DNA from: a virus
Lineage: Duplodnaviria > Caudoviricetes
Reading direction: 5' to 3' (one strand)
Length of the DNA stretch: 64,000 bases
Virus record (IMG/VR): IMGVR_UViG_3300033075_000545
Span: 32,001-96,000 of that record
Shown: positions 1-64,000 of the stretch, one piece after another
Layout: the number at the start of each line of letters is the position of its first letter
Numbering within the stretch: the first letter of the stretch is position 1
Notes under the pieces: model-generated
Told to the model about the DNA's origin: nothing
What the model saw: only the letters and a program-made list of their open reading frames with translations
The model's database searches: none
Position numbers and translations under genes: made by a program

Positions 1-414
1 CAAACCGCTGTGGACGAGGACTCAGCACGGGCCGTCGGTGGTGATTGTTTAGTCCGCGGCGCGACGCCCGTGATGGTTGCGGTAACTGCTGTGGCCAGAG
101 TACCTGCTTCAGTCACGTTAACTACCGCAGAACTCGCAAACGCCGTCGCCCGCGCGATAAACGAAACTTCCATTAATTCCACGCTGTACGGTTCTGTTGT
201 CGGATCAAACGCGTTACTATATTTACCATCAGGCACAACACTACAGCTTTCGGGGTGGTCGGGAACCGTGTACAAGGGTAACGGGACAACCTCGTCGGTG
301 TCAGGGACCTCGGATCTGGCGGTATCCACGGATTGGGTAAATGGTGTAGGTTCGGACGCTGTTGCGTTCTATTGTGACGATGCATCCGTTACTGCAACAG
401 TAACAACCCTTTGA
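1..414 (+). CDS. 3' part of a hypothetical, possibly structural (baseplate-like) protein, truncated by the window edge
   Basis: Frame is open from position 1; Val/Thr/Ser-rich beta-type composition; ends TGA just before the RBS of the next gene. Confidence 0.5.
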   Translation, partial: QTAVDEDSARAVGGDCLVRGATPVMVAVTAVARVPASVTLTTAELANAVARAINETSINSTLYGSVVGSNALLYLPSGTTLQLSGWSGTVYKGNGTTSSVSGTSDLAVSTDWVNGVGSDAVAFYCDDASVTATVTTL

Positions 415-427
415 GAAAGGTAATTTC

Positions 428-1237
428 GTGGCTTTCAAAAATCTTGCACTGGCAGGGTGGCTGCTGTCCCTATCCACCCTGATTGGGTTTGCGAACGACG
501 GACCTTTCGATCTTCCTGTAGCTCCGATCGTTACGCCGCCCGCTCCGAAGGTGTCCGAAGCTGTTGCCGGTGATCAACTCTGGGTCGTCAACGGTAAGAC
601 AGATGCGGTTGTTCGAGACCACCCGAAAGGTCTCGTGAAGATTACCAAGGAAAATGGTCCGCTCCGTATCCGTGGGAAGTTTGCAGGTGGCACGCAGGTC
701 GAGACCAAAACATTCCCTGGACCGTTCGTATTCATTGTGGAAGCTGTTCCGGGGGTGTCCGGAAAAGTCGACATCGACATCATTCCGCTCGGGTTCAAAG
801 CTGAAACAGAAATTATCAGCCGGACCCTCAGCGTTAACAGTGGTACAGACCCTCCGCCGATAATCCCTCCGGTCACACCCACAGACCCACTCGTCGCCCT
901 GTTTCAGACCGCTATTGACGGCGATCCCGATAGTGTTACAGCCAAGGATGGTACGGTTTATACGCGGTTGCAGTACGCGTCCAAGTTGGCCGCGCTGTAT
1001 GAGGGGGCTGCAAAGATTACCGTACCGACTGTGAAGACGTACGGAGAACTATTTGCAGATCTGAAGGCAGCGGCTGTGTTTCCTGAAACCACTATGCCGA
1101 AACTCAAGATCGCCGTAGGTACGTATCTTGACAGCAAGCTCGCCCCGACCACAAACAAAGCCATCGACAAAGCCGCGTGCGTCGCCGAGTTCAATAAGGT
1201 TGCTGCCACTCTCAAATCCTTGAAGGAGACAAAATAA
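428..1237 (+). CDS. Hypothetical exported protein
   Basis: GTG start with AAGG upstream; signal-peptide-like N-terminus (MAFKNLALAGWLLSLSTLIGFA); Pro-rich linkers; TAATG coupling to the next gene. Confidence 0.7.
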   Translation: MAFKNLALAGWLLSLSTLIGFANDGPFDLPVAPIVTPPAPKVSEAVAGDQLWVVNGKTDAVVRDHPKGLVKITKENGPLRIRGKFAGGTQVETKTFPGPFVFIVEAVPGVSGKVDIDIIPLGFKAETEIISRTLSVNSGTDPPPIIPPVTPTDPLVALFQTAIDGDPDSVTAKDGTVYTRLQYASKLAALYEGAAKITVPTVKTYGELFADLKAAAVFPETTMPKLKIAVGTYLDSKLAPTTNKAIDKAACVAEFNKVAATLKSLKETK

Positions 1238-3462
1238 TGGCAGGTCCCACAGGCTTCATTGAGCCGGCAGATCGTACCCCCGCACAAGAGGCAGCGCACA
1301 ACGACGCCCTCTCGCGGATGGTGATGTTTTCGTTGCCGCCAGTTGTGACGGCCGGTCCGGTCAAGGTACTGTTGACTGACTTCCTGAAAGATCCAGATGT
1401 CGTTGCGGATATTGGCCGTGAGTTTGATGGCTTCCGGCAACTCACCGGGAGTTGCTTCCCTGCGGGAACGCCTGTTCGTATGGTCGACGGTACTGAGAAG
1501 TCTATTGAAAACGTTAAAGTCGATGATCGTGTGGTTACGCATGAAGGTCGTGCGCGGCGCGTAGTTGACACCATGCGGCGAGAATACACGGGTGAGATGG
1601 TTACGCTACATGTCAGCGGGTTCCCATTCCCAGTTGAGTCTACGGCAGACCATCAATTTGCCGTGTCGGTTGGCGGCGAAATTGAATGGAAGCCTGCAGG
1701 GGACATTCAGGAGGGCGACAAGGTTTTGATTGGTTGGAGCCAAACGTTTGCGTCTCCGAAGCCTTTGGACACTGCAGAGCTGCTTGGCGACGGCTGTATC
1801 ATTCTCGACGAACTAATGAAAGACGAGGCTTACACCAAGGGTAACGAACCCGATGTCCCGAACAGTAACATTAGTTCGGCACGTTATATGGTCAAACGGA
1901 GCGGGATTGATTGGCGTGGTCGCGTCCGATTACATAAGTCCCGGGTCGAGAATTCGATTTTTCGTAACGTCCCTATCTGTCCGTCATTCGGACGTTTGCT
2001 TGGCTTGTACCTGGCCGAAGGAGGGTGTCACGAAGGTCGTGTGACCTTTACGTTCCATATGAAAGAACGCGATACCCTGGCTGCGGAAGTATTGGCGCTT
2101 GTTCGTGGATTGTTCGGTGTTGAAGGTGAGCTTGAAATTCAGGAAGCGCATCCAAATCGTTGCGGAGTACGGTTTTCGAACCAAAATCTTGCAACAGTGC
2201 TGAAAGAGCTTGTTCCGGGTAACATCTATACAAAACGCGTCCCGGCCATCATTTTCGGAGCACCAGAGGAAGTACGTTTAGCTGTACTCCTCGGGTGGAT
2301 GGCTGGCGATGGTTACGTAGGCGTTAAAGGTGGAAGGCAACCAGGCAATATTCGGCTAACTGGCGTCTCTGTGTGTGCGGATCTCGCACGCGACATGACT
2401 ACATTAGCACTGTCTTGCGGCCTACGTGCTACGGCCGGACTTCGCAAAGCAAGAGGCGCGTCAAAGGTGTCTTATAGCGTTGATCTGGCAGGCAAAAAAG
2501 CTGTCAGCTTATTCCCTGCCGTCGCGCATCGAGCAACGGGTCCGACGTTTCGTGACAACGATGTGCTTCGAACAGCGAATGGGTACGCACGTAAGGTTCG
2601 AAAGATTACTTACCGAACCGTGGAGCACGTCTCTGTGTACGACTTTGAGGTGGAAGAAGATCACTCTTTCATCGCAGGCGGTCTAGTTGTACATAACTGT
2701 GTTGGCGCTGCGACAGGTAACGCATTGACCGTGCTCAGCGCCGTGCAGCGGAAGATCGCAGACAACCCCACCCAAGCCTTCGTAAATTTTTGGCCGTACG
2801 CATACGGACGTACGCGGTTTAATCAGGGCGACCGTAACCCTGGCGAGGGTGCAGTATCGTCGGTTATGGCAACAACGCTCGGTAACGACGGCGTTCTCGG
2901 TACCCACGAGCCGGGACTCCCAACGTTTACCCATGACGACGGTTACACGCTGACCAAGGCCATTGAAATGCAATGGTCCGATGGCGATTCCCCTACCGTT
3001 ACTCGGTGGTTGGACGCAGGACGGAAGCATACCGTTGGTAGTCGCGGACCCGTCTACACGGCGGAAGACGTGAAAACGGCTATCCTCAATGGTTACCCAG
3101 TACTCAACGGATGTGCGTATTTCGTCGACAACGGCAGCATTCGCGGAAGCGGCGATTCTGCCTATGTCCGCGGACGGTACGACTCGCGGGGTGGTCACGA
3201 AACAGGGTGGTTCGGGTATTGGGATCACCCGGATGACGGGCCGCTGTACCTGTATTGGAACCAATGGACGGCGTCGACGTACGGTAAGGATCCGGCTGGC
3301 GGTCCTCGATGTTCCGTGTGGGTGCCCGAATCCGAAGTTACTCGGATGATGAAAGCTGGATTTGGTGGAATCGTCCGTGGCGAAGCCTTTGCGATTTCGA
3401 ATCTCTCATGGTTTCCGGCACAGGCTGACAAAATCTTGAGCTTCACACAAGTGGGTGCGTAA
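1237..3462 (+). CDS. Papain-like (C1 family) cysteine peptidase interrupted by an intein
   Basis: Spliced exteins give RQLTGS|CVGAATGNA (Q..GSC motif), GGHETGWFGY (catalytic His region) and YWNQW (NSW-like). Confidence 0.75.
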   Translation: MAGPTGFIEPADRTPAQEAAHNDALSRMVMFSLPPVVTAGPVKVLLTDFLKDPDVVADIGREFDGFRQLTGSCFPAGTPVRMVDGTEKSIENVKVDDRVVTHEGRARRVVDTMRREYTGEMVTLHVSGFPFPVESTADHQFAVSVGGEIEWKPAGDIQEGDKVLIGWSQTFASPKPLDTAELLGDGCIILDELMKDEAYTKGNEPDVPNSNISSARYMVKRSGIDWRGRVRLHKSRVENSIFRNVPICPSFGRLLGLYLAEGGCHEGRVTFTFHMKERDTLAAEVLALVRGLFGVEGELEIQEAHPNRCGVRFSNQNLATVLKELVPGNIYTKRVPAIIFGAPEEVRLAVLLGWMAGDGYVGVKGGRQPGNIRLTGVSVCADLARDMTTLALSCGLRATAGLRKARGASKVSYSVDLAGKKAVSLFPAVAHRATGPTFRDNDVLRTANGYARKVRKITYRTVEHVSVYDFEVEEDHSFIAGGLVVHNCVGAATGNALTVLSAVQRKIADNPTQAFVNFWPYAYGRTRFNQGDRNPGEGAVSSVMATTLGNDGVLGTHEPGLPTFTHDDGYTLTKAIEMQWSDGDSPTVTRWLDAGRKHTVGSRGPVYTAEDVKTAILNGYPVLNGCAYFVDNGSIRGSGDSAYVRGRYDSRGGHETGWFGYWDHPDDGPLYLYWNQWTASTYGKDPAGGPRCSVWVPESEVTRMMKAGFGGIVRGEAFAISNLSWFPAQADKILSFTQVGA
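1453..2697 (+). mobile_element. Intein (415 aa) with LAGLIDADG homing endonuclease
   Basis: Begins CFPAGTPV, block B STADHQF, LLGLYLAEG and VLLGWMAGDG motifs, ends VYDFEVEEDHSFIAGGLVVHN followed by Cys+1. Confidence 0.95.
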
Positions 3463-4007
3463 TGCGTTCCCTGCTCCTATTATTCCTGTTGTCGTCACCC
3501 GCGTTGGCCTCCGACGCGGACGACGCTGAAGCCGCATTGCGATTAGCCGCGGCGCGGCGTGCAACACCATCGCCTAAGATTTCTCCTCCACCGAAGGAAG
3601 TCGAGTCCAAGCCATACAGCTACAAGGAGACAACGCGTCGAGTGCTCCTGGGACAGCGAGTGTCACTTGCTGTAGGTGTACCTGATCTGGATGCAGACGG
3701 TTACGTTGGCAGTCTGCCCGGCATTGCTCCGGGAGTTTACGATTGCTTTCTTAACGGCGAGTCGCCGATGATGACGCTTCGACCCGCTAAAGTGTTACCA
3801 ACTTCGAAAGTTGAGGTACCCCAGTCCCCAAAAGTCGAACTCCCGGTCACCACGAAGGGCACAGTTGTCCACGGTGTGGACACACTTCTGCGCCGGGGAC
3901 CGGGACTTGGATCGTTCGCGGTTACGCCCCAAATGGGGAACACTACCATGAATGTCCCGTGGACGGGACACGGTGGTCACATTGACAACTGTCCCCCAAG
4001 TGGGTGA
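3462..4007 (+). CDS. Hypothetical exported protein
   Basis: Signal peptide MRSLLLLFLLSSPALA; TAATG coupling with the peptidase gene. Confidence 0.7.
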   Translation: MRSLLLLFLLSSPALASDADDAEAALRLAAARRATPSPKISPPPKEVESKPYSYKETTRRVLLGQRVSLAVGVPDLDADGYVGSLPGIAPGVYDCFLNGESPMMTLRPAKVLPTSKVEVPQSPKVELPVTTKGTVVHGVDTLLRRGPGLGSFAVTPQMGNTTMNVPWTGHGGHIDNCPPSG

Positions 4008-4070
4008 CGTATAAAGTAGTGGCCCGGTCGGGCCGCTCGGTTCGGTTAGCTAACTCCTTGGAGAGATTTG

Positions 4071-4409
4071 ATGCGTTACACGATTTCCGCCGCGGCTCTA
4101 CTGATTGTCACCAACGTCTCGTTTGGGCAATGTGCAAACGGGCGGTGTCAACTCCCGATGCGGACGGTAACAAAATCCTCAACGTCCTCGTGGCAGTTGT
4201 TGACGCCCGCACCGCAAACGGTTCCAGCACCCAAGACTGTGACCATCCCGAAAGCGACCGTTACGGTTCCTATGCCAATGCCTGGGCCCACCACGGTAAC
4301 CCGGGTACAGACTACAACGGTCAAGAAGACTGTGATCGTGAAGGAAGCCCCGCGTCTGGGCTTTGTTGATCGCCTCAAGGCCCGCGTCCAACTGTGGGCC
4401 AGTCGATAA
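4071..4409 (+). CDS. Small exported Thr/Val/Pro-rich protein
   Basis: GGAG RBS; signal peptide followed by CANGRC; T-V-rich repeats. Confidence 0.65.
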   Translation: MRYTISAAALLIVTNVSFGQCANGRCQLPMRTVTKSSTSSWQLLTPAPQTVPAPKTVTIPKATVTVPMPMPGPTTVTRVQTTTVKKTVIVKEAPRLGFVDRLKARVQLWASR

Positions 4410-4439
4410 CTACCTACTCCATCCTTGAAAGGTTGTGCT

Positions 4440-4817
4440 ATGAATCTCAAGTCCACACTCTTGGCTGTCATCGATCTGGTGTCGAACACCGCGGGTCCTG
4501 CGGCTAAGGCCGTCTTGGTGTTGGCTCGATGGGCCGTGACTTGGTTTGTGCCGGACAACGCATCGGTCGGCGATAGTACGCTGATGAACGCCGCTCCTGA
4601 GACTGCGAAGGAGATCGTTGAGAAGATCTTCGATCTCGCTGCGTCTTACGTCTCCAGCGACTTCCTCAAGTCGACGCTGACCACGGCGAAGAACCTGATC
4701 CTCAACTACGCTCTCGACTACGTGTGGGATAACATCTTCTCCCCGACCCCGGTTGCCAACGTGATTCCCGGTGAGGTGAAGATCACCGACGACCACGTTG
4801 CCGAGATCTGCAAGTAA
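4440..4817 (+). CDS. Hypothetical protein
   Basis: AAGG RBS, ATG at 4440, strongly C/G-ending codons. Confidence 0.7.
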   Translation: MNLKSTLLAVIDLVSNTAGPAAKAVLVLARWAVTWFVPDNASVGDSTLMNAAPETAKEIVEKIFDLAASYVSSDFLKSTLTTAKNLILNYALDYVWDNIFSPTPVANVIPGEVKITDDHVAEICK

Positions 4818-4820
4818 ACC

Positions 4821-5966
4821 ATGCCAAGCGCGTCCGACGTCTGTGGTAGTTTCTGGGGAACCGCGATCCTATCGGAGTTCGCGGACGCGTACGTATCAGC
4901 TAGTCGGGCATGCTTGGAGCACGCTACCAAGTATTCGCCCGGCTTCATTCGTGGTTGGACACTTCTCAGTACGGACCTGACGCTTGGGAGCGCCAATGGG
5001 CGTCCGACGTATGGGTATCCGCTTCCCCTCAACATCCCAACGATTGTCGCAGCCGATTTAGTTGGTGGTCGCGTTTTGATCCGGGATATCGATTTTTCCA
5101 TATCCAACAACACCATCTGGTTTAATGACGACCCTCTACTGTCGTGGGCCACAGTGAAGCGGTTCCAGTGGGTCTCTGGATCCCCAGTGTCTGCTGCGGA
5201 TCTCATCTACGTTGCAACAGATGACGCTGTTGAACCAAATACAGAATCCACGTACGAATCACTCATCAATGCAATCGTTACGTCCTGCGACTCCCCCGCA
5301 TCTGTTGGAGGCGAAACCGTAACGGATGTCTGGGCTGACGCTGATGGTACGTACCGTGTTATTACGGACAAGAGCGCGTATCTTCTGCCGTCCAGCGATA
5401 CTCCGTCGGTAGCCGTTGGTGCGGCGCTGAAAAAAGGTCAGCCTATTGGTTCCGCATGGATCCTAACGAAGCTTGGACCAGCCCTTCCTGATCTGAGTTA
5501 TCTAACCGTGCCAGCGGACTACCACCAGGGTGTAACGTCAGGCGGAGTGACGTGGTACAACGGCACGCGCAACCTCGTTGTGGATACAGTATCCTCTCGC
5601 ACTCGCGTTCGGTGGCCTTTAGGGGCTTCTGGCGGGGACTTCACGGCGTTCTGGACGGAGTCACACACAACGGGGATTGCGGGTTCTGTGAAGTCACTGG
5701 CGCAGGCTATGGACGTTCGAGCAAATCCTGTTGGCGATCCAGACGCAACAAGCCTTCCCACGACGGTAAACCCGCTACAGTTTGTTTGTCAGGAACTGTT
5801 CCAGGGCAACGCGTACTTGCTGATCGTCAATTCCGCCAAACTAGGTCCGAAGGCTACGTCTACTGCCGACCGTCAAGCTGCAACGGCCAAGGCAGTGGGG
5901 CCGTATGCAACCGTATTCGATTACACAGACACCATGCCATCAATCCCCGAGATCACGCCCACCTGA
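4821..5966 (+). CDS. Hypothetical protein, possibly virion structural (baseplate/tail)
   Basis: 381-aa ORF tiling the operon; Thr/Ser/Ala-rich; structural role inferred only. Confidence 0.6.
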   Translation: MPSASDVCGSFWGTAILSEFADAYVSASRACLEHATKYSPGFIRGWTLLSTDLTLGSANGRPTYGYPLPLNIPTIVAADLVGGRVLIRDIDFSISNNTIWFNDDPLLSWATVKRFQWVSGSPVSAADLIYVATDDAVEPNTESTYESLINAIVTSCDSPASVGGETVTDVWADADGTYRVITDKSAYLLPSSDTPSVAVGAALKKGQPIGSAWILTKLGPALPDLSYLTVPADYHQGVTSGGVTWYNGTRNLVVDTVSSRTRVRWPLGASGGDFTAFWTESHTTGIAGSVKSLAQAMDVRANPVGDPDATSLPTTVNPLQFVCQELFQGNAYLLIVNSAKLGPKATSTADRQAATAKAVGPYATVFDYTDTMPSIPEITPT

Positions 5967-5968
5967 AT

Positions 5969-6193
5969 ATGAACGGAACAGACTGCATCATTCGCGCCAT
6001 CAAAAGCCACATTCCCGGCTCTCGTACTGAAGTTGCAGTCGAGAACGGAAAATACGTTGTGACCGTGACCAGCTCGAAGTTTGCGTCCCACTCACGATCC
6101 GACAACGAGGCACACGTTTACGGCGCTTTTGGGTCGCTCCCCTTACACCTGCTCGCTAAGATCATACAAATCAAAACAGTCGCACCCCGCTGA
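5969..6193 (+). CDS. BolA-like protein (74 aa)
   Basis: Pattern I..AIKSHIPGS.TEV...GKYVVTVTSSKFASHSR..NEAHVYGAF...IQIKTVAP follows the BolA consensus. Confidence 0.6.
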   Translation: MNGTDCIIRAIKSHIPGSRTEVAVENGKYVVTVTSSKFASHSRSDNEAHVYGAFGSLPLHLLAKIIQIKTVAPR

Positions 6194-6210
6194 AGCTTAG
6201 ACGGTGATAA

Positions 6211-6978
6211 ATGGCCGATCCGTGCGAAGATGTATGTCCGCCGGATGGTTGGCGGATGACCCCCGAATGGGTCAAAGGTACCGTCACATCTGTCGAGTGT
6301 TTTACTGGAACAGGAAGCGGAACGGGGACTGGTACAGGCTCCGACTGCTCGACACTGTTCCCAAACGAAGAATCACAACCTGACGGTCTAGATCCCGAGG
6401 TGGTGTACGACATTGGTCCGTGCGATGGATACGGAAACCAAATTATTACGTACGCCAAACTCCGAATTGTCTGTGATGCCTTGGCGCAAATTCCTCGGCT
6501 TCAAACTTACGACCTACGCAACGAACTTCAGTGTTGCACCCCGTGTGGAACGGGCACAGGTACAGGCACAGGTACAAGCACAGGTACAGGTATAGGCACG
6601 GAAACCGTGCCTGTGCCATCGTGTTGCGACGATACGATACCCGATGACATTTATATTATTTTCACTGCGGTTGGTGGATGTACGAACGCCGAAGATTTGG
6701 TCATTCACCTGGTGCGCGTTGGCGTTACGACAGTGTGGTCATATGCCGACAGCACTGGTGGGGCGGGGGGATGTACATTCATTACGCTAGCTTCGTTCAA
6801 TTGCGATGACGGTTCTCTACATGTCGTATTTGGCGCAGACAACGGTATGCTTGGTACACCAGTCACATACGAATGTGAGCCTCTTTTAGCAGTATACACG
6901 CTGACACCCATATCAGTTGAAGACACGACCTGTTGTATCGAAACAATTACCGTTGTGGTCTCGGAGACGCCGCCGTGA
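6211..6978 (+). CDS. Cys-rich protein with Gly-Thr repeat linkers
   Basis: Many Cys, including CC pairs; two (GT)n tracts. Confidence 0.7.
   Translation: MADPCEDVCPPDGWRMTPEWVKGTVTSVECFTGTGSGTGTGTGSDCSTLFPNEESQPDGLDPEVVYDIGPCDGYGNQIITYAKLRIVCDALAQIPRLQTYDLRNELQCCTPCGTGTGTGTGTSTGTGIGTETVPVPSCCDDTIPDDIYIIFTAVGGCTNAEDLVIHLVRVGVTTVWSYADSTGGAGGCTFITLASFNCDDGSLHVVFGADNGMLGTPVTYECEPLLAVYTLTPISVEDTTCCIETITVVVSETPP
6547..6600 (+). repeat. Degenerate hexanucleotide tandem repeat (ggyaca-like, 9 units) encoding a (GT)n linker
   Basis: ggaacg ggcaca ggtaca ggcaca ggtaca agcaca ggtaca ggtata ggcacg. Confidence 0.85.
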
Positions 6979-8081
6979 GTGCAGTACAGGAAATTATTGC
7001 AAAAATTGCAGCCAAAGATAAGCGATATGCGGTACATCTCCGCGGCAAGACTACGAAACGACGAACACTTCCATGTCTTCATGAAGGTCCTGTAGTTGAG
7101 CCGTGTACAAGTTGTGCTGGAGAAATGCGACATGTTCGGTCGTGTTTTCACCCCAATGGCGTACGTGATAAATGCACACGTGGTGTTGTGGGTCCTGCAG
7201 TACAAGCATGCTCTGTCTGTTCGGATTACGAGGCGCCGCCTGTGAAGTGGGCGCCTCTTTATCACTCGTGGACAGGAGGCTCGTACTTAAAGCCTTGGGA
7301 GTACCCTGTCACTATTGGTATGGCCCACCTAAACACCATCGAGGAACTCAAGCTCTCAATTGCAATGTGGCGACATCAGACCATGCGTCCGTACTTCCAG
7401 ATTGTGGACACAGGGTCACACGAGTCCCTTATGCCGGAACTGGAAAAGCTCCGCGCCGAAGACGTCGAGATTCATTACGTACGGTCGCACGCATACCGTC
7501 ACTCCAGTGCTCCTGTATCAGTGGCACTGGATCTAATCCATGCACTGTGTCAAACGCAGTTTCTGTTCCACACGCACACAGATGTGTTTCCGTTTCGTAA
7601 GGATTTCATCGCGTGGCTCCAGGCCAAGTGCTCGGCGACACACCCTGTGGTCGGGTGGCAGATGTCCCCCCGAGCAACGTGTAAGTCAGGAGAGTGGAAG
7701 CAGGTAGTCAGTCACACAGCAACCATGGTTCACATGCCTACGGCCCGGAAGAACGGGCTCCAGTGGAACTTCGAACGGTATTACGACGAGCGGCCCCACG
7801 AGCGCGGTGACACCCGCGGATGGCCTGATACGGAAAGTCCGTTCTATCTGACCATGCAAAAAAGTGGGTTGTCTCCTGTATTACTGGGTACTGAGCCAAA
7901 CTACCAACTCCACCCGATTGCTGCGGAAGGTATTGAATGGGCTGTCCACGCGAGATCATACACGGGCCTGAAGATGGCCAGTGATGAGAACAATCCGTTG
8001 TGGGTGAACGCAAAGCGATATATGGAATGGACCCTGGCGCAAGCCCGGACACGTCTACAAGTTTGGAACGCGGAGGAATAA
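6975..8081 (+). CDS. GT-A fold (GT2-like) glycosyltransferase with N-terminal Cys-rich domain
   Basis: VTIGMAHLN..IVDTGS..FLFHTHTDVF (DxD-like position); GTGA overlap with the upstream stop. Confidence 0.6.
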   Translation: MSAVQEIIAKIAAKDKRYAVHLRGKTTKRRTLPCLHEGPVVEPCTSCAGEMRHVRSCFHPNGVRDKCTRGVVGPAVQACSVCSDYEAPPVKWAPLYHSWTGGSYLKPWEYPVTIGMAHLNTIEELKLSIAMWRHQTMRPYFQIVDTGSHESLMPELEKLRAEDVEIHYVRSHAYRHSSAPVSVALDLIHALCQTQFLFHTHTDVFPFRKDFIAWLQAKCSATHPVVGWQMSPRATCKSGEWKQVVSHTATMVHMPTARKNGLQWNFERYYDERPHERGDTRGWPDTESPFYLTMQKSGLSPVLLGTEPNYQLHPIAAEGIEWAVHARSYTGLKMASDENNPLWVNAKRYMEWTLAQARTRLQVWNAEE

Positions 8082-8082
8082 T

Positions 8083-8637
8083 ATGCCCGAGCCAAAGACC
8101 GCAATTCAAGCCTACGACCTGCTAATCGATTATCACAACGACCCCGCCATTCTCACCGTCGTGATTCCTGGGACGATCACGTGGGGGGACGTCGGAGAGG
8201 ACACGGGACCTGGAATTCTTCAGGGGATCACAACCTTCCTCAGGACGAGAAGGGAGTGGTCCGTCATTGAGATCTCCAAGGTTGGGAACGGCTATATCAC
8301 AATCACACGTGACCCCAACAAGAAACAACAGCTTCCATCATTAGGGATCCAAGCGTGGAACCTGACGAAGTTCAAGCTCGGATCCATTATCCACGGTAAG
8401 CGATTGGTTTCGTTGGAGGTTCTTCAAGAAAGACTGTCGTACTGTTGGCTATGTCCATACCGTACGAACTCTCAATGCACTCGTTGTGGGTGTTACCTCG
8501 ATCGGGTCCCAGACGACGCCATTGTCGACGCAGGGAAACCCGGAAAGGCTGCGTATGAACGAGAGTCCTGTCCAATGGGTGCCTGGGGACCCAGTCCATC
8601 TCCGGTGCGTGAGGAGGGGTCTGGGCGACGTGTTTAA
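8083..8637 (+). CDS. Phage protein with C-terminal Cys cluster
   Basis: GGAGG RBS; ERLSYCWLCPY..QCTRCGC..K....ESCPMGAW pattern seen in phage Zn-binding proteins. Confidence 0.7.
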   Translation: MPEPKTAIQAYDLLIDYHNDPAILTVVIPGTITWGDVGEDTGPGILQGITTFLRTRREWSVIEISKVGNGYITITRDPNKKQQLPSLGIQAWNLTKFKLGSIIHGKRLVSLEVLQERLSYCWLCPYRTNSQCTRCGCYLDRVPDDAIVDAGKPGKAAYERESCPMGAWGPSPSPVREEGSGRRV

Positions 8638-9541
8638 CATGACGGGTTTGGTACGGGATCTGTACCTGCGGAACAACGTTTGTCAAATCACGGTCTCGGG
8701 CGCCCACGAAGAAAAGGTATTTGGGCACAACGGCTTCCACGACGTCAGCGGCTACGCGGACGTCGTGACCGCCCCGCCCCCAGGGGTGGCGGTAGTCAAT
8801 ATTGACTACAAGCCGACCATCGACCGTTCCGTTACGGACAAGTCCGCAAGGTACTGCGAAGCCGGCCACGACAGTTTCGAGGAGCAGACTGGGGCCACGA
8901 TTAACCGAAATCCAATACCCAAACCCGACTTCCCGTTCAACCTGTTCAGTCACCACGAACCGTTCTCCCGTGCAAAGAACGATTACGATTACGGGGTAGT
9001 TGCGTGCGGCATTAAGCCGGACATGCGCCTCAAGCAGTGGCCCGTAGATTACTTCCAGCGCGTAGTGGACGAGGTCCCGATCGACTGGAAGCAGGTCGGA
9101 TTGCTACACGACGGGCGATTCGCACACGACCAGACGATGTTGTTTAATTGCAGTTGTCTGTTAGGGAAGACGAACTTTAAGCAACTCTGTGCTGTGATTC
9201 GACATGCTCGGGTCGTTGTGTGTCACGTGTCACTGCCGATGTTAATTGCGATGTCGTGTGGCACTCCATGCGTAGCAATCATGGGGGGTCGGGAGGACCC
9301 GTGGCTATTCGACGACGTTCGGTCGCTTAAAGTTCTTCACACGATTGGAGAGTTGGATTGTTGTAAGTCGTATGGGTGCCGTCGGTGTAGCCCAATTAAG
9401 GGACACGCGGACACTCCTTTTCCTCCGAACTGGTTGTGCGAGTTACCGGTCCATGTCGGCGGGAGTGACGTAGGAAAGTGTATGGAATTGATAACGCCAG
9501 AAACAGTAATCGCAGCAGTAAACGCACAACTGTCCCGATAA
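8555..9541 (+). CDS. GT9 (ADP-heptose:LPS heptosyltransferase-like) glycosyltransferase
   Basis: RGLGDVF, KQWPVDYFQRVVD, LLGKTNFKQLCAVIRHARVVVCHVSLPMLIAMSCGTPCVAIMG match GT9 motifs. Confidence 0.8.
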   Translation: MNESPVQWVPGDPVHLRCVRRGLGDVFNMTGLVRDLYLRNNVCQITVSGAHEEKVFGHNGFHDVSGYADVVTAPPPGVAVVNIDYKPTIDRSVTDKSARYCEAGHDSFEEQTGATINRNPIPKPDFPFNLFSHHEPFSRAKNDYDYGVVACGIKPDMRLKQWPVDYFQRVVDEVPIDWKQVGLLHDGRFAHDQTMLFNCSCLLGKTNFKQLCAVIRHARVVVCHVSLPMLIAMSCGTPCVAIMGGREDPWLFDDVRSLKVLHTIGELDCCKSYGCRRCSPIKGHADTPFPPNWLCELPVHVGGSDVGKCMELITPETVIAAVNAQLSR

Positions 9542-9568
9542 ATAACCAGCCTCTGGCTGTCAAAATAT

Positions 9569-9600
9569 ACTAGTAGGATGCGATGTTGCGTCTTACTAGT
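9569..9600 (+). promoter_or_regulatory. Intergenic 14-bp stem-loop
   Basis: actagtaggatgcg-atgt-tgcgtcttactagt, with three G-U pairs; no U tract. Confidence 0.5.
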
Positions 9601-9635
9601 GGCCCCTTGGTGAGATTCTGGAGCGAGGTAGAGAG

Positions 9636-10886
9636 ATGTTGCAAGAAACTCCGTTGGCGCAACTGAAGCAGGACGTTTGGGATGCATGCATGTCGGAGAC
9701 GGTGCCGATCATTTGGGGACCTCCGGGGGTCGGCAAGACCGAGATGGTCAAGTCGATCGGGAAAGACCACAGGATCCCCGTTTACATCATCATCGGTTCG
9801 CTGTGCGACCCCACAGACATCAACGGTTTCCCAGTGGTGTCCACGACGATCAAGGACGCGTCTGGAGAGGAACACAAGAGTATCGAGTTTGCCCCACGCA
9901 GTTTCCTGCGGGAGATCCAGAACAAGCACGACGGACGAGCCATCGTCTTCTGGGACGAGCTCACGACAACACCGCCGGCTACGCAGGCCGCGGGCCTGAC
10001 GACCATCCAAACGAAGAGGTTCGGCGACTTTCAGATGGATGCGAAGAAACTGTTGTTCATCGCAGCAGCGAACAAGACGGAGCACGCCGCGAACGGCCAG
10101 GAGCTGGCCCTGCCGATGAAGAACCGTTTGGTCCACCTGGACTTTCCTGTCAACGAGATGTCAGCCAAAGAATGGGCGGCGCAGTTCCCGATCTATTGGG
10201 GTCGGGAACCCGATGTCGGTATGGACGGTCACGAGATCGCGAAAGACGTTATGCGGCGGGCACGCACGATGGTGTCTGGGTTCATCGTGCGCCATCCGTC
10301 GCTGTGGTTCAAGATGCCAAAGGATCCGGAGGGGGTGAACGGGTATCCGACGCCGCGGTCGTGGGACGCGGTCTCTCGGTTCTTGGGCCTTGCGTACCAC
10401 CGAAACGGGTACAAGACGGGCTCGGAGTTTTCGATCGCACGTTTGGTGAGCGGTGCGGTCGGCGAGGCTGGTGTTGAGTTCATGACGTACGTGAGGGAGT
10501 CAAACATCCCCGACCCGGAAGATGTGATTCGTACCGCTGCGACCTGGGAACCGTCGGACCGATCGGACATCAACTTCGTGGTGCTGACGGGTGTCGTGGC
10601 TGCGGTGCAGGGCCGTCCGACTCCGGATCGGTTGATGGCAGGGCTGATGGTGTGTAACAGGGTTGCGGCACGCCGCGGTAAGAGTGGTGTGGCCTCGTAT
10701 GAGGCTTCGGCGATCCCAGCCATCCGCTTGGCACAACTCGTCAACACCGACGAGCGGTTGGACAAGTTCGCGAAAGACCACAAGATGAGCCGCGACGCTC
10801 TCGCGAAGTTGTCGATCGAGGCCGGCAAACTGCTGAAACCTTACCTCGGGATGCAAACGAAGATGCTGGAGGCGGTGACGAGCTGA
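9636..10886 (+). CDS. MoxR-type AAA+ ATPase
   Basis: Walker A GPPGVGKT, DPTDINGFP, Walker B VFWDEL, AAAN, NRLVH, PTPRSW. Confidence 0.9.
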   Translation: MLQETPLAQLKQDVWDACMSETVPIIWGPPGVGKTEMVKSIGKDHRIPVYIIIGSLCDPTDINGFPVVSTTIKDASGEEHKSIEFAPRSFLREIQNKHDGRAIVFWDELTTTPPATQAAGLTTIQTKRFGDFQMDAKKLLFIAAANKTEHAANGQELALPMKNRLVHLDFPVNEMSAKEWAAQFPIYWGREPDVGMDGHEIAKDVMRRARTMVSGFIVRHPSLWFKMPKDPEGVNGYPTPRSWDAVSRFLGLAYHRNGYKTGSEFSIARLVSGAVGEAGVEFMTYVRESNIPDPEDVIRTAATWEPSDRSDINFVVLTGVVAAVQGRPTPDRLMAGLMVCNRVAARRGKSGVASYEASAIPAIRLAQLVNTDERLDKFAKDHKMSRDALAKLSIEAGKLLKPYLGMQTKMLEAVTS

Positions 10887-10899
10887 TAATTTGGGTTGC

Positions 10900-10930
10900 G
10901 GTACCCACCGACAGCGGTGGGTATCCTTTT
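10900..10930 (+). terminator. Intrinsic terminator between the AAA ATPase and VWA genes
   Basis: ggtacccaccg-acag-cggtgggtatc followed by ctttt. Confidence 0.65.
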
Positions 10931-10953
10931 ATTCATCGATCAGAGGGTCTGGT

Positions 10954-12402
10954 ATGTCGATGGTAAGTGGGATCGCGACGAAGACGATTGATGACCCGGA
11001 AGCCATGGATAAGCTTGTGGCAGCGAAGACGATCGTGACGGCTTCGTGGCCCTATCTGCACAGCCTGATGTGGCAGTTGGCGGCTCGGTGGACGGATCAG
11101 GTTCCGACTATAGGCGTTGATGATAAGTGGCGTCTGTACTTGAATCCAAGTTGGGTTAAGACACAACACGCGGGAACTCTCGCGCTGATTATTGCCGGCC
11201 ACGAGCTTCAGCACCTGTTCGGGGAACACAGTCGACGGTTAACGGAGCACCAAGACAAGTTCGTTGTCAATGTGCAGGGGTGCCCCTGTTCGTTGTCCAA
11301 CTTGGCGCACGATTTGGCCATCAACAGCGCTCTCCAATCATTCTTGGATAGCGCAAAGCTCTATCGTGAGTCACAGGGGTACACACCTTTTCCAATGAAG
11401 GTGTCCGAAGAAATTGCAGAGGGCGCATACCCCAACAAGTACATGGACAGCAATGGTCGTCCGTTTCCGACAGGTCTGATTTCCGAAGATTACGCGGATC
11501 TGTTGATCCGACACGCCAAGCCCACACCTCAGTGTGGTAAAGCCAACAGCCGCGCCAAAGGCAAGGGCAAGGACAAGGACAAAGGCAAGGGTAACGACGA
11601 CGGTGATGGTGAAGGGAAGGGCAACGGAGCAGGTGATGGCAACCGTCCGCATGCAGCATCAGGACGGTGTGGATCGGGGGGTGGAGGTCCTCCTGAAGAC
11701 TACGAGGACCGCAGTCCTGTGGATCCCACGGATCAAACGTCTGGGACGTGTCGGGAAGAACAGGAAATCATTCGGAAGAAGGTGGCCCAGGAGATCATCG
11801 AGCAGGATAAGAAAGCGCGGGGAACAGTTCCCGCTGGGCTCCGATTGTTGGCGGAGAAGTATTTCATCCCCAGCAAGGTAAACTGGGTTGAGCTTCTCAA
11901 AGGCGCCATTCGGTCTGCTGTAAATAAAGTCGCGGGCCAGCACGACTTCACTTACACGAGGTTGAACAAACGGCAGGAGGACCACCAGGTTCGAATGCCT
12001 ACGTTGTTTGCCCCTGCGCCTAAGGTGATGGTTGCTCTGGATACATCCGGTTCGATGGGTAAGAAGGACTATGAGCTCGCGTTTGGACACATCCACGGCG
12101 TCATGCGAAGCTTGGGATTCACGAAAATCCCCGTCTTCTGTTGTGATGCACGAGCCGGAGATGTCCAGTGGATCTCAAGCCTCAAGGATCTAGAACTTGA
12201 AGGCGGCGGCGGGACGGACATGTCCGCTGCAATCGACCAAGCAGCAAAACTGAAGCACTCGAAGCTTCTGATTGTTCTTACCGACGGTGAGACAGGGTGG
12301 CCCGCGCATAAGATTAAGTCAATGGACGTAGTTGCGTGCCTCACCAGGAAGCCGCATTGCGATCCGCCGCCTTCATGGATTAGGACAATTATCCAAGAGT
12401 AA
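10954..12402 (+). CDS. DUF2201-like metallopeptidase plus VWA domain protein
   Basis: HELQH (HExxH), NLAHDLAIN, G/K/D-rich linker, MIDAS DTSGS, GGGGTD, LTDGET. Confidence 0.85.
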   Translation: MSMVSGIATKTIDDPEAMDKLVAAKTIVTASWPYLHSLMWQLAARWTDQVPTIGVDDKWRLYLNPSWVKTQHAGTLALIIAGHELQHLFGEHSRRLTEHQDKFVVNVQGCPCSLSNLAHDLAINSALQSFLDSAKLYRESQGYTPFPMKVSEEIAEGAYPNKYMDSNGRPFPTGLISEDYADLLIRHAKPTPQCGKANSRAKGKGKDKDKGKGNDDGDGEGKGNGAGDGNRPHAASGRCGSGGGGPPEDYEDRSPVDPTDQTSGTCREEQEIIRKKVAQEIIEQDKKARGTVPAGLRLLAEKYFIPSKVNWVELLKGAIRSAVNKVAGQHDFTYTRLNKRQEDHQVRMPTLFAPAPKVMVALDTSGSMGKKDYELAFGHIHGVMRSLGFTKIPVFCCDARAGDVQWISSLKDLELEGGGGTDMSAAIDQAAKLKHSKLLIVLTDGETGWPAHKIKSMDVVACLTRKPHCDPPPSWIRTIIQE

Positions 12403-12406
12403 CGCG

Positions 12407-12685
12407 ATGGACGAGAATCGCATCGTCATCACTTCCTCATCCGTGACCGGGTTGGCTGTCAACCCGGTCATTGTTGAGGCGTTTCCATTTCTTAAGCATT
12501 ACGCACCCGGAGCAAGACGCGGGTGTTGCGGTAAAGCTCAACCGCAACAGGATGGTAATAAAGCGATTAAAGCCTTGCTACTGCTACCATCCGAGCGTAA
12601 AAAGGAATTGAAGCGGCTGCTCGGGTCCGACAACGTCGTCGTGACCGTCGTGAAGGCTGGTCGCGTTGTGTTAGAAAGTCTGTAG
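12407..12685 (+). CDS. Hypothetical protein (GCCGK motif)
   Basis: ATG directly after the VWA stop; tiles the operon. Confidence 0.6.
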   Translation: MDENRIVITSSSVTGLAVNPVIVEAFPFLKHYAPGARRGCCGKAQPQQDGNKAIKALLLLPSERKKELKRLLGSDNVVVTVVKAGRVVLESL

Positions 12686-12687
12686 TA

Positions 12688-13074
12688 ATGTCAACGTACC
12701 AAATCGATCCGAACCGTCTTTGGGTTCGTCAAGAGGGCACCAACGCCCCCTACGACACATCGGCTCCGGATGCCGTCTGGGTTGCTGTGACAGGTCCATC
12801 TATGGAATCTCTCCTCCATAACCCTGAGATTCCACGCAACGCGGGAATCTTCGTGGCCAATAAGTACGGTGCTGTTGACGGCATCGACGCGGAGGAAGGT
12901 CCCATGCCCGACGATGGGACGGTGGCTCCTTCATTCGAACAACTAGCTACGGCTGATGGAACAACGTCGGTGAACGAGTACTTGAAGATGGCGGCGAAGA
13001 TGGCGCTCCATAATAAGGCAGGAGCTACGCAGTATGTCCGATTCTTCCGGTTCCGTCGATTCCACCTCCTATGA
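12688..13074 (+). CDS. Hypothetical protein
   Basis: Tiles the operon. Confidence 0.55.
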   Translation: MSTYQIDPNRLWVRQEGTNAPYDTSAPDAVWVAVTGPSMESLLHNPEIPRNAGIFVANKYGAVDGIDAEEGPMPDDGTVAPSFEQLATADGTTSVNEYLKMAAKMALHNKAGATQYVRFFRFRRFHLL

Positions 13075-13495
13075 GAACGTGTACCGCGCAGCAAATGTTT
13101 CGTTCGGAACTCCGCGGTATGTGGTCGAATGTTTGCAGTCTGTATTGGGAACGGCTCCAGGATACAATGGAGCCTTTACGGCATTTGTAGTTTCACTCTT
13201 AGTTTCCGACGGCGTTTTGGGTATGCGCGCTATCAGTCGGGCTTTAGTCGAGTGGGTCAACCGAGTGGATTGGAAAACAGTCCTGACTGACAAAAAGCCG
13301 GCTGGAATGAGCGTAACATCGGCTGAAGTTGTTTGTCTTCCGGGTGCGCATGGCGGGTTCTCAATCGAAGCCACAGCGCCAGTTAAACGGATCAATGACG
13401 ACTGGTTCGAGATGAGAATTTTCAATCTCCGAGTGATTGAAAAACTGTTCAGGAGATCTTTGAACGATGTCGAACCGAAACGAGATGGTCGCTAG
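13034..13495 (+). CDS. Hypothetical protein
   Basis: AGGAG RBS; overlaps both neighbours. Confidence 0.55.
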   Translation: MSDSSGSVDSTSYENVYRAANVSFGTPRYVVECLQSVLGTAPGYNGAFTAFVVSLLVSDGVLGMRAISRALVEWVNRVDWKTVLTDKKPAGMSVTSAEVVCLPGAHGGFSIEATAPVKRINDDWFEMRIFNLRVIEKLFRRSLNDVEPKRDGR

Positions 13496-14153
13496 GGTCT
13501 TCACTGACCCTGAGAGTTTCGCCACATGCCTCTTGGCGGTGGGTTTAGACCATTTCGGTTCGTGTGTGAATTGGACGCCGCAAACGTGGGTCGACGAGGT
13601 TCGTGATACGTTTCGGGTGGATATGCACCCGCGAAATCTAGATCGTGTTATGGGTATGTGTCAGGTGCTATCGAGCCCGGACGAATTTTACGTGTCGGAA
13701 GCTGGGTTCAACGACATTGTCCAAGCGATTGCCAGTGAATGGTTCTCGCCTACGACGTGGCACCCTCCTACTACTGCGGAGTGCCTCTGGGCGTGTGTAG
13801 AGACGTTCTTGATCGACCCTCCCGACAACCGCAGCACTCCGCGGTTTTCTCCGGACGTAATGAGCTACATAACGCAGATCGCACGTAATGAGGGATTCCA
13901 CAGCCTTCCCCAAGTGTTCACGGCTTTTGGGGTGATCGAGGACAAATCAGTTTACGCGCCATACGACTATTCGGAAGACGCCTCTTTGGTTCAGGCTGCA
14001 ATGAAGGGCGCGCAGTTTCGGGAAGAGGATTTGGACGGGTGGCTCGCCGGAGAACTCCGTGAGTATACGACACAGCTTGAGAAGTTGCCACTTACTCATG
14101 GACATGGAATCGCCGCGGTAACTGGCGAGTTGAAGCAGTTCATCTCAAAATAA
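13467..14153 (+). CDS. Hypothetical phage protein
   Basis: AGGAG RBS; 228-aa helical ORF. Confidence 0.7.
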   Translation: MSNRNEMVARVFTDPESFATCLLAVGLDHFGSCVNWTPQTWVDEVRDTFRVDMHPRNLDRVMGMCQVLSSPDEFYVSEAGFNDIVQAIASEWFSPTTWHPPTTAECLWACVETFLIDPPDNRSTPRFSPDVMSYITQIARNEGFHSLPQVFTAFGVIEDKSVYAPYDYSEDASLVQAAMKGAQFREEDLDGWLAGELREYTTQLEKLPLTHGHGIAAVTGELKQFISK

Positions 14154-14189
14154 GACTCTGACACCAATAGCAAGACAAGGAGACGTGCG

Positions 14190-15272
14190 ATGCCCGCAAC
14201 GTCTAAGGTCGCTTCGTTGGAAAAGTTCATTCAGGAGACGTATTACAAGGATCCGATCGCCGCGGTCAGGATGGTTAATAAGAAATACCGGATCATTAAG
14301 ATCCGTAAATCGTGGTGGAGGGGATACCACAAGATCAAGGACGCGAAGGTCGTTGTAGGATCAGAAGAGGCTACCACGAGTTCTACAACGAACCCGAACT
14401 GGAAGCTGGTACCTGCGAAGATGCGAGAGGAGTTTCAGAATCTCGAGGCCAATGTCAACGTCGTCATTAAGTTGTACTGCGTAACGCAGAGACAAAAAGA
14501 CGCAGCCGAGTCCCTGATCCTAGGGGACGGCATGTACGCAATCGAAGAAGAGCAGTGGCCTAGAGTACGGGAAAAATTGGCCCACATGCAAGCCGTATGG
14601 TCTCGTACGGCTGACAAGTGGTGCACGAACGATGGTCACGTTTTACTGCGGTCGTATCTCAAAGACCAAATGGGCGCCGCGGATTTTAACAAGGCTGAAG
14701 CACTGATTCCCGAACCCCAAGATATGCGTGCTAAGTTCGGGCTGCACTACTATGAGATTCCCGTGCGGGTGATAGAAGACGCTGGTTTGGCGCCAGAGCT
14801 TCAGGAGAACCGATTCCGTACGGTAGCTGAGTTACTCTCCGCAGCGGTCCGCACGCCACGGCTGGAAGCTGCAGAGGAATGGGCAGGGCTGATCCAACAG
14901 TTAGTAGAGACCGTAACAGATGCAGACGGAAACCAGGTAGTGAGATCGCGACAAGCCCCGGTTGACGGAGTCGTGCGGAAGAAAGCGTGGTCTCGAACGG
15001 TACGAGGACAATCTCTTGTAAATAGTCGGGAGATCTCAGACGCTTTGTCGAGATGCGGAAAGGCCATCGATGAGTCTTTGGATCATTATAGATCTATGAT
15101 CGCCGCAGAACTACCCAACAACGCAACGGACGCAAAGAAAGTAGCAGCGCAAATCAACGCAGACGACGGTGTCGCGTTGCGGATTGGTAAGTTGATGCTG
15201 GAAGCTTACAATGTTGCCGTCGACGAGGCGGCTATGTGTGAGGCCGTCGCGGCGTCATTTAAGACCGCCTAG
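14190..15272 (+). CDS. DUF3150-like helical protein
   Basis: AAGGAG RBS; IRKSWWRG..KLVP..F..LE..GMYAI pattern resembles DUF3150, a family often found near AAA/VWA pairs. Confidence 0.5.
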   Translation: MPATSKVASLEKFIQETYYKDPIAAVRMVNKKYRIIKIRKSWWRGYHKIKDAKVVVGSEEATTSSTTNPNWKLVPAKMREEFQNLEANVNVVIKLYCVTQRQKDAAESLILGDGMYAIEEEQWPRVREKLAHMQAVWSRTADKWCTNDGHVLLRSYLKDQMGAADFNKAEALIPEPQDMRAKFGLHYYEIPVRVIEDAGLAPELQENRFRTVAELLSAAVRTPRLEAAEEWAGLIQQLVETVTDADGNQVVRSRQAPVDGVVRKKAWSRTVRGQSLVNSREISDALSRCGKAIDESLDHYRSMIAAELPNNATDAKKVAAQINADDGVALRIGKLMLEAYNVAVDEAAMCEAVAASFKTA

Positions 15273-15286
15273 CGAGGTACCGAACG

Positions 15287-15826
15287 ATGTTTACGGACGA
15301 CGTACCGGTCAAAGAGGTCCGCGCCGGCGTCCCTAGAAAGGACTTTGTTTACATAAAGGAGAACGTACTCAAAGGACCAGAATCGGTTTGGTTCGGAGAA
15401 CCCCACAAGGACTTCCGCAACCATCCGAAAAAGTCTGCACTTGTCGGTAATTGTTGGACGGCAGTTGCAGTTGACGCAACCAACCGTCCGATCGGTGTGG
15501 CGTTCTACGAGGGAGGTACCTCCAAGAGACTGCCAACGATGCTTGTAACATCGATTGCCGTGGACCCTAGATTTGACGCCGCTACTCGCGCCGCAATCGG
15601 GTCTGCAATTATCCAAAGCATTGGCACTCGGTTCCAAACCTGGAGCCAGGGTAAAGGATACATTACCGCCGACATTCAAAAGTCGGCCACGGTCGCCCAG
15701 GACGTCTTACAGTCCCACGGGTGGAGGTGCCTCCAGACACGTAACGACTGGTCTACAGACCGGTTCGTCATTTTCTCTGGAAGCGAAAATGCCCAACAAG
15801 AAGAATCCGACCAAGAAGGTCGTTAA
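15287..15826 (+). CDS. GNAT-like acetyltransferase
   Basis: PIGVAFY..LVTSIAVDP..RAAIGSAII (motif A-like) and LQSHGW (motif B-like). Confidence 0.55.
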   Translation: MFTDDVPVKEVRAGVPRKDFVYIKENVLKGPESVWFGEPHKDFRNHPKKSALVGNCWTAVAVDATNRPIGVAFYEGGTSKRLPTMLVTSIAVDPRFDAATRAAIGSAIIQSIGTRFQTWSQGKGYITADIQKSATVAQDVLQSHGWRCLQTRNDWSTDRFVIFSGSENAQQEESDQEGR

Positions 15827-16106
15827 ATATATCCACGTGGCCTCAGCCGTCATCCGAAGGAACAAAAAGACGGGGTCTAACGACCCGCCCGTCATTGTCC
15901 GAAAGTCGCGGTCTGGGAAGTCATCGCGGAAACAGTACGAATCGATCTACGACGAGAATGGTAAGATTGTAGCGCGAATTATAAACGCCCCGACCAGGAC
16001 GTTATCCTGCGGGGCGGTTGTATATATCGAATGCTTTTACGACCGGGCCAAAGCAGCCCAATCAACCCGCGGATCACGGGGGACTTCAACGGGCGAAACA
16101 CCGTGA
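15789..16106 (+). CDS. Small basic phage protein
   Basis: IHV...IRRN.K.G..DPPV...LSCGAVVYIE pattern recalled from phage hypothetical proteins. Confidence 0.65.
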   Translation: MPNKKNPTKKVVKYIHVASAVIRRNKKTGSNDPPVIVRKSRSGKSSRKQYESIYDENGKIVARIINAPTRTLSCGAVVYIECFYDRAKAAQSTRGSRGTSTGETP

Positions 16107-17053
16107 TGGTCGAGAACCTCACGGAATGCTGCGCACTTCTCCTGGAGCAAGGAGCATCGGGCCGTGTTAGAAACCACGGCTGGTAGGTCAAACAAGTTAG
16201 AAAGGGTCTCGTCCGGGATTTTGTTCAGGTCTGCCCTTTTGTACCAACTCCCATCCGCCGCCCGGACCATCGCGGCAAGCTTGCGCCGCGCCGCGGAGGG
16301 CGTCTCGTCGCAGAGCTGTGTCAAGGGGTCCGGGAGCTGCCAATTGTTGACCCGGTCAACGGCCCGGAGATGGGTCGCTGCAAGAACTGGGTCGGTCGGT
16401 GGAGAAGCAGAGGCTTCTTTGAGAACCTCAACAAGGGCTGGGAGTTTATCGCGAGTTGCGTGCCAGATCCGTTGATCGAATGCCTCCTTCCACGTACTCG
16501 CGAGTCGACCGAGACCTGCTGCTGCTTCGATCTGATCAACGACAGCGTTGCTGAGAGCGCCAGGAACACGCTCCCCTGCGCTGAGAACATTACGGGAGAA
16601 AGTCTGAAGATCCGTAGGGGTAAATTGGTCGCTGTACTTGGTGAAGTAGTCTGCTGCTGCCTTCACTTGTTCTGCGGTGTCCAAAGGATACTTCTTACTG
16701 TCGGGGAGTCCGTAGTGTCGAGATTCGGCGGGAACTGGTCGGTTCTGTTCGAGACGGGACCACTCACCGAACAGGCGGTGCTGATCAAGAGCCGCTTTAA
16801 TACGATTTCCTACCTTGGTGTCCGTTGAGAGTGTTGCGTGGTAATGGGCAGCAGAAGCCCAAGCTGCAGACGGGGTGTGGACGGGAAACGTCTTCCCGGC
16901 GTCTGCGTAGGCAGAGGCCACCTTCTCAACGGGCTCCAAGTCTTCAACGCTGGCTTCAAGTACCCCGGCTGGTGCTGCGTACTTGACCATCAGTACGGCT
17001 GTGCGAGCGCCGGTTCGGTCCGCCAGCGGCCCGTCACCAAGGGTAGTTACCAT
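16037..17053 (-). CDS. Hypothetical phage protein with a YGLP..KYPL..V.AA..YF motif (possible head-associated)
   Basis: AAGGTG RBS before ATG at 17053; YGLPDSKKYPLDTAEQVKAAADYF. Confidence 0.7.
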   Translation of the reverse strand: MVTTLGDGPLADRTGARTAVLMVKYAAPAGVLEASVEDLEPVEKVASAYADAGKTFPVHTPSAAWASAAHYHATLSTDTKVGNRIKAALDQHRLFGEWSRLEQNRPVPAESRHYGLPDSKKYPLDTAEQVKAAADYFTKYSDQFTPTDLQTFSRNVLSAGERVPGALSNAVVDQIEAAAGLGRLASTWKEAFDQRIWHATRDKLPALVEVLKEASASPPTDPVLAATHLRAVDRVNNWQLPDPLTQLCDETPSAARRKLAAMVRAADGSWYKRADLNKIPDETLSNLFDLPAVVSNTARCSLLQEKCAAFREVLDHHGVSPVEVPRDPRVDWAALARS

Positions 17054-17114
17054 GTCGTCACCTTTGTGGGAGTCGTACTGGCCAGTGGCCAGAGTTCCAA
17101 TCAGTCTGGGTTTA

Positions 17115-18494
17115 ATGGCGGTCCGACAGGACCCCACATCCAAACCATATTACTGTCATGAATGCGGTAACAAAAGTATAGATTGCGTCGTCACTGATGA
17201 CTCGGGTCAGCACTGGATGCGATGTGCATCGTGTGGCTGGAGCGGATACGCGTTCAATTATGTCTTTGAGAGCCTCAACGAGGATTGGACAGCAACGATT
17301 GCGGCATTGAATGCTGTAGGTATGAAACTTAAGTTGAAGGACTTTAGCACAAACGAATTCTCAGCGCACAGTAAACACGTCAAATTGATTCGTAACCTGG
17401 AGCAGATTGCAAAGAATATGGCCCATAGGCGAGTCGGGGCCCAGCCAGGACAACCGTATGCAGCCCACAACCACCCAAGTTGGTGGGCCGTGACAGAACC
17501 TGAGTTCTGTCAGTATTTGGAGATCAAGACTTCAGCTAAGAACCATAACGAATCGTACCACATCTGTACCGCAGTACCCGGATATGATCGGATGATGCGA
17601 CCGATCGGCGCGGTACTCTATGAAGGCACTAAGAACCGAATAGTGTGTGCAACAGGTACATACGGCGGAGTACTGTTTCGGCACACCATTCGACCGGACC
17701 GCAGGGTTTACGTTTCTACAGATACGCGGGATGACATCGCTCTCCAAGTTCAAAGACTCGCCGCGACGAATGGGACCACAGTGCCCGTGACGTCGCTTGT
17801 TCAGATGTCATACCAGAACATTGACAAAATTGCGTCTGATCTCCAGGGGTACCGAGTTACGATCGTCCGCGATTTTGTAATCAATGCGATACCTGTGGAC
17901 TGGATGTCTCTTGCAATCAAGATGAACGCTGATTTGGCTCCTGTAGGTGAAGAAGACCAGAGTCTGTCGGCACAGATGATTTGTGATAACTGGGATAAAT
18001 CCGCAGTGCACTGGTCCGAAGTACTGTTGACGCTCCTGAACAACAAACCGGATTGGCGGATTCGGGCCATGGTTAACGGTGTAGGGGACGCTGAAGACGT
18101 CATGAGTCAGTTGAAGACGCGTTGGTCTCGTACGAGCTACGAGAAGCTTAGAGCGGTAGTTAATTTGCCACTTGTTGACACGGTAGAGCTTAGGAAAGAT
18201 CTGGCGGTGTATGACTCACCTGATGGTGTTCGCGACGTAAGAACCAACGCTGTACTTTGTGAGACGGTACCTTACGTAACAGCCGTCGGGTTCGAAAACT
18301 CGAGAATCGTTTATACGGGCTACGTCCGATACCGCGGCAAATGTTTCAACTTCCGGTCTCGAAAGTTTAAGAACGACCCTATGGGGGTGATTGAGTCCAC
18401 GATGCTCAAAGCAGGAATTACGGACTTTGCGCCTGTGCACCCGAAACTGGTGCCGTATCTGTACACAATGGCTCGCCACTGGGGAGTTGTTTGA
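17115..18494 (+). CDS. Zn-ribbon protein, possibly primase-related
   Basis: CHECG...CASCG near the N-terminus; divergent from the 17053 gene. Confidence 0.6.
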   Translation: MAVRQDPTSKPYYCHECGNKSIDCVVTDDSGQHWMRCASCGWSGYAFNYVFESLNEDWTATIAALNAVGMKLKLKDFSTNEFSAHSKHVKLIRNLEQIAKNMAHRRVGAQPGQPYAAHNHPSWWAVTEPEFCQYLEIKTSAKNHNESYHICTAVPGYDRMMRPIGAVLYEGTKNRIVCATGTYGGVLFRHTIRPDRRVYVSTDTRDDIALQVQRLAATNGTTVPVTSLVQMSYQNIDKIASDLQGYRVTIVRDFVINAIPVDWMSLAIKMNADLAPVGEEDQSLSAQMICDNWDKSAVHWSEVLLTLLNNKPDWRIRAMVNGVGDAEDVMSQLKTRWSRTSYEKLRAVVNLPLVDTVELRKDLAVYDSPDGVRDVRTNAVLCETVPYVTAVGFENSRIVYTGYVRYRGKCFNFRSRKFKNDPMGVIESTMLKAGITDFAPVHPKLVPYLYTMARHWGVV

Positions 18495-18548
18495 AAGGGA
18501 GAACTGGGAGCCATAACTAAACGATTCACACTTTTTGAAAGGGACTCT

Positions 18549-19307
18549 ATGCGTCACGTTGACCAAATGTTGGACGCCGCGTGCGAGGCGCCCGACGATC
18601 TAGCGGTGCGGATGGCGCTGGCAGATGTGTTAAAGGCCGACGAGAGACCAGAACTGGCACAGGCCATCGAGGACAGAAGGTGTGGTCCGGAACTGTTAAG
18701 GTTGGTACGGGACAGAGCTGCGTTCTTCAAGCTCCCATTGACCATCGAGTTGTTGTGGTACTGCTTCCACCTTCACCCACGGGTCACGGACTACACGAAC
18801 AGGCTCTTACGAAGCTACCCGGGGTATACGACAGGGAGCCTTACCTTCCCGCCAGCAGAAACGTTCCCAGTTCCTACCGTCGAACCGCCGTCGCGGTGGC
18901 AGAGGATTACCCGAACGTCTCCGGCTGTAACGTGGAAAGAGTACACGCCTCCCACAAACCCGTACCTGTTGATGTCATCCACGACGACCAATCCAGTTTC
19001 TGCAACGTGGGGTGATGCTGCCCATAACGCTGCGGTTCAGGCTATGAATGCAGCACTAGCAACACCACCCGAGCTTGCGCCGGTTCCACGAGAAGTTCAG
19101 GACGCCCCAGAGATCGCACCAATGCCGCGGGAGGTCAACGACGCCCCGGTTGTGGATTCCTGTGACTACTCGAGTTCTCGTTCTGACACCAGTTCGTCGT
19201 ACGATTCGGGATCCAGTAGTAGTTATTCCTCCTACGACAGTGGGTCGTCTTCGAGCTCCGACTGCGGTAGCTCGTCTTGCGACAGCGGATCCTCAAGCTG
19301 TGACTGA
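18549..19307 (+). CDS. TIGR02996-like domain protein with Ser/Asp-rich tail
   Basis: MLDAACEAPDDLAVRMALADVL..ERPELAQAI; duplicated PE(L/I)AP(V/M)PREV; SSSYDSGSSS tail. Confidence 0.7.
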   Translation: MRHVDQMLDAACEAPDDLAVRMALADVLKADERPELAQAIEDRRCGPELLRLVRDRAAFFKLPLTIELLWYCFHLHPRVTDYTNRLLRSYPGYTTGSLTFPPAETFPVPTVEPPSRWQRITRTSPAVTWKEYTPPTNPYLLMSSTTTNPVSATWGDAAHNAAVQAMNAALATPPELAPVPREVQDAPEIAPMPREVNDAPVVDSCDYSSSRSDTSSSYDSGSSSSYSSYDSGSSSSSDCGSSSCDSGSSSCD

Positions 19308-19309
19308 CC

Positions 19310-21139
19310 TCAGTAGCCGTAAGGATTAACTCGGCCGACCGTAACCAGGTTTGGCCACCCGCCAGAAGCTTCCCATCCTGCACACGCCGCGAAATTAACG
19401 GCGTGTGCAAAGTCGTCTGTCTGCTGGTCATACACCTTGACGATCCGGTAGAACTGTCCGGTAGAGCTGTCTTTTAGCTCTTGGGCAAGATTGGTGAAGT
19501 CGTAGATCAATCCCGTTTGGTGTACGTCTGCGTAATCATAGTTGAAGAACCGCAACTTCTTAGCTTTGATTGCACTACAAAGGAATTGGAGAGACTGTCC
19601 CTTATCGAGGGAGTAAAACCCTCGAGATCGGTTGTTCACAGCTTTGTGGTGCTCGACCATATCTCCGCCCACTGTCGCCCGGTAAACCATGGGTGCAATT
19701 CGCGTAATGGGCCATCCGCACTGTGTAACGGTAGCTTCACTGACGCGACCAGAGCCGTTACCATCGTGAGCAATGAGTTGGGCACGGAACACCCCTGCCA
19801 AACGCGCAATTTCTTTGCCTTCAGAAATAGGATCAATCGTAGGTGGGAACCGGTACCCAAAAAATGCTTCAGCGGTTCCGTCGTGATTGAACCCAACAGC
19901 CGCTACGGATGTACGGCTGGCTCCAGACTCCCCACCACCGCCCCAGTCGACCCCGAGAACGATAAACGGATATCGAGACATCCGGTTCATGGCGTCCTTC
20001 ATCGTGTTTGGGCCAACGCCTTGAGCGGCTTCTCGGAGCTGTTCTTCGGTGATGAGTTTATACGCCTGGTCATAGGCTTCTCCGAGAACCTCGTTGTGAA
20101 ACTTGGCAACGGTGAACGATTCTGCCCCGTTCATCTTCCCGATGAGTTGAGACCACTTGACGGGATGCGCGTAGTGACTGGGCATGATAGGTTGGGGGAT
20201 GAAGTACCCCACACTATCGCGACGACGTTCTGGAAATCGGTGGACCCACCTGCCGTGTCGCGGGCGGACTGGTTTCTGGCATCGATGACAGACAAGTCCT
20301 GGCTCATTCTCGGAGATGTCGTCGCGGACTGGTCCCAACATTGTCATCATGTGCCCGTCGGGCTCGATGCAGCAGATGTTGTCGAATGAGCACAGGTCAC
20401 ACTTGATGTGCCACACCCCCTGTGAGGACATCATCCAGGATTTTTCAAGCAAACTGCCGTTGGTCTTGCTTGTTCCACTGAGAATGGTGACTGGCGACGG
20501 TCGTGATGATTGACATTCACGAAGGATAGGAAGGTGCTCAGAATCCAGATCCTGGCTTTCATCGACGTAAAGTTGGTCGATACCGGCAATACCACGCACA
20601 CGGTTTGCGTCGGCACCTGCGTAGGAGAAGTAGATCAAGGACCCGTTATCAAACTTTCGCCGACGAACGGATCCCATAGATCCTTCGTAACCCAAGATCG
20701 CCCGGACGGGGCTCTCGTCGACCATGGGCTTAAAGATGATCGATGACATTCGGTCCGATTGCTCCTGAAGGGGGAGCACGACGAGGACCTTGTATCCTGG
20801 TTGAGTAGCCAAATCGAGAATCAAGCGGGCTGAGGTTTGGTGCGTCTTACCGATCTGACGTCCGGCACGTACAGTAACGTTCGGAACGCAGTAGGTAGAG
20901 AACAAGGGGTAGAAAACGAAGTGATCGTCCAGAGTCATCGGCTTACGCTCCAGATTCAGGAGCGATGGTAGAAAGCTAGTCAGATTGTTGACCTTTTCTT
21001 CCGCTGCGAGGACCACAAAAATCTCCTTCAAATGTCTGTCAAAATTACATGTACGGATTCGCTTGTGTTCCGTCCCCACCCGGATTAGGGTGGTTGTTCC
21101 ATACGAACTAGGGAGCTGCGAGGGTGAAATCAGCAACAC
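19310..21139 (-). CDS. terL: Terminase large subunit (GpA-like); start codon uncertain
   Basis: Walker A AGRQIGKT, Walker B LYVDESQD, SGT motif III, CxxC pairs, nuclease LGVDWG and DDFAHA. Confidence 0.85.
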   Translation of the reverse strand: MLLISPSQLPSSYGTTTLIRVGTEHKRIRTCNFDRHLKEIFVVLAAEEKVNNLTSFLPSLLNLERKPMTLDDHFVFYPLFSTYCVPNVTVRAGRQIGKTHQTSARLILDLATQPGYKVLVVLPLQEQSDRMSSIIFKPMVDESPVRAILGYEGSMGSVRRRKFDNGSLIYFSYAGADANRVRGIAGIDQLYVDESQDLDSEHLPILRECQSSRPSPVTILSGTSKTNGSLLEKSWMMSSQGVWHIKCDLCSFDNICCIEPDGHMMTMLGPVRDDISENEPGLVCHRCQKPVRPRHGRWVHRFPERRRDSVGYFIPQPIMPSHYAHPVKWSQLIGKMNGAESFTVAKFHNEVLGEAYDQAYKLITEEQLREAAQGVGPNTMKDAMNRMSRYPFIVLGVDWGGGGESGASRTSVAAVGFNHDGTAEAFFGYRFPPTIDPISEGKEIARLAGVFRAQLIAHDGNGSGRVSEATVTQCGWPITRIAPMVYRATVGGDMVEHHKAVNNRSRGFYSLDKGQSLQFLCSAIKAKKLRFFNYDYADVHQTGLIYDFTNLAQELKDSSTGQFYRIVKVYDQQTDDFAHAVNFAACAGWEASGGWPNLVTVGRVNPYGY

Positions 21140-21305
21140 CTGATGAAATCAGGTCGGCAATACTTCTATCGTTTGTGGGTTGCTTCATGGTTTATTGGGA
21201 GACTAAAGCCGCGGGCGTAATGCTAGCGCCGCTGCTTATGTTAGCGCTCTACTTGTCGATCCCTCCGTCTAACGAATAACACGAACTTACTATAAGGGTC
21301 CAACA

Positions 21306-24300
21306 ATGTCTCAGCAAATTGAGGCACGGCTGTCGTCCAATTCGCCACATGCCGGGCTCAACTTTGTCCAGCGTCGTTCTGTGATCTCGAAGCGTGACGG
21401 TACTGTCCTCTACGACTTGTCCGTAATCGCGCCAGAAAACTGGTCCCAGACCGCAGTGGACATGATCGCGCAGAAGTACCTCCGTAAGGCAGGCGTACCA
21501 GACAAAACCACTGCCATCACTGAAGAGAAAGTTCCCGAATGGTTGTGGCGCAGAACCGGAGCCCCAGACGCCAAATACGATCGGGAGACGGACTCCCGCC
21601 AGGTGTTCCACCGCATCGCAGGGTGCTGGACATATTGGGGTTGGAAGTTGGGGTATTTCCTCGACGAAGCGCAGGCCAAGAATTACTACGACGAAATCGT
21701 TTTCATGTTGGCCAATCAGATGATGGCCCCCAACAGCCCACAGTGGTTCAACACCGGGTTGAACTACGCGTACGGTATCACAGGCGACGACCGAGGTATG
21801 TGGGGTTTGTACGGGGACGACGTGAAAGCAATCGACGACGCTTACAGTCGGCCTGCGTCTGGAGCGTGTTTCATCCAAACTTTGGATGATACACTAGTCG
21901 GCCCTAACGGTATCACGGACTTTATCGAACGGGAAGCTCGGATCTTCTCGAATGGTGCCGGGAGCGGTGCCAACTACAGCGAGCTCCGTGGCGCCGGCGA
22001 ACCGTTATCTGGTGGTGGTACGTCTTCTGGTCTGTTGAGTTTTCTAAAACCCATCGATGCATCTGCTGGGGCCATTAAAAGTGGGGGAACGTGCCTCGCC
22101 CCTGATACCCGCGTGTTCACGGACCGGGGTGTAGTCCCAGTTTCTGAGTTGGAAGCTTCCGGAGAACGATTCGTATGCTTGAGTTACGATCCCCCTGCGG
22201 GGCGGTACAAAGCAAAGTGGGCTGAAGCGTTCAAGTCCGGACGAAAAATGGTGGTGTTGGTAAAGACCGACAAGGGAGAATTCCGAGTCAGTCACGATCA
22301 CCCGATGCGGTTAGCTTGTGGTGAGTACGCACAAGCAGTAGATCTAGTTGCTGGACAACGCCTGTTCGCGTGTCACGTCGCTAATCGCAACGGCTACTTG
22401 CGTGTTTCGTTGCGTACCGGAAAACGTGGAGGGGGGAGTCGTTACTGGCACCGTCTGATTGGTGAAGACGTTCTTGGTGCGTCGCGTGAGATGGTCGTTG
22501 ACCACGCTGACGACAACAAGCACAACAATCTCATTACTAACTTGGAGTTAAAATCGTCATCGGACCACGCACGACGTCACGGTAGGGCTTTGGCTGCTGT
22601 GGGTAATCATGTATTCCAACAGCGGAAGTTTCCCAAATGTGGTGCGTCTAATCCCATGGCGTCGGGTGCCGCGTTTTGGACCGACACCGTAAAGGTCGCA
22701 TCTTACAAAGCAAAGCAAGCGGACCGTATTCAAGGGCGCGCCGAGGGTATGGCGTTGCTCTCGTCCCGCCAGAAGATGTTGAACTACGCTTGGAAGTGCT
22801 TGAACGCCGGTCAGGTCATTGACAGTTTTTCGGACTACGTGAAAGCGCGCGAGGTCGTTTGCGGACGGATCGGTTGCAAGAAGACTCTCTTGCGAACCAT
22901 TGAGAGTAGGTTCGGTTCATACGCGGAGTTTCTTCGGGAGGTGAATAGTAACAATCACCGAGTCGTGTCTGTTACAGAAGTCGGGGAGATGGACGTTTAC
23001 GATGTCCAAGTGGATTGTCCCACGACCGACGAAAAGGTCCCGGAGAGTGGTCACAACTTTGTGATTTGGTCGGGAGACAATCCCGAGGGCTCTGGTGTCG
23101 CAGTTCACAACACTCGCAGGGCCGCACGTATGGTTGTGCTGGATGTGGACCATCCAGACATCGAAGACTTCATTGGGTGGAAAGCCCGCGAGGAAAAGAA
23201 AGTCGCAGCTCTGGTTGCCGGATCTCGACTGGTCAAACGGAACGTAGACGCGGTGTACAAAGAGAAGGATCCCACCCGTCAGAAGAAGCTAATCGCCAAA
23301 GCGGTCAAGGAGGGTGTTCCTTATGGAACTCTCAAGGCCGTTAAACTTGCCGCGCAGCACGGACAACCATGTCCGCAGGTCGACGAGTTTGACACGGATT
23401 ACGAAAAGGAGGCGTACCAAACCGTGTCTGGACAAAACGCAAACAACTCAGTTCGTATCAGCGATAAGTTCATGGAAGCCGTTCTGGGCGACCGGGAGTG
23501 GCACCTTTACTATCGGACTGAGCTTCGAAAAGCCAAGAAGGAACGTCGCACACCTAAGCCGTGTAAGTCACTCAATGCGCGTGACTTATGGACGAAAATT
23601 GCTCGAGCCTCTTGGGAGTGTGCTGATCCTGGGGTTCAGTTCGACGACGCGGTCAACGACTGGAATCCCGTCATCAATGACTCTAGGATCCGTGCGACTA
23701 ACCCTTGTTGTTTCGTCGGAGAAACGATAGTTGATACGTCAGAGGGGAAGCTGCGGATCGACGAGCTGGTCGCAATGTGTGACCGTGGTGAAATCCTTCC
23801 GTACGCTTTTGGTCACGACCGTGGATCGAAGTCTCTCGCGTTGAAGCCCATCAAACGGGCTTGGTGCGCGGGCCGCACGAGGACCTTGGTACGTGTTACC
23901 ACGGACAAGGGTGTTCAGTTCACGTGCACCCCGGAGCACAAGGTCCTGACATTTAATGGCGATTACATTGAAGCCCAGAATCTTGCCGTAGGAACAAGTC
24001 TCCGCAAGATCCCGAGACACGTGAACGTACGGCGTTCCGGTCGCGTGATGGTTACGGACTCCAAGGCGGGTACTCCGAACGGTACGCAGTACCAGAACAT
24101 TTGGATGTGGGAGAAGGTAAACGGCCCCATCCCGGAAAATATGGAGGTCCATCACAAAAACGACGATCCGGCTGACGACCGCGTCAGTAATTTTGAGCTC
24201 GTCGATCGCATCGAGCACCGGAAGTATCACAGTGCCGGGGAGAACAACCCCAGGTTCCTGGACGTGGACGAATCGTTGCTCGTCGAGGCTTACGAAACAC

Positions 24301-26309
24301 TGACGACCACAGGTAAAGGCAAGGTGTACGGGCGGTTTACCGTGGGCCGTTGGAACAAGATGGTTCAGGAGAAGGGCTGGACCGGACGATTACCCCTGGC
24401 ACGACGTCCCAAGGGGGCGAACGGGATCGTACAAGGTATGTCCTGGGAAGCGTTCGAGTCGAAGCTAAAGGACCTGCGTCAGAAAGCGAACGACAAGGTC
24501 GCGTTGGTAGAGCACATAGCTCTTGGAGAGGAGGTCCCGGTTTACGACCTTGAAGTCGAAGGCACTCACAACTTCGCTGTCACGAACTCGACGTCCCCTG
24601 CGACGCAATCGATCGTGGTCAGTAACAGCGAATTCAATTTCATAGACGATAGTACATGTAACCTATCGTGCTTGAACCTGGTGAAGGCCGTCGTTCGCGA
24701 CGGTGACGTCATCAATTGGCCCGCCACGGTCGAAAGACTGCGGCATATGGCCCGGCTGACGACGATCGGACTCGACATTACCGTGTCGATGTCTTCGTAT
24801 CCGTCGGAAGCCATTGCAAACGGTGCGTACAAATACCGCACCATCGGTCTGGGGTACGCCAATCTCGGCGCGCTCCTTATGCAAAATGGTATTCCTTACG
24901 ACAGTGTCGAGGGCCGAGCGTGGGCGGTCGCCTTCACGGGCGTCATCCACTACCAGTCCACCCTAACTTCGATAGCACTCGCGCAATCGCTGGGGTCTTT
25001 TCCCCAGTACGCCAACAACATTGCGTGCGTAAATAAAGTTCTGAACAACCATGCTCAATATGTTTTGGAGGAGAAGTACGAGGATCTGACCTACCCGCCC
25101 CCGTCCGCTAAACCTCTCCTGGATGCGCTTCCTGCTGTGTTGCGAGAGAAGCTCCAAGATGTTGCGCGAAGCACATTAGTCGTGTTAGACGAGGGGCTCC
25201 GCAACGCCCAGCTCACCCTGGTCCAGCCCGCAGGAACCGTGGGCCTTCTGATGGATTGTGACTGCACCGGCGTAGAACCAGATTTCGCCCTGGTGAAAGG
25301 TAAACAGCTCGCTGGTGGTGGGTGGATCACGATCGTCAACCAGTCAGTTACGCCAGCTCTCAAGAAGCTGGGGTACTCTGACGCGGACGTCGCGACCATC
25401 TGCGACCACGTGCTCAAGAAGGGTACCGTAGAGGGTTGCGAGATCCTCAAGGCGGAGCACCTTCCGGTGTTCGACTGCGCTGTCCCCTGTACGAAGGGTG
25501 GGGGTGTGAGGTCCATCTCCGCAGATGGGCACATGGACATGTTGGCGGCTGTCCAGCCATTGCTCAGCGGCTCCTGCTCGAAGACTCTCAACCTCGATCA
25601 CGACGTAACGGTCGCGGAAGTCGAGCGGGTCCACATGAAGTGCTGGAAGGACCGTATCAAGTGTGCAGCGCTGTATCGTGACGGCTCAAAGTTGAGCCAA
25701 CCACTGAACGCAGGAGACCAGGCTGACGTTTCCGATGTTGAAGACACGGAGGACAAGGAAACCAAATTCGAGGCCACGAAGCGGCGGTATCTTCCGAGTC
25801 GTCGTCGAGGATACACCCAGAAGTTCCGGGTTCCAGGTCACAAGCTCTATCTGCGAACTGGGGAATACGACGATGGGACGATCGGAGAGATCTTCCTGAC
25901 TGCGCACAAGGATGGGGCTCTGTTACAGAGCGTATTGGGGGCTCTGGCCCAAGCCGTGTCGATCGGTCTTCAATACGGGGTCCCGCTGAGCGAGTTTATC
26001 GACGCCTACGTATTCACGCAGTTCGAGCCGAATGGTCCGGTGTCAGGTCACGAGAAGATTAAGAACTGTACTTCGCTGTTGGACGCAATCTTCCGCGATC
26101 TGGGCATTGAATACGGCGGACGGACGGAGCTCGCTCACGTCATCCCACAGGGTAAGGAGGTACCCACCAAGTCTATTACGGCGGATGACGCTGGAGCTGA
26201 GGTGAAATATGAAGGTACTCCGTGTAGGCACTGCGGACAGTTAAAGTTGATCCGTAATGGAACGTGTCTAGTCTGCGTGGCATGTGGAACGACTACAGGT
26301 TGCGCGTGA
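21306..26309 (+). CDS. nrdJ: Class II (B12-dependent) ribonucleotide reductase with two inteins
   Basis: PNSPQWFN, ACFI, spliced SGGT|TRRAA and NPC|SE, RNAQLT..PAGT, YRDGSK, TSCPD-like domain, C-terminal Zn ribbon. Confidence 0.95.
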   Translation: MSQQIEARLSSNSPHAGLNFVQRRSVISKRDGTVLYDLSVIAPENWSQTAVDMIAQKYLRKAGVPDKTTAITEEKVPEWLWRRTGAPDAKYDRETDSRQVFHRIAGCWTYWGWKLGYFLDEAQAKNYYDEIVFMLANQMMAPNSPQWFNTGLNYAYGITGDDRGMWGLYGDDVKAIDDAYSRPASGACFIQTLDDTLVGPNGITDFIEREARIFSNGAGSGANYSELRGAGEPLSGGGTSSGLLSFLKPIDASAGAIKSGGTCLAPDTRVFTDRGVVPVSELEASGERFVCLSYDPPAGRYKAKWAEAFKSGRKMVVLVKTDKGEFRVSHDHPMRLACGEYAQAVDLVAGQRLFACHVANRNGYLRVSLRTGKRGGGSRYWHRLIGEDVLGASREMVVDHADDNKHNNLITNLELKSSSDHARRHGRALAAVGNHVFQQRKFPKCGASNPMASGAAFWTDTVKVASYKAKQADRIQGRAEGMALLSSRQKMLNYAWKCLNAGQVIDSFSDYVKAREVVCGRIGCKKTLLRTIESRFGSYAEFLREVNSNNHRVVSVTEVGEMDVYDVQVDCPTTDEKVPESGHNFVIWSGDNPEGSGVAVHNTRRAARMVVLDVDHPDIEDFIGWKAREEKKVAALVAGSRLVKRNVDAVYKEKDPTRQKKLIAKAVKEGVPYGTLKAVKLAAQHGQPCPQVDEFDTDYEKEAYQTVSGQNANNSVRISDKFMEAVLGDREWHLYYRTELRKAKKERRTPKPCKSLNARDLWTKIARASWECADPGVQFDDAVNDWNPVINDSRIRATNPCCFVGETIVDTSEGKLRIDELVAMCDRGEILPYAFGHDRGSKSLALKPIKRAWCAGRTRTLVRVTTDKGVQFTCTPEHKVLTFNGDYIEAQNLAVGTSLRKIPRHVNVRRSGRVMVTDSKAGTPNGTQYQNIWMWEKVNGPIPENMEVHHKNDDPADDRVSNFELVDRIEHRKYHSAGENNPRFLDVDESLLVEAYETLTTTGKGKVYGRFTVGRWNKMVQEKGWTGRLPLARRPKGANGIVQGMSWEAFESKLKDLRQKANDKVALVEHIALGEEVPVYDLEVEGTHNFAVTNSTSPATQSIVVSNSEFNFIDDSTCNLSCLNLVKAVVRDGDVINWPATVERLRHMARLTTIGLDITVSMSSYPSEAIANGAYKYRTIGLGYANLGALLMQNGIPYDSVEGRAWAVAFTGVIHYQSTLTSIALAQSLGSFPQYANNIACVNKVLNNHAQYVLEEKYEDLTYPPPSAKPLLDALPAVLREKLQDVARSTLVVLDEGLRNAQLTLVQPAGTVGLLMDCDCTGVEPDFALVKGKQLAGGGWITIVNQSVTPALKKLGYSDADVATICDHVLKKGTVEGCEILKAEHLPVFDCAVPCTKGGGVRSISADGHMDMLAAVQPLLSGSCSKTLNLDHDVTVAEVERVHMKCWKDRIKCAALYRDGSKLSQPLNAGDQADVSDVEDTEDKETKFEATKRRYLPSRRRGYTQKFRVPGHKLYLRTGEYDDGTIGEIFLTAHKDGALLQSVLGALAQAVSIGLQYGVPLSEFIDAYVFTQFEPNGPVSGHEKIKNCTSLLDAIFRDLGIEYGGRTELAHVIPQGKEVPTKSITADDAGAEVKYEGTPCRHCGQLKLIRNGTCLVCVACGTTTGCA
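22092..23111 (+). mobile_element. Intein 1 of NrdJ (340 aa) with HNH endonuclease
   Basis: CLAPDTRV..SHDHP..WHRLI..VDHADDNKHNN..NLE..GHNF..VHN|T. Confidence 0.95.
23709..24626 (+). mobile_element. Intein 2 of NrdJ (306 aa) with HNH endonuclease, ending Ser-Asn
   Basis: CFVGET..CTPEH..EVHHKNDDPADDRVSNFEL..EH..H..VYDLEVEGTHNF..VVSN|S. Confidence 0.93.
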
Positions 26310-26329
26310 CGTCCGTTTAACAACGATCC

Positions 26330-26361
26330 GCCCGGTCCCATAACAAGGACCGGGCTTTTTT
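26330..26361 (+). terminator. Intrinsic terminator after nrdJ
   Basis: gcccggtcc-cataacaa-ggaccgggc followed by tttttt. Confidence 0.85.
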
Positions 26362-26373
26362 GTTGGAGGGTCT

Positions 26374-26664
26374 GTGACACTTGAAGAAAAGTTCGAGTAC
26401 TACTGGTGGTTGTGGTTGCGCGACGAGCGCTTGTTTGCCGTCGCTAAAAACCACATCAGCCGTATGGAAACTTTGGGTCCGGAAATCCTCGGACTAGTCC
26501 TACAAAAAGTCCGTAAGGCTGGAAGCCTCGGGAAACTTCCGATGTCGTGGATACGTCTGCTTAAGAATTTAACAGGTCGGAAAAAGTCACCGAAACGTGA
26601 TACGGGATACCGTGATGCCTGGATCCGTTGGGGCATGGCGTATGGGTATTTGACACCGGAGTAA
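26374..26664 (+). CDS. Hypothetical protein
   Basis: GGAGG RBS, GTG start. Confidence 0.65.
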   Translation: MTLEEKFEYYWWLWLRDERLFAVAKNHISRMETLGPEILGLVLQKVRKAGSLGKLPMSWIRLLKNLTGRKKSPKRDTGYRDAWIRWGMAYGYLTPE

Positions 26665-26745
26665 CGTAACGATGTGTGGACTTTCCGCCGCAGTAATCTA
26701 TTATTCCCAAGATCGAATCACATAACCTGCGGTTGGACCCTATAG

Positions 26746-27117
26746 ATGCGGAAGTCATCCGTTTCTACTCGCGAATCCGTTCCCACTGAGATTAGCGGCG
26801 CGCTTTCTGTCATCGTCGCAACTGCGACGACCATACAAAACGAGATGTTAGAGCACTTGGACACGGACTGGGTTGCAAAATCTGGTCCTCGAGTCCCGGC
26901 AGTACGCGACGGGATGGTCTATCTTTATCGAGCTTGGTCAACGCTTCTACATAGCGTATCCCAACGTCACGGTAATTTGGTGATCGCCCAGCATATGCTG
27001 GAACTCGCTGGGTGCGCCATGAAGATTGGTTTGGATGTATCACACATCCTCTCTGCGGAGCACATGGCTATGATGTCTGAGCCCCTAGAGAGGATGGATG
27101 AAGAACTGGAGGTTTAG
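26746..27117 (+). CDS. Hypothetical protein
   Basis: ORF tiling; start uncertain. Confidence 0.55.
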   Translation: MRKSSVSTRESVPTEISGALSVIVATATTIQNEMLEHLDTDWVAKSGPRVPAVRDGMVYLYRAWSTLLHSVSQRHGNLVIAQHMLELAGCAMKIGLDVSHILSAEHMAMMSEPLERMDEELEV

Positions 27118-27120
27118 TGC

Positions 27121-28146
27121 ATGGGTAGCGTGTTTACGGCGTCGCACCTGACGCCGTTGGAACCGGACTGGGCGCGGACGCCCCAGGCCGGAAGATTGAA
27201 CTACCGCTTTCAGTGCAGCGACGTCAAACAAATCTGCGAAGTCTTCAACCGCGCTTGCGGTCGACAAACCAACGAACTCTACTCGAAGCTACTCAGTCAC
27301 CGGTCCTCGGGGATCACCGGGGACTATCACGCCATGACTGAGTTTGGTGGGGCTGTGGGTGTCGTATGGTACCAAATCAAACGATCACGTCAGAGAATCT
27401 ATCGCGTCAGCATTACCACCGTGCGAGACCCGAACTTCAGTTTTAAGATGTCCGCGTCCTTCGACTTACAGATCAAACTTGTAATGCCCGACTACCGTAG
27501 CGGTCAGGACGAGGAGATCACCGTAATCCATCCTACTGACGCTACGACCATAGACGGGTTTACCGTTTTTACTTTACCACCTATGGCGTCTGCGACAAGT
27601 ACCGCCGCCCGTTACGCGATCAAACACCCACTAACGAACGCAACCACCTCTACGAGGTACGAACCTACGCCGTCCACGACTACTTACGTGAAGTACAAGG
27701 AGCCGTATTACGAGAAGAAGTTGATACAACTTCATAACCCACAAGCACATACACACGCGGTACACACGGGAGTCTATCTCCACAGTCCCGACGATGTCGT
27801 ATCGGAAGACCTTGTGTTTACTCATGCGATCTTTGCCCACGAGCGATACCCGAGAGGGTACAGGGACTATTACCGCTCGATGCTTCTTCGTAGGGTAGGT
27901 TGGAAGTTCGATTTGGAACAAAGCACTAAGTTTGTGAAGTTAGTAGCCAACGTGACCAAAACAGTGCTAGCCGCGAGCGACGACTATCAAACCAGGGAAA
28001 CAAACATCAACGATCCTGACCGTGTGTTACGGATCTTGGCTGCACACGTTGAGAAACGTAAGAATGACGACGACGTCTGGAGCACTATGATCAAACACGC
28101 GTCATTTGCTCGATTTAAAGACATTTCGAATGTCGTTAAGTTGTGA
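27121..28146 (+). CDS. Hypothetical protein
   Basis: GGAGG RBS; 341 aa. Confidence 0.7.
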   Translation: MGSVFTASHLTPLEPDWARTPQAGRLNYRFQCSDVKQICEVFNRACGRQTNELYSKLLSHRSSGITGDYHAMTEFGGAVGVVWYQIKRSRQRIYRVSITTVRDPNFSFKMSASFDLQIKLVMPDYRSGQDEEITVIHPTDATTIDGFTVFTLPPMASATSTAARYAIKHPLTNATTSTRYEPTPSTTTYVKYKEPYYEKKLIQLHNPQAHTHAVHTGVYLHSPDDVVSEDLVFTHAIFAHERYPRGYRDYYRSMLLRRVGWKFDLEQSTKFVKLVANVTKTVLAASDDYQTRETNINDPDRVLRILAAHVEKRKNDDDVWSTMIKHASFARFKDISNVVKL

Positions 28147-28435
28147 GCCGACAACGAGATACGACGAATTCTCCTAAGACTGAGGGTATAGTCGTCGACA
28201 GTGTTTGATCCGTGTCATAATGAAGTAGAATTCCCCTACAAACCGTGGGTAATCTGCAGATGCTCAAACCGACACCTAAATTCGACGCGTCTCTTATAAA
28301 CATAAATGTTATATTACTAGGTGTGAAGAAAGACTACGAAGACTCCGTCTTTCTTCCCAAAGAAATTACGCCTCCGCTCGTGCCGCTTCGGCGTTTTCCT
28401 CCCTGGAAAGGCAAATACACTGGAGTTTCGTTTGC

Positions 28436-29329
28436 ATGAAAAAATATGATTATGTAGTGTCACCGAAGGTTGCTGAGCACAATTTAGGATCAGTAAGTTC
28501 GTCTTACCATCCAATACAATACACAAAAAGTCCTGGATCATTATTAGCAAGAATATTGGTAGCTCGAAGCTATTCAAGGATTCTTAATAGGGCTAGAGCT
28601 TTCGTGAAATTTGGGAAGACCACAATTCACGACCGGTGGACCTTGTCGACCAGTCTATGCCAGGTATATACTGCCCGTGCCGTGCGGTTGATGAGTGCAG
28701 ACGACAGTTTCAAACAACTCAGTAGAAAGGTCGTAAAGTCACTAGGATGTCCACCTGCGGGTTACATCCTCAAAAAGTCTTCGCTAACGCAGCAGAGCAG
28801 ACGTTGTCGGTTGCCAATGTGTATTCAGTGTCACGCTCGTGACGGTTGGGAAGTTTACAACGCCTTGAAGAAAGGCATGTCGAGACGACCGGTCGGTTCG
28901 GATTTTCACGTTGGGGTTTACGTTTCAACCACGGAAAACAACGAATATCTTCGGTCTTGGTCAATCAAGAGTCATTGTGCAGGGGGCGTTGCTTACCGGT
29001 TTCTAGCGGATGAGAAGCGTAGGAATCGGTGGACTTACGTGATCATGGCTTACTCAGATTCTGCGAAGGATTTGAAGCGAAGCAGGGTGAAGAAGGTCGA
29101 AAAGATCGAGAACGACTTTCAGTTGGTTCGGTTCATCAGTCAGCATTTTCGGTATCCAGCGAACTGGGCTCGCGGTCAAATCGAGAACAAGATCAAGATT
29201 CTGAGTAAGGCGTACACGGACTACAAACACCGGTGTTGGACGTACAGGTCTTTCGGTGCTTCGACGGAGAGCTACACGCCTGGTAAATCCTGGTTGGACT
29301 TTGTAGGATTCAGTCCAAAACCAGGGTGA
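28436..29329 (+). CDS. Basic hypothetical protein with a C..CxxxxCxxC cluster
   Basis: GGAG RBS; RRCRLPMCIQCHAR. Confidence 0.65.
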   Translation: MKKYDYVVSPKVAEHNLGSVSSSYHPIQYTKSPGSLLARILVARSYSRILNRARAFVKFGKTTIHDRWTLSTSLCQVYTARAVRLMSADDSFKQLSRKVVKSLGCPPAGYILKKSSLTQQSRRCRLPMCIQCHARDGWEVYNALKKGMSRRPVGSDFHVGVYVSTTENNEYLRSWSIKSHCAGGVAYRFLADEKRRNRWTYVIMAYSDSAKDLKRSRVKKVEKIENDFQLVRFISQHFRYPANWARGQIENKIKILSKAYTDYKHRCWTYRSFGASTESYTPGKSWLDFVGFSPKPG

Positions 29330-29338
29330 GCTCCCAAG

Positions 29339-30925
29339 ATGAAAAACCGCGTACTCGTTTACGGAGACGTCATGTTGGACGTCTCCGTTTTTCGTTCTAC
29401 ATATCCCACCACCCAAGAAGACCACACCGTTCCAATCTACCCAAAGTACGATCTATCCCAAGACGTGTGCGTCGCTGGTGGCGCGGGTAACCTTGCAGCA
29501 AACTTGGCTACGTTGGGTTGCGATGTGACCCTGGCATGCCACCCCGCAGGTGACGCAGAGTGGGTGGCAGTTGAAGCGCATCTCAAATCTTTAGGGGTCA
29601 AGTTCTACTACCTCGACACCGTTCTCAGAACCACGGTCAAGTGTCGGTACTACGTCGGTGATCGTTTAGTTGCTCGGGTGGATGACAACTACAAGGTCAC
29701 GTCGGTGGACAAAGTTAACGTGGCCCGAGACCTTTCCAACCAGTTCGACGCAGTTGTCATCACGGATTACGGCAAAGGGTCCATTGAGACTGTGGAAGAT
29801 GCGCACTTTTGGGCGTCGCTGTGTCCCAAAAAGTTTGCTGACCCCAAAAAGGGGAGAACTTCTCTGTGGGCGGATGTGAAACTTACCACGTTCGTGATGA
29901 ACTGGGAGGAGGCGTCCGGTTCGTTCAAATACGACGGATCGAATTTCGATAAGCGGATATCGTCCGACGTTGATGCAGGAAAACTCGCAGACAGGGTAGC
30001 CGCAGCATATTCGGCCAATTCAGTAATTGTTAAACGAGGCAAGTACGGATCGACTCTTACGTGGGCGAACCACGGCTCATCAGGCAACCGCACAGGGTTG
30101 CCTGTGACGATCCCGCCGTTCATTGTCAATCACGCTCGGGATGTGCAGGGGGCTGGAGACACGTATCTTGCGGGATACGTCTGCGCAGATCTCCGCGGGT
30201 TGTCGACAGCAGAAGCATGCGCTTTTGCATCGGCTGCTGCGGGAGTGGCTGTCTCGAAGGCAGGAACTGCCACAGTGACTCTGGACGAGGTTACTACGGT
30301 TGTAGCTCCGTATTTTGTCGGCAGTGATAAGGAGGCTGCGGTTTACTCGAATGGATCGCTGAACGCGTTGGCGAGGTACGTCATGAAGTGCCAGGCAATT
30401 GGGCTAACCGTGGGTTACACCAACGGGTGCTTTGATGCGCGGCTCCACGCCGGGCATAGGTTTACAATTGGCCAGTCGGCTAAGGGGTGCGACGTCTTGA
30501 TTGTGGGAGTGGACTCTGACGCACGAGTGCGTAAACTCAAGGGGGATACAAGACCCATCCACGGTGAGTGGGAGCGGGCTTTAGCTATTGCCTCCCTCCG
30601 CGGCGTTCACGCAGTACTGATTTTTGATTTGGATCCGGCTGAAATCCTCGCGGCCCTAAAACCCGATTTTCTGTTTAAGGGTGGGGACTACGTTAGGGAG
30701 ACGATGCCAGAGATCTCTGCATCTGGGTGGGCCGGAACGTTCGTGAACATTGGGACCGTGGTCTGCGAGCAAACTACGACGTTTATCGAGCGCATCAAAG
30801 AAGAGGCCCAACCATGCGATCGGTTATCGCCTACGCAACTTCTGACTCCCACTTTCCCGAACGCGCCGGTGGAGGATCCTGGGTCAATGTCCCAGAAGTT
30901 CGCGGAGACGCCCTCCACACACTAA
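29339..30925 (+). CDS. hldE: Bifunctional heptose-7-phosphate kinase / heptose-1-phosphate adenylyltransferase
   Basis: GDVMLD, GGAGNLA.NL..LG, TDYGKG, DVQGAGDT (PfkB) plus TNGCFD..HAGH, VGVDSD..VRKLKG..RP, KGGDY. Confidence 0.9.
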   Translation: MKNRVLVYGDVMLDVSVFRSTYPTTQEDHTVPIYPKYDLSQDVCVAGGAGNLAANLATLGCDVTLACHPAGDAEWVAVEAHLKSLGVKFYYLDTVLRTTVKCRYYVGDRLVARVDDNYKVTSVDKVNVARDLSNQFDAVVITDYGKGSIETVEDAHFWASLCPKKFADPKKGRTSLWADVKLTTFVMNWEEASGSFKYDGSNFDKRISSDVDAGKLADRVAAAYSANSVIVKRGKYGSTLTWANHGSSGNRTGLPVTIPPFIVNHARDVQGAGDTYLAGYVCADLRGLSTAEACAFASAAAGVAVSKAGTATVTLDEVTTVVAPYFVGSDKEAAVYSNGSLNALARYVMKCQAIGLTVGYTNGCFDARLHAGHRFTIGQSAKGCDVLIVGVDSDARVRKLKGDTRPIHGEWERALAIASLRGVHAVLIFDLDPAEILAALKPDFLFKGGDYVRETMPEISASGWAGTFVNIGTVVCEQTTTFIERIKEEAQPCDRLSPTQLLTPTFPNAPVEDPGSMSQKFAETPSTH

Positions 30926-31641
30926 GTGCCGCGGTTGATCTATGCTGTGAAAGCGGCGTTCCCTTGATTCTCGCAGGGGATATTTTCGACGGTCCCGATC
31001 CAGAACCAGGAGCTGTGTCTGCCGTCTACAACGAACTTCGGCGGATGTTCCGCGACGACCAACCTGTGTACTACGTTCTTGGCAACCATGACCGTGGTCG
31101 GGATTGGTTGATGCCTGTAGGCGAGATGGCGCGGAACGTTGATAGTCGTGTGGAGAAGTCCCCAACCGGATCGTTTACTATCACCGGCTTGTCGTGCGTA
31201 TCGACACGCGAGCAGTTTGTCGAAGGTACTGCTTCGGCCCCCAGGACAGATATCGGCGTGTATCACCAGAGATGGGATGAGCTGTCGGGTCCGAGTCCTT
31301 TTTCTATCGTTCAGCTTCCTGACCATAAGCTCTCCGTGTGCGGAGACGTCCACGTCCGAGCTTTCCTTGACCGCCCTACCTACCCACGTAGAATTCTCTC
31401 TCCCGGACCGTACGCACCGCAATCCGTCGCGGAGTTCCATCAAAGCACCGTTGTGTACGCGGTGTACGAGGACTTCTCCGTACGGCCGATTGAGGTCCGA
31501 GGTAGAAAGTACGTTCGGTACGATATTACAGACGCGGAGACAGCGGACGCTGCGCTTGTGGGTATGGCGGGATTGAGTCCCGACCCAACCATTCCGAAGC
31601 ACCTGTCCAAACCGATGGTTGCGGTGAAGGTTACTGTGTAG
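30814..31641 (+). CDS. SbcD/Mre11-like metallophosphoesterase (ends at an in-frame TAG, see findings)
   Basis: SDSH, AGDIFD, GNHD, YHQ, GDVH, PG motifs; upstream of an SbcC-like gene. Confidence 0.85.
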   Translation: MRSVIAYATSDSHFPERAGGGSWVNVPEVRGDALHTLSAAVDLCCESGVPLILAGDIFDGPDPEPGAVSAVYNELRRMFRDDQPVYYVLGNHDRGRDWLMPVGEMARNVDSRVEKSPTGSFTITGLSCVSTREQFVEGTASAPRTDIGVYHQRWDELSGPSPFSIVQLPDHKLSVCGDVHVRAFLDRPTYPRRILSPGPYAPQSVAEFHQSTVVYAVYEDFSVRPIEVRGRKYVRYDITDAETADAALVGMAGLSPDPTIPKHLSKPMVAVKVTV

Positions 31642-31647
31642 ATCTCG

Positions 31648-31911
31648 GTGGTCGCCGTATCATTAGAAAAACTCGCAGAAAAGCGAGACTTGGTCCTCCG
31701 AATTGTAAACCCTCCCGCCACTCCAGGCGCTGGGTCCGTCCTAAAATCCATTGTCGGGGACAACCTGGTCGATGTTGTCCGTACCTGGCCTGACGTACTC
31801 CCGGAAGCCCGATTGTTGGCTGGGAGTCTTGTAACTCCGGGGGCCGACTTCCAATCAGCAATTCAGAAAGCACGAGCCGATCATGAAACTCGTTTCGGTC
31901 GAACTGCGTAA
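31648..31911 (+). CDS. In-frame continuation of the SbcD-like protein (probable C-terminal part)
   Basis: Same frame as 30814-31641, two codons after its TAG; no clear RBS. Confidence 0.5.
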   Translation: MVAVSLEKLAEKRDLVLRIVNPPATPGAGSVLKSIVGDNLVDVVRTWPDVLPEARLLAGSLVTPGADFQSAIQKARADHETRFGRTA

Positions 31912-33862
31912 TGTTGGGAAGTACAAGAAGAACCTCATCAGCCTGTCAGGGAATTTGGTTGGGATTGTAGGTCCGAACGGGTCGGGAAAATCAACGGCAC
32001 TATCGGCGATCTATTACGCGTTTACAGGAGACCTGTCTCGGTTGGGTAAGTCAGAGGGAGCTGTTACGTTCCCGCGGCCTGATGATCACCAGCCTTACGT
32101 TAAGCTTGTCCTCTCGCCGTCTGGGACGGGCGGGGATTTGGCCACTTTGACCCGGTGGATTCCGGATGGGAAGTTGAAGGGTAAGCGGAAGCTGACCTAC
32201 GACAACCGAACGTACACTGCGGACGAAGACGTCGCGGCGGTTATCCAGGGTTGGTTCAACATGCCTACAAAGTCCATGGGGGACTTCGCGTTTGTGGCAC
32301 AGGGCAAGTTGACTGATGTGATTGACGCCCCACCTGCGAAACGGGCTGAGGTGTTGCAACACTTGTTCTCGGTGGATGCTGCAGCGAAGGCTCGGGAGTC
32401 GGTGGCCTACGCGATCCGTTCGATTCCGGCGCCTCCAGACTTCGCGGTGATTTCCGCTGCGAGAGCGAGGTCCGCGGAGTTGGAATATCAGTTACTTGAA
32501 GCGACTAAGCAGCTCAAACAGATCAAGCGCTACCCGCAGGAGATGGTCGATGCGGCTTCAACAGTTCTCTCTGACGCTACGGTTCGCGCGTCACTTCTCC
32601 CCACTCGTGACGCTTTACTTGCCAGGGTCATTGGGTACAAGACCGCGGCACTTAAACCGGCTGACCAACGCGCGAAGTCTCACGACGCCTACGAAGAGGT
32701 CACTGCTCGCGTACAGCGGTGGGATGAGTACCGTGTTCGACGCGTTGAGTATCACAACCGTACAGCTCGGCTCGCTGGCTTACGTCAAATTGCCAGCTCG
32801 CTGACCCTAACCGATCCGGGAAGACCTCCCGCTCCTGTTGATGTGAGACAACTTGCCTTATTGGACGCTCTCGCCCAGTGCTCTCACGGGTCAGACTGTC
32901 CGGTGTGTGGACAACCCGCGGACGGGTTGGTCGACGCTAAGAAAGCCAAGCACCAGGCCGATCGGATCCGCAAGGCTCACACCACGTACGAACAGGCTAA
33001 CGCGGAATACCAAAAGAGGAAGCGTGAGTACGACGCTGCTATTGCTAAAAGGGACGCAGCACTCGCGGAGCTCGCGACGATTCCGGAAATGGATCCGCCG
33101 GTACCTCCTGACGTTCCCGAGCCGACGAAGGAGGAGATTGCGACGATTACGAAGCGGGTCCAGGAGCAGGCGGCTTTGGTTCAGAGGATCGAGACAGCGA
33201 AAAAAGAACTCCCGAAATTGGAGTCCGAATTAAAAGATTTGGAAAAAAGACTTCCCGACGAAGTGACAGCAGAAGAGGTAGAATTCGCTAGAAAAGTGCT
33301 GTTTGAGGCCAAGATCAACGAACAAGAGATCTCGCGACTCGGAGGAATTTTGTCGTCGACGCAGGCCGCTCTTGATTCGAATTATAAGATAATTGCGACG
33401 GCCGAACGCGTTGAGCGTGACGCTAAGATGAACGACCAGTGGCGGAAGATTTTGGAGGGGGCTGAGGCCATCCTCCATAGAGACGCTGCACCCGCAGCGG
33501 TTGTACGGTCTCGACTGCAGGGACTTACGGACCGGGTGAATACGGTGTTGGAGTCTTTGGTCGCGGACTTTTGTGTGTCCTTAGACCCCGACGGAAATCT
33601 GATACCACATCGGAACAAGAGACCTGTTCCGAGACTATCGGGCGGTCAATCGGCATTGTTGGCATTGGCTTGGCGGTTGGCTCTTTGTCCTGGATTGCTG
33701 TGTTTGGACGAGCCGACCTATGGTTTGGATGAGAAGCGGATTGAGGCCCTGAGGTTGGCTCTAGACGCGTGGCGGGACCACACAGCTACTAGTCAGATCA
33801 TCATCGTGACCCACGACAATCGTCTTGCCAGTGCCTTCGACACGTTGGTAACGATCTCATGA
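31883..33862 (+). CDS. SbcC/Rad50-like ATPase
   Basis: GPNGSGKST, Q-loop VAQG, zinc hook CPVCG, coiled coils, LSGGQ, LDEPT, VTHD. Confidence 0.92.
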   Translation: MKLVSVELRNVGKYKKNLISLSGNLVGIVGPNGSGKSTALSAIYYAFTGDLSRLGKSEGAVTFPRPDDHQPYVKLVLSPSGTGGDLATLTRWIPDGKLKGKRKLTYDNRTYTADEDVAAVIQGWFNMPTKSMGDFAFVAQGKLTDVIDAPPAKRAEVLQHLFSVDAAAKARESVAYAIRSIPAPPDFAVISAARARSAELEYQLLEATKQLKQIKRYPQEMVDAASTVLSDATVRASLLPTRDALLARVIGYKTAALKPADQRAKSHDAYEEVTARVQRWDEYRVRRVEYHNRTARLAGLRQIASSLTLTDPGRPPAPVDVRQLALLDALAQCSHGSDCPVCGQPADGLVDAKKAKHQADRIRKAHTTYEQANAEYQKRKREYDAAIAKRDAALAELATIPEMDPPVPPDVPEPTKEEIATITKRVQEQAALVQRIETAKKELPKLESELKDLEKRLPDEVTAEEVEFARKVLFEAKINEQEISRLGGILSSTQAALDSNYKIIATAERVERDAKMNDQWRKILEGAEAILHRDAAPAAVVRSRLQGLTDRVNTVLESLVADFCVSLDPDGNLIPHRNKRPVPRLSGGQSALLALAWRLALCPGLLCLDEPTYGLDEKRIEALRLALDAWRDHTATSQIIIVTHDNRLASAFDTLVTIS

Positions 33863-36177
33863 GTAAAGAAGTTATTTGCCTACACCGTATCAATCGGACG
33901 GTTGTCGTCTGTGACGAGAACAGAAGAGAGCCTAAGCCTCAGATCATCTCGTTTCTCGAAGAGAAGCTGACGTATTACGAGAGGAAGTTTAACTTCCAAT
34001 CGCAGTACAACCAGGAAGGAGCATCTCGGATTCAAACCGAGATGAAAACGTTATATGCGAGACACCCACGTACGAACCTGTTGACATTCCCGTTGGGGCT
34101 CCGGCCGCGGATTGCGTCAGAGCTCAACAAGATCGGGTTGGAGGTGCGGTATTTTTCGAAGCCACTTCTGACACCAGAAGCTGAGAGCTTGGACTGGGAC
34201 GGACTGTTTGCGGACTTCCAAATTTTTAGCGGTCAGGATGAGTGTCTGTCGAAAATCATCGCTGCGGATGGGGGTGTGGTTGCCGCTACGACCGGAGCTG
34301 GAAAAAGTGTAATTATAAGAATGTTATGTCGTCTCTACAATAAGGCTAAGATCCATATCATTACGAAGTCAGCAACACTGGCGGACGAGATTGTTACCGA
34401 CGTTGCCAAGGTTATTCCCAACGTGGGTTTCGTTGGGGCGGGGAAGAAGAAGTTTAGTAGGGTGACGGTGTTTATCGCGGACTCGATGCATCATGGGATG
34501 GGTGAGGCGGATATTGTTTTGGCTGACGAGTGTTTTACCGGAGACGTAGAGGTGCTGGTTCCAGGCGGATCGCGTCGAATTGACAGTGTGCGTCCAGGCG
34601 ACTTAGTATATTGTGCAACCGGCTTGGGAAAAGTCGACAGCGTGTTCTGTCGGCCAAAGTCGAATCTTTACCGAGTTGAATTCTCTGATGGCACACAATT
34701 CGTCTGTACTGGAGACCACCCCGTCTTCACCGAAAAGGGGTGGATACCATCCCGACAGTTGGATGGTTCGACGGCTTTCGGCCCAGAAGCCGTGCGCTTT
34801 TTGTGGGAAGCCGATCGTACCGTGGCAGAACAAATCAAAGACGGGAAGGCCACAACACCAATCGGAACCGAGTTGGACCAAGCAAAAGACCTGCTCGCAA
34901 TCCTGTGCGAAGAGGCTTGCGAACCCGATGAGCAAGCTACAGACCCGTCTCAAGGTCCGCGCGCGATTACGAGAGATCAGGCACAAGCCGATCAAGAGAG
35001 GCGGGAACGGGCAATTGCTACCCTTACCTCAACTTGCGCTGCTACACGCACTCGGGGAAGGGTGGGAGTCCGAAGTGTCGATTCCAACGAAGAAACCAGT
35101 GGGGAGTGGTTACCCGACGGCGTACAAATTGGACATTGCTCACAAGGACAAGAAGATCGCGATCGAATTGGACGGAGGCAGTCACTGCTGTCTGGAACGG
35201 AGGACGCAAGACGCGAAAAAGATGATCTTGATGGCCGAGCTCGGGTGGTCCGTGTTTCGCGTGTCGAATGCGAAGGCCCTGTCCCTGTATTCAACCTTCG
35301 TGTCAGTGGACACCCTTCTTACTTCGCTAATGGGAAATTAGTCCATAATTGTCACCAACTAGCTGCGCCGACATACTCTCAAATGTTGGGGCGGTACACT
35401 TCGGCGAAGATGATTGGATTCTCAGCCACTCCAAAGGGGAGAATGGACGGACGAGATGTGTTGTTGGAAGCGATTTTCGGACCGATCCTATATGAGTTTC
35501 CCTACCAAGAGGCACAGAGCGCTGGCCGTGTGGTGCCGATCACAACAGAATTCCTCCGTGTGAAGGAAGGCCCGGACGTAAGTGGGATCGGTTCGATTCC
35601 CGTTCGGGAGCAGGTTGGAATCTGGACGAATCAACACCGCAACAAAGTCATCGCTGAGAGGGTCAAACAGTTCGAACCGGACGAACAGGTGATGATCATG
35701 GTTAAGACCATCGAGCACGCCGTTCGACTTAAAGAGCTCCTTCCTGATTTTACTCTCATACACGCAGCAGACGGTATGGACCCGGAGAGGTTCCGGGAGT
35801 ACGTTCGGTCTGGGATGCTGCAAGCCGACGAGCCACAATTGACCAAGGATCGATTGAAGACGCTGCGTCGCGACTTTGCCAGTGGGAAATTGAAGAAGGT
35901 CATCAGCAACTATGTATGGTCCACTGGGGTGAACTTCGTCAATTTAGCGGTCTTGGTGCGAGCAGATGCTGCGGCCAGTGAGATTGCGGACGGACAGATC
36001 CCGGGGCGAATTTGTCGCCGGGTGCCTGGAATTAAGGAGTCTGCTCTCCTAATCGACGTTTACGATGAGTGGGATCAGACTTTCTTGGAGAGATCGAGAA
36101 AGCGCCGTGTGAACTACGCTAAGAGGGGGTGGGAGATCACCTTCTCGGACCCGAGTTTAGCTTCTAAGGGTGGTTGA
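33859..36177 (+). CDS. SF2 (UvsW/ResIII-like) DExH helicase with an intein in motif II
   Basis: TTGAGKS, spliced ADE|CH, FSATP, STGVN, QIPGRICR. Confidence 0.9.
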   Translation: MSKEVICLHRINRTVVVCDENRREPKPQIISFLEEKLTYYERKFNFQSQYNQEGASRIQTEMKTLYARHPRTNLLTFPLGLRPRIASELNKIGLEVRYFSKPLLTPEAESLDWDGLFADFQIFSGQDECLSKIIAADGGVVAATTGAGKSVIIRMLCRLYNKAKIHIITKSATLADEIVTDVAKVIPNVGFVGAGKKKFSRVTVFIADSMHHGMGEADIVLADECFTGDVEVLVPGGSRRIDSVRPGDLVYCATGLGKVDSVFCRPKSNLYRVEFSDGTQFVCTGDHPVFTEKGWIPSRQLDGSTAFGPEAVRFLWEADRTVAEQIKDGKATTPIGTELDQAKDLLAILCEEACEPDEQATDPSQGPRAITRDQAQADQERRERAIATLTSTCAATRTRGRVGVRSVDSNEETSGEWLPDGVQIGHCSQGQEDRDRIGRRQSLLSGTEDARREKDDLDGRARVVRVSRVECEGPVPVFNLRVSGHPSYFANGKLVHNCHQLAAPTYSQMLGRYTSAKMIGFSATPKGRMDGRDVLLEAIFGPILYEFPYQEAQSAGRVVPITTEFLRVKEGPDVSGIGSIPVREQVGIWTNQHRNKVIAERVKQFEPDEQVMIMVKTIEHAVRLKELLPDFTLIHAADGMDPERFREYVRSGMLQADEPQLTKDRLKTLRRDFASGKLKKVISNYVWSTGVNFVNLAVLVRADAAASEIADGQIPGRICRRVPGIKESALLIDVYDEWDQTFLERSRKRRVNYAKRGWEITFSDPSLASKGG
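34531..35349 (+). mobile_element. Intein (273 aa) whose homing endonuclease is encoded out of frame
   Basis: CFTGDVEV..GDLV..CTGDHPVFTEKGW ... VFNLRVSGHPSYFANGKLVHN|C; the central in-frame region has no recognisable motifs. Confidence 0.92.
34763..35341 (+). CDS. Zn-finger plus DUF559/Vsr-like (EDxHD-type) endonuclease nested in the +1 frame of the intein
   Basis: CAFCGK..TCSQSC, then YKLDIA..KIAIELDGGSH..QDAKK..LGWSVFRVSN. The ORF is open from 34613; ATG 34763 chosen because it follows intein block B. Confidence 0.85.
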   Translation: MVRRLSAQKPCAFCGKPIVPWQNKSKTGRPQHQSEPSWTKQKTCSQSCAKRLANPMSKLQTRLKVRARLREIRHKPIKRGGNGQLLPLPQLALLHALGEGWESEVSIPTKKPVGSGYPTAYKLDIAHKDKKIAIELDGGSHCCLERRTQDAKKMILMAELGWSVFRVSNAKALSLYSTFVSVDTLLTSLMGN

Positions 36178-36886
36178 TATGCCCAAGTACATTGATGATC
36201 TTCCGCCGGATACGTGGGAGATGGACGCGGACCCTGTTCCGCGGGGGATCCCATCTCGATCGATACTGGACCCAGAATCTGAAAAGGTCCGCACCGCGTG
36301 GATTCACGGTGTTCGTAAATTGGAAAGCCAGCGGATCGGTGCTCCGTCAAAGTACGTTCCACCTGTGCTTTTGGATGGTGGAGCTACATCGACGGGAAAG
36401 AAGTATAAGCCCGTATGGCCCGAGATTGTACGTAAAGCCAACCGAGACGGTCACGATCCGGTGGACCTGGTCCATACGTACTTCGAGCGACACGTTTCCA
36501 ACTTTGATCCTGCGGAGCACCCGAACAACATTTTCCGGGCAGAGAATCTGGAGTCTGTGCATAAGGCACGGCGACAGGAACTCAACCGGATTCGGATTTT
36601 GATGGTCACCCACGAAGCAACCTGGCGGACGGCTGTTTGGGCTGCTATGGTGATCCTCCCTGATAAAGTTGCCGCTCACCGTAAGGCCCTCAAAGACGTG
36701 AGCAACGGTTTGACTCCGTTGTTCCGTTACTGTGTGGCCCGCCTGTACGAGATTGATGACCTAGCGGAAGCGTGGAAACAACTGGCCCACCAACAGTTCA
36801 ATGGGTATCCGGAGGCGTACCTACAGTACTGGTTCAACATCCTTCCCAAAGAATTCATTCCCAAGGCGCCAAACCGCGCCTCTTGA
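36170..36886 (+). CDS. Hypothetical protein in the replication block
   Basis: Tiles between the two helicases; start may be ATG 36179. Confidence 0.7.
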   Translation: MVDMPKYIDDLPPDTWEMDADPVPRGIPSRSILDPESEKVRTAWIHGVRKLESQRIGAPSKYVPPVLLDGGATSTGKKYKPVWPEIVRKANRDGHDPVDLVHTYFERHVSNFDPAEHPNNIFRAENLESVHKARRQELNRIRILMVTHEATWRTAVWAAMVILPDKVAAHRKALKDVSNGLTPLFRYCVARLYEIDDLAEAWKQLAHQQFNGYPEAYLQYWFNILPKEFIPKAPNRAS

Positions 36887-36895
36887 GGTTCAGTC

Positions 36896-39598
36896 ATGCC
36901 CGAGATCGTTGACGCGACAGACCCCATTGGGTCTGCCGTGAAGCTCGCTCACCGTCCGCGACTGACACAACTGCAGATTTGTTGGATGCTCGCTGGGTGC
37001 ATCAGAATCCCGAGCGTATTTGCCGCAGCGCAGCGGAACCTGACAACACAACTGTTTGAACCTTCAGAGACGAAGTTCATTTTGCTTTGGCGAGGGGCAC
37101 TCGCAACTGCCGCGGATCATCGGGGGGCTATGCCGTCCGTGGATTCGGTTGCAAAAGACATCCTCGTCGTGAAGTGCGACGCGGAGATGGCCAACGACCC
37201 GACGGGCACGTTTTACACGCCTACGGTTCGACAAGCTGTAATGGGCGAGTCGGGTCTCCTAGATGAGATTTACATGCTGGCCGTTGGGCCAGAGACTGAG
37301 GTCGAAGCGTTTAAACTCCTAGCCGAGTTCATCAACGAGCGGGCCTCGTTCGATCCATTCCGTCGTGCTGTGATGGGGATGGGGCCTAACCAAAGCGTGT
37401 CGGATTTCGGCAAGATCGTTGATGAAGTCCAAAAACAGACATTGAACATTGTCGGTTTGGGACGAGATCCCGGCACTTTAGCTGTGGATGAGGAAGTCGA
37501 GTTTCGTCCTGAGTCCCCAAATTTGTTCACCACAAGGGTGAACTGGATGGACCAGATGTTTAATGGGGGACAAGCGCCTAATGAGTGTTACTCGATCCTA
37601 GCCGCAACCGGTGCGGGGAAGTGCCATGGTATTAATACGCCCATTTTGATGTTCGACGGATCTGTGAAGATGGTTCAAGACGTTGTGGTCGGTGATTTGG
37701 TAATGGGGCCGGACTCTCGACCGCGGACTGTGCTGTCGCTTGGACGCGGTCGAGAGATGATGTACCGCGTGACCGGAACAGACGAATCAAGTTACGTGGT
37801 GAACGAGTCGCACATTTTGAGTATCAAGATTACACCACGACGTGTGGGACAAAAGCATTGCGTACTAAATATCCCTCTACGCGAGTATCTTAAAGCAAAT
37901 GAGACATTTAAGCATTGCGCCAAAGGTTACCGCGTCGGCGTTGAGTTCGGTACTAAAACGCTTCCGCTGGACGCGTATTACCTTGGTTTGTGGTTAGCTG
38001 ACGGCTCCGTTGACGCGCCAACGATTCACAAACCGGATCCTGAAGTATTGGAGACCGTTACTACTATCGCGGAATCTTATGGTTTGCGTGTTAACACGAC
38101 CGGTCGTAATCGTTGCCCATCGCACCACCTGTCACGGAAGACGCGATCGGAGACAAACCGCTTACGCCAGAAGATGTCGGAAATGGAGTTGTTCAACAAC
38201 AAACACATTCCTCACGACTATCTGACAGCATCCAGGGATCAGCGTCTCCAGTTGCTTGCAGGCTTGGTGGACGGTGATGGGAGCCTGAGCCACGGAGGAT
38301 ACGAGTACAGCACGGTTTTGGAATCGTTGGCGGATTCCGTGCAATACTTGGCGAGATCCTTAGGGTTGGCGTGTCACAAAAAGCAACGAACGACGCGATG
38401 TCAGACGGGTGTGACTTGTGTGTCCTACAGGTTGTTTATTTCTGGTGACTGTTCCGTAATTCCTTGCCGCATCCCGAGGAAAATGGCGTCCCCACGTAAG
38501 CAAATCAAGGACGCGACTGTGTATGGCATCAAGATTGAACCTATCGGGGAAGGGGACTACTACGGGTTCACAATTGACGGGGACCATTTGTACCTTCTGG
38601 GTGATTTCACGGTAACACACAATACATCGATGGGTGTGCAACTGTCGTTAGAAGGGGCGATGCTTCAAGCATCCCTCGTAGATGAGATCGGTCCAGAAGA
38701 GGCAGGACACTGGTATTACTTCACGTACGAGTTGACACGGAAGCAACTTCAATCTCGGGTATACCAGTACGGCGCGAAGATTCACGCGGATACCTTGCAA
38801 CGGAACGAACCGTACAGCAGTTCGGTACGAAACCCAGGCGGGCTCAAGGCGTACGAACGGGATCCGTATGTGAATTCAGATCCTGATCAGATGTTGGGAG
38901 AGTCCGAGCGTGTCGCGGCGTTCACGAAACGTATGTCGGGGGTGAAGAATCGCCTCCATTTGGTGGATTACTCAGGGGCGTGTGAAGGTCACGGGAATGG
39001 GTACATCCCAGAAATTGCAATGTACTTGAAACGACAACAGTCGATGGGTCGGAAGGTTACGGGGTTTGTGATCGACTACGCGGGTTTGGTTGTGGAGCGT
39101 TGGATCTCAAGCCAGAGAAAATTAAAGCCGGACGACGCGTTTCCTCTCTTGTCGTCGTTCATCGACAACGTACGAAATACGATTGCCCTGCCGCTTGGGT
39201 GTACTGGTTGGATTCTGCACCAGTTGAAAGGGGCGGTTACCAAAAAGAGCGCGGGTACTAAGATGCACCACTCTGAAGCCCAGGGGTGTGCCAGCTTCGC
39301 CAACAACGCCGACTTCGCACTTCAGTGGGGTATGTACAACCGGGTAAACGGATTACTCACGGCAACGTGTACGAAACACCGTCGAGCCCCGGGAGTCGAA
39401 GACGGGATCATCGTTCAGTTCCGCGGCGAGTTCGGGGCCTTTGTCTCTCCGGACAAGGAGTATGCGATCGACCCGATGACGGGTGGATTCGTCCCGAAGG
39501 AATTCTTGGACAAACTCGACAACACTACTCAGTCACGAGGGCACGTCATGTCCGGGGCACCAATCGGTTCCCGGTTTGACCCGCTGGGTGACTTCTAG
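36896..39598 (+). CDS. DnaB-like (SF4) replicative helicase with an intein in Walker A
   Basis: Spliced AATGAGK|T, FTYE, VIDYA, LHQL, ANNADF, KHRR; directly upstream of the primase. Confidence 0.8.
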   Translation: MPEIVDATDPIGSAVKLAHRPRLTQLQICWMLAGCIRIPSVFAAAQRNLTTQLFEPSETKFILLWRGALATAADHRGAMPSVDSVAKDILVVKCDAEMANDPTGTFYTPTVRQAVMGESGLLDEIYMLAVGPETEVEAFKLLAEFINERASFDPFRRAVMGMGPNQSVSDFGKIVDEVQKQTLNIVGLGRDPGTLAVDEEVEFRPESPNLFTTRVNWMDQMFNGGQAPNECYSILAATGAGKCHGINTPILMFDGSVKMVQDVVVGDLVMGPDSRPRTVLSLGRGREMMYRVTGTDESSYVVNESHILSIKITPRRVGQKHCVLNIPLREYLKANETFKHCAKGYRVGVEFGTKTLPLDAYYLGLWLADGSVDAPTIHKPDPEVLETVTTIAESYGLRVNTTGRNRCPSHHLSRKTRSETNRLRQKMSEMELFNNKHIPHDYLTASRDQRLQLLAGLVDGDGSLSHGGYEYSTVLESLADSVQYLARSLGLACHKKQRTTRCQTGVTCVSYRLFISGDCSVIPCRIPRKMASPRKQIKDATVYGIKIEPIGEGDYYGFTIDGDHLYLLGDFTVTHNTSMGVQLSLEGAMLQASLVDEIGPEEAGHWYYFTYELTRKQLQSRVYQYGAKIHADTLQRNEPYSSSVRNPGGLKAYERDPYVNSDPDQMLGESERVAAFTKRMSGVKNRLHLVDYSGACEGHGNGYIPEIAMYLKRQQSMGRKVTGFVIDYAGLVVERWISSQRKLKPDDAFPLLSSFIDNVRNTIALPLGCTGWILHQLKGAVTKKSAGTKMHHSEAQGCASFANNADFALQWGMYNRVNGLLTATCTKHRRAPGVEDGIIVQFRGEFGAFVSPDKEYAIDPMTGGFVPKEFLDKLDNTTQSRGHVMSGAPIGSRFDPLGDF
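37622..38623 (+). mobile_element. Intein (334 aa) with LAGLIDADG endonuclease
   Basis: CHGINTPI..VNESH..YLGLWLADG..LLAGLVDGDG..YYGFTIDGDHLYLLGDFTVTHN|T. Confidence 0.95.
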
Positions 39599-39605
39599 GA
39601 CAACC

Positions 39606-40712
39606 ATGAGGCACGATCAACCAGTCTCGAACCCGGAGCTGGTGAGCAAGATGTCACAGCTCTTCGGGTCGGTTCAGGTGACACACGTTGGGGAGCCCTT
39701 AGAGGGGTACTACTGTCAGGACCCAGAGCGACCTGGGTCACAACGATTGAAGGTGGTGCGGTGGGGGGAACGGTACTTAGCGAACTGTCCGTTTTGCGGG
39801 GATAGCCGCAATCGGTTGGCGGTAAGTCATCGGTGTGGGATCCGGGACGAACAAGTGTTCTGGCCCAAGGATGATGGCTTTGGGGTGTGGCATGGATCGG
39901 GTTGGGAATTGTGGAAGTGCTTTAACGAGGAATGTCAGAAGGATCCGGAGAATCGCAAAAAGTTCCGTACAGCGATCAGTACGGCGAGGTTTGATGGTCC
40001 GCTGTTGAGAGCGACAGACGTCGCGGTACGAAACAAGCCAACGTTGGAGCCGTACGAATTTCCGGGATTAATTGTTCCGTTGACGGAGTTGCCGAACGGG
40101 CACCCGGCACTAAGGTATTTGGTGAACCGGAAATTCGACCCGGCGGAGTTGGTAGCAAAATGGGGCATCGGATACGCCGCGGAGGTCCCGATAAGGTTGA
40201 AGGAGTCGATGGCACAAGGTCGAATCTCGATACCTGTGATGCGGGATGGTGTCGTAGTGGGGTACCAGTTTCGATACCCAGACGACTTGGATTGGAAAGC
40301 AGCAGGGGTGATGAAGTACCTGACGTACTTTCCCAAATCCCTCACGCTTTATGGGATTGATGAAGCCGAGGGTGAGGGGATTTTGGTTTACTGCGAAGGT
40401 GTCACAGACGTGTGGCGGTACGGTCCTGGGGCGATCTGTAGCCTGGGTAAGGACATGTCGGCGGACCAGGTGAGTTTGTTGGTCAGTAGAGGGAAGACTC
40501 GACCGTTGGTACTCGTTCCTGATTGTGATGATCCGAAATCGGAAGAGGCATTTTTTAAGTCGGCTAAAGCGTTGGTACAGGCCGGATATCAGGGGAAGAT
40601 TGGGGTGGCTGAATTGCCGCCTGGTAAGGATCCGGCGAGTATGCCGCTGAGGGACTTGCGGTTCCTCGTGATTAATGCTGCGGCTAGCGCGGAATCGTTT
40701 GTTACTACATGA
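39606..40712 (+). CDS. DnaG-like primase
   Basis: Zn-binding CPFC..CF..C, TOPRIM CEGVTD and DCDD, KDP. Confidence 0.85.
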   Translation: MRHDQPVSNPELVSKMSQLFGSVQVTHVGEPLEGYYCQDPERPGSQRLKVVRWGERYLANCPFCGDSRNRLAVSHRCGIRDEQVFWPKDDGFGVWHGSGWELWKCFNEECQKDPENRKKFRTAISTARFDGPLLRATDVAVRNKPTLEPYEFPGLIVPLTELPNGHPALRYLVNRKFDPAELVAKWGIGYAAEVPIRLKESMAQGRISIPVMRDGVVVGYQFRYPDDLDWKAAGVMKYLTYFPKSLTLYGIDEAEGEGILVYCEGVTDVWRYGPGAICSLGKDMSADQVSLLVSRGKTRPLVLVPDCDDPKSEEAFFKSAKALVQAGYQGKIGVAELPPGKDPASMPLRDLRFLVINAAASAESFVTT

Positions 40713-40760
40713 CCTTCCGGCTCGGCACTGCCAGACCGGTTACTGTCACAGGAGCCTCTC

Positions 40761-43700
40761 GTGATCAACCACGCTACAGTGGATTTGGCATCTCCGTCTT
40801 ATCGCATTCGTTTTTTCGGTGGCCGTTCGGCCAAAGAAGTCGCAGACACCATGCCGATACTGCCTGTTGATGCTCCGGGGTTACCCCCGTTGGGGACATC
40901 ACTGGTTCAGTTTGCTCGGACGTTGGGGGATGCTTCCCCGGAAGTTGTTACTACCAAGGGGCGAACTAAGGCGAAACCGGCTCGTGCGCACGGACCCTGG
41001 TTGACTGCGCTCACGCGATCGTTGATCTACCAGAATGGGACGGCGGTGACACTGGACGCAGGGTTGGACAAAGTCAGTGTCCCGTTTATGACCGGAAGAA
41101 CCTACATTGAGGGTGACAACTACGTCGGCCCAGGGGCGTGCCGATTGATGATTATCGGTAAGTGTCTCGGGCGAACCGAGGTGGAGCAGCAAAAGCCGTT
41201 TTGTGGTGCCGGGAGCGAACCCTTGTGGCGGGCGTGGCGAGACGTGGGGTTACCGACTCGTCGGGGTGACGTTGGTGTGTATCTCACCAATCTTATTCGG
41301 TTCGAGCCGCCAAACGTGATGGGGACCAAGATTCCCAAGGAGTGGATGAACGATGGTGTTCACCTCTTGTACCAGGAGCTCGTCATTTGCCGCCCGGAGT
41401 TCGTGCTTGTTCTTGGTGCCGATGCTCTCAAAGCACTATTCGGTCACAAAGCTAAAGTCTCGGACTACAAGGGTCGTTTGGTGCCGTTGGAGATTGATTG
41501 TCGCCCTGATGTGAACTCTCCCGAGAACAAGTTTACGTGCAACGTCGTCGTCGCGGACCACCCGGCTGCGGTGTCACGGGATCCGGATCTTTACCCATCT
41601 CTGATTTCGTCGATGCGGTACCTGGCTCGGCATATGGGATATGGGGAGGCCATGGGTCAGGACCTGCCCACAGACTACAAGGCGGTACTTACACTGGCGG
41701 AGCTTAAATCTGCAGTTGCCGAGACGGTGCGAGAGTCCGCTAACGGTGGGTACGTTTCGTTTGACTGTGAGTGGGAAGGTGCACACCCAAAAGACCCCGA
41801 CGCGTATCTGTACACTGTTCAGTGGTCACACAAACCAGGACACAGTCGCGTTGCCTATCTACGTCGGTGTGGCGGTAGCGAGAATGCGGCTATGCCGTTA
41901 CATGGGGCCGTTCCTTTGTTGCGGCGATTGTTTTGTGACGCAGGGGACCGCGGAGCGCGGTTGGTAGGACACTTTGCCAAGGCGGACCTTCCGTGGCTTG
42001 AGTCAGTTGGGGTCGATCTGTACCCACATTTCACAGCACCTGTGGACGACAAAGACGCGGATGGGACGGAGGGTAGGTACTGGGATTGGCAGCGGTGCTA
42101 TGTCGAGGGTGCGTTCGATACGTATATTGCGGCTCACGCCGTGGATGAGAGTCAGCCTCGCGGGCTTGAGGTACTCTCGTCGACACTTCTGGGTATGGAC
42201 CGGTACGACGTTGATATCAGCAACTGGGTCGCAGAATACTGTAAGGCACAAGGCATTAAGCGATCCGCCCTTAAGGGGTACGGTAACATCCCTGAGGACC
42301 GTATGACTCCGTACGCAGCGAAAGACTGCGACGCAACGGGTCGGCTTTATCTGATGTACAACGGCGACCCGCGGAACGGGACTACAGGTCTTCTCGATAA
42401 GGATCGGTTTGGTAACAACTGCCGGCAAATCTTCGTGACGCGGATGCAGGCGTGGTCAGCGATTGCGGAGATGGAGCGGTATGGTATGGAGGTCGATTAC
42501 GAAGCCCACAAACGTCTTCGTGGGTACCTGTCGTCGAGACGGGAGGAGTTGATTTCATCACTTCGGAAGAAGATCGACTGGCCGGAATTTGATCCTGCCA
42601 AGCGTCTACAACGGTTGGAATTTTTGTTTGGTGAGCTGCACGCAACCAGCACCAACAAAAAGCCGCGACCTAATGGGGCTTTGAGTCTCTATTTGACACC
42701 GTATAAGGCTACGCAATCCGGCGGGGGGAAGTTGTGGGATGAGGCTTGCAAAGCCGCGGAGCATAACGGCCTCCCAATGCCTACTCCGGCTGCGGACAAG
42801 GAAACACTGATCACGTTGAGTCGCGGGAACCCTTTGGTGGGACAACTTCTGGACATCGACTACCTCGGTACGGCCATGAAGATCATGTTCCGGTTGCCGA
42901 CTGAGGTGACGAGGGTCAACGACGAGGATGAAGGGGAGGAGATCCACGACCGCGGGTTTATGCATTACGTCAACCACGACAATCGCATTCGGACGCGGAT
43001 AGGTCACGTGGAGACAGGTCGGTATTCCAGCAGTAAGCCCAATCTCCAAAACAACGTGTCGGAGGGTATGGACGAGAACTACGATCGCATTTTAGGTTGG
43101 GGGAAGAATGCACCAGAGGATAGTGAACTCCGTAAATTGGCGTTCAAGTCGCGCACCATCATGAAGGCACAAGATGGGTGGTTCATTGCGAACGCGGACT
43201 TGAAGGGTGCGGAGATCGCGATGGCCGGTTGGTACAGTGGTGATGAGAAGCTTATCGAACACGCTCGTCGGTCTACTCTGGACGAGTCGGATCTTGAGTG
43301 GTTGGACTTACATTCCGACCTTGCCGCCGAGGCGTTTGGGTTGAAGATTCCTTTGAAGGAAGTGAAGAAGCAGTTCAAGTCATTGCGGACTGCAGCGAAG
43401 CGTGCTCGATTCGGTCACTACTACGGCGCATCTCCAGATACGATCTGGCGACAGGTTACGGTCGAGAGTCCCGATGTGACGGTGGAACAGATTCAGAAGA
43501 TTGTGTCTGGTCACGACAAGATGTATCCGGTCCTTGCCGGATTCTTCGCAGCATGCCGTAGACGGTCTATGAATCCGGGATGGATGTGTAACGGACACGG
43601 CGGGTACCGACGGTTTCGTCAGGTTACTGATCGGGAGCTTCAAGCGGCCCAGGAACGTGAGGCTCAAAACTGGGCGTGTCAGGGAGGTGTTGCGGATCAT

Positions 43701-43985
43701 ATCGCTAAGGCGCTTGGAATTCTGTGGTATGACCTGAGAAAGGCGAAGATGCGGTCGCGGATCGTTTTGTCGGTTCACGACTCGATCATGGTCGAGTGCC
43801 CACCGGACGAAATCAAAATCGTCGCGGAAGAGATGCTACCCGCGGCGATGACGACGAAGACGCCCGTGGTTGTGACGTCCTTGGATGGAATGCCGTTACC
43901 CCGTGGGCCGTATTTCTTCGGCGTGGATGTGACGGTTTATCGGAACTGGGGTGACGAAGTTCCAGAATCTGAGTGGCGCCGTTGA
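40761..43985 (+). CDS. polA: Family A DNA polymerase with N-terminal UDG (family 4-like) and 3'-5' exonuclease domains
   Basis: IIGK..G..E...PF.G, YLTN, LGADA, HPAA (UDG); DCE, H..KAD, YAAKD (exonuclease); TGRYSS..PNLQN, D...AE, AK...FG..YG, VHDS. Confidence 0.92.
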   Translation: MINHATVDLASPSYRIRFFGGRSAKEVADTMPILPVDAPGLPPLGTSLVQFARTLGDASPEVVTTKGRTKAKPARAHGPWLTALTRSLIYQNGTAVTLDAGLDKVSVPFMTGRTYIEGDNYVGPGACRLMIIGKCLGRTEVEQQKPFCGAGSEPLWRAWRDVGLPTRRGDVGVYLTNLIRFEPPNVMGTKIPKEWMNDGVHLLYQELVICRPEFVLVLGADALKALFGHKAKVSDYKGRLVPLEIDCRPDVNSPENKFTCNVVVADHPAAVSRDPDLYPSLISSMRYLARHMGYGEAMGQDLPTDYKAVLTLAELKSAVAETVRESANGGYVSFDCEWEGAHPKDPDAYLYTVQWSHKPGHSRVAYLRRCGGSENAAMPLHGAVPLLRRLFCDAGDRGARLVGHFAKADLPWLESVGVDLYPHFTAPVDDKDADGTEGRYWDWQRCYVEGAFDTYIAAHAVDESQPRGLEVLSSTLLGMDRYDVDISNWVAEYCKAQGIKRSALKGYGNIPEDRMTPYAAKDCDATGRLYLMYNGDPRNGTTGLLDKDRFGNNCRQIFVTRMQAWSAIAEMERYGMEVDYEAHKRLRGYLSSRREELISSLRKKIDWPEFDPAKRLQRLEFLFGELHATSTNKKPRPNGALSLYLTPYKATQSGGGKLWDEACKAAEHNGLPMPTPAADKETLITLSRGNPLVGQLLDIDYLGTAMKIMFRLPTEVTRVNDEDEGEEIHDRGFMHYVNHDNRIRTRIGHVETGRYSSSKPNLQNNVSEGMDENYDRILGWGKNAPEDSELRKLAFKSRTIMKAQDGWFIANADLKGAEIAMAGWYSGDEKLIEHARRSTLDESDLEWLDLHSDLAAEAFGLKIPLKEVKKQFKSLRTAAKRARFGHYYGASPDTIWRQVTVESPDVTVEQIQKIVSGHDKMYPVLAGFFAACRRRSMNPGWMCNGHGGYRRFRQVTDRELQAAQEREAQNWACQGGVADHIAKALGILWYDLRKAKMRSRIVLSVHDSIMVECPPDEIKIVAEEMLPAAMTTKTPVVVTSLDGMPLPRGPYFFGVDVTVYRNWGDEVPESEWRR

Positions 43986-44009
43986 CATATTTTTTGCAGT
44001 GCGTACATT
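43982..44009 (+). promoter_or_regulatory. Sigma70-like promoter
   Basis: TTGACA-16 nt-TACATT upstream of a gene with an AAGGAG RBS. Confidence 0.5.
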
Positions 44010-44075
44010 ACCTGAGCCACCGTTTGGGTGGCGTAAAAAGAAGTCCCCGTTTAGGGGCAAAATAAGGAGCCGGTG

Positions 44076-45512
44076 ATGGCGATTTTCGATAAGCGCAATT
44101 TTCGCGATTCGGTTGGTTCGAACAATTCTGGTGACAAGTTTAGTCACCTCAACCCGATTGTTGTTCCCAACAAGGCTGTAGCTCGATGCCCCGAGATGGG
44201 CGGTGTGGGGACTACTGTTGTCTTCCTGCCATACCCCAACTTCGAAAACCCGAACTATAAGCGGGAACGGGATGTTCTGCCAGATCGACTCTCAGACGAT
44301 CCCGGTGACTGGGGGCCGTGGATGTTTGCGGCTACGGGAGTTTGGAAGTTCGGCCCTCGGAACATCACATACCTGTTCGACGATCCTGATGACGCTGGGT
44401 TCATTTCGTCGGAGCACAATCCGGCACATATGATCTATGAGGCCGCAGAACGGGCGGCGAAGCCGGATGCTCTCATCGAGACTCCGTTTGGTACATCGGA
44501 TACGGATCGTTGGGGCCTTTTGCTCAATGGTGGGAAGACGAACGAGCGAGAGATCTTCTCGTGTATTAGCCGCCCGCAACCGTTGGTGATGGCGTATGCC
44601 CTGGTTTACGCTTCCGGCAAGGTAACGTACATCAACGAGGGTCAGGCACTGGGTGGAGCCCAGGGCGACCTACCTGTGGTGTTTGTGATGTCCCGCTACA
44701 CTGCGGTCGAGTCAATGGGTCGGCCTCTGAACGCGACAGTGGGTGAGGACGACAATCTCCGTTATCGGCACAAGGACGTGACCGGCGTGAAGTACATTCA
44801 CTTCTACGACAAGAAGAAGCAAAACGCTCCGGCGCTTCAGGGACAGGCAGCGGCAATGGCTGCAAACGCGTTTGGCGGTGTTCGCCGCGCAACTAATCCC
44901 ATGGCACCGACTGAAGAGAAGAAGGACTTCGGTTTCGGGGTGTTGGTCACGGATACGTTCTCCGGTCGTGCTGGGGATCCTAAGCAGGACCGATCGTTGG
45001 CTGTTAATTATGCTTGTGCCACGTTGCGGCCGTGGGAGGAGACCATCAAGGGGTACACGCCAATTGAGGCGGCTAACCTGATTGCGACCCAGTGCGGGTT
45101 TCCGTTCTCGCTCTTGTACCACGCATGGAAGTCGCATCCCGAGTACTACCCTGACGAACTGAAGACGCGGCTTAAGAGTCCTAAGTCTGTGGTGATTGCG
45201 GCTCAGGACGTCCATCAGGATACACCCGCTCCGGTTGCGGAACACCGCACAGGCTTTAGCGGGTTTGTGGGTACGGTTCCGGCTACGACGGGTATGGACC
45301 CACACGCCGATGCACCGTGGGGTGGTAACATCGGCGATACTACGACGACGGAACCTGATGGGTTCCTGCACGACCAGGACGATGCGGATGATGGGGAGCA
45401 GGCGTTCGATCGCAAGAAGGCGGCTGAAGCCAATCAGCGTCTCAAGCAGTACATGAACCAACAGAACAACCCGACAGCTATGCGTTCGCGGGCTCAACAC
45501 CCGCCGAAGTAA
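44076..45512 (+). CDS. Hypothetical protein, candidate ssDNA-binding protein
   Basis: Between polA and recA; own promoter, strong RBS and terminator; acidic low-complexity segment near the C-terminus. Function is inferred. Confidence 0.6.
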   Translation: MAIFDKRNFRDSVGSNNSGDKFSHLNPIVVPNKAVARCPEMGGVGTTVVFLPYPNFENPNYKRERDVLPDRLSDDPGDWGPWMFAATGVWKFGPRNITYLFDDPDDAGFISSEHNPAHMIYEAAERAAKPDALIETPFGTSDTDRWGLLLNGGKTNEREIFSCISRPQPLVMAYALVYASGKVTYINEGQALGGAQGDLPVVFVMSRYTAVESMGRPLNATVGEDDNLRYRHKDVTGVKYIHFYDKKKQNAPALQGQAAAMAANAFGGVRRATNPMAPTEEKKDFGFGVLVTDTFSGRAGDPKQDRSLAVNYACATLRPWEETIKGYTPIEAANLIATQCGFPFSLLYHAWKSHPEYYPDELKTRLKSPKSVVIAAQDVHQDTPAPVAEHRTGFSGFVGTVPATTGMDPHADAPWGGNIGDTTTTEPDGFLHDQDDADDGEQAFDRKKAAEANQRLKQYMNQQNNPTAMRSRAQHPPK

Positions 45513-45522
45513 CACACGCAAC

Positions 45523-45550
45523 CTCCCCGGATCTGTGTCCGGGGAGTTTT
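45523..45550 (+). terminator. Intrinsic terminator
   Basis: ctccccgga-tctgtg-tccggggag followed by tttt. Confidence 0.8.
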
Positions 45551-45582
45551 CCGTTCCGATCAATTCGTAGGTGATCCAACTC

Positions 45583-46911
45583 ATGGCTAAGAGAAAAGGC
45601 TCGTCCCAGGCTTGGGACGCTGCGTCTGCGTCCGCGTATATGGCCGAGCAGTTTCGGGCTCAGATGGTAAAGGGTAGCGGCCTCCAAGACTCTGTTACCG
45701 CTGCGTGCGGCGATGTGGGTATGCCGTTGCGTCATCTTTGTTTGCGGTTGTTCTTTCAACGCACCTCGTACCCGTTCGAACGGACCATGATTGTGTTCGG
45801 GCCGACGGGGTCGAATAAGTCAACGTTCGAATATTACATGTACGACCAATGTCGTCGTATCGGCGGTATGTACCTTCACGTTGAGGTTGAAGACAAGGAC
45901 ACTCCGATCCTTCGACTTTCAATGACGGGGTATGACGCATACGCTGGCAACCTGTACCAGTGTCAGACGATGAATGACTTCATGTCTGCGGTGGACAGCA
46001 ACATCGACTTTTACAAGAAGACTTGCGAGGCGCAAGGCGGTCCAGGACGACGGATGCCGTTGACTATTGGTGTTGATAGTATCGTTGCGAAGCTGACGCA
46101 GGAGGCGTCGGACGTGATCGTTCGTAACGACGGTGTACCTGGACGTCGATTTGCGGATGAGGCCCGCGCTCTTTCGGATTGGTTTAAGTACATCCCCACG
46201 AAACTCCAAGGGTGGCCAATCAACCTGATCGCAATCAACCACGATAAGCCCAAGCCCGGCGCCCACCCAGGTATGGTTATTCACGGGTCCCCTGGAGGTT
46301 CCGCACCTAATTTCTATGCAACGTACCGGGTGCTGATGCAACGTACTAAGCAACTCAAGCAAACAACGTCAGGATGGGAAGGGAACCGGATCAAGTTCCA
46401 AATGGAGAAGAACGGTCTTGGGGCTGATAAGCAATCGTTTGAGGCAGAGTTGGTGTGGCGTCAGGTGGCGTGCAAGTCGCGGTCGGGTAAGGATATCATG
46501 GCCCAACAGACTCTGTGGAATTGGGATAAGGCCACGACGGAATATCTGTATGCAATCTCGGCGAAGAAGCTTGGGGCTCGCGCCGCGGCGATTGATGACT
46601 TGTTAGGTATCACAAAGTGCACCGGGGGTCGGTATGCGGCGCCGGGTATTGGTGTGAAGACGTCGGATCCGTTGCCTGCAACGGAAATGGGTAAACTCAT
46701 CGAGAACAGTCCCGAGCTGTTAGCGGCTCTTGAGCCGCGTCTGGGTATCCAACCTAGCTACGCGTTTGTACCAGGAATTGAATACCAAGAGCAGATCGCT
46801 GAAGCCGCGAAGATGGCCGACGATTTTCTTCCCGTGGGCGTTCTGGGTGAAGACATGAACGATGGCGAGGAGGTACAGGTATCCACGTCGGAGGAACCCG
46901 ATGGCGAGTAA
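45583..46911 (+). CDS. RecA/UvsX-like recombinase
   Basis: GPTGSNKST, EVE, VDSIVA, ARALS, INH, SPGGSAPNFYATYR, KN. Confidence 0.85.
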   Translation: MAKRKGSSQAWDAASASAYMAEQFRAQMVKGSGLQDSVTAACGDVGMPLRHLCLRLFFQRTSYPFERTMIVFGPTGSNKSTFEYYMYDQCRRIGGMYLHVEVEDKDTPILRLSMTGYDAYAGNLYQCQTMNDFMSAVDSNIDFYKKTCEAQGGPGRRMPLTIGVDSIVAKLTQEASDVIVRNDGVPGRRFADEARALSDWFKYIPTKLQGWPINLIAINHDKPKPGAHPGMVIHGSPGGSAPNFYATYRVLMQRTKQLKQTTSGWEGNRIKFQMEKNGLGADKQSFEAELVWRQVACKSRSGKDIMAQQTLWNWDKATTEYLYAISAKKLGARAAAIDDLLGITKCTGGRYAAPGIGVKTSDPLPATEMGKLIENSPELLAALEPRLGIQPSYAFVPGIEYQEQIAEAAKMADDFLPVGVLGEDMNDGEEVQVSTSEEPDGE

Positions 46912-47404
46912 CCGCTTTCCCAAGTTTCCTGGCAGTGGATTTGCTGCCGATAACACCGAAGACGCCGCCTGTCGTTGCGCCCTTCGTGTTATCGGGCTGT
47001 CCGCGGCGTTGTTCGCTAAAGTGGCTGATCTCCCGAGTGCGGCGTCCAAAATCACGTTTGCGAAGCTGTGCGACCCAGGACTGACGGCGTTCCCTGTACG
47101 TCCCTTAGTGAGCGGGGAGACTCCGGACGAACCGTCAGACTTGTTGAACAAGTTCCACAAATCCCAGATGCTTTCTGTTTGGGAGGCATCTGGACGTCCC
47201 AGGGTCGTCGTATTTCGTGGAGGGTCGTTGGGTCTATGCGTTCTGTACCCAACGAAGCAACCGCCTGCGAGGGCCCACATTTGTTTGGTCCACCCAGAGC
47301 GGTTCTTCATGGCGGTCGAGGAGTTTCGACCATGGTGCGCGGCTATATCCTCGTGGGATGGTGGAGAGCTAGCCGAGTACCGTAAGGTCTCGGAACCAGA
47401 CTAA
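46901..47404 (+). CDS. Hypothetical protein
   Basis: GGAGG RBS before ATG 46901. Confidence 0.6.
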   Translation: MASNRFPKFPGSGFAADNTEDAACRCALRVIGLSAALFAKVADLPSAASKITFAKLCDPGLTAFPVRPLVSGETPDEPSDLLNKFHKSQMLSVWEASGRPRVVVFRGGSLGLCVLYPTKQPPARAHICLVHPERFFMAVEEFRPWCAAISSWDGGELAEYRKVSEPD

Positions 47405-47589
47405 ATTACACTGCACTGACTGGCATAATTACTTGCTGGTCGGTGTGCTCCTGTTTACGGACTACGTTAGGAAGGACTTGAGAGAATTTTTAGATTTCTG
47501 TTCGCGGACGTCTGGACCAGGATCGATAACTGCTTATCATTCTCTTGGTCACCAATAGGTGGTGGCTCTCGAAAATGATTGGAGCAGTA

Positions 47590-48552
47590 ATGAGCATCGA
47601 AGCACCCGTGGTCAAACGGCCCCGTGGGCGCCCGCGTAAATACCCGTTGCCCGCAACTACGAACGGTACTTCCAACGACGTTCACACGGACACCCCAGAG
47701 GTAGCGGTCAAGCGACGTCCAGGTCGGCCTAAGAAAGACGCGACTGCAGATGTCACTGGGATCGCGGTTGTGAAGAAACCCCGTGGGCGTCCACGACTTG
47801 CTGACGCGGCCCCGCGACCTCAGGTTGAGGTAACGGTTGCACTGCGAGAAGAGATGACTAAGGTCCGGACGGACCTGGACAAGCTCAACGAGCAAGAGAT
47901 CGAACTGTATCGAAGTATCGGTGAGCGGTTGAACACCATTGTCGACGACGGTACGGGGAAATACGGTAAGCAGCCCGAGAAGGCGATGTACCAGGTGATG
48001 CCGTTGGGGCGGGACAGTCTGCGACCGATGATGGTCCTGGCTCGTACTTATTCGGCTGATGAAGTACGTCGACTTTCGACGCTACGCAACAAAGAGACGG
48101 AAGAACGTCTGACGTGGACTCACGTCAGTGCCTTGATGCGAATCAAGGATAAGGCGAAGGCCATGACCCTGGCTGAAAAAGCCGTCGAGAGTGGGTGGTC
48201 GGCCAGGGAGCTGGTCAAGAACGTCATTAAGACTGCGGGTGGTCCGCGGTCGAAGGGGGCCCGCCCGATGAAGAAGGCGCGGTCTTTGGAGGAGGTCAAC
48301 GAAGACATTCGGGACAAGTCTCAGAACTGGCTGAATACCGCTGAGAAGCGGTGGCTGACCGAGGGCGGTGTAGTCGACCTGTTCGCTGCGGAGCTGGCGA
48401 AGAAGAGGCCGACACAAAGCACTGTTGATGATATGGATCGCACCATTACAATCGTTGAAGAACTGATCGTCACCGCACGTCAGGTGACACACCAACTCAA
48501 CGCGTTGCGTGGGCAAGCGAATGCCGCTCGGCAGACCCGGTCCGTGCTATAA
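47590..48552 (+). CDS. DNA-binding protein with three AT-hooks and a YhcG-N/ParB-like helical domain
   Basis: GGAG RBS; PRGRPRK, RPGRPKK, PRGRPR; LTWTH..L..I....A..GWSARELV. Confidence 0.7.
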   Translation: MSIEAPVVKRPRGRPRKYPLPATTNGTSNDVHTDTPEVAVKRRPGRPKKDATADVTGIAVVKKPRGRPRLADAAPRPQVEVTVALREEMTKVRTDLDKLNEQEIELYRSIGERLNTIVDDGTGKYGKQPEKAMYQVMPLGRDSLRPMMVLARTYSADEVRRLSTLRNKETEERLTWTHVSALMRIKDKAKAMTLAEKAVESGWSARELVKNVIKTAGGPRSKGARPMKKARSLEEVNEDIRDKSQNWLNTAEKRWLTEGGVVDLFAAELAKKRPTQSTVDDMDRTITIVEELIVTARQVTHQLNALRGQANAARQTRSVL

Positions 48553-48668
48553 GTCCCGAGTGTCTCAGTCTGGGGCCAAGCGTCCTAGACCTGACTCCCC
48601 TAAGAAGCCCGGTCTCGGGCGCCCTAAGAAGGAGAAGTTCAAGGACGTCACAATAGCGGACGTTGCCA

Positions 48669-49532
48669 ATGCAAACCGTGAACTTGGTGGTTAAAAGACG
48701 CAACCGGCTGATCGACATTCTTAAGTCGTCGGCCGGTTGTGACTTTTTATCGGGGGATAGTATCAATGCGGCAGCGGAAGCAGCCATCACAGTACTCCCT
48801 AAGGGATGTAAGTATGACGCCGTATATCGTTCACTGTTGCCTCTCTTAGCGAAGCATGCGGACGATGACGTTCGTAAAGTGTGCTGGTCTCTAGCTGCGG
48901 ACGTTGAGTCTCTTCGTGCAGGGCTCCCGGTTGCGCCGGGGCGGTTACCGAACGAGCCTACGGAGTTGGTGGTTCAGGTCGTGGCTAACCGGAGGATGCC
49001 TAGCAAGAGGGCATCAAACGGTAACTTTCCGGTCTTGTTTCGGGTCCAATCCATGGTCGGGTTCGGTGCACCGCACCGGTTCGACTTCGTGTGCAGTTCG
49101 AAGTTCTTGTCCTATCTCGCAACGCAACCAAATGGGATCGGGTACGCCGGAAGACCCAAGTTCGGTCACGCCCCGCAGGGGAGGCCGTATAAGAGTTTCC
49201 GAACGTACGTTGGGATGCGGTTCGCGGCTACTGTTCTCGCGCAAGATAAGCGGGCGTCGGTGACCAAGTTCCGTTGTTCAGGGGCCATGCGGGAGTTTAA
49301 CCGCAAGGTCATGGAGATGCGTTGGCGACAAGGATTCACATGTCCGTTCGGATTCACCCACCACTGCCACGATTGTCCTAAAGGACAGAACTCGTGTCCG
49401 GCAGCAGTGCGTCCGTTGGATCTTGTGGATCAGTTGTGTCCGGCGTGTACAGCGATGGCGCCACACGATCCGTTCTGGAACCAGAACGTGTGCGTGACGT
49501 GTGCTTCGAAAGGTCGAAAACGAGATTCCTAA
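48669..49532 (+). CDS. Hypothetical protein with C-terminal Cys/His-rich Zn-binding region
   Basis: CPFG..HHCHDC..CP..CPAC..CVTC. Confidence 0.7.
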   Translation: MQTVNLVVKRRNRLIDILKSSAGCDFLSGDSINAAAEAAITVLPKGCKYDAVYRSLLPLLAKHADDDVRKVCWSLAADVESLRAGLPVAPGRLPNEPTELVVQVVANRRMPSKRASNGNFPVLFRVQSMVGFGAPHRFDFVCSSKFLSYLATQPNGIGYAGRPKFGHAPQGRPYKSFRTYVGMRFAATVLAQDKRASVTKFRCSGAMREFNRKVMEMRWRQGFTCPFGFTHHCHDCPKGQNSCPAAVRPLDLVDQLCPACTAMAPHDPFWNQNVCVTCASKGRKRDS

Positions 49533-49550
49533 CTTTATGAAAGGACAGTC

Positions 49551-50105
49551 ATGTCCAGTTCGAACAAACTACATCCCTATTCGTGGAGGGCTGATTGGTT
49601 CGTTCATGTTAACGACGTACCTTATGTGTACGTGGTACAACTAGGTGCAGCGTTATACCACCCTGTTGATCATGTCGTTCCGTTTCTGGTCAAACTAGAC
49701 AACGTCATGGCTGGCAAGGAGAGAGTTACTGTTGCGAGTCTTGACGACAATGACCTGAAGCACACGGTTCCGGGGGCAGGAGTCCGCGTCCCGAATACAC
49801 ATACGCTCCATCTCAGACATGAGCCTACGGCGGATGTGGATATTCTAGGTGCGATGGAGTATCTCTGGCCAGAGTTCATCTTGGACTCCGAGATCCGCAA
49901 GCAGTACGACATTAGAAAGAGAATGTTTCCTCCGCCCGCGTATGTGTGGAATCTGTATCGGACTGGAGGGGAGGGGATTGAGGTGTCGTTCCAGTATATG
50001 GATAAGAACGGTGAGATGGTTCCTGACTGGGACCTACCGAGGATGTCCGTGACGGCGTTGTTGGAGGTGATGGCAGCGAAAGAGGGAGCGGTTAAGAGCG
50101 TGTAA
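49551..50105 (+). CDS. Hypothetical protein, paralog A
   Basis: AAGGA RBS; aligns with the next ORF. Confidence 0.8.
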   Translation: MSSSNKLHPYSWRADWFVHVNDVPYVYVVQLGAALYHPVDHVVPFLVKLDNVMAGKERVTVASLDDNDLKHTVPGAGVRVPNTHTLHLRHEPTADVDILGAMEYLWPEFILDSEIRKQYDIRKRMFPPPAYVWNLYRTGGEGIEVSFQYMDKNGEMVPDWDLPRMSVTALLEVMAAKEGAVKSV

Positions 50106-50159
50106 CCGCCTGATGTGTTGGTTTGGATTTTCGTAACCACTTTTTGATGGAGATTTGAG

Positions 50160-50717
50160 ATGCCGAAGCCGCTTGCACACACTTGGCGTGGTGACTGGTT
50201 CTTCTACCTCGATGGGGAGGAGAAGGATCCGATTTACGTGGTACAGTTGGGCGCAGCGTTCTTCTGTCCGGTCGAGGACATCCTGCCGTTCCTGTTCGAG
50301 GTCGAGAAATTGATGGCGGGCAAGTCGAAGGTGTCCATTAAGGACCTTCCGAAGTCGGTGGATTCAGAGCCCGGACAAAAGTCCGGCATCAAGGTCCCGA
50401 ATTGTGATCACTACGCGGAGAATCCCAGACCGCAGACGATGAACTTGCCGAGCGTCATGAACTACCTCTGGCCGGAGTTCATTCTCGATACGGAGATCCA
50501 GAAGAAGCATGACGTCAAGAAGCGGAAGTTCGTGAAGCCCTCCTTCCAGTGGAACGTGTACTACAAGGAGGGTGAGCCGATGGAAGTCGAGTTCAGGCAG
50601 TTGATGAAGGAGGACGGGTCCAGCGACCCGATGTTCCACACGGAACGGTTGACCTTGCCTGCCCTACTTGAACGTCTTAAGTTGCAGGATATCATTACCA
50701 GCACCATCCAAATTTGA
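50160..50717 (+). CDS. Hypothetical protein, paralog B
   Basis: GGAG RBS; shares WR.DWF, YVVQLGAA, MAGK, YLWPEFILD with paralog A. Confidence 0.8.
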   Translation: MPKPLAHTWRGDWFFYLDGEEKDPIYVVQLGAAFFCPVEDILPFLFEVEKLMAGKSKVSIKDLPKSVDSEPGQKSGIKVPNCDHYAENPRPQTMNLPSVMNYLWPEFILDTEIQKKHDVKKRKFVKPSFQWNVYYKEGEPMEVEFRQLMKEDGSSDPMFHTERLTLPALLERLKLQDIITSTIQI

Positions 50718-50741
50718 TATCCAAACGTGAAAGGCGAGGTT

Positions 50742-51263
50742 ATGCTCCAGATCCGAGGGTCCGACAATCGCGTGTACCGTCCTGGTCGCGACCTCGCCTT
50801 TCTTTTCGACCCGATTTGTCGGAAGGCCGCATACCGTTTGGCGGCTACGTCTTGGCACAGTGTCATCAAAGACTACGCAGCGTTCTCTGGACTTACGGAA
50901 ACTGCGTTAGTCGATGGCGCTGTGTGTTTGGCCAAGTTTCAAAAACTCTGCGGAAACTCGGACGTACCAAATTTCGCTGCGGCATTTACCAACTCGGGGC
51001 TGGCGGGGTTGCCGCACCCCGTTTTATTAGCGGTCATGTTTGAGGTTGGTCTTGGGACTTGTGCCGCGTTCTTCAACTGTGTTCGGGAGGCCATTAAACT
51101 CGGTCAAGCGTCTCCTGGGGCCGGAGCTGTTGAGGATATGGCTCAACGTGCGGCCTTTGCTATTAAGAAAGGTCTTCCCTCTGAGCACCGTGCTGCGACG
51201 GATGAGATGAATCGGGTGAACGTTTCCTACGACTCTGCACACCCTGCGCCCAAAGAAAGTTGA
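50742..51263 (+). CDS. Hypothetical protein
   Basis: GAGG RBS before ATG 50742. Confidence 0.65.
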   Translation: MLQIRGSDNRVYRPGRDLAFLFDPICRKAAYRLAATSWHSVIKDYAAFSGLTETALVDGAVCLAKFQKLCGNSDVPNFAAAFTNSGLAGLPHPVLLAVMFEVGLGTCAAFFNCVREAIKLGQASPGAGAVEDMAQRAAFAIKKGLPSEHRAATDEMNRVNVSYDSAHPAPKES

Positions 51264-51994
51264 ACGTGGCAACAACAAACACACAACGGCCGGATCCGTC
51301 CGTGGTCCGCGCCTGGGCCGATATGTACGGCATGCCCGTATCGTATGTGGTGTTGGACATTGAGACGTCGGGGCTGAACCACGATCACGATAAGGTCCTT
51401 CAAATTGGTTGGTGCACCGTACAGAATCGACGGTGCCAGGAGAACGCAGGGATCGTTATCGACCACACTGTAGGTATGTCAGACCTTGAATTGGCAATGT
51501 TGAAGTCGCGGATCGACGCGACAGCCGGGAAGATGAAAGAATTGGGGAAGCAGTACGGATGGTCAGTCTCAAGGATCCAAGAGAAGGGGGTATCGCCGAA
51601 GATTGCGGTGAACAAGTTGGTTGAAGTCACGGAGCCGTTTGACGACGTTTTGGCCCACTATGGTATCGCGTTCGACTATCCGATGTTGAGCAACCTGACC
51701 AAACCCATTAACGGATTCGAGCTCCCGAACTTGGAGTCTGGGCACATCCACGATAGCGCCCTCATGTATAAGGCGTGTGTCGCTCGAATTCGTCCTCGTC
51801 CACGTGAATCCTACGTGTCGTACATTAGTAGAATCATGGATACGCGTGGACCGTTCAAGTACTCGATGGCGACGTGCATTACGTACTTTGGTTTGGAGGC
51901 ACAAGGCGCTGTCGTTCGGCGATCACACGACGCGATCTACGACACGTGGCTTGCCCACCTCGTTTACGAGTCGATTCGAAACCTTGCCCAATAG
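51260..51994 (+). CDS. DEDDh 3'-5' exonuclease (DnaQ-like)
   Basis: LDIETSGL, AHYGIAFD, DS, HDAIYD. Confidence 0.88.
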   Translation: MNVATTNTQRPDPSVVRAWADMYGMPVSYVVLDIETSGLNHDHDKVLQIGWCTVQNRRCQENAGIVIDHTVGMSDLELAMLKSRIDATAGKMKELGKQYGWSVSRIQEKGVSPKIAVNKLVEVTEPFDDVLAHYGIAFDYPMLSNLTKPINGFELPNLESGHIHDSALMYKACVARIRPRPRESYVSYISRIMDTRGPFKYSMATCITYFGLEAQGAVVRRSHDAIYDTWLAHLVYESIRNLAQ

Positions 51995-52001
51995 GTCCAA
52001 C

Positions 52002-52556
52002 ATGATCTGCGTCGGAATCGATCCTGGTGGGGACGGCGGTCTTGTGGCGGTGACGTCAGATCCTAAGGATCCACAAAAGACTTCTGTGGTAGCGCACCTC
52101 GTCATGCCACTTCTGAAGACGGACGATCGCGTCAAGGACGTGGACATTGCGACGGTGGCGGATTGGCTTCGCGTAATCAAACCCGACGCGATTTATATTG
52201 AGCGTGTGGGGTACATGCCCGCTAAGTTCCGTGCCGGTGGGGCAACCAGCGGGTTTGGGGACTCGGTATTGTCTGGGCGGTATCGAGAGTTGTTGGGGAT
52301 GTTGAAAACGATGAAGCTCGCTTACTCCCCCGTGATGCCTGCGGTGTGGCAACGGGCGGTCGGGATTGTAACCCCGAAGATTCAGGGAGAAAACCGCGAC
52401 GAGCGACGTAAGCGAATTAAGGCGGCAGTGAGGTTGTTCTGTACGCGCAACTATCCGCCGATTGATAACTTCATCCCTCGACGGTGTCGGGTTCCTCACG
52501 ACGGGTTGATGGATGCCGCAGCCATTGCTCACTACGGTATGACCCGAGGTTTGTGA
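52002..52556 (+). CDS. RuvC-like Holliday junction resolvase
   Basis: MICVGIDPG..GG, YIERV, P..WQR, DGLMDAAAIAHYG. Confidence 0.85.
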   Translation: MICVGIDPGGDGGLVAVTSDPKDPQKTSVVAHLVMPLLKTDDRVKDVDIATVADWLRVIKPDAIYIERVGYMPAKFRAGGATSGFGDSVLSGRYRELLGMLKTMKLAYSPVMPAVWQRAVGIVTPKIQGENRDERRKRIKAAVRLFCTRNYPPIDNFIPRRCRVPHDGLMDAAAIAHYGMTRGL

Positions 52557-52557
52557 C

Positions 52558-53163
52558 GTGATCCTCCGACCTGAGTATGTGGGCGACACTCAACTCCCGT
52601 GGCCTGAAGGGGACCATGCAGGTCCGTCTGTGTACTACGGAGATGCTCACGTCGATTACCACCAGGGGAAATGGTCTCTCGCGGGGCTCGAGCGGGACCA
52701 TGTTCTGCTCTCTTCCGTTCTGCTCCCGTTGGCTGGGTTCCCGACAGATCCGGTGGCCGTATACTGGTCGGAGAATAATTTACCTAAGAGTGTGGCTCCC
52801 TATTGGGTCGATGTGGGACGTCAAGTACTTAAAGGACTCCCTCCTCCATACGACCAGATTGTGTTTGCGTGTCCGAAGGAATACGCAACTGGACTCATCA
52901 AGTTTCTGGACTGGACTGCTTTGCGGACACCTTCAGGTCACTTACTCAAGTCTGTACGCCAGCGACTTCCCATGGTGGATTGGCCTCTATTACGTGGGAT
53001 GTCCGTAGCGCCTCCAAAACCTCCCACTGTATTTGTAGATCTGTACGGAATTGAAACTGACACCCACGCTGTTGTGTGGTCGGTTCCGAAGAATCCTTGG
53101 ACAGACCCTATTAGTTTGGTCCAACGAGAGAAGCCGAAAGCGAGACCGTCCGATGGATCCTGA
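52558..53163 (+). CDS. Hypothetical protein
   Basis: Tiles the operon. Confidence 0.6.
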   Translation: MILRPEYVGDTQLPWPEGDHAGPSVYYGDAHVDYHQGKWSLAGLERDHVLLSSVLLPLAGFPTDPVAVYWSENNLPKSVAPYWVDVGRQVLKGLPPPYDQIVFACPKEYATGLIKFLDWTALRTPSGHLLKSVRQRLPMVDWPLLRGMSVAPPKPPTVFVDLYGIETDTHAVVWSVPKNPWTDPISLVQREKPKARPSDGS

Positions 53164-53449
53164 ACCTCTGTTTCACGTCGTGTATTGGTGGGGTGAAGCT
53201 GCTCCCAACCGAGAATCGTTCACGACTCTTGATCAGCTCCTGACATTCCTAGGGGAGGCGTATCAAGAGGCTCGGAATTCGCCGGTCTCCAAGAGCTGTC
53301 CGTACAACGTAATTGTTTTTAAGGGCTCGCGGTGTTTGATTTCAGGGACACCCCCTAACGTCACCATCGACGGCGTGACTGTTGCGATCCAGGCACCTGT
53401 GGTGGTGGATCCAGTAGATTCTTCGGATCGTACTTCACTCCTAGGCTAA
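53153..53449 (+). CDS. Hypothetical protein
   Basis: ATG overlapping the upstream gene end. Confidence 0.55.
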   Translation: MDPEPLFHVVYWWGEAAPNRESFTTLDQLLTFLGEAYQEARNSPVSKSCPYNVIVFKGSRCLISGTPPNVTIDGVTVAIQAPVVVDPVDSSDRTSLLG

Positions 53450-53533
53450 ATTCACCACCGTTTGCGGTCAGTATCAATTGGAGGGTGGTACGTCGCCACC
53501 GGACGGTTGTTGGAAGGCTGCTAGGAGCTTCTG

Positions 53534-54466
53534 ATGCGAGAAGATTTGAAGGTCGCCAAGTTTGAGCGACGGGTCGAAGAGACGGCGCGTTTGGGTAACT
53601 ACCCGTGGTTGTGGTATGACTTTGCTCACGAGGGGATGCCTCCGGCTGCTGCTGCAGCCGCGGCCAACAGTGTGTCGAACATGTGCCAAAAGGCCGGGAG
53701 GCACTTCCCGGACCAGTTTACGAAGCGGATTTGGGCCTCGTATATGGCGTCCCCAAACCCCGACAGGTTTGCCGAAACGGCTACTTCGCCCGTTCCCGGC
53801 AATCGGTACCCGATTCAGAACATGGCTATGGTTCTGGTTGGGGCGGTGGAGGCTGCGTTTACGCCGGGCGCGTATCCGGTGATTTGGAGCATGCTATGCC
53901 CGCTCGAGATGGTTGAGCCGGGTCGCATTGTGGCGCGTCCTCAGTATGTTCGGGGCGTGACGGCTCTGGTGGGTACGGGGCTTCAGTACGACGCCCCGCT
54001 GTTCGTCGAAGATGAGATTCGATGGGGTGTTTTGGCGATGACGGGTATGCGGATCTTGTGCGATTCCCTCTATCGGGAGTTCACACAGGAGGAGATGGTG
54101 CTTCGGAATCCCAAGTTTCAGGCCAAGTGTCGGGCTTACACGGAAGACGGGCTTGTTCGGGGCGTGTCTCAGGATGTCTATCTGCCATACAACACGATCG
54201 CGTTCGAGTTCTTGGAGGCCAAGAAGAACGGGCTGAGTACTGATGATATGGTGTGGGTGTTCGATAAGTGCGGACGTGATCGCGGACGTACTGATGCGGA
54301 ATGGATCGATTGTCCGGCGATGGTGCCATGGGGGATTATCCAGGCACCGCTCCCCACCGGGTTTGGCGGCGATCCGGATAACCCGGAGCACCACCGGATC
54401 ACGTATAAACACGAAGACGACACCGACACGATTATCTACCCCGCGGATTCGCGGATTGTAAACTAA
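53534..54466 (+). CDS. Hypothetical protein
   Basis: AGGAG RBS; followed by a terminator. Confidence 0.75.
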   Translation: MREDLKVAKFERRVEETARLGNYPWLWYDFAHEGMPPAAAAAAANSVSNMCQKAGRHFPDQFTKRIWASYMASPNPDRFAETATSPVPGNRYPIQNMAMVLVGAVEAAFTPGAYPVIWSMLCPLEMVEPGRIVARPQYVRGVTALVGTGLQYDAPLFVEDEIRWGVLAMTGMRILCDSLYREFTQEEMVLRNPKFQAKCRAYTEDGLVRGVSQDVYLPYNTIAFEFLEAKKNGLSTDDMVWVFDKCGRDRGRTDAEWIDCPAMVPWGIIQAPLPTGFGGDPDNPEHHRITYKHEDDTDTIIYPADSRIVN

Positions 54467-54473
54467 CCCACAG

Positions 54474-54505
54474 TTCGCACACCGTACGGGGTGTGCGAAT
54501 TTTTT
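54474..54505 (+). terminator. Intrinsic terminator
   Basis: ttcgcacacc-gtacgg-ggtgtgcgaa followed by tttttt. Confidence 0.85.
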
Positions 54506-54526
54506 AACCATCGGAGGTTTTTAACC

Positions 54527-55255
54527 GTGGCTGTTCCCGACGAAGATCTGTTTCAGGTTATGCCCAGCGGGGTACCGCTTGTTCGGTGCCCGTCTTCCCA
54601 AGGTGGTGACGGTGTTATCCCAGGTTACGACGTCTCCAATCTCTCTCGTTATACGATTACTATTGAGGAAGATCGGGGTGACGTCGATAAGGAAAAGACG
54701 AGCGAACGTATCGTGCTAACTCTCGACGGCCCTAATGATGCGGCTCTTAAGGAGGCGACTGAACGCGTGTCAAAACAAGTACCTGCCGGCCTCGACTCGG
54801 CTGCGGATCGTACAATGCGGGTCTACCGCGAGGCTGCGAGGATCAAGGCGACGCGGGAGTCGTTATCACTCCCAGCGGCTATTCCGCAGTCTGTGACTTC
54901 AGTCGTAACACCAGCGATAACAACCACCCTATTACCAGAACCGGCGACACAGAAGGCCACCATGAGTCCCGCGCCTGCAATGGTCCTAGTTGAGTATCTG
55001 TTGTCAGACGGCGCTACTGTTGTGGTCGGATATGATGACGTAGTGATCGATAGAAATACGCTCGCTCTGGCGACTTCAATTGATCAGACTGCGCGGATGG
55101 GTATGTACACCCCGCCAAAGACCACAGACGAGAAAGAGCATAAGATCCGGCTGCGGATCCCTGGTGTAGATGATACAATTGCCGCTTACATGCTCCAGGA
55201 TCCGTTTGTGATGGGTGGTCGCCGGTACCTGGTGATGTTGATCGAACGCGAATAA
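54527..55255 (+). CDS. Hypothetical protein
   Basis: GGAGG RBS before GTG 54527. Confidence 0.7.
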   Translation: MAVPDEDLFQVMPSGVPLVRCPSSQGGDGVIPGYDVSNLSRYTITIEEDRGDVDKEKTSERIVLTLDGPNDAALKEATERVSKQVPAGLDSAADRTMRVYREAARIKATRESLSLPAAIPQSVTSVVTPAITTTLLPEPATQKATMSPAPAMVLVEYLLSDGATVVVGYDDVVIDRNTLALATSIDQTARMGMYTPPKTTDEKEHKIRLRIPGVDDTIAAYMLQDPFVMGGRRYLVMLIERE

Positions 55256-55266
55256 GGTGATGTGAA

Positions 55267-57177
55267 TTGTACCCATACAATTACGCACAAACCGCGGGCA
55301 TTGCTCCGTCGTTTGACGGCGCAGCCCCGTTCGCGGACCCCTATCTTGACGTCGCTTCGACGGCTATGCCTCTCAGTATTCCCGCGATGTTGCGGCATGC
55401 TGAGTGGTTCTCCGTAACCAACGAAACGTTCCGTGAAGCGCTGAACAAGGTCGCGGCGTACTTCGTTACGGACATCGAGATCGAGGGGGATCTTGGGGAC
55501 GACGAGAAGCGGAATCAGAAGGACTACCTCAAAGACCAAATGCGGCTGATGAGCTCCCTTGTCGAGGCGAGCCTTAACCGTTTGGTTTACGGCAACCAAT
55601 ATACAAGTGTGGTACAGCCGATTACGCGGTATCTTGTGTGTCCAAAGTGCCACACCCAGTATCGTGCGGCTGAAGTTATTCAGCACCAGAAGCGGTTCGA
55701 GTTTGAGTGGAAGCAGGCGTTCCACTGCAAATGTCTGTCGTGCGGGCACAAAGGGAAGTTCGGCGGTGGGGCAAACGGAGGTCCGTTAGATCTACCCGAC
55801 GAGAGCCGTCCGCCGATCATTAAGGTGTGGAACCCTCACGATATTCGCCACGTCTACGTCGAGTATCTTGGTCGAGCCACCAAGTTTGACTGGGTGATGC
55901 CAGCAGACGTACGGACTGAAATCAAACAAGGCACTAATCTCGAAACTCTGATCGAAACGCCGTGGGATCACATCCAAGCGGCTCTTAACGACGAGAACGT
56001 GCGGTTCGACGAGGACTACATCCACCACTCTCGGGAGCCAGGACTTAACGGCCTTCGGATGCGGGGGTGGGGTGTCCCGCGGGCGATCATCAATTTCCGT
56101 CGACTGTTTCATATTCAAATCCTATATCGGATGAACGAGGTGCTTGCTTTGGGGCACATCGTTCCGATCCGCGTGGTCAGTCCGAAGACCACAGCGGGCC
56201 GGGGTATGGAAGACGGTGACATCCTAAAAATGTCGTTTATGGGTGACCTACGGGCTCGGTTTAATCAAATTGTCGCTAACCACCGGGCCGACCCGAACAG
56301 TATCCACTACTCTCCCACAGCTCTTCAGATGGATGCTTTGGGGGCTGATGCTAAGCAATTGATTCCGGCTGATCTGATCAAGTTGGCGCAGGAGACGTTG
56401 CTTAACGGTTCAGGCGTGCCGATCGAGTTTTACAACATGTCTATGGGTACACAGGTAGCACCCGTAGGTTTGCGGCTGATTGAGCGGTATTGGGCACCAC
56501 TTGTCGATGGCCTCAACGAGCTATTGTCGTTTATTCAGCGACGTATGCAGTTCTTGAAGAAGTGGGAGAAGAGTACGTATAAGCTTGCATCTGTGCGGGT
56601 CATCGACTCGATTGAGTTGAACCAACTCAAAGTTCAGATGGCCCAAGCCGGGCTTATGTCTCGCAGCTCTGCGCTCCAGGCGGTTGAGTCCGACTTCCGG
56701 ACGGAGACGAAGAAGAAGCTTGAAGACATGCGTATTGAGCAGACGGAGCAGGCAGATTACCAACAGAAGATGGACGCCTTCTCGTTTGGTCGTCAATTGG
56801 CCGAGGCTACACCTGTTGGTGGTCTTTCGCAAGGTGCTCCTCCTGCTCAGGGGGGCGGTGGAGATCCGTCGCAACAGGGGCAGCCGGCTCCAGGACAAGC
56901 CCCTGGTGTTCCGGCCGGTGCGGATCCCATGGCTGGGATTATGCCGCAACCTGGGGCGCGTATTGATCCCCAGGAACTCGAGTCCCGCGCCGACGCTGCG
57001 GTCCAAGTGTTGCTGCAGCTTGACGAGAGTACGCGGTTCTCGAAGCTCCAGGAGATTCGGAAGAACAATCAACTGTTCCATAAGATCGTCACCGGAAAGC
57101 TCGACGAGAAGCGCCGGGAGATGCGATCGGAAGGGCAGAGACTTGTTCAATCACAACAGTACGGGACACAGTCCTGA
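55267..57177 (+). CDS. Putative portal protein with Zn-ribbon insertion
   Basis: 636 aa; N-terminal helices, YGN motif, GWGVP, Q/P/G-rich C-terminal region as in portals of large phages; CPKC..CLSC insert. Confidence 0.55.
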   Translation: MYPYNYAQTAGIAPSFDGAAPFADPYLDVASTAMPLSIPAMLRHAEWFSVTNETFREALNKVAAYFVTDIEIEGDLGDDEKRNQKDYLKDQMRLMSSLVEASLNRLVYGNQYTSVVQPITRYLVCPKCHTQYRAAEVIQHQKRFEFEWKQAFHCKCLSCGHKGKFGGGANGGPLDLPDESRPPIIKVWNPHDIRHVYVEYLGRATKFDWVMPADVRTEIKQGTNLETLIETPWDHIQAALNDENVRFDEDYIHHSREPGLNGLRMRGWGVPRAIINFRRLFHIQILYRMNEVLALGHIVPIRVVSPKTTAGRGMEDGDILKMSFMGDLRARFNQIVANHRADPNSIHYSPTALQMDALGADAKQLIPADLIKLAQETLLNGSGVPIEFYNMSMGTQVAPVGLRLIERYWAPLVDGLNELLSFIQRRMQFLKKWEKSTYKLASVRVIDSIELNQLKVQMAQAGLMSRSSALQAVESDFRTETKKKLEDMRIEQTEQADYQQKMDAFSFGRQLAEATPVGGLSQGAPPAQGGGGDPSQQGQPAPGQAPGVPAGADPMAGIMPQPGARIDPQELESRADAAVQVLLQLDESTRFSKLQEIRKNNQLFHKIVTGKLDEKRREMRSEGQRLVQSQQYGTQS

Positions 57178-57189
57178 GAAAGGCCGAAG

Positions 57190-58152
57190 ATGGGTTATGA
57201 CTCGAAGTTTCCGCAGGCGGTGTGTCCGATCTGTAGTGGAAACACGTTTGCGACTTTGGACGGTAGTACGACCACACCTGCGGTGGTGTGCCAGTCTTGC
57301 TTTTTAGGTATTGAACTGTCTGTGTCTGAGGATCCGACGAACCAGTATTTTCCCGGGACGTATGATCCTGCGAGGAACAACACCAAAAGCACTACGTCCC
57401 GGTGGGGACGGTTTCATCACGATTGTGCTATCGCCCATCAACGAATGCAACAATGCGCAACGGTACTCAACGACGCAGGACAGACGGGAGCGTTGTGGGT
57501 TGATGTCGGGGCGTGTAATGGTGCCACGCTGGTTACCGCCCGTCGTAGAGGGTGGGACGTTGTGGCGATCGAATCCGATGACGCCGCGTGCGAGGCGCTC
57601 AATAAGGTTCTTGGTATCCATGCCGCGACGTTTAGCGAGTGGCTTGTCTCTGGGACGCTCCGCGACAAATGCAGCGTTATCAGTATGTTTGACGTGCTCG
57701 AACATATCCTCGACTTTCCGGCTGTGATTCGGGCAGCAGCAGGAGACCTCAAAGCTGGTGGCATCGTAATCGTTGAGGTTCCGGATTTAGAGCATTTCGT
57801 ACGTACAGCCGGCGACGCTGTGTTTTCGGATTGGAAGCACCGTCGTGTCAACGCGGAAGTAACGGAGCACCAGTATCACTTTACACAGGCGTCTCTTAAA
57901 AAGGCGTTTGAGGTTTATGCTCCAGCCCTGAAGCTCATCCATGCCGAGGTTCCAGTAGAGGGTAAGCTCCAGTGTGTGTTTACAAAAACAGCAACGACTG
58001 AACCGACACCAGTTGATCCAATCGCCGAACTTGTACAATACGCTCTTACGCTCCCGAAGGATAAGTACACAGAACTGTTAGAAGTGCTGAGGTCTCGGGA
58101 CGCATCCGTTGCTGATGCCGTTGAGGCTCAAGTGCTCAAGGCTAAGAGTTGA
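57190..58152 (+). CDS. Class I SAM-dependent methyltransferase with N-terminal Zn ribbon
   Basis: CPIC..CQSC, VDVGACNG, FDVLEH, GG..IVEVP. Confidence 0.85.
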   Translation: MGYDSKFPQAVCPICSGNTFATLDGSTTTPAVVCQSCFLGIELSVSEDPTNQYFPGTYDPARNNTKSTTSRWGRFHHDCAIAHQRMQQCATVLNDAGQTGALWVDVGACNGATLVTARRRGWDVVAIESDDAACEALNKVLGIHAATFSEWLVSGTLRDKCSVISMFDVLEHILDFPAVIRAAAGDLKAGGIVIVEVPDLEHFVRTAGDAVFSDWKHRRVNAEVTEHQYHFTQASLKKAFEVYAPALKLIHAEVPVEGKLQCVFTKTATTEPTPVDPIAELVQYALTLPKDKYTELLEVLRSRDASVADAVEAQVLKAKS

Positions 58153-58165
58153 GAAAGGGTCGCTG

Positions 58166-59584
58166 ATGAGTTTTCGGAAGTACATGCCTGAAGGGTTTCC
58201 AGTCGAACCCTTTTATCATTTCAAAACACACGGCGGATTGGGCGACTTGTTGTGGGTCTACAAAAGGACTGCGCACCTTGATCACCCGATCTTCCTCAGC
58301 ATTTCCGAAGAGAATCGTGCACGTCCGCGACGAAGCGGAATCCTCGCAGATCACCTCCCACGAGTTATTGGTTGGCGGTTTGATGGGGAGACCTTCGCTC
58401 CTGGTGGACAAGATTGGACGCCAGCTACAGACCCATGTTGCTTGATTGGGAAGACGTGGAAGGAGCTTGGCTTCAAACCCAATACGGCAATCCCATATAA
58501 AGTCGAATGTAATCGGTGGTTAGAGGCGGGTAACCGGATTGAAGGGTGGCTTCCGGATATCCCTGTAACGGCACATCGTATTCAGTTTCAACCGTCAGAT
58601 CCTCCTGATATCAGGTTAAAACCCGACTACGTAGTTTTCCACCTGGCTGGGTGGCCTGACGTATCCGACCAGGTGTGGCGGTCACTTATCACACTGTTCC
58701 GGTTGGTCTGTCACGTGTATGTGGTCGGCGGCAGTTACGATATCCGCCCCAGAGCCATTGTGAATGCGCTCGGTCAACTAGACTCCGTGACGCTTCTGGA
58801 AGATTTGAGTTGGCCTAACTTGTTAGCGGTGATTCAAGGTGCACGGTACGTGTTCGGCCATGCGTCTGGGTTCACGGCGCTTGCTGACGTGCTTGGTAAG
58901 CGGGGAGTGATCAACAATCCGCGGTACGTACCCCGATTGGTGAACACGTGGAATGATTTGACCAATCGCGACCTTTTTTATGCAGCCAACGAGGTCGAAT
59001 TCGAGTCTGCAGTGTACGAAGCGTATCAAGTTGTTACTAAAGAAGCGCCCGCGACCTGGCCTCCACATGCGGCCAAAGGTAAGCGAGTGTGTGCTACAAC
59101 GACCGATCCAGGTGCCGCTATCGAGTCTGCAGCTCGGACAATCCTTCCACGGTCCATTGCAACGTTTGCGGACGAGGGGTCTCCTGCGTGGTTATCTGCC
59201 AGTGCCATTAAAGGGGCCTACGACAATGGATGCCTACTAGATGTGGTACATCTCGTGAATCCGAGTGCTGATTCTCTAGCGGCTGTCTATCGAGAATCAG
59301 CAAGATCTACGCGACGGGCGCTTATTCAGACGTATCGGACGTCGGAGTTGGAAAAGAGCAGGATTTCGGGAGTGGACCTCGCGGTGGTGTACGTTACCGC
59401 GGATCCTTCGACTAGTTTTACAGCAGCCACAGATATGTGGAGGCGGCTGTCTTATCGCGGGGCTATATTGTTGGGCGGTCCGATGGGGGACACCGTTGTA
59501 AGCTCTCTAGCCAAGCTTCTCAAGATCGAACCGGGAACTGTGGACAACGCTCATGGATGGTTTTACATTCACAAGCGTCGTTGA
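58166..59584 (+). CDS. GT-B (GT9-like) glycosyltransferase with an additional C-terminal domain
   Basis: GGLGDLLW, YVVFH, L..VIQGARYVFGHASGFT..A. Confidence 0.55.
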   Translation: MSFRKYMPEGFPVEPFYHFKTHGGLGDLLWVYKRTAHLDHPIFLSISEENRARPRRSGILADHLPRVIGWRFDGETFAPGGQDWTPATDPCCLIGKTWKELGFKPNTAIPYKVECNRWLEAGNRIEGWLPDIPVTAHRIQFQPSDPPDIRLKPDYVVFHLAGWPDVSDQVWRSLITLFRLVCHVYVVGGSYDIRPRAIVNALGQLDSVTLLEDLSWPNLLAVIQGARYVFGHASGFTALADVLGKRGVINNPRYVPRLVNTWNDLTNRDLFYAANEVEFESAVYEAYQVVTKEAPATWPPHAAKGKRVCATTTDPGAAIESAARTILPRSIATFADEGSPAWLSASAIKGAYDNGCLLDVVHLVNPSADSLAAVYRESARSTRRALIQTYRTSELEKSRISGVDLAVVYVTADPSTSFTAATDMWRRLSYRGAILLGGPMGDTVVSSLAKLLKIEPGTVDNAHGWFYIHKRR

Positions 59585-59651
59585 TGTTGCGTGTGACGTT
59601 CGTTTTGGTAACAATACAACGGCTTCACAACCCTACGTTCGAGGTCATACG

Positions 59652-59861
59652 ATGTCTCCACAGGAACGAACCCAAGTTACCCCGTCGTTGGCGTACGAAC
59701 TGGGGTGTGCTGTTGCACTCGTCAAGTTCGCCGCGGAACACCTGAAGACGTCCGCGGAACACCAGGCGCTGCTGTCCCGTCTTACGCCCGACCACAAGCG
59801 ACTCCTCGCGCACTTCCAGGGCGCGAACGAGAGTTTCAAGGCTGCGGCGGATCGGTCTTAA
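59652..59861 (+). CDS. Small hypothetical protein
   Basis: GAGG RBS before ATG 59652. Confidence 0.55.
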   Translation: MSPQERTQVTPSLAYELGCAVALVKFAAEHLKTSAEHQALLSRLTPDHKRLLAHFQGANESFKAAADRS

Positions 59862-59894
59862 AGCACTTCACACGCCAGTTGACGTAGGACACCT

Positions 59895-62450
59895 ATGACT
59901 CCTTCGACCCTACTGTCGCTGGCGGTCAAGAACAGCGCGTGGCTTCCCATTGCGCCCCCGCCATCGCATCCCATCAAGCCGGCAGTTCCTGGCACAACTG
60001 CCGCGCCTCCTGCTGCACCGACAGGTCTCTTGTCGGCACCATACCAACCGACTACTCCTGGCATCGACAAGCCGGCACCGCGTCCGCAGCTCACCCCGGT
60101 TTCTGCGCGGACATCTAACGGTTTCGTTCCAGGTGGAGGCTCTGTTTTGCAAGAGCCTCACCCGACAGGGTATGCTAAGTCCACGAACAACGTTGACGGG
60201 TTCCCTACGGTGGATCGTTTTGGCGTTCCGGATCGTTTGGAGCAGTTGGGATCTAGCAAACCACCCCCTATTTTGCGTCAACACAATCAACCGACAGCCA
60301 CCAACGACACAACGTTACTTACGTCGCATACAAAACCAGAATCACCAGTAACTACTGTTGAGGATACATACCAGAGGGCCGACCCGTTAGGGCGGCCAAT
60401 TAGGGAGGTTGGTGCGCTCGCGCCGAAAGGGTACACGGATGTGGGACCTAGAGGGCCTATTGACGTAGCTCGTGGTATTTACAACGGTATTGATGAGGCG
60501 GCGTCGCCGCTACTGCCAAATATTCCGCTTCCTGGTGGTGGTAGCTACCGTACAGACTTGTCGGACGCACTGTTGACGTTTCCAGCCGCACGTGGTGCTA
60601 AATGGCTGGGAGGTCGGCTCGGTTCTGCATTCGGGTTAGGCGGCGCTGCGGCTGTCGAAGGTACCGGCGCTGCAGGGCTCGCGGGTGCCACAGGTGCTGC
60701 AGCAGCTCCCGCTGTTGCTGGGACGGTTGTACCGGCTGCTCCAAGTTTGGGTAAGTCGCTGTTGAGTACGGCATACAACGTCGCGGCGTATCCTACAGGC
60801 GTCAAGGCGCTTGAATTGCTGCCTCGGATGGCTGTAAACATCGCTAAGGGGCAAGGAAAGGGTCTGGGTGGGAATGCGCTTCGAATGATTCCCGCGACAC
60901 AGGCTCCGGGGCTCGCTCAGAGTCTCGCTGAGCATGCTCAGTATGGACCATTACGTACTGAAGAAGATCTGCTTAAACAGAGGACAGAGGATCCACTTGG
61001 CGCCGCCCTGTCGGGAAACACTGCGGGTAGTTCACTATCCCAGGGGGCTTTCGATAATCTTACACGTACAGCTTTTGGACCATTTAAGGATATGCGGTCT
61101 TTGTTGAAAGGCGAAGGGATCTCTCCTGAGGGAACCCTTGCGACCGCGCGTCAAGGTCTACGAAACGTTGGAACTATCTCTGAAGCTATAAAGCAAAACC
61201 CACGGGCTGCATTTAATCGTATGGGGGAGGGTTTGCGTGTTGAGGGTAACTCTCTTCTGGCGAAACATATCGACCCGACGGATATGTCGAATCCAGCGGT
61301 CCAGTTGGAGACTCTTAATAAAGATCGCCAAGGACTCGCCGCGGAATACCGAAAAGCTGTAGAGACAGGAACACTGAGCCCCGAAGTAGAGCAATCCTTT
61401 CAAGATCGGTTCGCAGCACTTTCAGGACGTGCTGCGACTATCGACCATCCGTCTAAGGGCGGTGTGGGTGCGTCGTCGTGGTATTCGAACCGCGTCAATG
61501 AAGATAAGGTCAAGGATTGGCTCGCAGCAAACCAGGGCAATCCTGACGCGACACGCGTTGCGGATACAACACTACAAGGTTTGAAGACCCATTCGGTTAC
61601 ACAGGACATGCGTCGGGCGTTGGCGGGACGGGATCCTGGCGCGCAGGTTGTAGACTATCCGACAAAGTATGATATTGCGCACGGTACAGCCCTCACGGGA
61701 GGTTCCGATCCGTGGGGACACACACCAGCGAACGCAGCGTTCGCTAAAGAGAAGTTTGAAGCTGCGAAAGCTAAGAGCCTCCCGAATCTTGTGGATGTAC
61801 TGAACAAACAAGTAGCGACACCTCCGGAAGGTGGTGCGGCTTCGTTGGGTGGAGACACATCTGCGGCAGGTGAAATTGCCAACGGTGCGCTTTTATCTTC
61901 GTCTTTAAATAAGAACAAAATTAATCCCGAATCTGGCACGGGAGCTGCAACAGTATCCACCCCGAAAGTGGATTCCGGTCCAGCCGGTGTAAAGGATCCT
62001 GCGCCTGGAGCTCCAGGTGGACACCTGGCCCCCGTCGTACTAGATTCATCTCGGCCGAAAGAAGAGCTAGATTCGAGTCGACAAAACGTCCAAGCCGCTA
62101 TTGCTGGTCCCGGTGGTGTGGCTGCTGCAATAGGTCTCGCGACTCAAGCGGAGCCACCTTCTGGATTCTCGCAGTACTGGAAGTCACTGGAGCCAACCTC
62201 CAAGGTGCTCGCTATTGCGGGCGTCTCCATGGTTGGAATCTCTTTGTTGCGGTCCATGTTCAAACATGAAAAGGACGGCGATGAGGAGGAGGACGAGTCG
62301 TTCCTGATGAAGGCTTTACCATTCATTGGGATTGGTGCCGCAGCGTGGGGTGTGGGTGGGGGAACCCTCTCTAGCCTCCCGAAACTCGAAAAATACAAAG
62401 AGTTAGGAAACGCTGTGGCCGGCTCATTCAATGGTCTTCTCAGCAAATGA
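59895..62450 (+). CDS. Large Ala/Gly/Pro-rich protein with two C-terminal hydrophobic helices (possible internal virion/ejection protein)
   Basis: 851 aa, low complexity; hydrophobic segments VLAIAGVSMVGISLL and ALPFIGIGAAAWGVG. Confidence 0.65.
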   Translation: MTPSTLLSLAVKNSAWLPIAPPPSHPIKPAVPGTTAAPPAAPTGLLSAPYQPTTPGIDKPAPRPQLTPVSARTSNGFVPGGGSVLQEPHPTGYAKSTNNVDGFPTVDRFGVPDRLEQLGSSKPPPILRQHNQPTATNDTTLLTSHTKPESPVTTVEDTYQRADPLGRPIREVGALAPKGYTDVGPRGPIDVARGIYNGIDEAASPLLPNIPLPGGGSYRTDLSDALLTFPAARGAKWLGGRLGSAFGLGGAAAVEGTGAAGLAGATGAAAAPAVAGTVVPAAPSLGKSLLSTAYNVAAYPTGVKALELLPRMAVNIAKGQGKGLGGNALRMIPATQAPGLAQSLAEHAQYGPLRTEEDLLKQRTEDPLGAALSGNTAGSSLSQGAFDNLTRTAFGPFKDMRSLLKGEGISPEGTLATARQGLRNVGTISEAIKQNPRAAFNRMGEGLRVEGNSLLAKHIDPTDMSNPAVQLETLNKDRQGLAAEYRKAVETGTLSPEVEQSFQDRFAALSGRAATIDHPSKGGVGASSWYSNRVNEDKVKDWLAANQGNPDATRVADTTLQGLKTHSVTQDMRRALAGRDPGAQVVDYPTKYDIAHGTALTGGSDPWGHTPANAAFAKEKFEAAKAKSLPNLVDVLNKQVATPPEGGAASLGGDTSAAGEIANGALLSSSLNKNKINPESGTGAATVSTPKVDSGPAGVKDPAPGAPGGHLAPVVLDSSRPKEELDSSRQNVQAAIAGPGGVAAAIGLATQAEPPSGFSQYWKSLEPTSKVLAIAGVSMVGISLLRSMFKHEKDGDEEEDESFLMKALPFIGIGAAAWGVGGGTLSSLPKLEKYKELGNAVAGSFNGLLSK

Positions 62451-62457
62451 GGCGACG

Positions 62458-62649
62458 ATGGAAACGTTTCTTTTTGGTATAAGCTTTCCTCAACTTTTGT
62501 TGTGTGTACTGTTCCCTCTTGCGATCATGAATGCGTCGCAAGCATTCGTTGCATGTTTGTCCTATTTGGGTCTGGAGATCAGTAGATATACTACGGTACG
62601 TCGCGTGGTTGTTATGCGTACCGACGACGATACCGACATGCATATGTAG
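62458..62649 (+). CDS. Small membrane protein
   Basis: GAGG RBS; hydrophobic N-terminal half. Confidence 0.45.
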   Translation: METFLFGISFPQLLLCVLFPLAIMNASQAFVACLSYLGLEISRYTTVRRVVVMRTDDDTDMHM

Positions 62650-62667
62650 CCCCTACGGATCTGACCC

Positions 62668-63225
62668 ATGCCTGCGTTCGATCGATACAGTAAGATCCTC
62701 GCGACGGCGGCGAGGCGTGCTGACACCGACCCCACCGAGGCCCAGCGTGATGCTGGTAACGCTCGTGTGGGGCGGGCCCACATTCACGGCTTTGCTATTT
62801 CAATTACACATCCTAGAGGATCCATCCGTAAGGGCACGTCTGCAGACGGGAATCAATGGTCCCGGGTGCTCCAGAATAGCTATGGGTACATCCGTAAAAC
62901 CAAGGCTGAAGATGGGGACTTTCTCGACGTGTTTTTGGCAGACCATCCCCAATCTCAACTTGTATACACATTCGACTTTCTTACTCCGGATCACGAGCAT
63001 GACGAGACGAAGGCTGTGATGGGGGCTCGTAACATCAATGAGGCCAAGACCGTCATTCGCAAAAACTACCCGGATGGGTGGTTGGATACGCGTATTGGTG
63101 AGATCCGGGGAATGACAACGCAACAGTTCCGTGAGTGGTTGAAGAAGCAGAAGATGTTGAAGAAGTCGGCGGGGGACGTTTGTTATAATCTGGCGAGTAA
63201 GTTACTCAAACTCGCCACGCTATAG
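62668..63225 (+). CDS. Inorganic pyrophosphatase-like (InPase) domain protein
   Basis: AQ..AGN...G...G..ISI..PRGS.R.G....W......YGYI..T...DGD.LDVF..DE.K. Confidence 0.8.
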   Translation: MPAFDRYSKILATAARRADTDPTEAQRDAGNARVGRAHIHGFAISITHPRGSIRKGTSADGNQWSRVLQNSYGYIRKTKAEDGDFLDVFLADHPQSQLVYTFDFLTPDHEHDETKAVMGARNINEAKTVIRKNYPDGWLDTRIGEIRGMTTQQFREWLKKQKMLKKSAGDVCYNLASKLLKLATL

Positions 63226-63236
63226 GTAGGTGTCCT

Positions 63237-64000
63237 GTGCCCCTGAACCCCGACATCGAACTCCAGGAGCACCAGAAGCGCGTTCGGCAGCAGGCAGAAC
63301 AGGCCGCTGCAAGCGGCGATCCATATCGGGTGCTGTTGAACTGGGGAACAGGATCAGGCAAGTCTTTTGGGGCTTTGGGTATTGCCGACGCACTCGGTGG
63401 TCCCGCAACCATTATCGGCCCCGCGGCACTTCGTAATACACTCAAGGCCGAATCCCAACGGTTGTTGGGGCACAACAATTATCCGGTGTACTCCTACAAC
63501 GCCGCGGCGCGGGGAAAGGTTCCCGACGCCCAGACGTTGATTGTGGATGAGTCACAACGTCTTGGGTCTCCGTCGTCTGCACAAGCTCGTGCCGTTCAGG
63601 ATCTAGCATCTCGGGCGAAGAACGTCGTGATGATGTCTGCAACTCCGGTCCGAAACAACCCGGCGGAGTTTGCACCATTGTTATCAATCCTTAAGAACCA
63701 ACCCATCTCCCACGAAGAGTTTGCTAAGAAGTACGTCGGTAATGAGGAAACGAAACCAGGGATTATTGGGAGGATTTTGGGACGCCCCACACTGACCCGA
63801 CCAGCGTTGGTCAACACGGATGAATTGAAGCGTCAACTTGCGGGTCACGTGGACGTGTTCAATCCGGAAACACCACCGGTGAACGTCACCAACGAGCGAA
63901 TCAACGTTGAGATGCCTCGACGTCAGGCGGAGCTGTACCGTGGACTCATTGGCAAGCTCCCGTGGGTGATCCGTCAGAAGCTGAAGATGCATTATCCGCT
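63237..64000 (+). CDS. SNF2-like helicase, N-terminal part (runs off the window; absent from the ORF track)
   Basis: GTG start; LQEHQ, WGTGSGKS, LIVDESQR, MSATPVRNNPAE. Confidence 0.85.
   Translation, partial: MPLNPDIELQEHQKRVRQQAEQAAASGDPYRVLLNWGTGSGKSFGALGIADALGGPATIIGPAALRNTLKAESQRLLGHNNYPVYSYNAAARGKVPDAQTLIVDESQRLGSPSSAQARAVQDLASRAKNVVMMSATPVRNNPAEFAPLLSILKNQPISHEEFAKKYVGNEETKPGIIGRILGRPTLTRPALVNTDELKRQLAGHVDVFNPETPPVNVTNERINVEMPRRQAELYRGLIGKLPWVIRQKLKMHYP

Follow-up and report, generated by a model that had tools for sequence, protein, structure and literature searches.

Inteins whose endonuclease is encoded out of frame with, or antisense to, the splicing domains have been described (bioRxiv 10.1101/2025.01.02.630785; bioRxiv 10.64898/2026.09.14.751524), and an out-of-frame intein endonuclease was first noted by Gorbalenya in 1998, as cited in the second of these preprints. 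The non-canonical inteins of actinobacteriophages are proposed to have arisen when a free-standing endonuclease gene invaded an intein, and a Vsr-like nuclease is among the endonuclease types that they carry (bioRxiv 10.1101/2025.01.02.630785); for the dnaX intein of cyanobacteria, the proposed origin is a secondary invasion of a mini-intein (bioRxiv 10.64898/2026.09.14.751524). In the phage 'fractured genes', the two halves of a split intein are separated by a free-standing endonuclease gene of the Vsr-like or GIY-YIG type (PMC2677866). The homing endonuclease I-Bth0305I, prototype of the EDxHD nucleases, cleaves the allele that lacks the interruption, beside the insertion site (PMC3239194). 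The first-pass annotation of the locus described below, which knew of no account of an endonuclease gene overprinted within an intein, was wrong on this point, as the two preprints and the 1998 observation cited there make clear.

The window analysed here is a 64,000-nucleotide stretch of a metagenome-derived virus record, and it contains a helicase gene that is interrupted by an intein (Table 1). Very probably this intein is contiguous and splicing-competent, and its homing endonuclease is not an intein domain but a separate gene overprinted on the centre of the intein in the +1 frame. The first-pass annotation had proposed such a self-contained overprinted gene, and the same nesting at related loci (see below) supports it.

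Table 1. Features of the helicase gene, its intein and the nested gene (window coordinates; frame 0 is the helicase frame, and a slash marks a splice junction)
Feature	Position	Strand	Remarks
SF2 (DExH-box, ResIII/Helicase_C) helicase gene, intein included	33859..36177	+	single unbroken 772-aa ORF
Class-1-type intein, 273 aa, between E and C of the DECH box	34531..35349	+	C1, TGDH, HN/C
N-terminal splicing domain (blocks A, B), frame-0 selection	34531..34792	+	frame-0 codon position 3 most variable (0.71, 0.65)
Nested +1 gene, homing-endonuclease-like protein	34688..35341	+	217 aa from ATG 34688; 192 aa from ATG 34763
Central segment; frame-0 reading an unconstrained, stop-free, predicted disordered linker	34793..35241	+	frame-0 pN/pS 1.19
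Zinc ribbon of the +1 product, CxxC ... CxxxC (C11, C14, C44, C48 of P0001)	34793..34906	+	
DUF559/Vsr-like PD-(D/E)xK nuclease domain (RGGNG .. YKLD .. IELDGGSH .. QD..KK .. GWSVFRVSN)	34997..35272	+	
Stretch serving both products: GWSVFRVSN (+1) and predicted Hint strand RVVRVSRVE (frame 0)	35242..35269	+	
C-terminal splicing domain (blocks F, G, terminal HN), frame-0 selection	35270..35349	+	identity 0.54 in frame 0 vs 0.35 in +1; frame-0 codon position 3 most variable

The helicase ORF scores 30.4 bits against Pfam ResIII (cut-off 22.5) and reads ...LADE/CFTGD...KLVHN/CHQLAA across the two junctions, with Cys+1 at 35350-35352. Direct reading thus bears out the 273-aa insertion in the DE/CH box with class 1 intein residues that had been reported for this locus: the nucleophile C1, TGDH in block B and a C-terminal ...VHN followed by Cys+1. 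The C1, TxxH and HN/C residues are common to 13 loci. Scored on the whole protein, TIGR01443 (intein_Cterm) gives 16.9 bits (cut-off 15.6); Pfam Intein_splicing (26.8 bits; cut-off 35.8) and TIGR01445 (24.1; cut-off 24.5) fall below their thresholds. In the AF2 model of the intein, pLDDT exceeds 90 at residues 1-90 and 235-273, and a Foldseek search with this model returned 39 PDB matches at E<=0.001, those listed being inteins, bacterial intein-like domains or hedgehog Hint domains. The best matches are mini-inteins, with gp41-1 (6qaz) at the top (E 2.5e-7, TMt 0.84, 12% identity). Residues 100-232 are modelled at low pLDDT (26-78, and below 50 at 107-111, 131-148 and 168-232), and the frame-0 product of the intein centre is predicted to be disordered; this predicted linker lies at the site where canonical inteins hold their endonuclease domain. 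The intact blocks and the interrupted DExH box suggest that the intein splices. In 16 of 18 loci, and in the window too, frame 0 is unbroken; the helicase ORF is not split into separately translated parts, as it would be in a split intein or fractured gene.

In +1, no stop occurs between 34607 and 35338, and a TAG at 35339-35341 closes the frame. The 192-aa ORF that the first-pass annotation had called in this frame (ATG 34763 to TAG 35341) is confirmed, with a further ATG upstream at 34688, and so are the zinc finger and the DUF559-type nuclease ascribed to it: the +1 product matches Pfam DUF559 (PF04480) with 25.6 bits (gathering cut-off 20.6), in the +1 frame only, and its PDB profile matches are 3hrl (E 0.0027) and 3r3p (E 0.049). 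The E-x-D-G-x-x-H ... D residues align with the EADGGQH..D motif of 3hrl. All four zinc-ribbon cysteines are invariant among 32 homologues, as are D124, E135, D137, H141, D150 and K153 of the nuclease. The AF2 model of the +1 product is confident (pLDDT 88.3, and above 90 in the zinc-ribbon region). Foldseek with the whole nuclease model found no match at E<=0.001 and listed 3hrl, 3r3p and 1cw0 at weak E (0.009 or higher); clear fold matches came from a VIA wide search, with Z 9.3 to 3hrl (rmsd 2.5 over 82 residues), 8.6 to 3r3p and 8.2 to 1cw0. As modelled, the fold of the +1 product is that of the Vsr/DUF559 nucleases. With I-Bth0305I (3r3p), to which the profile match is weak, only the fold is clearly shared. 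As a putative homing endonuclease, the +1 product would cut intein-less DECH alleles.

The intein centre had been noted as free of stops, and this freedom exceeds chance. When the nuclease core of the window is shuffled synonymously, 4.6 stops are expected in the intein frame and none is present (P=0.0014), which indicates that both frames are kept open; the third frame contains 3 stops against 6.3 expected. Across 13 of 13 diverged loci the intein frame is likewise without a stop, against 2.1-9.5 expected in each, with the third frame at chance. Codon-phase counts reveal that selection changes frame along the intein, from frame 0 at both splicing ends to +1 in the centre, where the frame-0 reading has a pN/pS of 1.19 and an amino-acid identity of 0.22. 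Since the main pN/pS set is synonymously saturated (pS ~0.75), which compresses pN/pS, we rely on the codon-phase counts and on one unsaturated pair of loci. This pair, from Vibrio phages 159E43-1b and 104E43.1, provides the cleanest selection test, as a single pair from a subfamily other than that of the window. It has 42 differences and 0 indels. Of the 15 differences in the N part, 12 leave the frame-0 protein unchanged, whereas in the nuclease core only 2 of 24 are synonymous in frame 0 compared with 17 of 24 in +1 (Fisher P=8e-6). At the level of sequence, the dual coding of the intein centre is real, and frame 0 keeps nothing there but its freedom from stops, by way of codon choice in the nuclease gene.

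At 35242-35269, where constraint on both frames had been suggested, differences per +1 codon position are 0.26, 0.13 and 0.49. This pattern follows +1 alone; what stands of the suggestion is that the frame-0 peptide is a predicted strand of the Hint fold (E236-245), with pLDDT rising from 76 to 94 across residues 231-250.

The nuclease ORF was in +1 and nested at all 21 related loci examined (18 of 18 fully nested, plus 3 further phages). These loci come from Vibrio, Corynebacterium and Pseudomonas phages, prophages and metagenomes; the isolates Corynebacterium phage phi673 and Pseudomonas phage MR14 share the layout. In the centre, +1 is under purifying selection. Homologues of the +1 product form 122 protein clusters, mostly of ~219 aa and most of them with PF04480 and/or PF18741, and the family of helicase inteins with a nested endonuclease is represented in 40 GenBank phage records. 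In each of the six GenBank records inspected, the helicase alone is annotated and the nested ORF is missing, in keeping with the expectation that standard gene callers would miss it. The relatives were reached by protein-level search only, as blastn of the helicase gene against GenBank phages gave no match; a contig scan with fixed peptide patterns found one locus only, which reflects a limit of that method and is not a measure of rarity.

Several candidate in-frame or split forms were considered. One of these, P0151, is a genuine in-frame relative of the nuclease and lies in an SF1 helicase, that is, in another helicase family. Two 1-nt shifts on a contig of 1.46x coverage account for the apparent in-frame intein-nuclease fusion P0081 (locus L007). 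The frame break near block F of L005 is on a single contig, and P0149 and P0150 are frame-fused, each on a single short contig; none of these four (P0081, L005, P0149, P0150) was counted as an in-frame or split form.

The existence of P0151 and the metagenomic source of the window might suggest that compensating assembly or sequencing indels mask an ordinary in-frame endonuclease domain, an objection that the first-pass annotation had itself raised. This reading has virtually no probability and is already refuted: contigs from four independent studies are identical to the window with 0 gaps over the parts of 34300-35600 that each covers (one spans all of it and another covers 34459-35600), and the genomes of isolated phages, from different laboratories, show the same +1 offset.

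Decay after fixation is common among homing endonuclease genes, and the nested ORF could accordingly be a relic, unexpressed or inactive, within what has become a vertically inherited mini-intein with a long linker. The window copy, however, retains every residue that is invariant in the 32 homologues, its +1 frame is under purifying selection, and start and stop are maintained. In addition, most orthologous helicases are without this intein, among them ~20 of 479-516 aa, two of which have an intact DECH; such a sporadic occurrence fits a mobile element. Taken with these observations, a relic is highly improbable.

The nested gene begins and ends within the intein, which allows the two to move as one unit. 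In the subfamily of the window, an ATG lies 35-36 codons upstream of CxxC in 10 of 10 loci and is built from a GAT/AAT + G codon pair, while the stop TAG is built from xTA + G, 3-4 codons ahead of the intein end. The codons that form this start and stop are disfavoured in exteins, yet are found in all ten loci (joint probability for the start ~2e-5). An SD-like GGAG/GAGG stands 7-10 nt upstream of the in-intein ATG in 8 loci; no such motif precedes either ATG in the window (34688, 34763) or in its closest relative, L004. As 34688-34792 evolves under frame 0, the sequence does not discriminate between the two ATGs. A scan for sigma-70-type promoters found 3 sites, which is not above the chance expectation of 1.7 +/- 1.5.

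These features bear on whether ribosomes instead arrive at the nuclease by programmed +1 frameshifting out of the intein frame, as the first-pass annotation had allowed, in which case the product would be a fusion of N-extein, N-intein and nuclease and there would be no free protein. The missing SD-like motif of the window would agree with this, as would the +1 frame being open upstream of both ATGs in the window and in L004, and two metagenome proteins (P0149 and P0150) that read as such fusions. Those two proteins, however, come from single short contigs and have shift points unlike each other; all 10 loci of the subfamily keep the ATG by way of NAT codons that are otherwise disfavoured, often with GGAG/GAGG upstream; and a +1 stop lies <=6 codons upstream of the conserved ATG in 7 of 10 loci. 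With start and stop both conserved inside the intein, frameshifting is the less likely alternative, and we regard it as quite improbable.

In the overprinted-gene reading that we favour, the helicase mRNA would be translated in two ways. Frame 0 would give a precursor that splices to an active DECH helicase, while internal initiation at the in-intein ATG (34688, possibly 34763) would give a free zinc-ribbon/Vsr-like nuclease. This nuclease may cut the intein-less DECH alleles of co-infecting relatives, and repair would then copy the intein in, that is, homing. Nuclease dosage would thereby be uncoupled from helicase dosage.

The first-pass annotation had also suggested an intermediate on the way to split inteins; in this reading a canonical intein would pass only briefly through the present layout before becoming a split intein or fractured gene. 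Vsr-like endonuclease genes between split-intein halves do overlap the C-terminal half by 6-69 bp (PMC2677866), the best structural match of the Hint domain, gp41-1, is a split intein from the fractured-gene set, and frame-breaking indels are seen at a few loci (L005, L007). That match, however, is at just 12% identity, and the indel-bearing loci are single or low-coverage contigs (1.46x for L007). Moreover, frame 0 is actively kept clear of stops in 13 of 13 loci whose divergence has reached synonymous saturation, which argues for long-term stability of the contiguous form, and selection on the layout in at least 13 deeply diverged loci, with more than 120 protein clusters, points to a stable state. 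A passing intermediate is therefore unlikely.

A broader proposal, in which our confidence is a little short of even, is that the nested +1 layout is a long-lived, self-contained design. Its start, SD-like site and stop would be written into the coding of the splicing blocks by otherwise avoided codons, the intein would bring a complete, separately translated endonuclease gene to any new host gene, and the same nuclease lineage could switch to a canonical in-frame domain, as in P0151 of the SF1 helicase. If this is true, the family is a living record of endonuclease acquisition by inteins. The existence of both nested and in-frame forms of one nuclease lineage bears in any case on how inteins gained endonucleases. 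A widespread phage helicase intein family probably carries its homing endonuclease as an overlapping gene, and it provides a clean natural example of overprinting under an unusual regime: protein sequence is what selection maintains in one frame, and freedom from stops is all that it maintains in the other. Gene callers and intein databases should scan the alternative frames of 'endonuclease-less' inteins.

Among known systems, the locus resembles the non-canonical inteins of actinobacteriophages (Gosselin, Arsenault & Gogarten, bioRxiv 10.1101/2025.01.02.630785), which likewise have a contiguous intein, an open host frame and, between the splicing blocks, an endonuclease ORF of the free-standing type. 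There, however, the Vsr-like endonuclease is antisense and the same-strand case is an endonuclease VII-like protein in frame 3, whereas the Vsr/DUF559 nuclease of the window is sense, in +1 and has a zinc ribbon; the host proteins also differ, being DNA polymerase, minor capsid protein, terminase and thymidylate synthase in the actinobacteriophages and a DExH helicase here. The cyanobacterial dnaX intein (Phillips, DeSimone & Gogarten, bioRxiv 10.64898/2026.09.14.751524) resembles the window in its same-strand overlapping endonuclease ORF and in its dN/dS across the overlapping region, low for the endonuclease frame but inflated for that of the intein; its endonuclease, however, is a LAGLIDADG protein in a +2 ORF of cellular cyanobacteria, compared with a DUF559/Vsr-like protein in +1 of a phage and in another host gene.

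The fractured genes (Dassa et al. 2009, PMC2677866) have in common with the window their phage replication/repair hosts and a same-strand Vsr-like gene between intein parts, the 3' end of which overlaps the C-intein coding region. There, however, a stop, a 27-51 nt spacer and a new start interrupt the host ORF, with trans-splicing, whereas frame 0 of the window is without a stop and the overlap is full. The insertion in the methylase of phage ShiLan (PMC11855218) likewise contains a hidden endonuclease ORF that is out of frame and both starts and stops within the insertion, across which the host frame is free of stops; it differs in having an HNH nuclease and no detectable splicing domains, while the window has a clear Hint domain with C1, TxxH and HN/C. 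The nuclease itself shares the Vsr-like catalytic fold of I-Bth0305I (Taylor et al. 2011, PMC3239194; Foldseek probability 1.0), but the gene of that enzyme sits in a group I intron, its N-terminal DNA-binding region is of another kind, and it is only weakly related in sequence, the window nuclease being closer to DUF559 (3hrl) by both profile and VIA comparison. No earlier report appears to exist of a Vsr-like nuclease encoded on the same strand, in +1, within a helicase intein. The window intein has an endonuclease ORF that is placed between its splicing blocks but read in a different frame, its host frame is open and the alternative frame is under selection; from its sequence it can be classed as a non-canonical intein with an out-of-frame endonuclease, and it extends this class to a same-strand Vsr/DUF559 nuclease.

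Translation of the helicase ORF in the window, whose source record is a metagenome-derived virus of 129,973 bp, gives the DExH box as LADE/C...HN/CHQL (slashes mark the splice junctions), and the residues between the junctions therefore form an intein (see table). An AF2 model of the intein in the helicase frame (frame 0) is confident at residues 1-90 and 235-273 (pLDDT >90), and these parts resemble solved mini-inteins, the best match being gp41-1 (E 2.5e-7, TMt 0.84). Confidence is low at residues ~100-232, with pLDDT <50 at 168-232. Low confidence in the centre, together with the mini-intein matches of both ends, indicates that the centre is a disordered linker at the position of the endonuclease domain of canonical inteins. 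In-frame endonucleases occur in inteins of other genes of the window, namely those for a class II ribonucleotide reductase (21306-26309; HNH-bearing intein), a 900-aa protein (36896-39598; Hom_end/LAGLIDADG) and a 741-aa protein (1237-3462; LAGLIDADG).

Table. Helicase gene, its intein and the open frame nested within it (window coordinates)
Feature	Position	Strand	Remarks
SF2 helicase ORF	33859-36177	+	772 aa; Pfam ResIII above cut-off, DEAD and Helicase_C signals weaker
Intein, 273 aa	34531-35349 (helicase residues 225-497)	+	C1, TGDH, terminal HN, Cys+1
+1 open frame	34607-35338	+	ATG 34763 gives 192 aa (P0001)

The first-pass annotation had described a zinc-ribbon/nuclease ORF nested in the +1 frame of this intein, and that description is accurate with respect to splicing blocks, ORF and motifs. 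In the +1 product, a CxxC...CxxxC zinc ribbon precedes the motifs RGGNG, YKLD, IELDGGSH, QD..KK and GWSVFRVSN, and Pfam DUF559 is matched in the +1 frame only (25.6 bits, cut-off 20.6). Its AF2 model (32 homologues) has a mean pLDDT of 88.3, and model residues ~80-192 align structurally with the DUF559 protein 3hrl (Z 9.3, rmsd 2.5 over 82 residues), I-Bth0305I (3r3p, Z 8.6) and Vsr (1cw0, Z 8.2); sequence-profile searches also match 3hrl (E 0.0027) and 3r3p (E 0.049). The window's copy has all four zinc-ribbon cysteines and D124, E135, D137, H141, D150 and K153, none of which varies across the family. In the protein database, 122 clusters are homologous, most of them ~219 aa long.

An assembly artefact, in which indels displace an in-frame nuclease, was rejected: contigs from four separate studies show no gaps against 34300-35600 over the parts they cover (one spans the whole stretch, another 34459-35600), and the +1 offset recurs at independent loci. 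A tblastn search of GenBank phages with the +1 product returned 41 records, 40 of which match beneath a CDS annotated as helicase or a long one labelled 'hypothetical' or 'coil containing'; in the remaining record, from a Leptolyngbya phage, the endonuclease gene is free-standing. The offset from the annotated CDS is exactly +1 at every locus where frames were compared. ORF lists of Vibrio phages CP-T1 and 159E43-1b and Corynebacterium phage phi673 give DE/CF...VHN/CHH with the nested zinc-ribbon/nuclease ORF, and Pseudomonas phage MR14 and Vibrio phages 104E43.1 and 1.194.O also show +1 nesting. In a scripted frame comparison of isolates, a Xanthobacter prophage, a Marinobacter MAG, IMG/VR contigs and metagenomes, the nuclease ORF is +1 and fully nested at 18/18 loci. 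As had been anticipated, annotation overlooks it: none of the six public records inspected (NC_019457, OZ196825, NC_042354, MT104474, MW824411 and MG592563) lists the nested ORF, the host gene being called 'helicase' in three and 'hypothetical' or 'coil containing protein' in the others. The nested layout is widespread and unannotated, with good computational support.

Some variants of the layout were also seen. CP-T1 (L001:2411-3160) and 1.194.O (L022), with inteins of ~353-356 aa, carry two CxxC..CSKxC zinc-ribbon modules per nested nuclease. At four metagenome loci (L005:2493-3911, L007, L023 and L024), 1-nt shifts fuse or break the frames; since these contigs are all single, short or low-coverage, the shifts may be error or real decay. 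A 215-nt contig (sequencing run X3, record 4) matches only the zinc-ribbon start (34775-34810), its flanks being dissimilar, and probably represents a related intein-endonuclease element from the same wastewater sample.

To locate the frame under selection, 13 non-redundant inteins were aligned in both frames and pairwise differences counted by codon position. Variation is greatest at frame-0 position 3 in 34531-34792 (0.71 and 0.65), at +1 position 3, equivalent to frame-0 position 1, in 34793-35241 (0.64 versus 0.47 and 0.43), and again at frame-0 position 3 in 35270-35349. Amino-acid identity is 0.22 in frame 0 versus 0.40 in +1 in the centre, and 0.54 versus 0.35 at the C end. Central pN/pS is 1.19 in frame 0 versus 0.49 in +1, with synonymous sites saturated. 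The cleanest test is the unsaturated pair 159E43-1b and 104E43.1 (42 differences in 900 nt, no indels): synonymous differences number 12/15 in frame 0 and 2/15 in +1 in the N part, and 2/24 and 17/24, respectively, in the nuclease core, where frame-0 position 1 accounts for 18/24 differences (Fisher's test P=8e-6; phase test P=4e-5). Purifying selection on the central +1 frame is therefore borne out. Both frames stay open. When synonymous codons of the nuclease core were shuffled with protein and codon content fixed, 4.6 intein-frame stops were expected in the window, against an observed count of 0 (P=0.0014). For the 13 loci the expected number is 2.1-9.5 per locus, and 13/13 have none; stops in the third frame are as frequent as expected. 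All that frame 0 retains in the centre is openness. The proposed dual constraint at 35242-35269, which encodes GWSVFRVSN (+1) and RVVRVSRVE (frame 0), is structurally plausible in that the latter is a predicted Hint strand, but the substitution phase there is that of +1 alone.

The nuclease gene is self-contained within the intein, with its own start and stop. All 10 subfamily loci have an ATG 35-36 codons 5' of the CxxC (34688 in the window), formed by a GAT/AAT codon plus G at a conserved D/N-G (or D-D) site directly 5' of block B; extein usage of those codons is 0.08-0.71, giving a joint probability of ~2e-5. The stop, likewise at 10/10 loci, is a TAG from an xTA codon plus G, 3-4 codons before the last intein residue; in the exteins, only 0-31% of Leu codons are TTA or CTA. 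GGAG or GAGG lies 7-10 nt upstream of the start at eight loci; neither is present in the window or its closest relative, L004. Because 34688-34792 evolves under frame 0, sequence alone is compatible with either ATG 34688 or ATG 34763. A promoter-like TTGACA-18-TAGTAT (10/12 matches; 34580-34609, +) lies ~80 nt upstream of ATG 34688 within the intein N domain; such sites are not above chance number in this region by promoter scan.

An N-extein search found 25 orthologous helicases, ~20 of which, 479-516 aa long, are without this intein; among the intein-less orthologues, two have an intact DECH and others DELH, DEIH or DEVH. Four of the 25 (P0137, P0138, P0142 and P0147; alignment A2) have no DExH-box intein but carry one of LAGLIDADG type within Walker A (GK/A..THN/S), so this helicase family has at least two intein sites. 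Related inteins occupy DE/CH, DE/CN, DE/CA or, two codons further on, DEAH/C, as in the Xanthobacter prophage (L006:2847-3665) and Marinobacter MAG (L014:2766-3587; DEAH/C..HN/CQ). This sporadic distribution is compatible with a putative homing element. A metagenome UvrD-like SF1 helicase (P0151, 822 aa; four contigs, 20-200 kb) has an intein at DE/C...HN/CQD with an in-frame DUF559 domain, 56% identical to the window's and without zinc ribbon. One nuclease lineage thus occurs in both nested and canonical form; an intein endonuclease that is Vsr-like and in frame seems to be unreported in the literature consulted.

The fully nested ORF at 18/18 loci, the central +1 selection and the gene's own start and stop support the proposed overprinting of a free-standing endonuclease gene; a transient intermediate towards split inteins is not favoured. 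The suggestion that the architecture was undescribed does not hold, since out-of-frame and antisense intein endonucleases are already published. Alternative-frame or opposite-strand genes go back to Gorbalenya 1998, as cited in passages of bioRxiv 10.1101/2025.01.02.630785, 10.64898/2026.09.14.751524 and PMC11855218. In actinophage inteins, Gosselin et al. described LAGLIDADG and VSR-like genes lying antisense and endonuclease VII-like genes in frame 3; the host genes are those for DNA polymerase, minor capsid, terminase and thymidylate synthase (bioRxiv 10.1101/2025.01.02.630785). The literature search found no description of a helicase intein with a Vsr/DUF559 gene on the sense strand in +1, and this variant appears to be new. 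Vsr-like genes are known between split-intein halves (Dassa et al. 2009, PMC2677866), and Phillips et al. reported a cyanobacterial dnaX intein with an out-of-frame LAGLIDADG gene (bioRxiv 10.64898/2026.09.14.751524), which has the same frame-dependent dN/dS pattern as the window's intein family.
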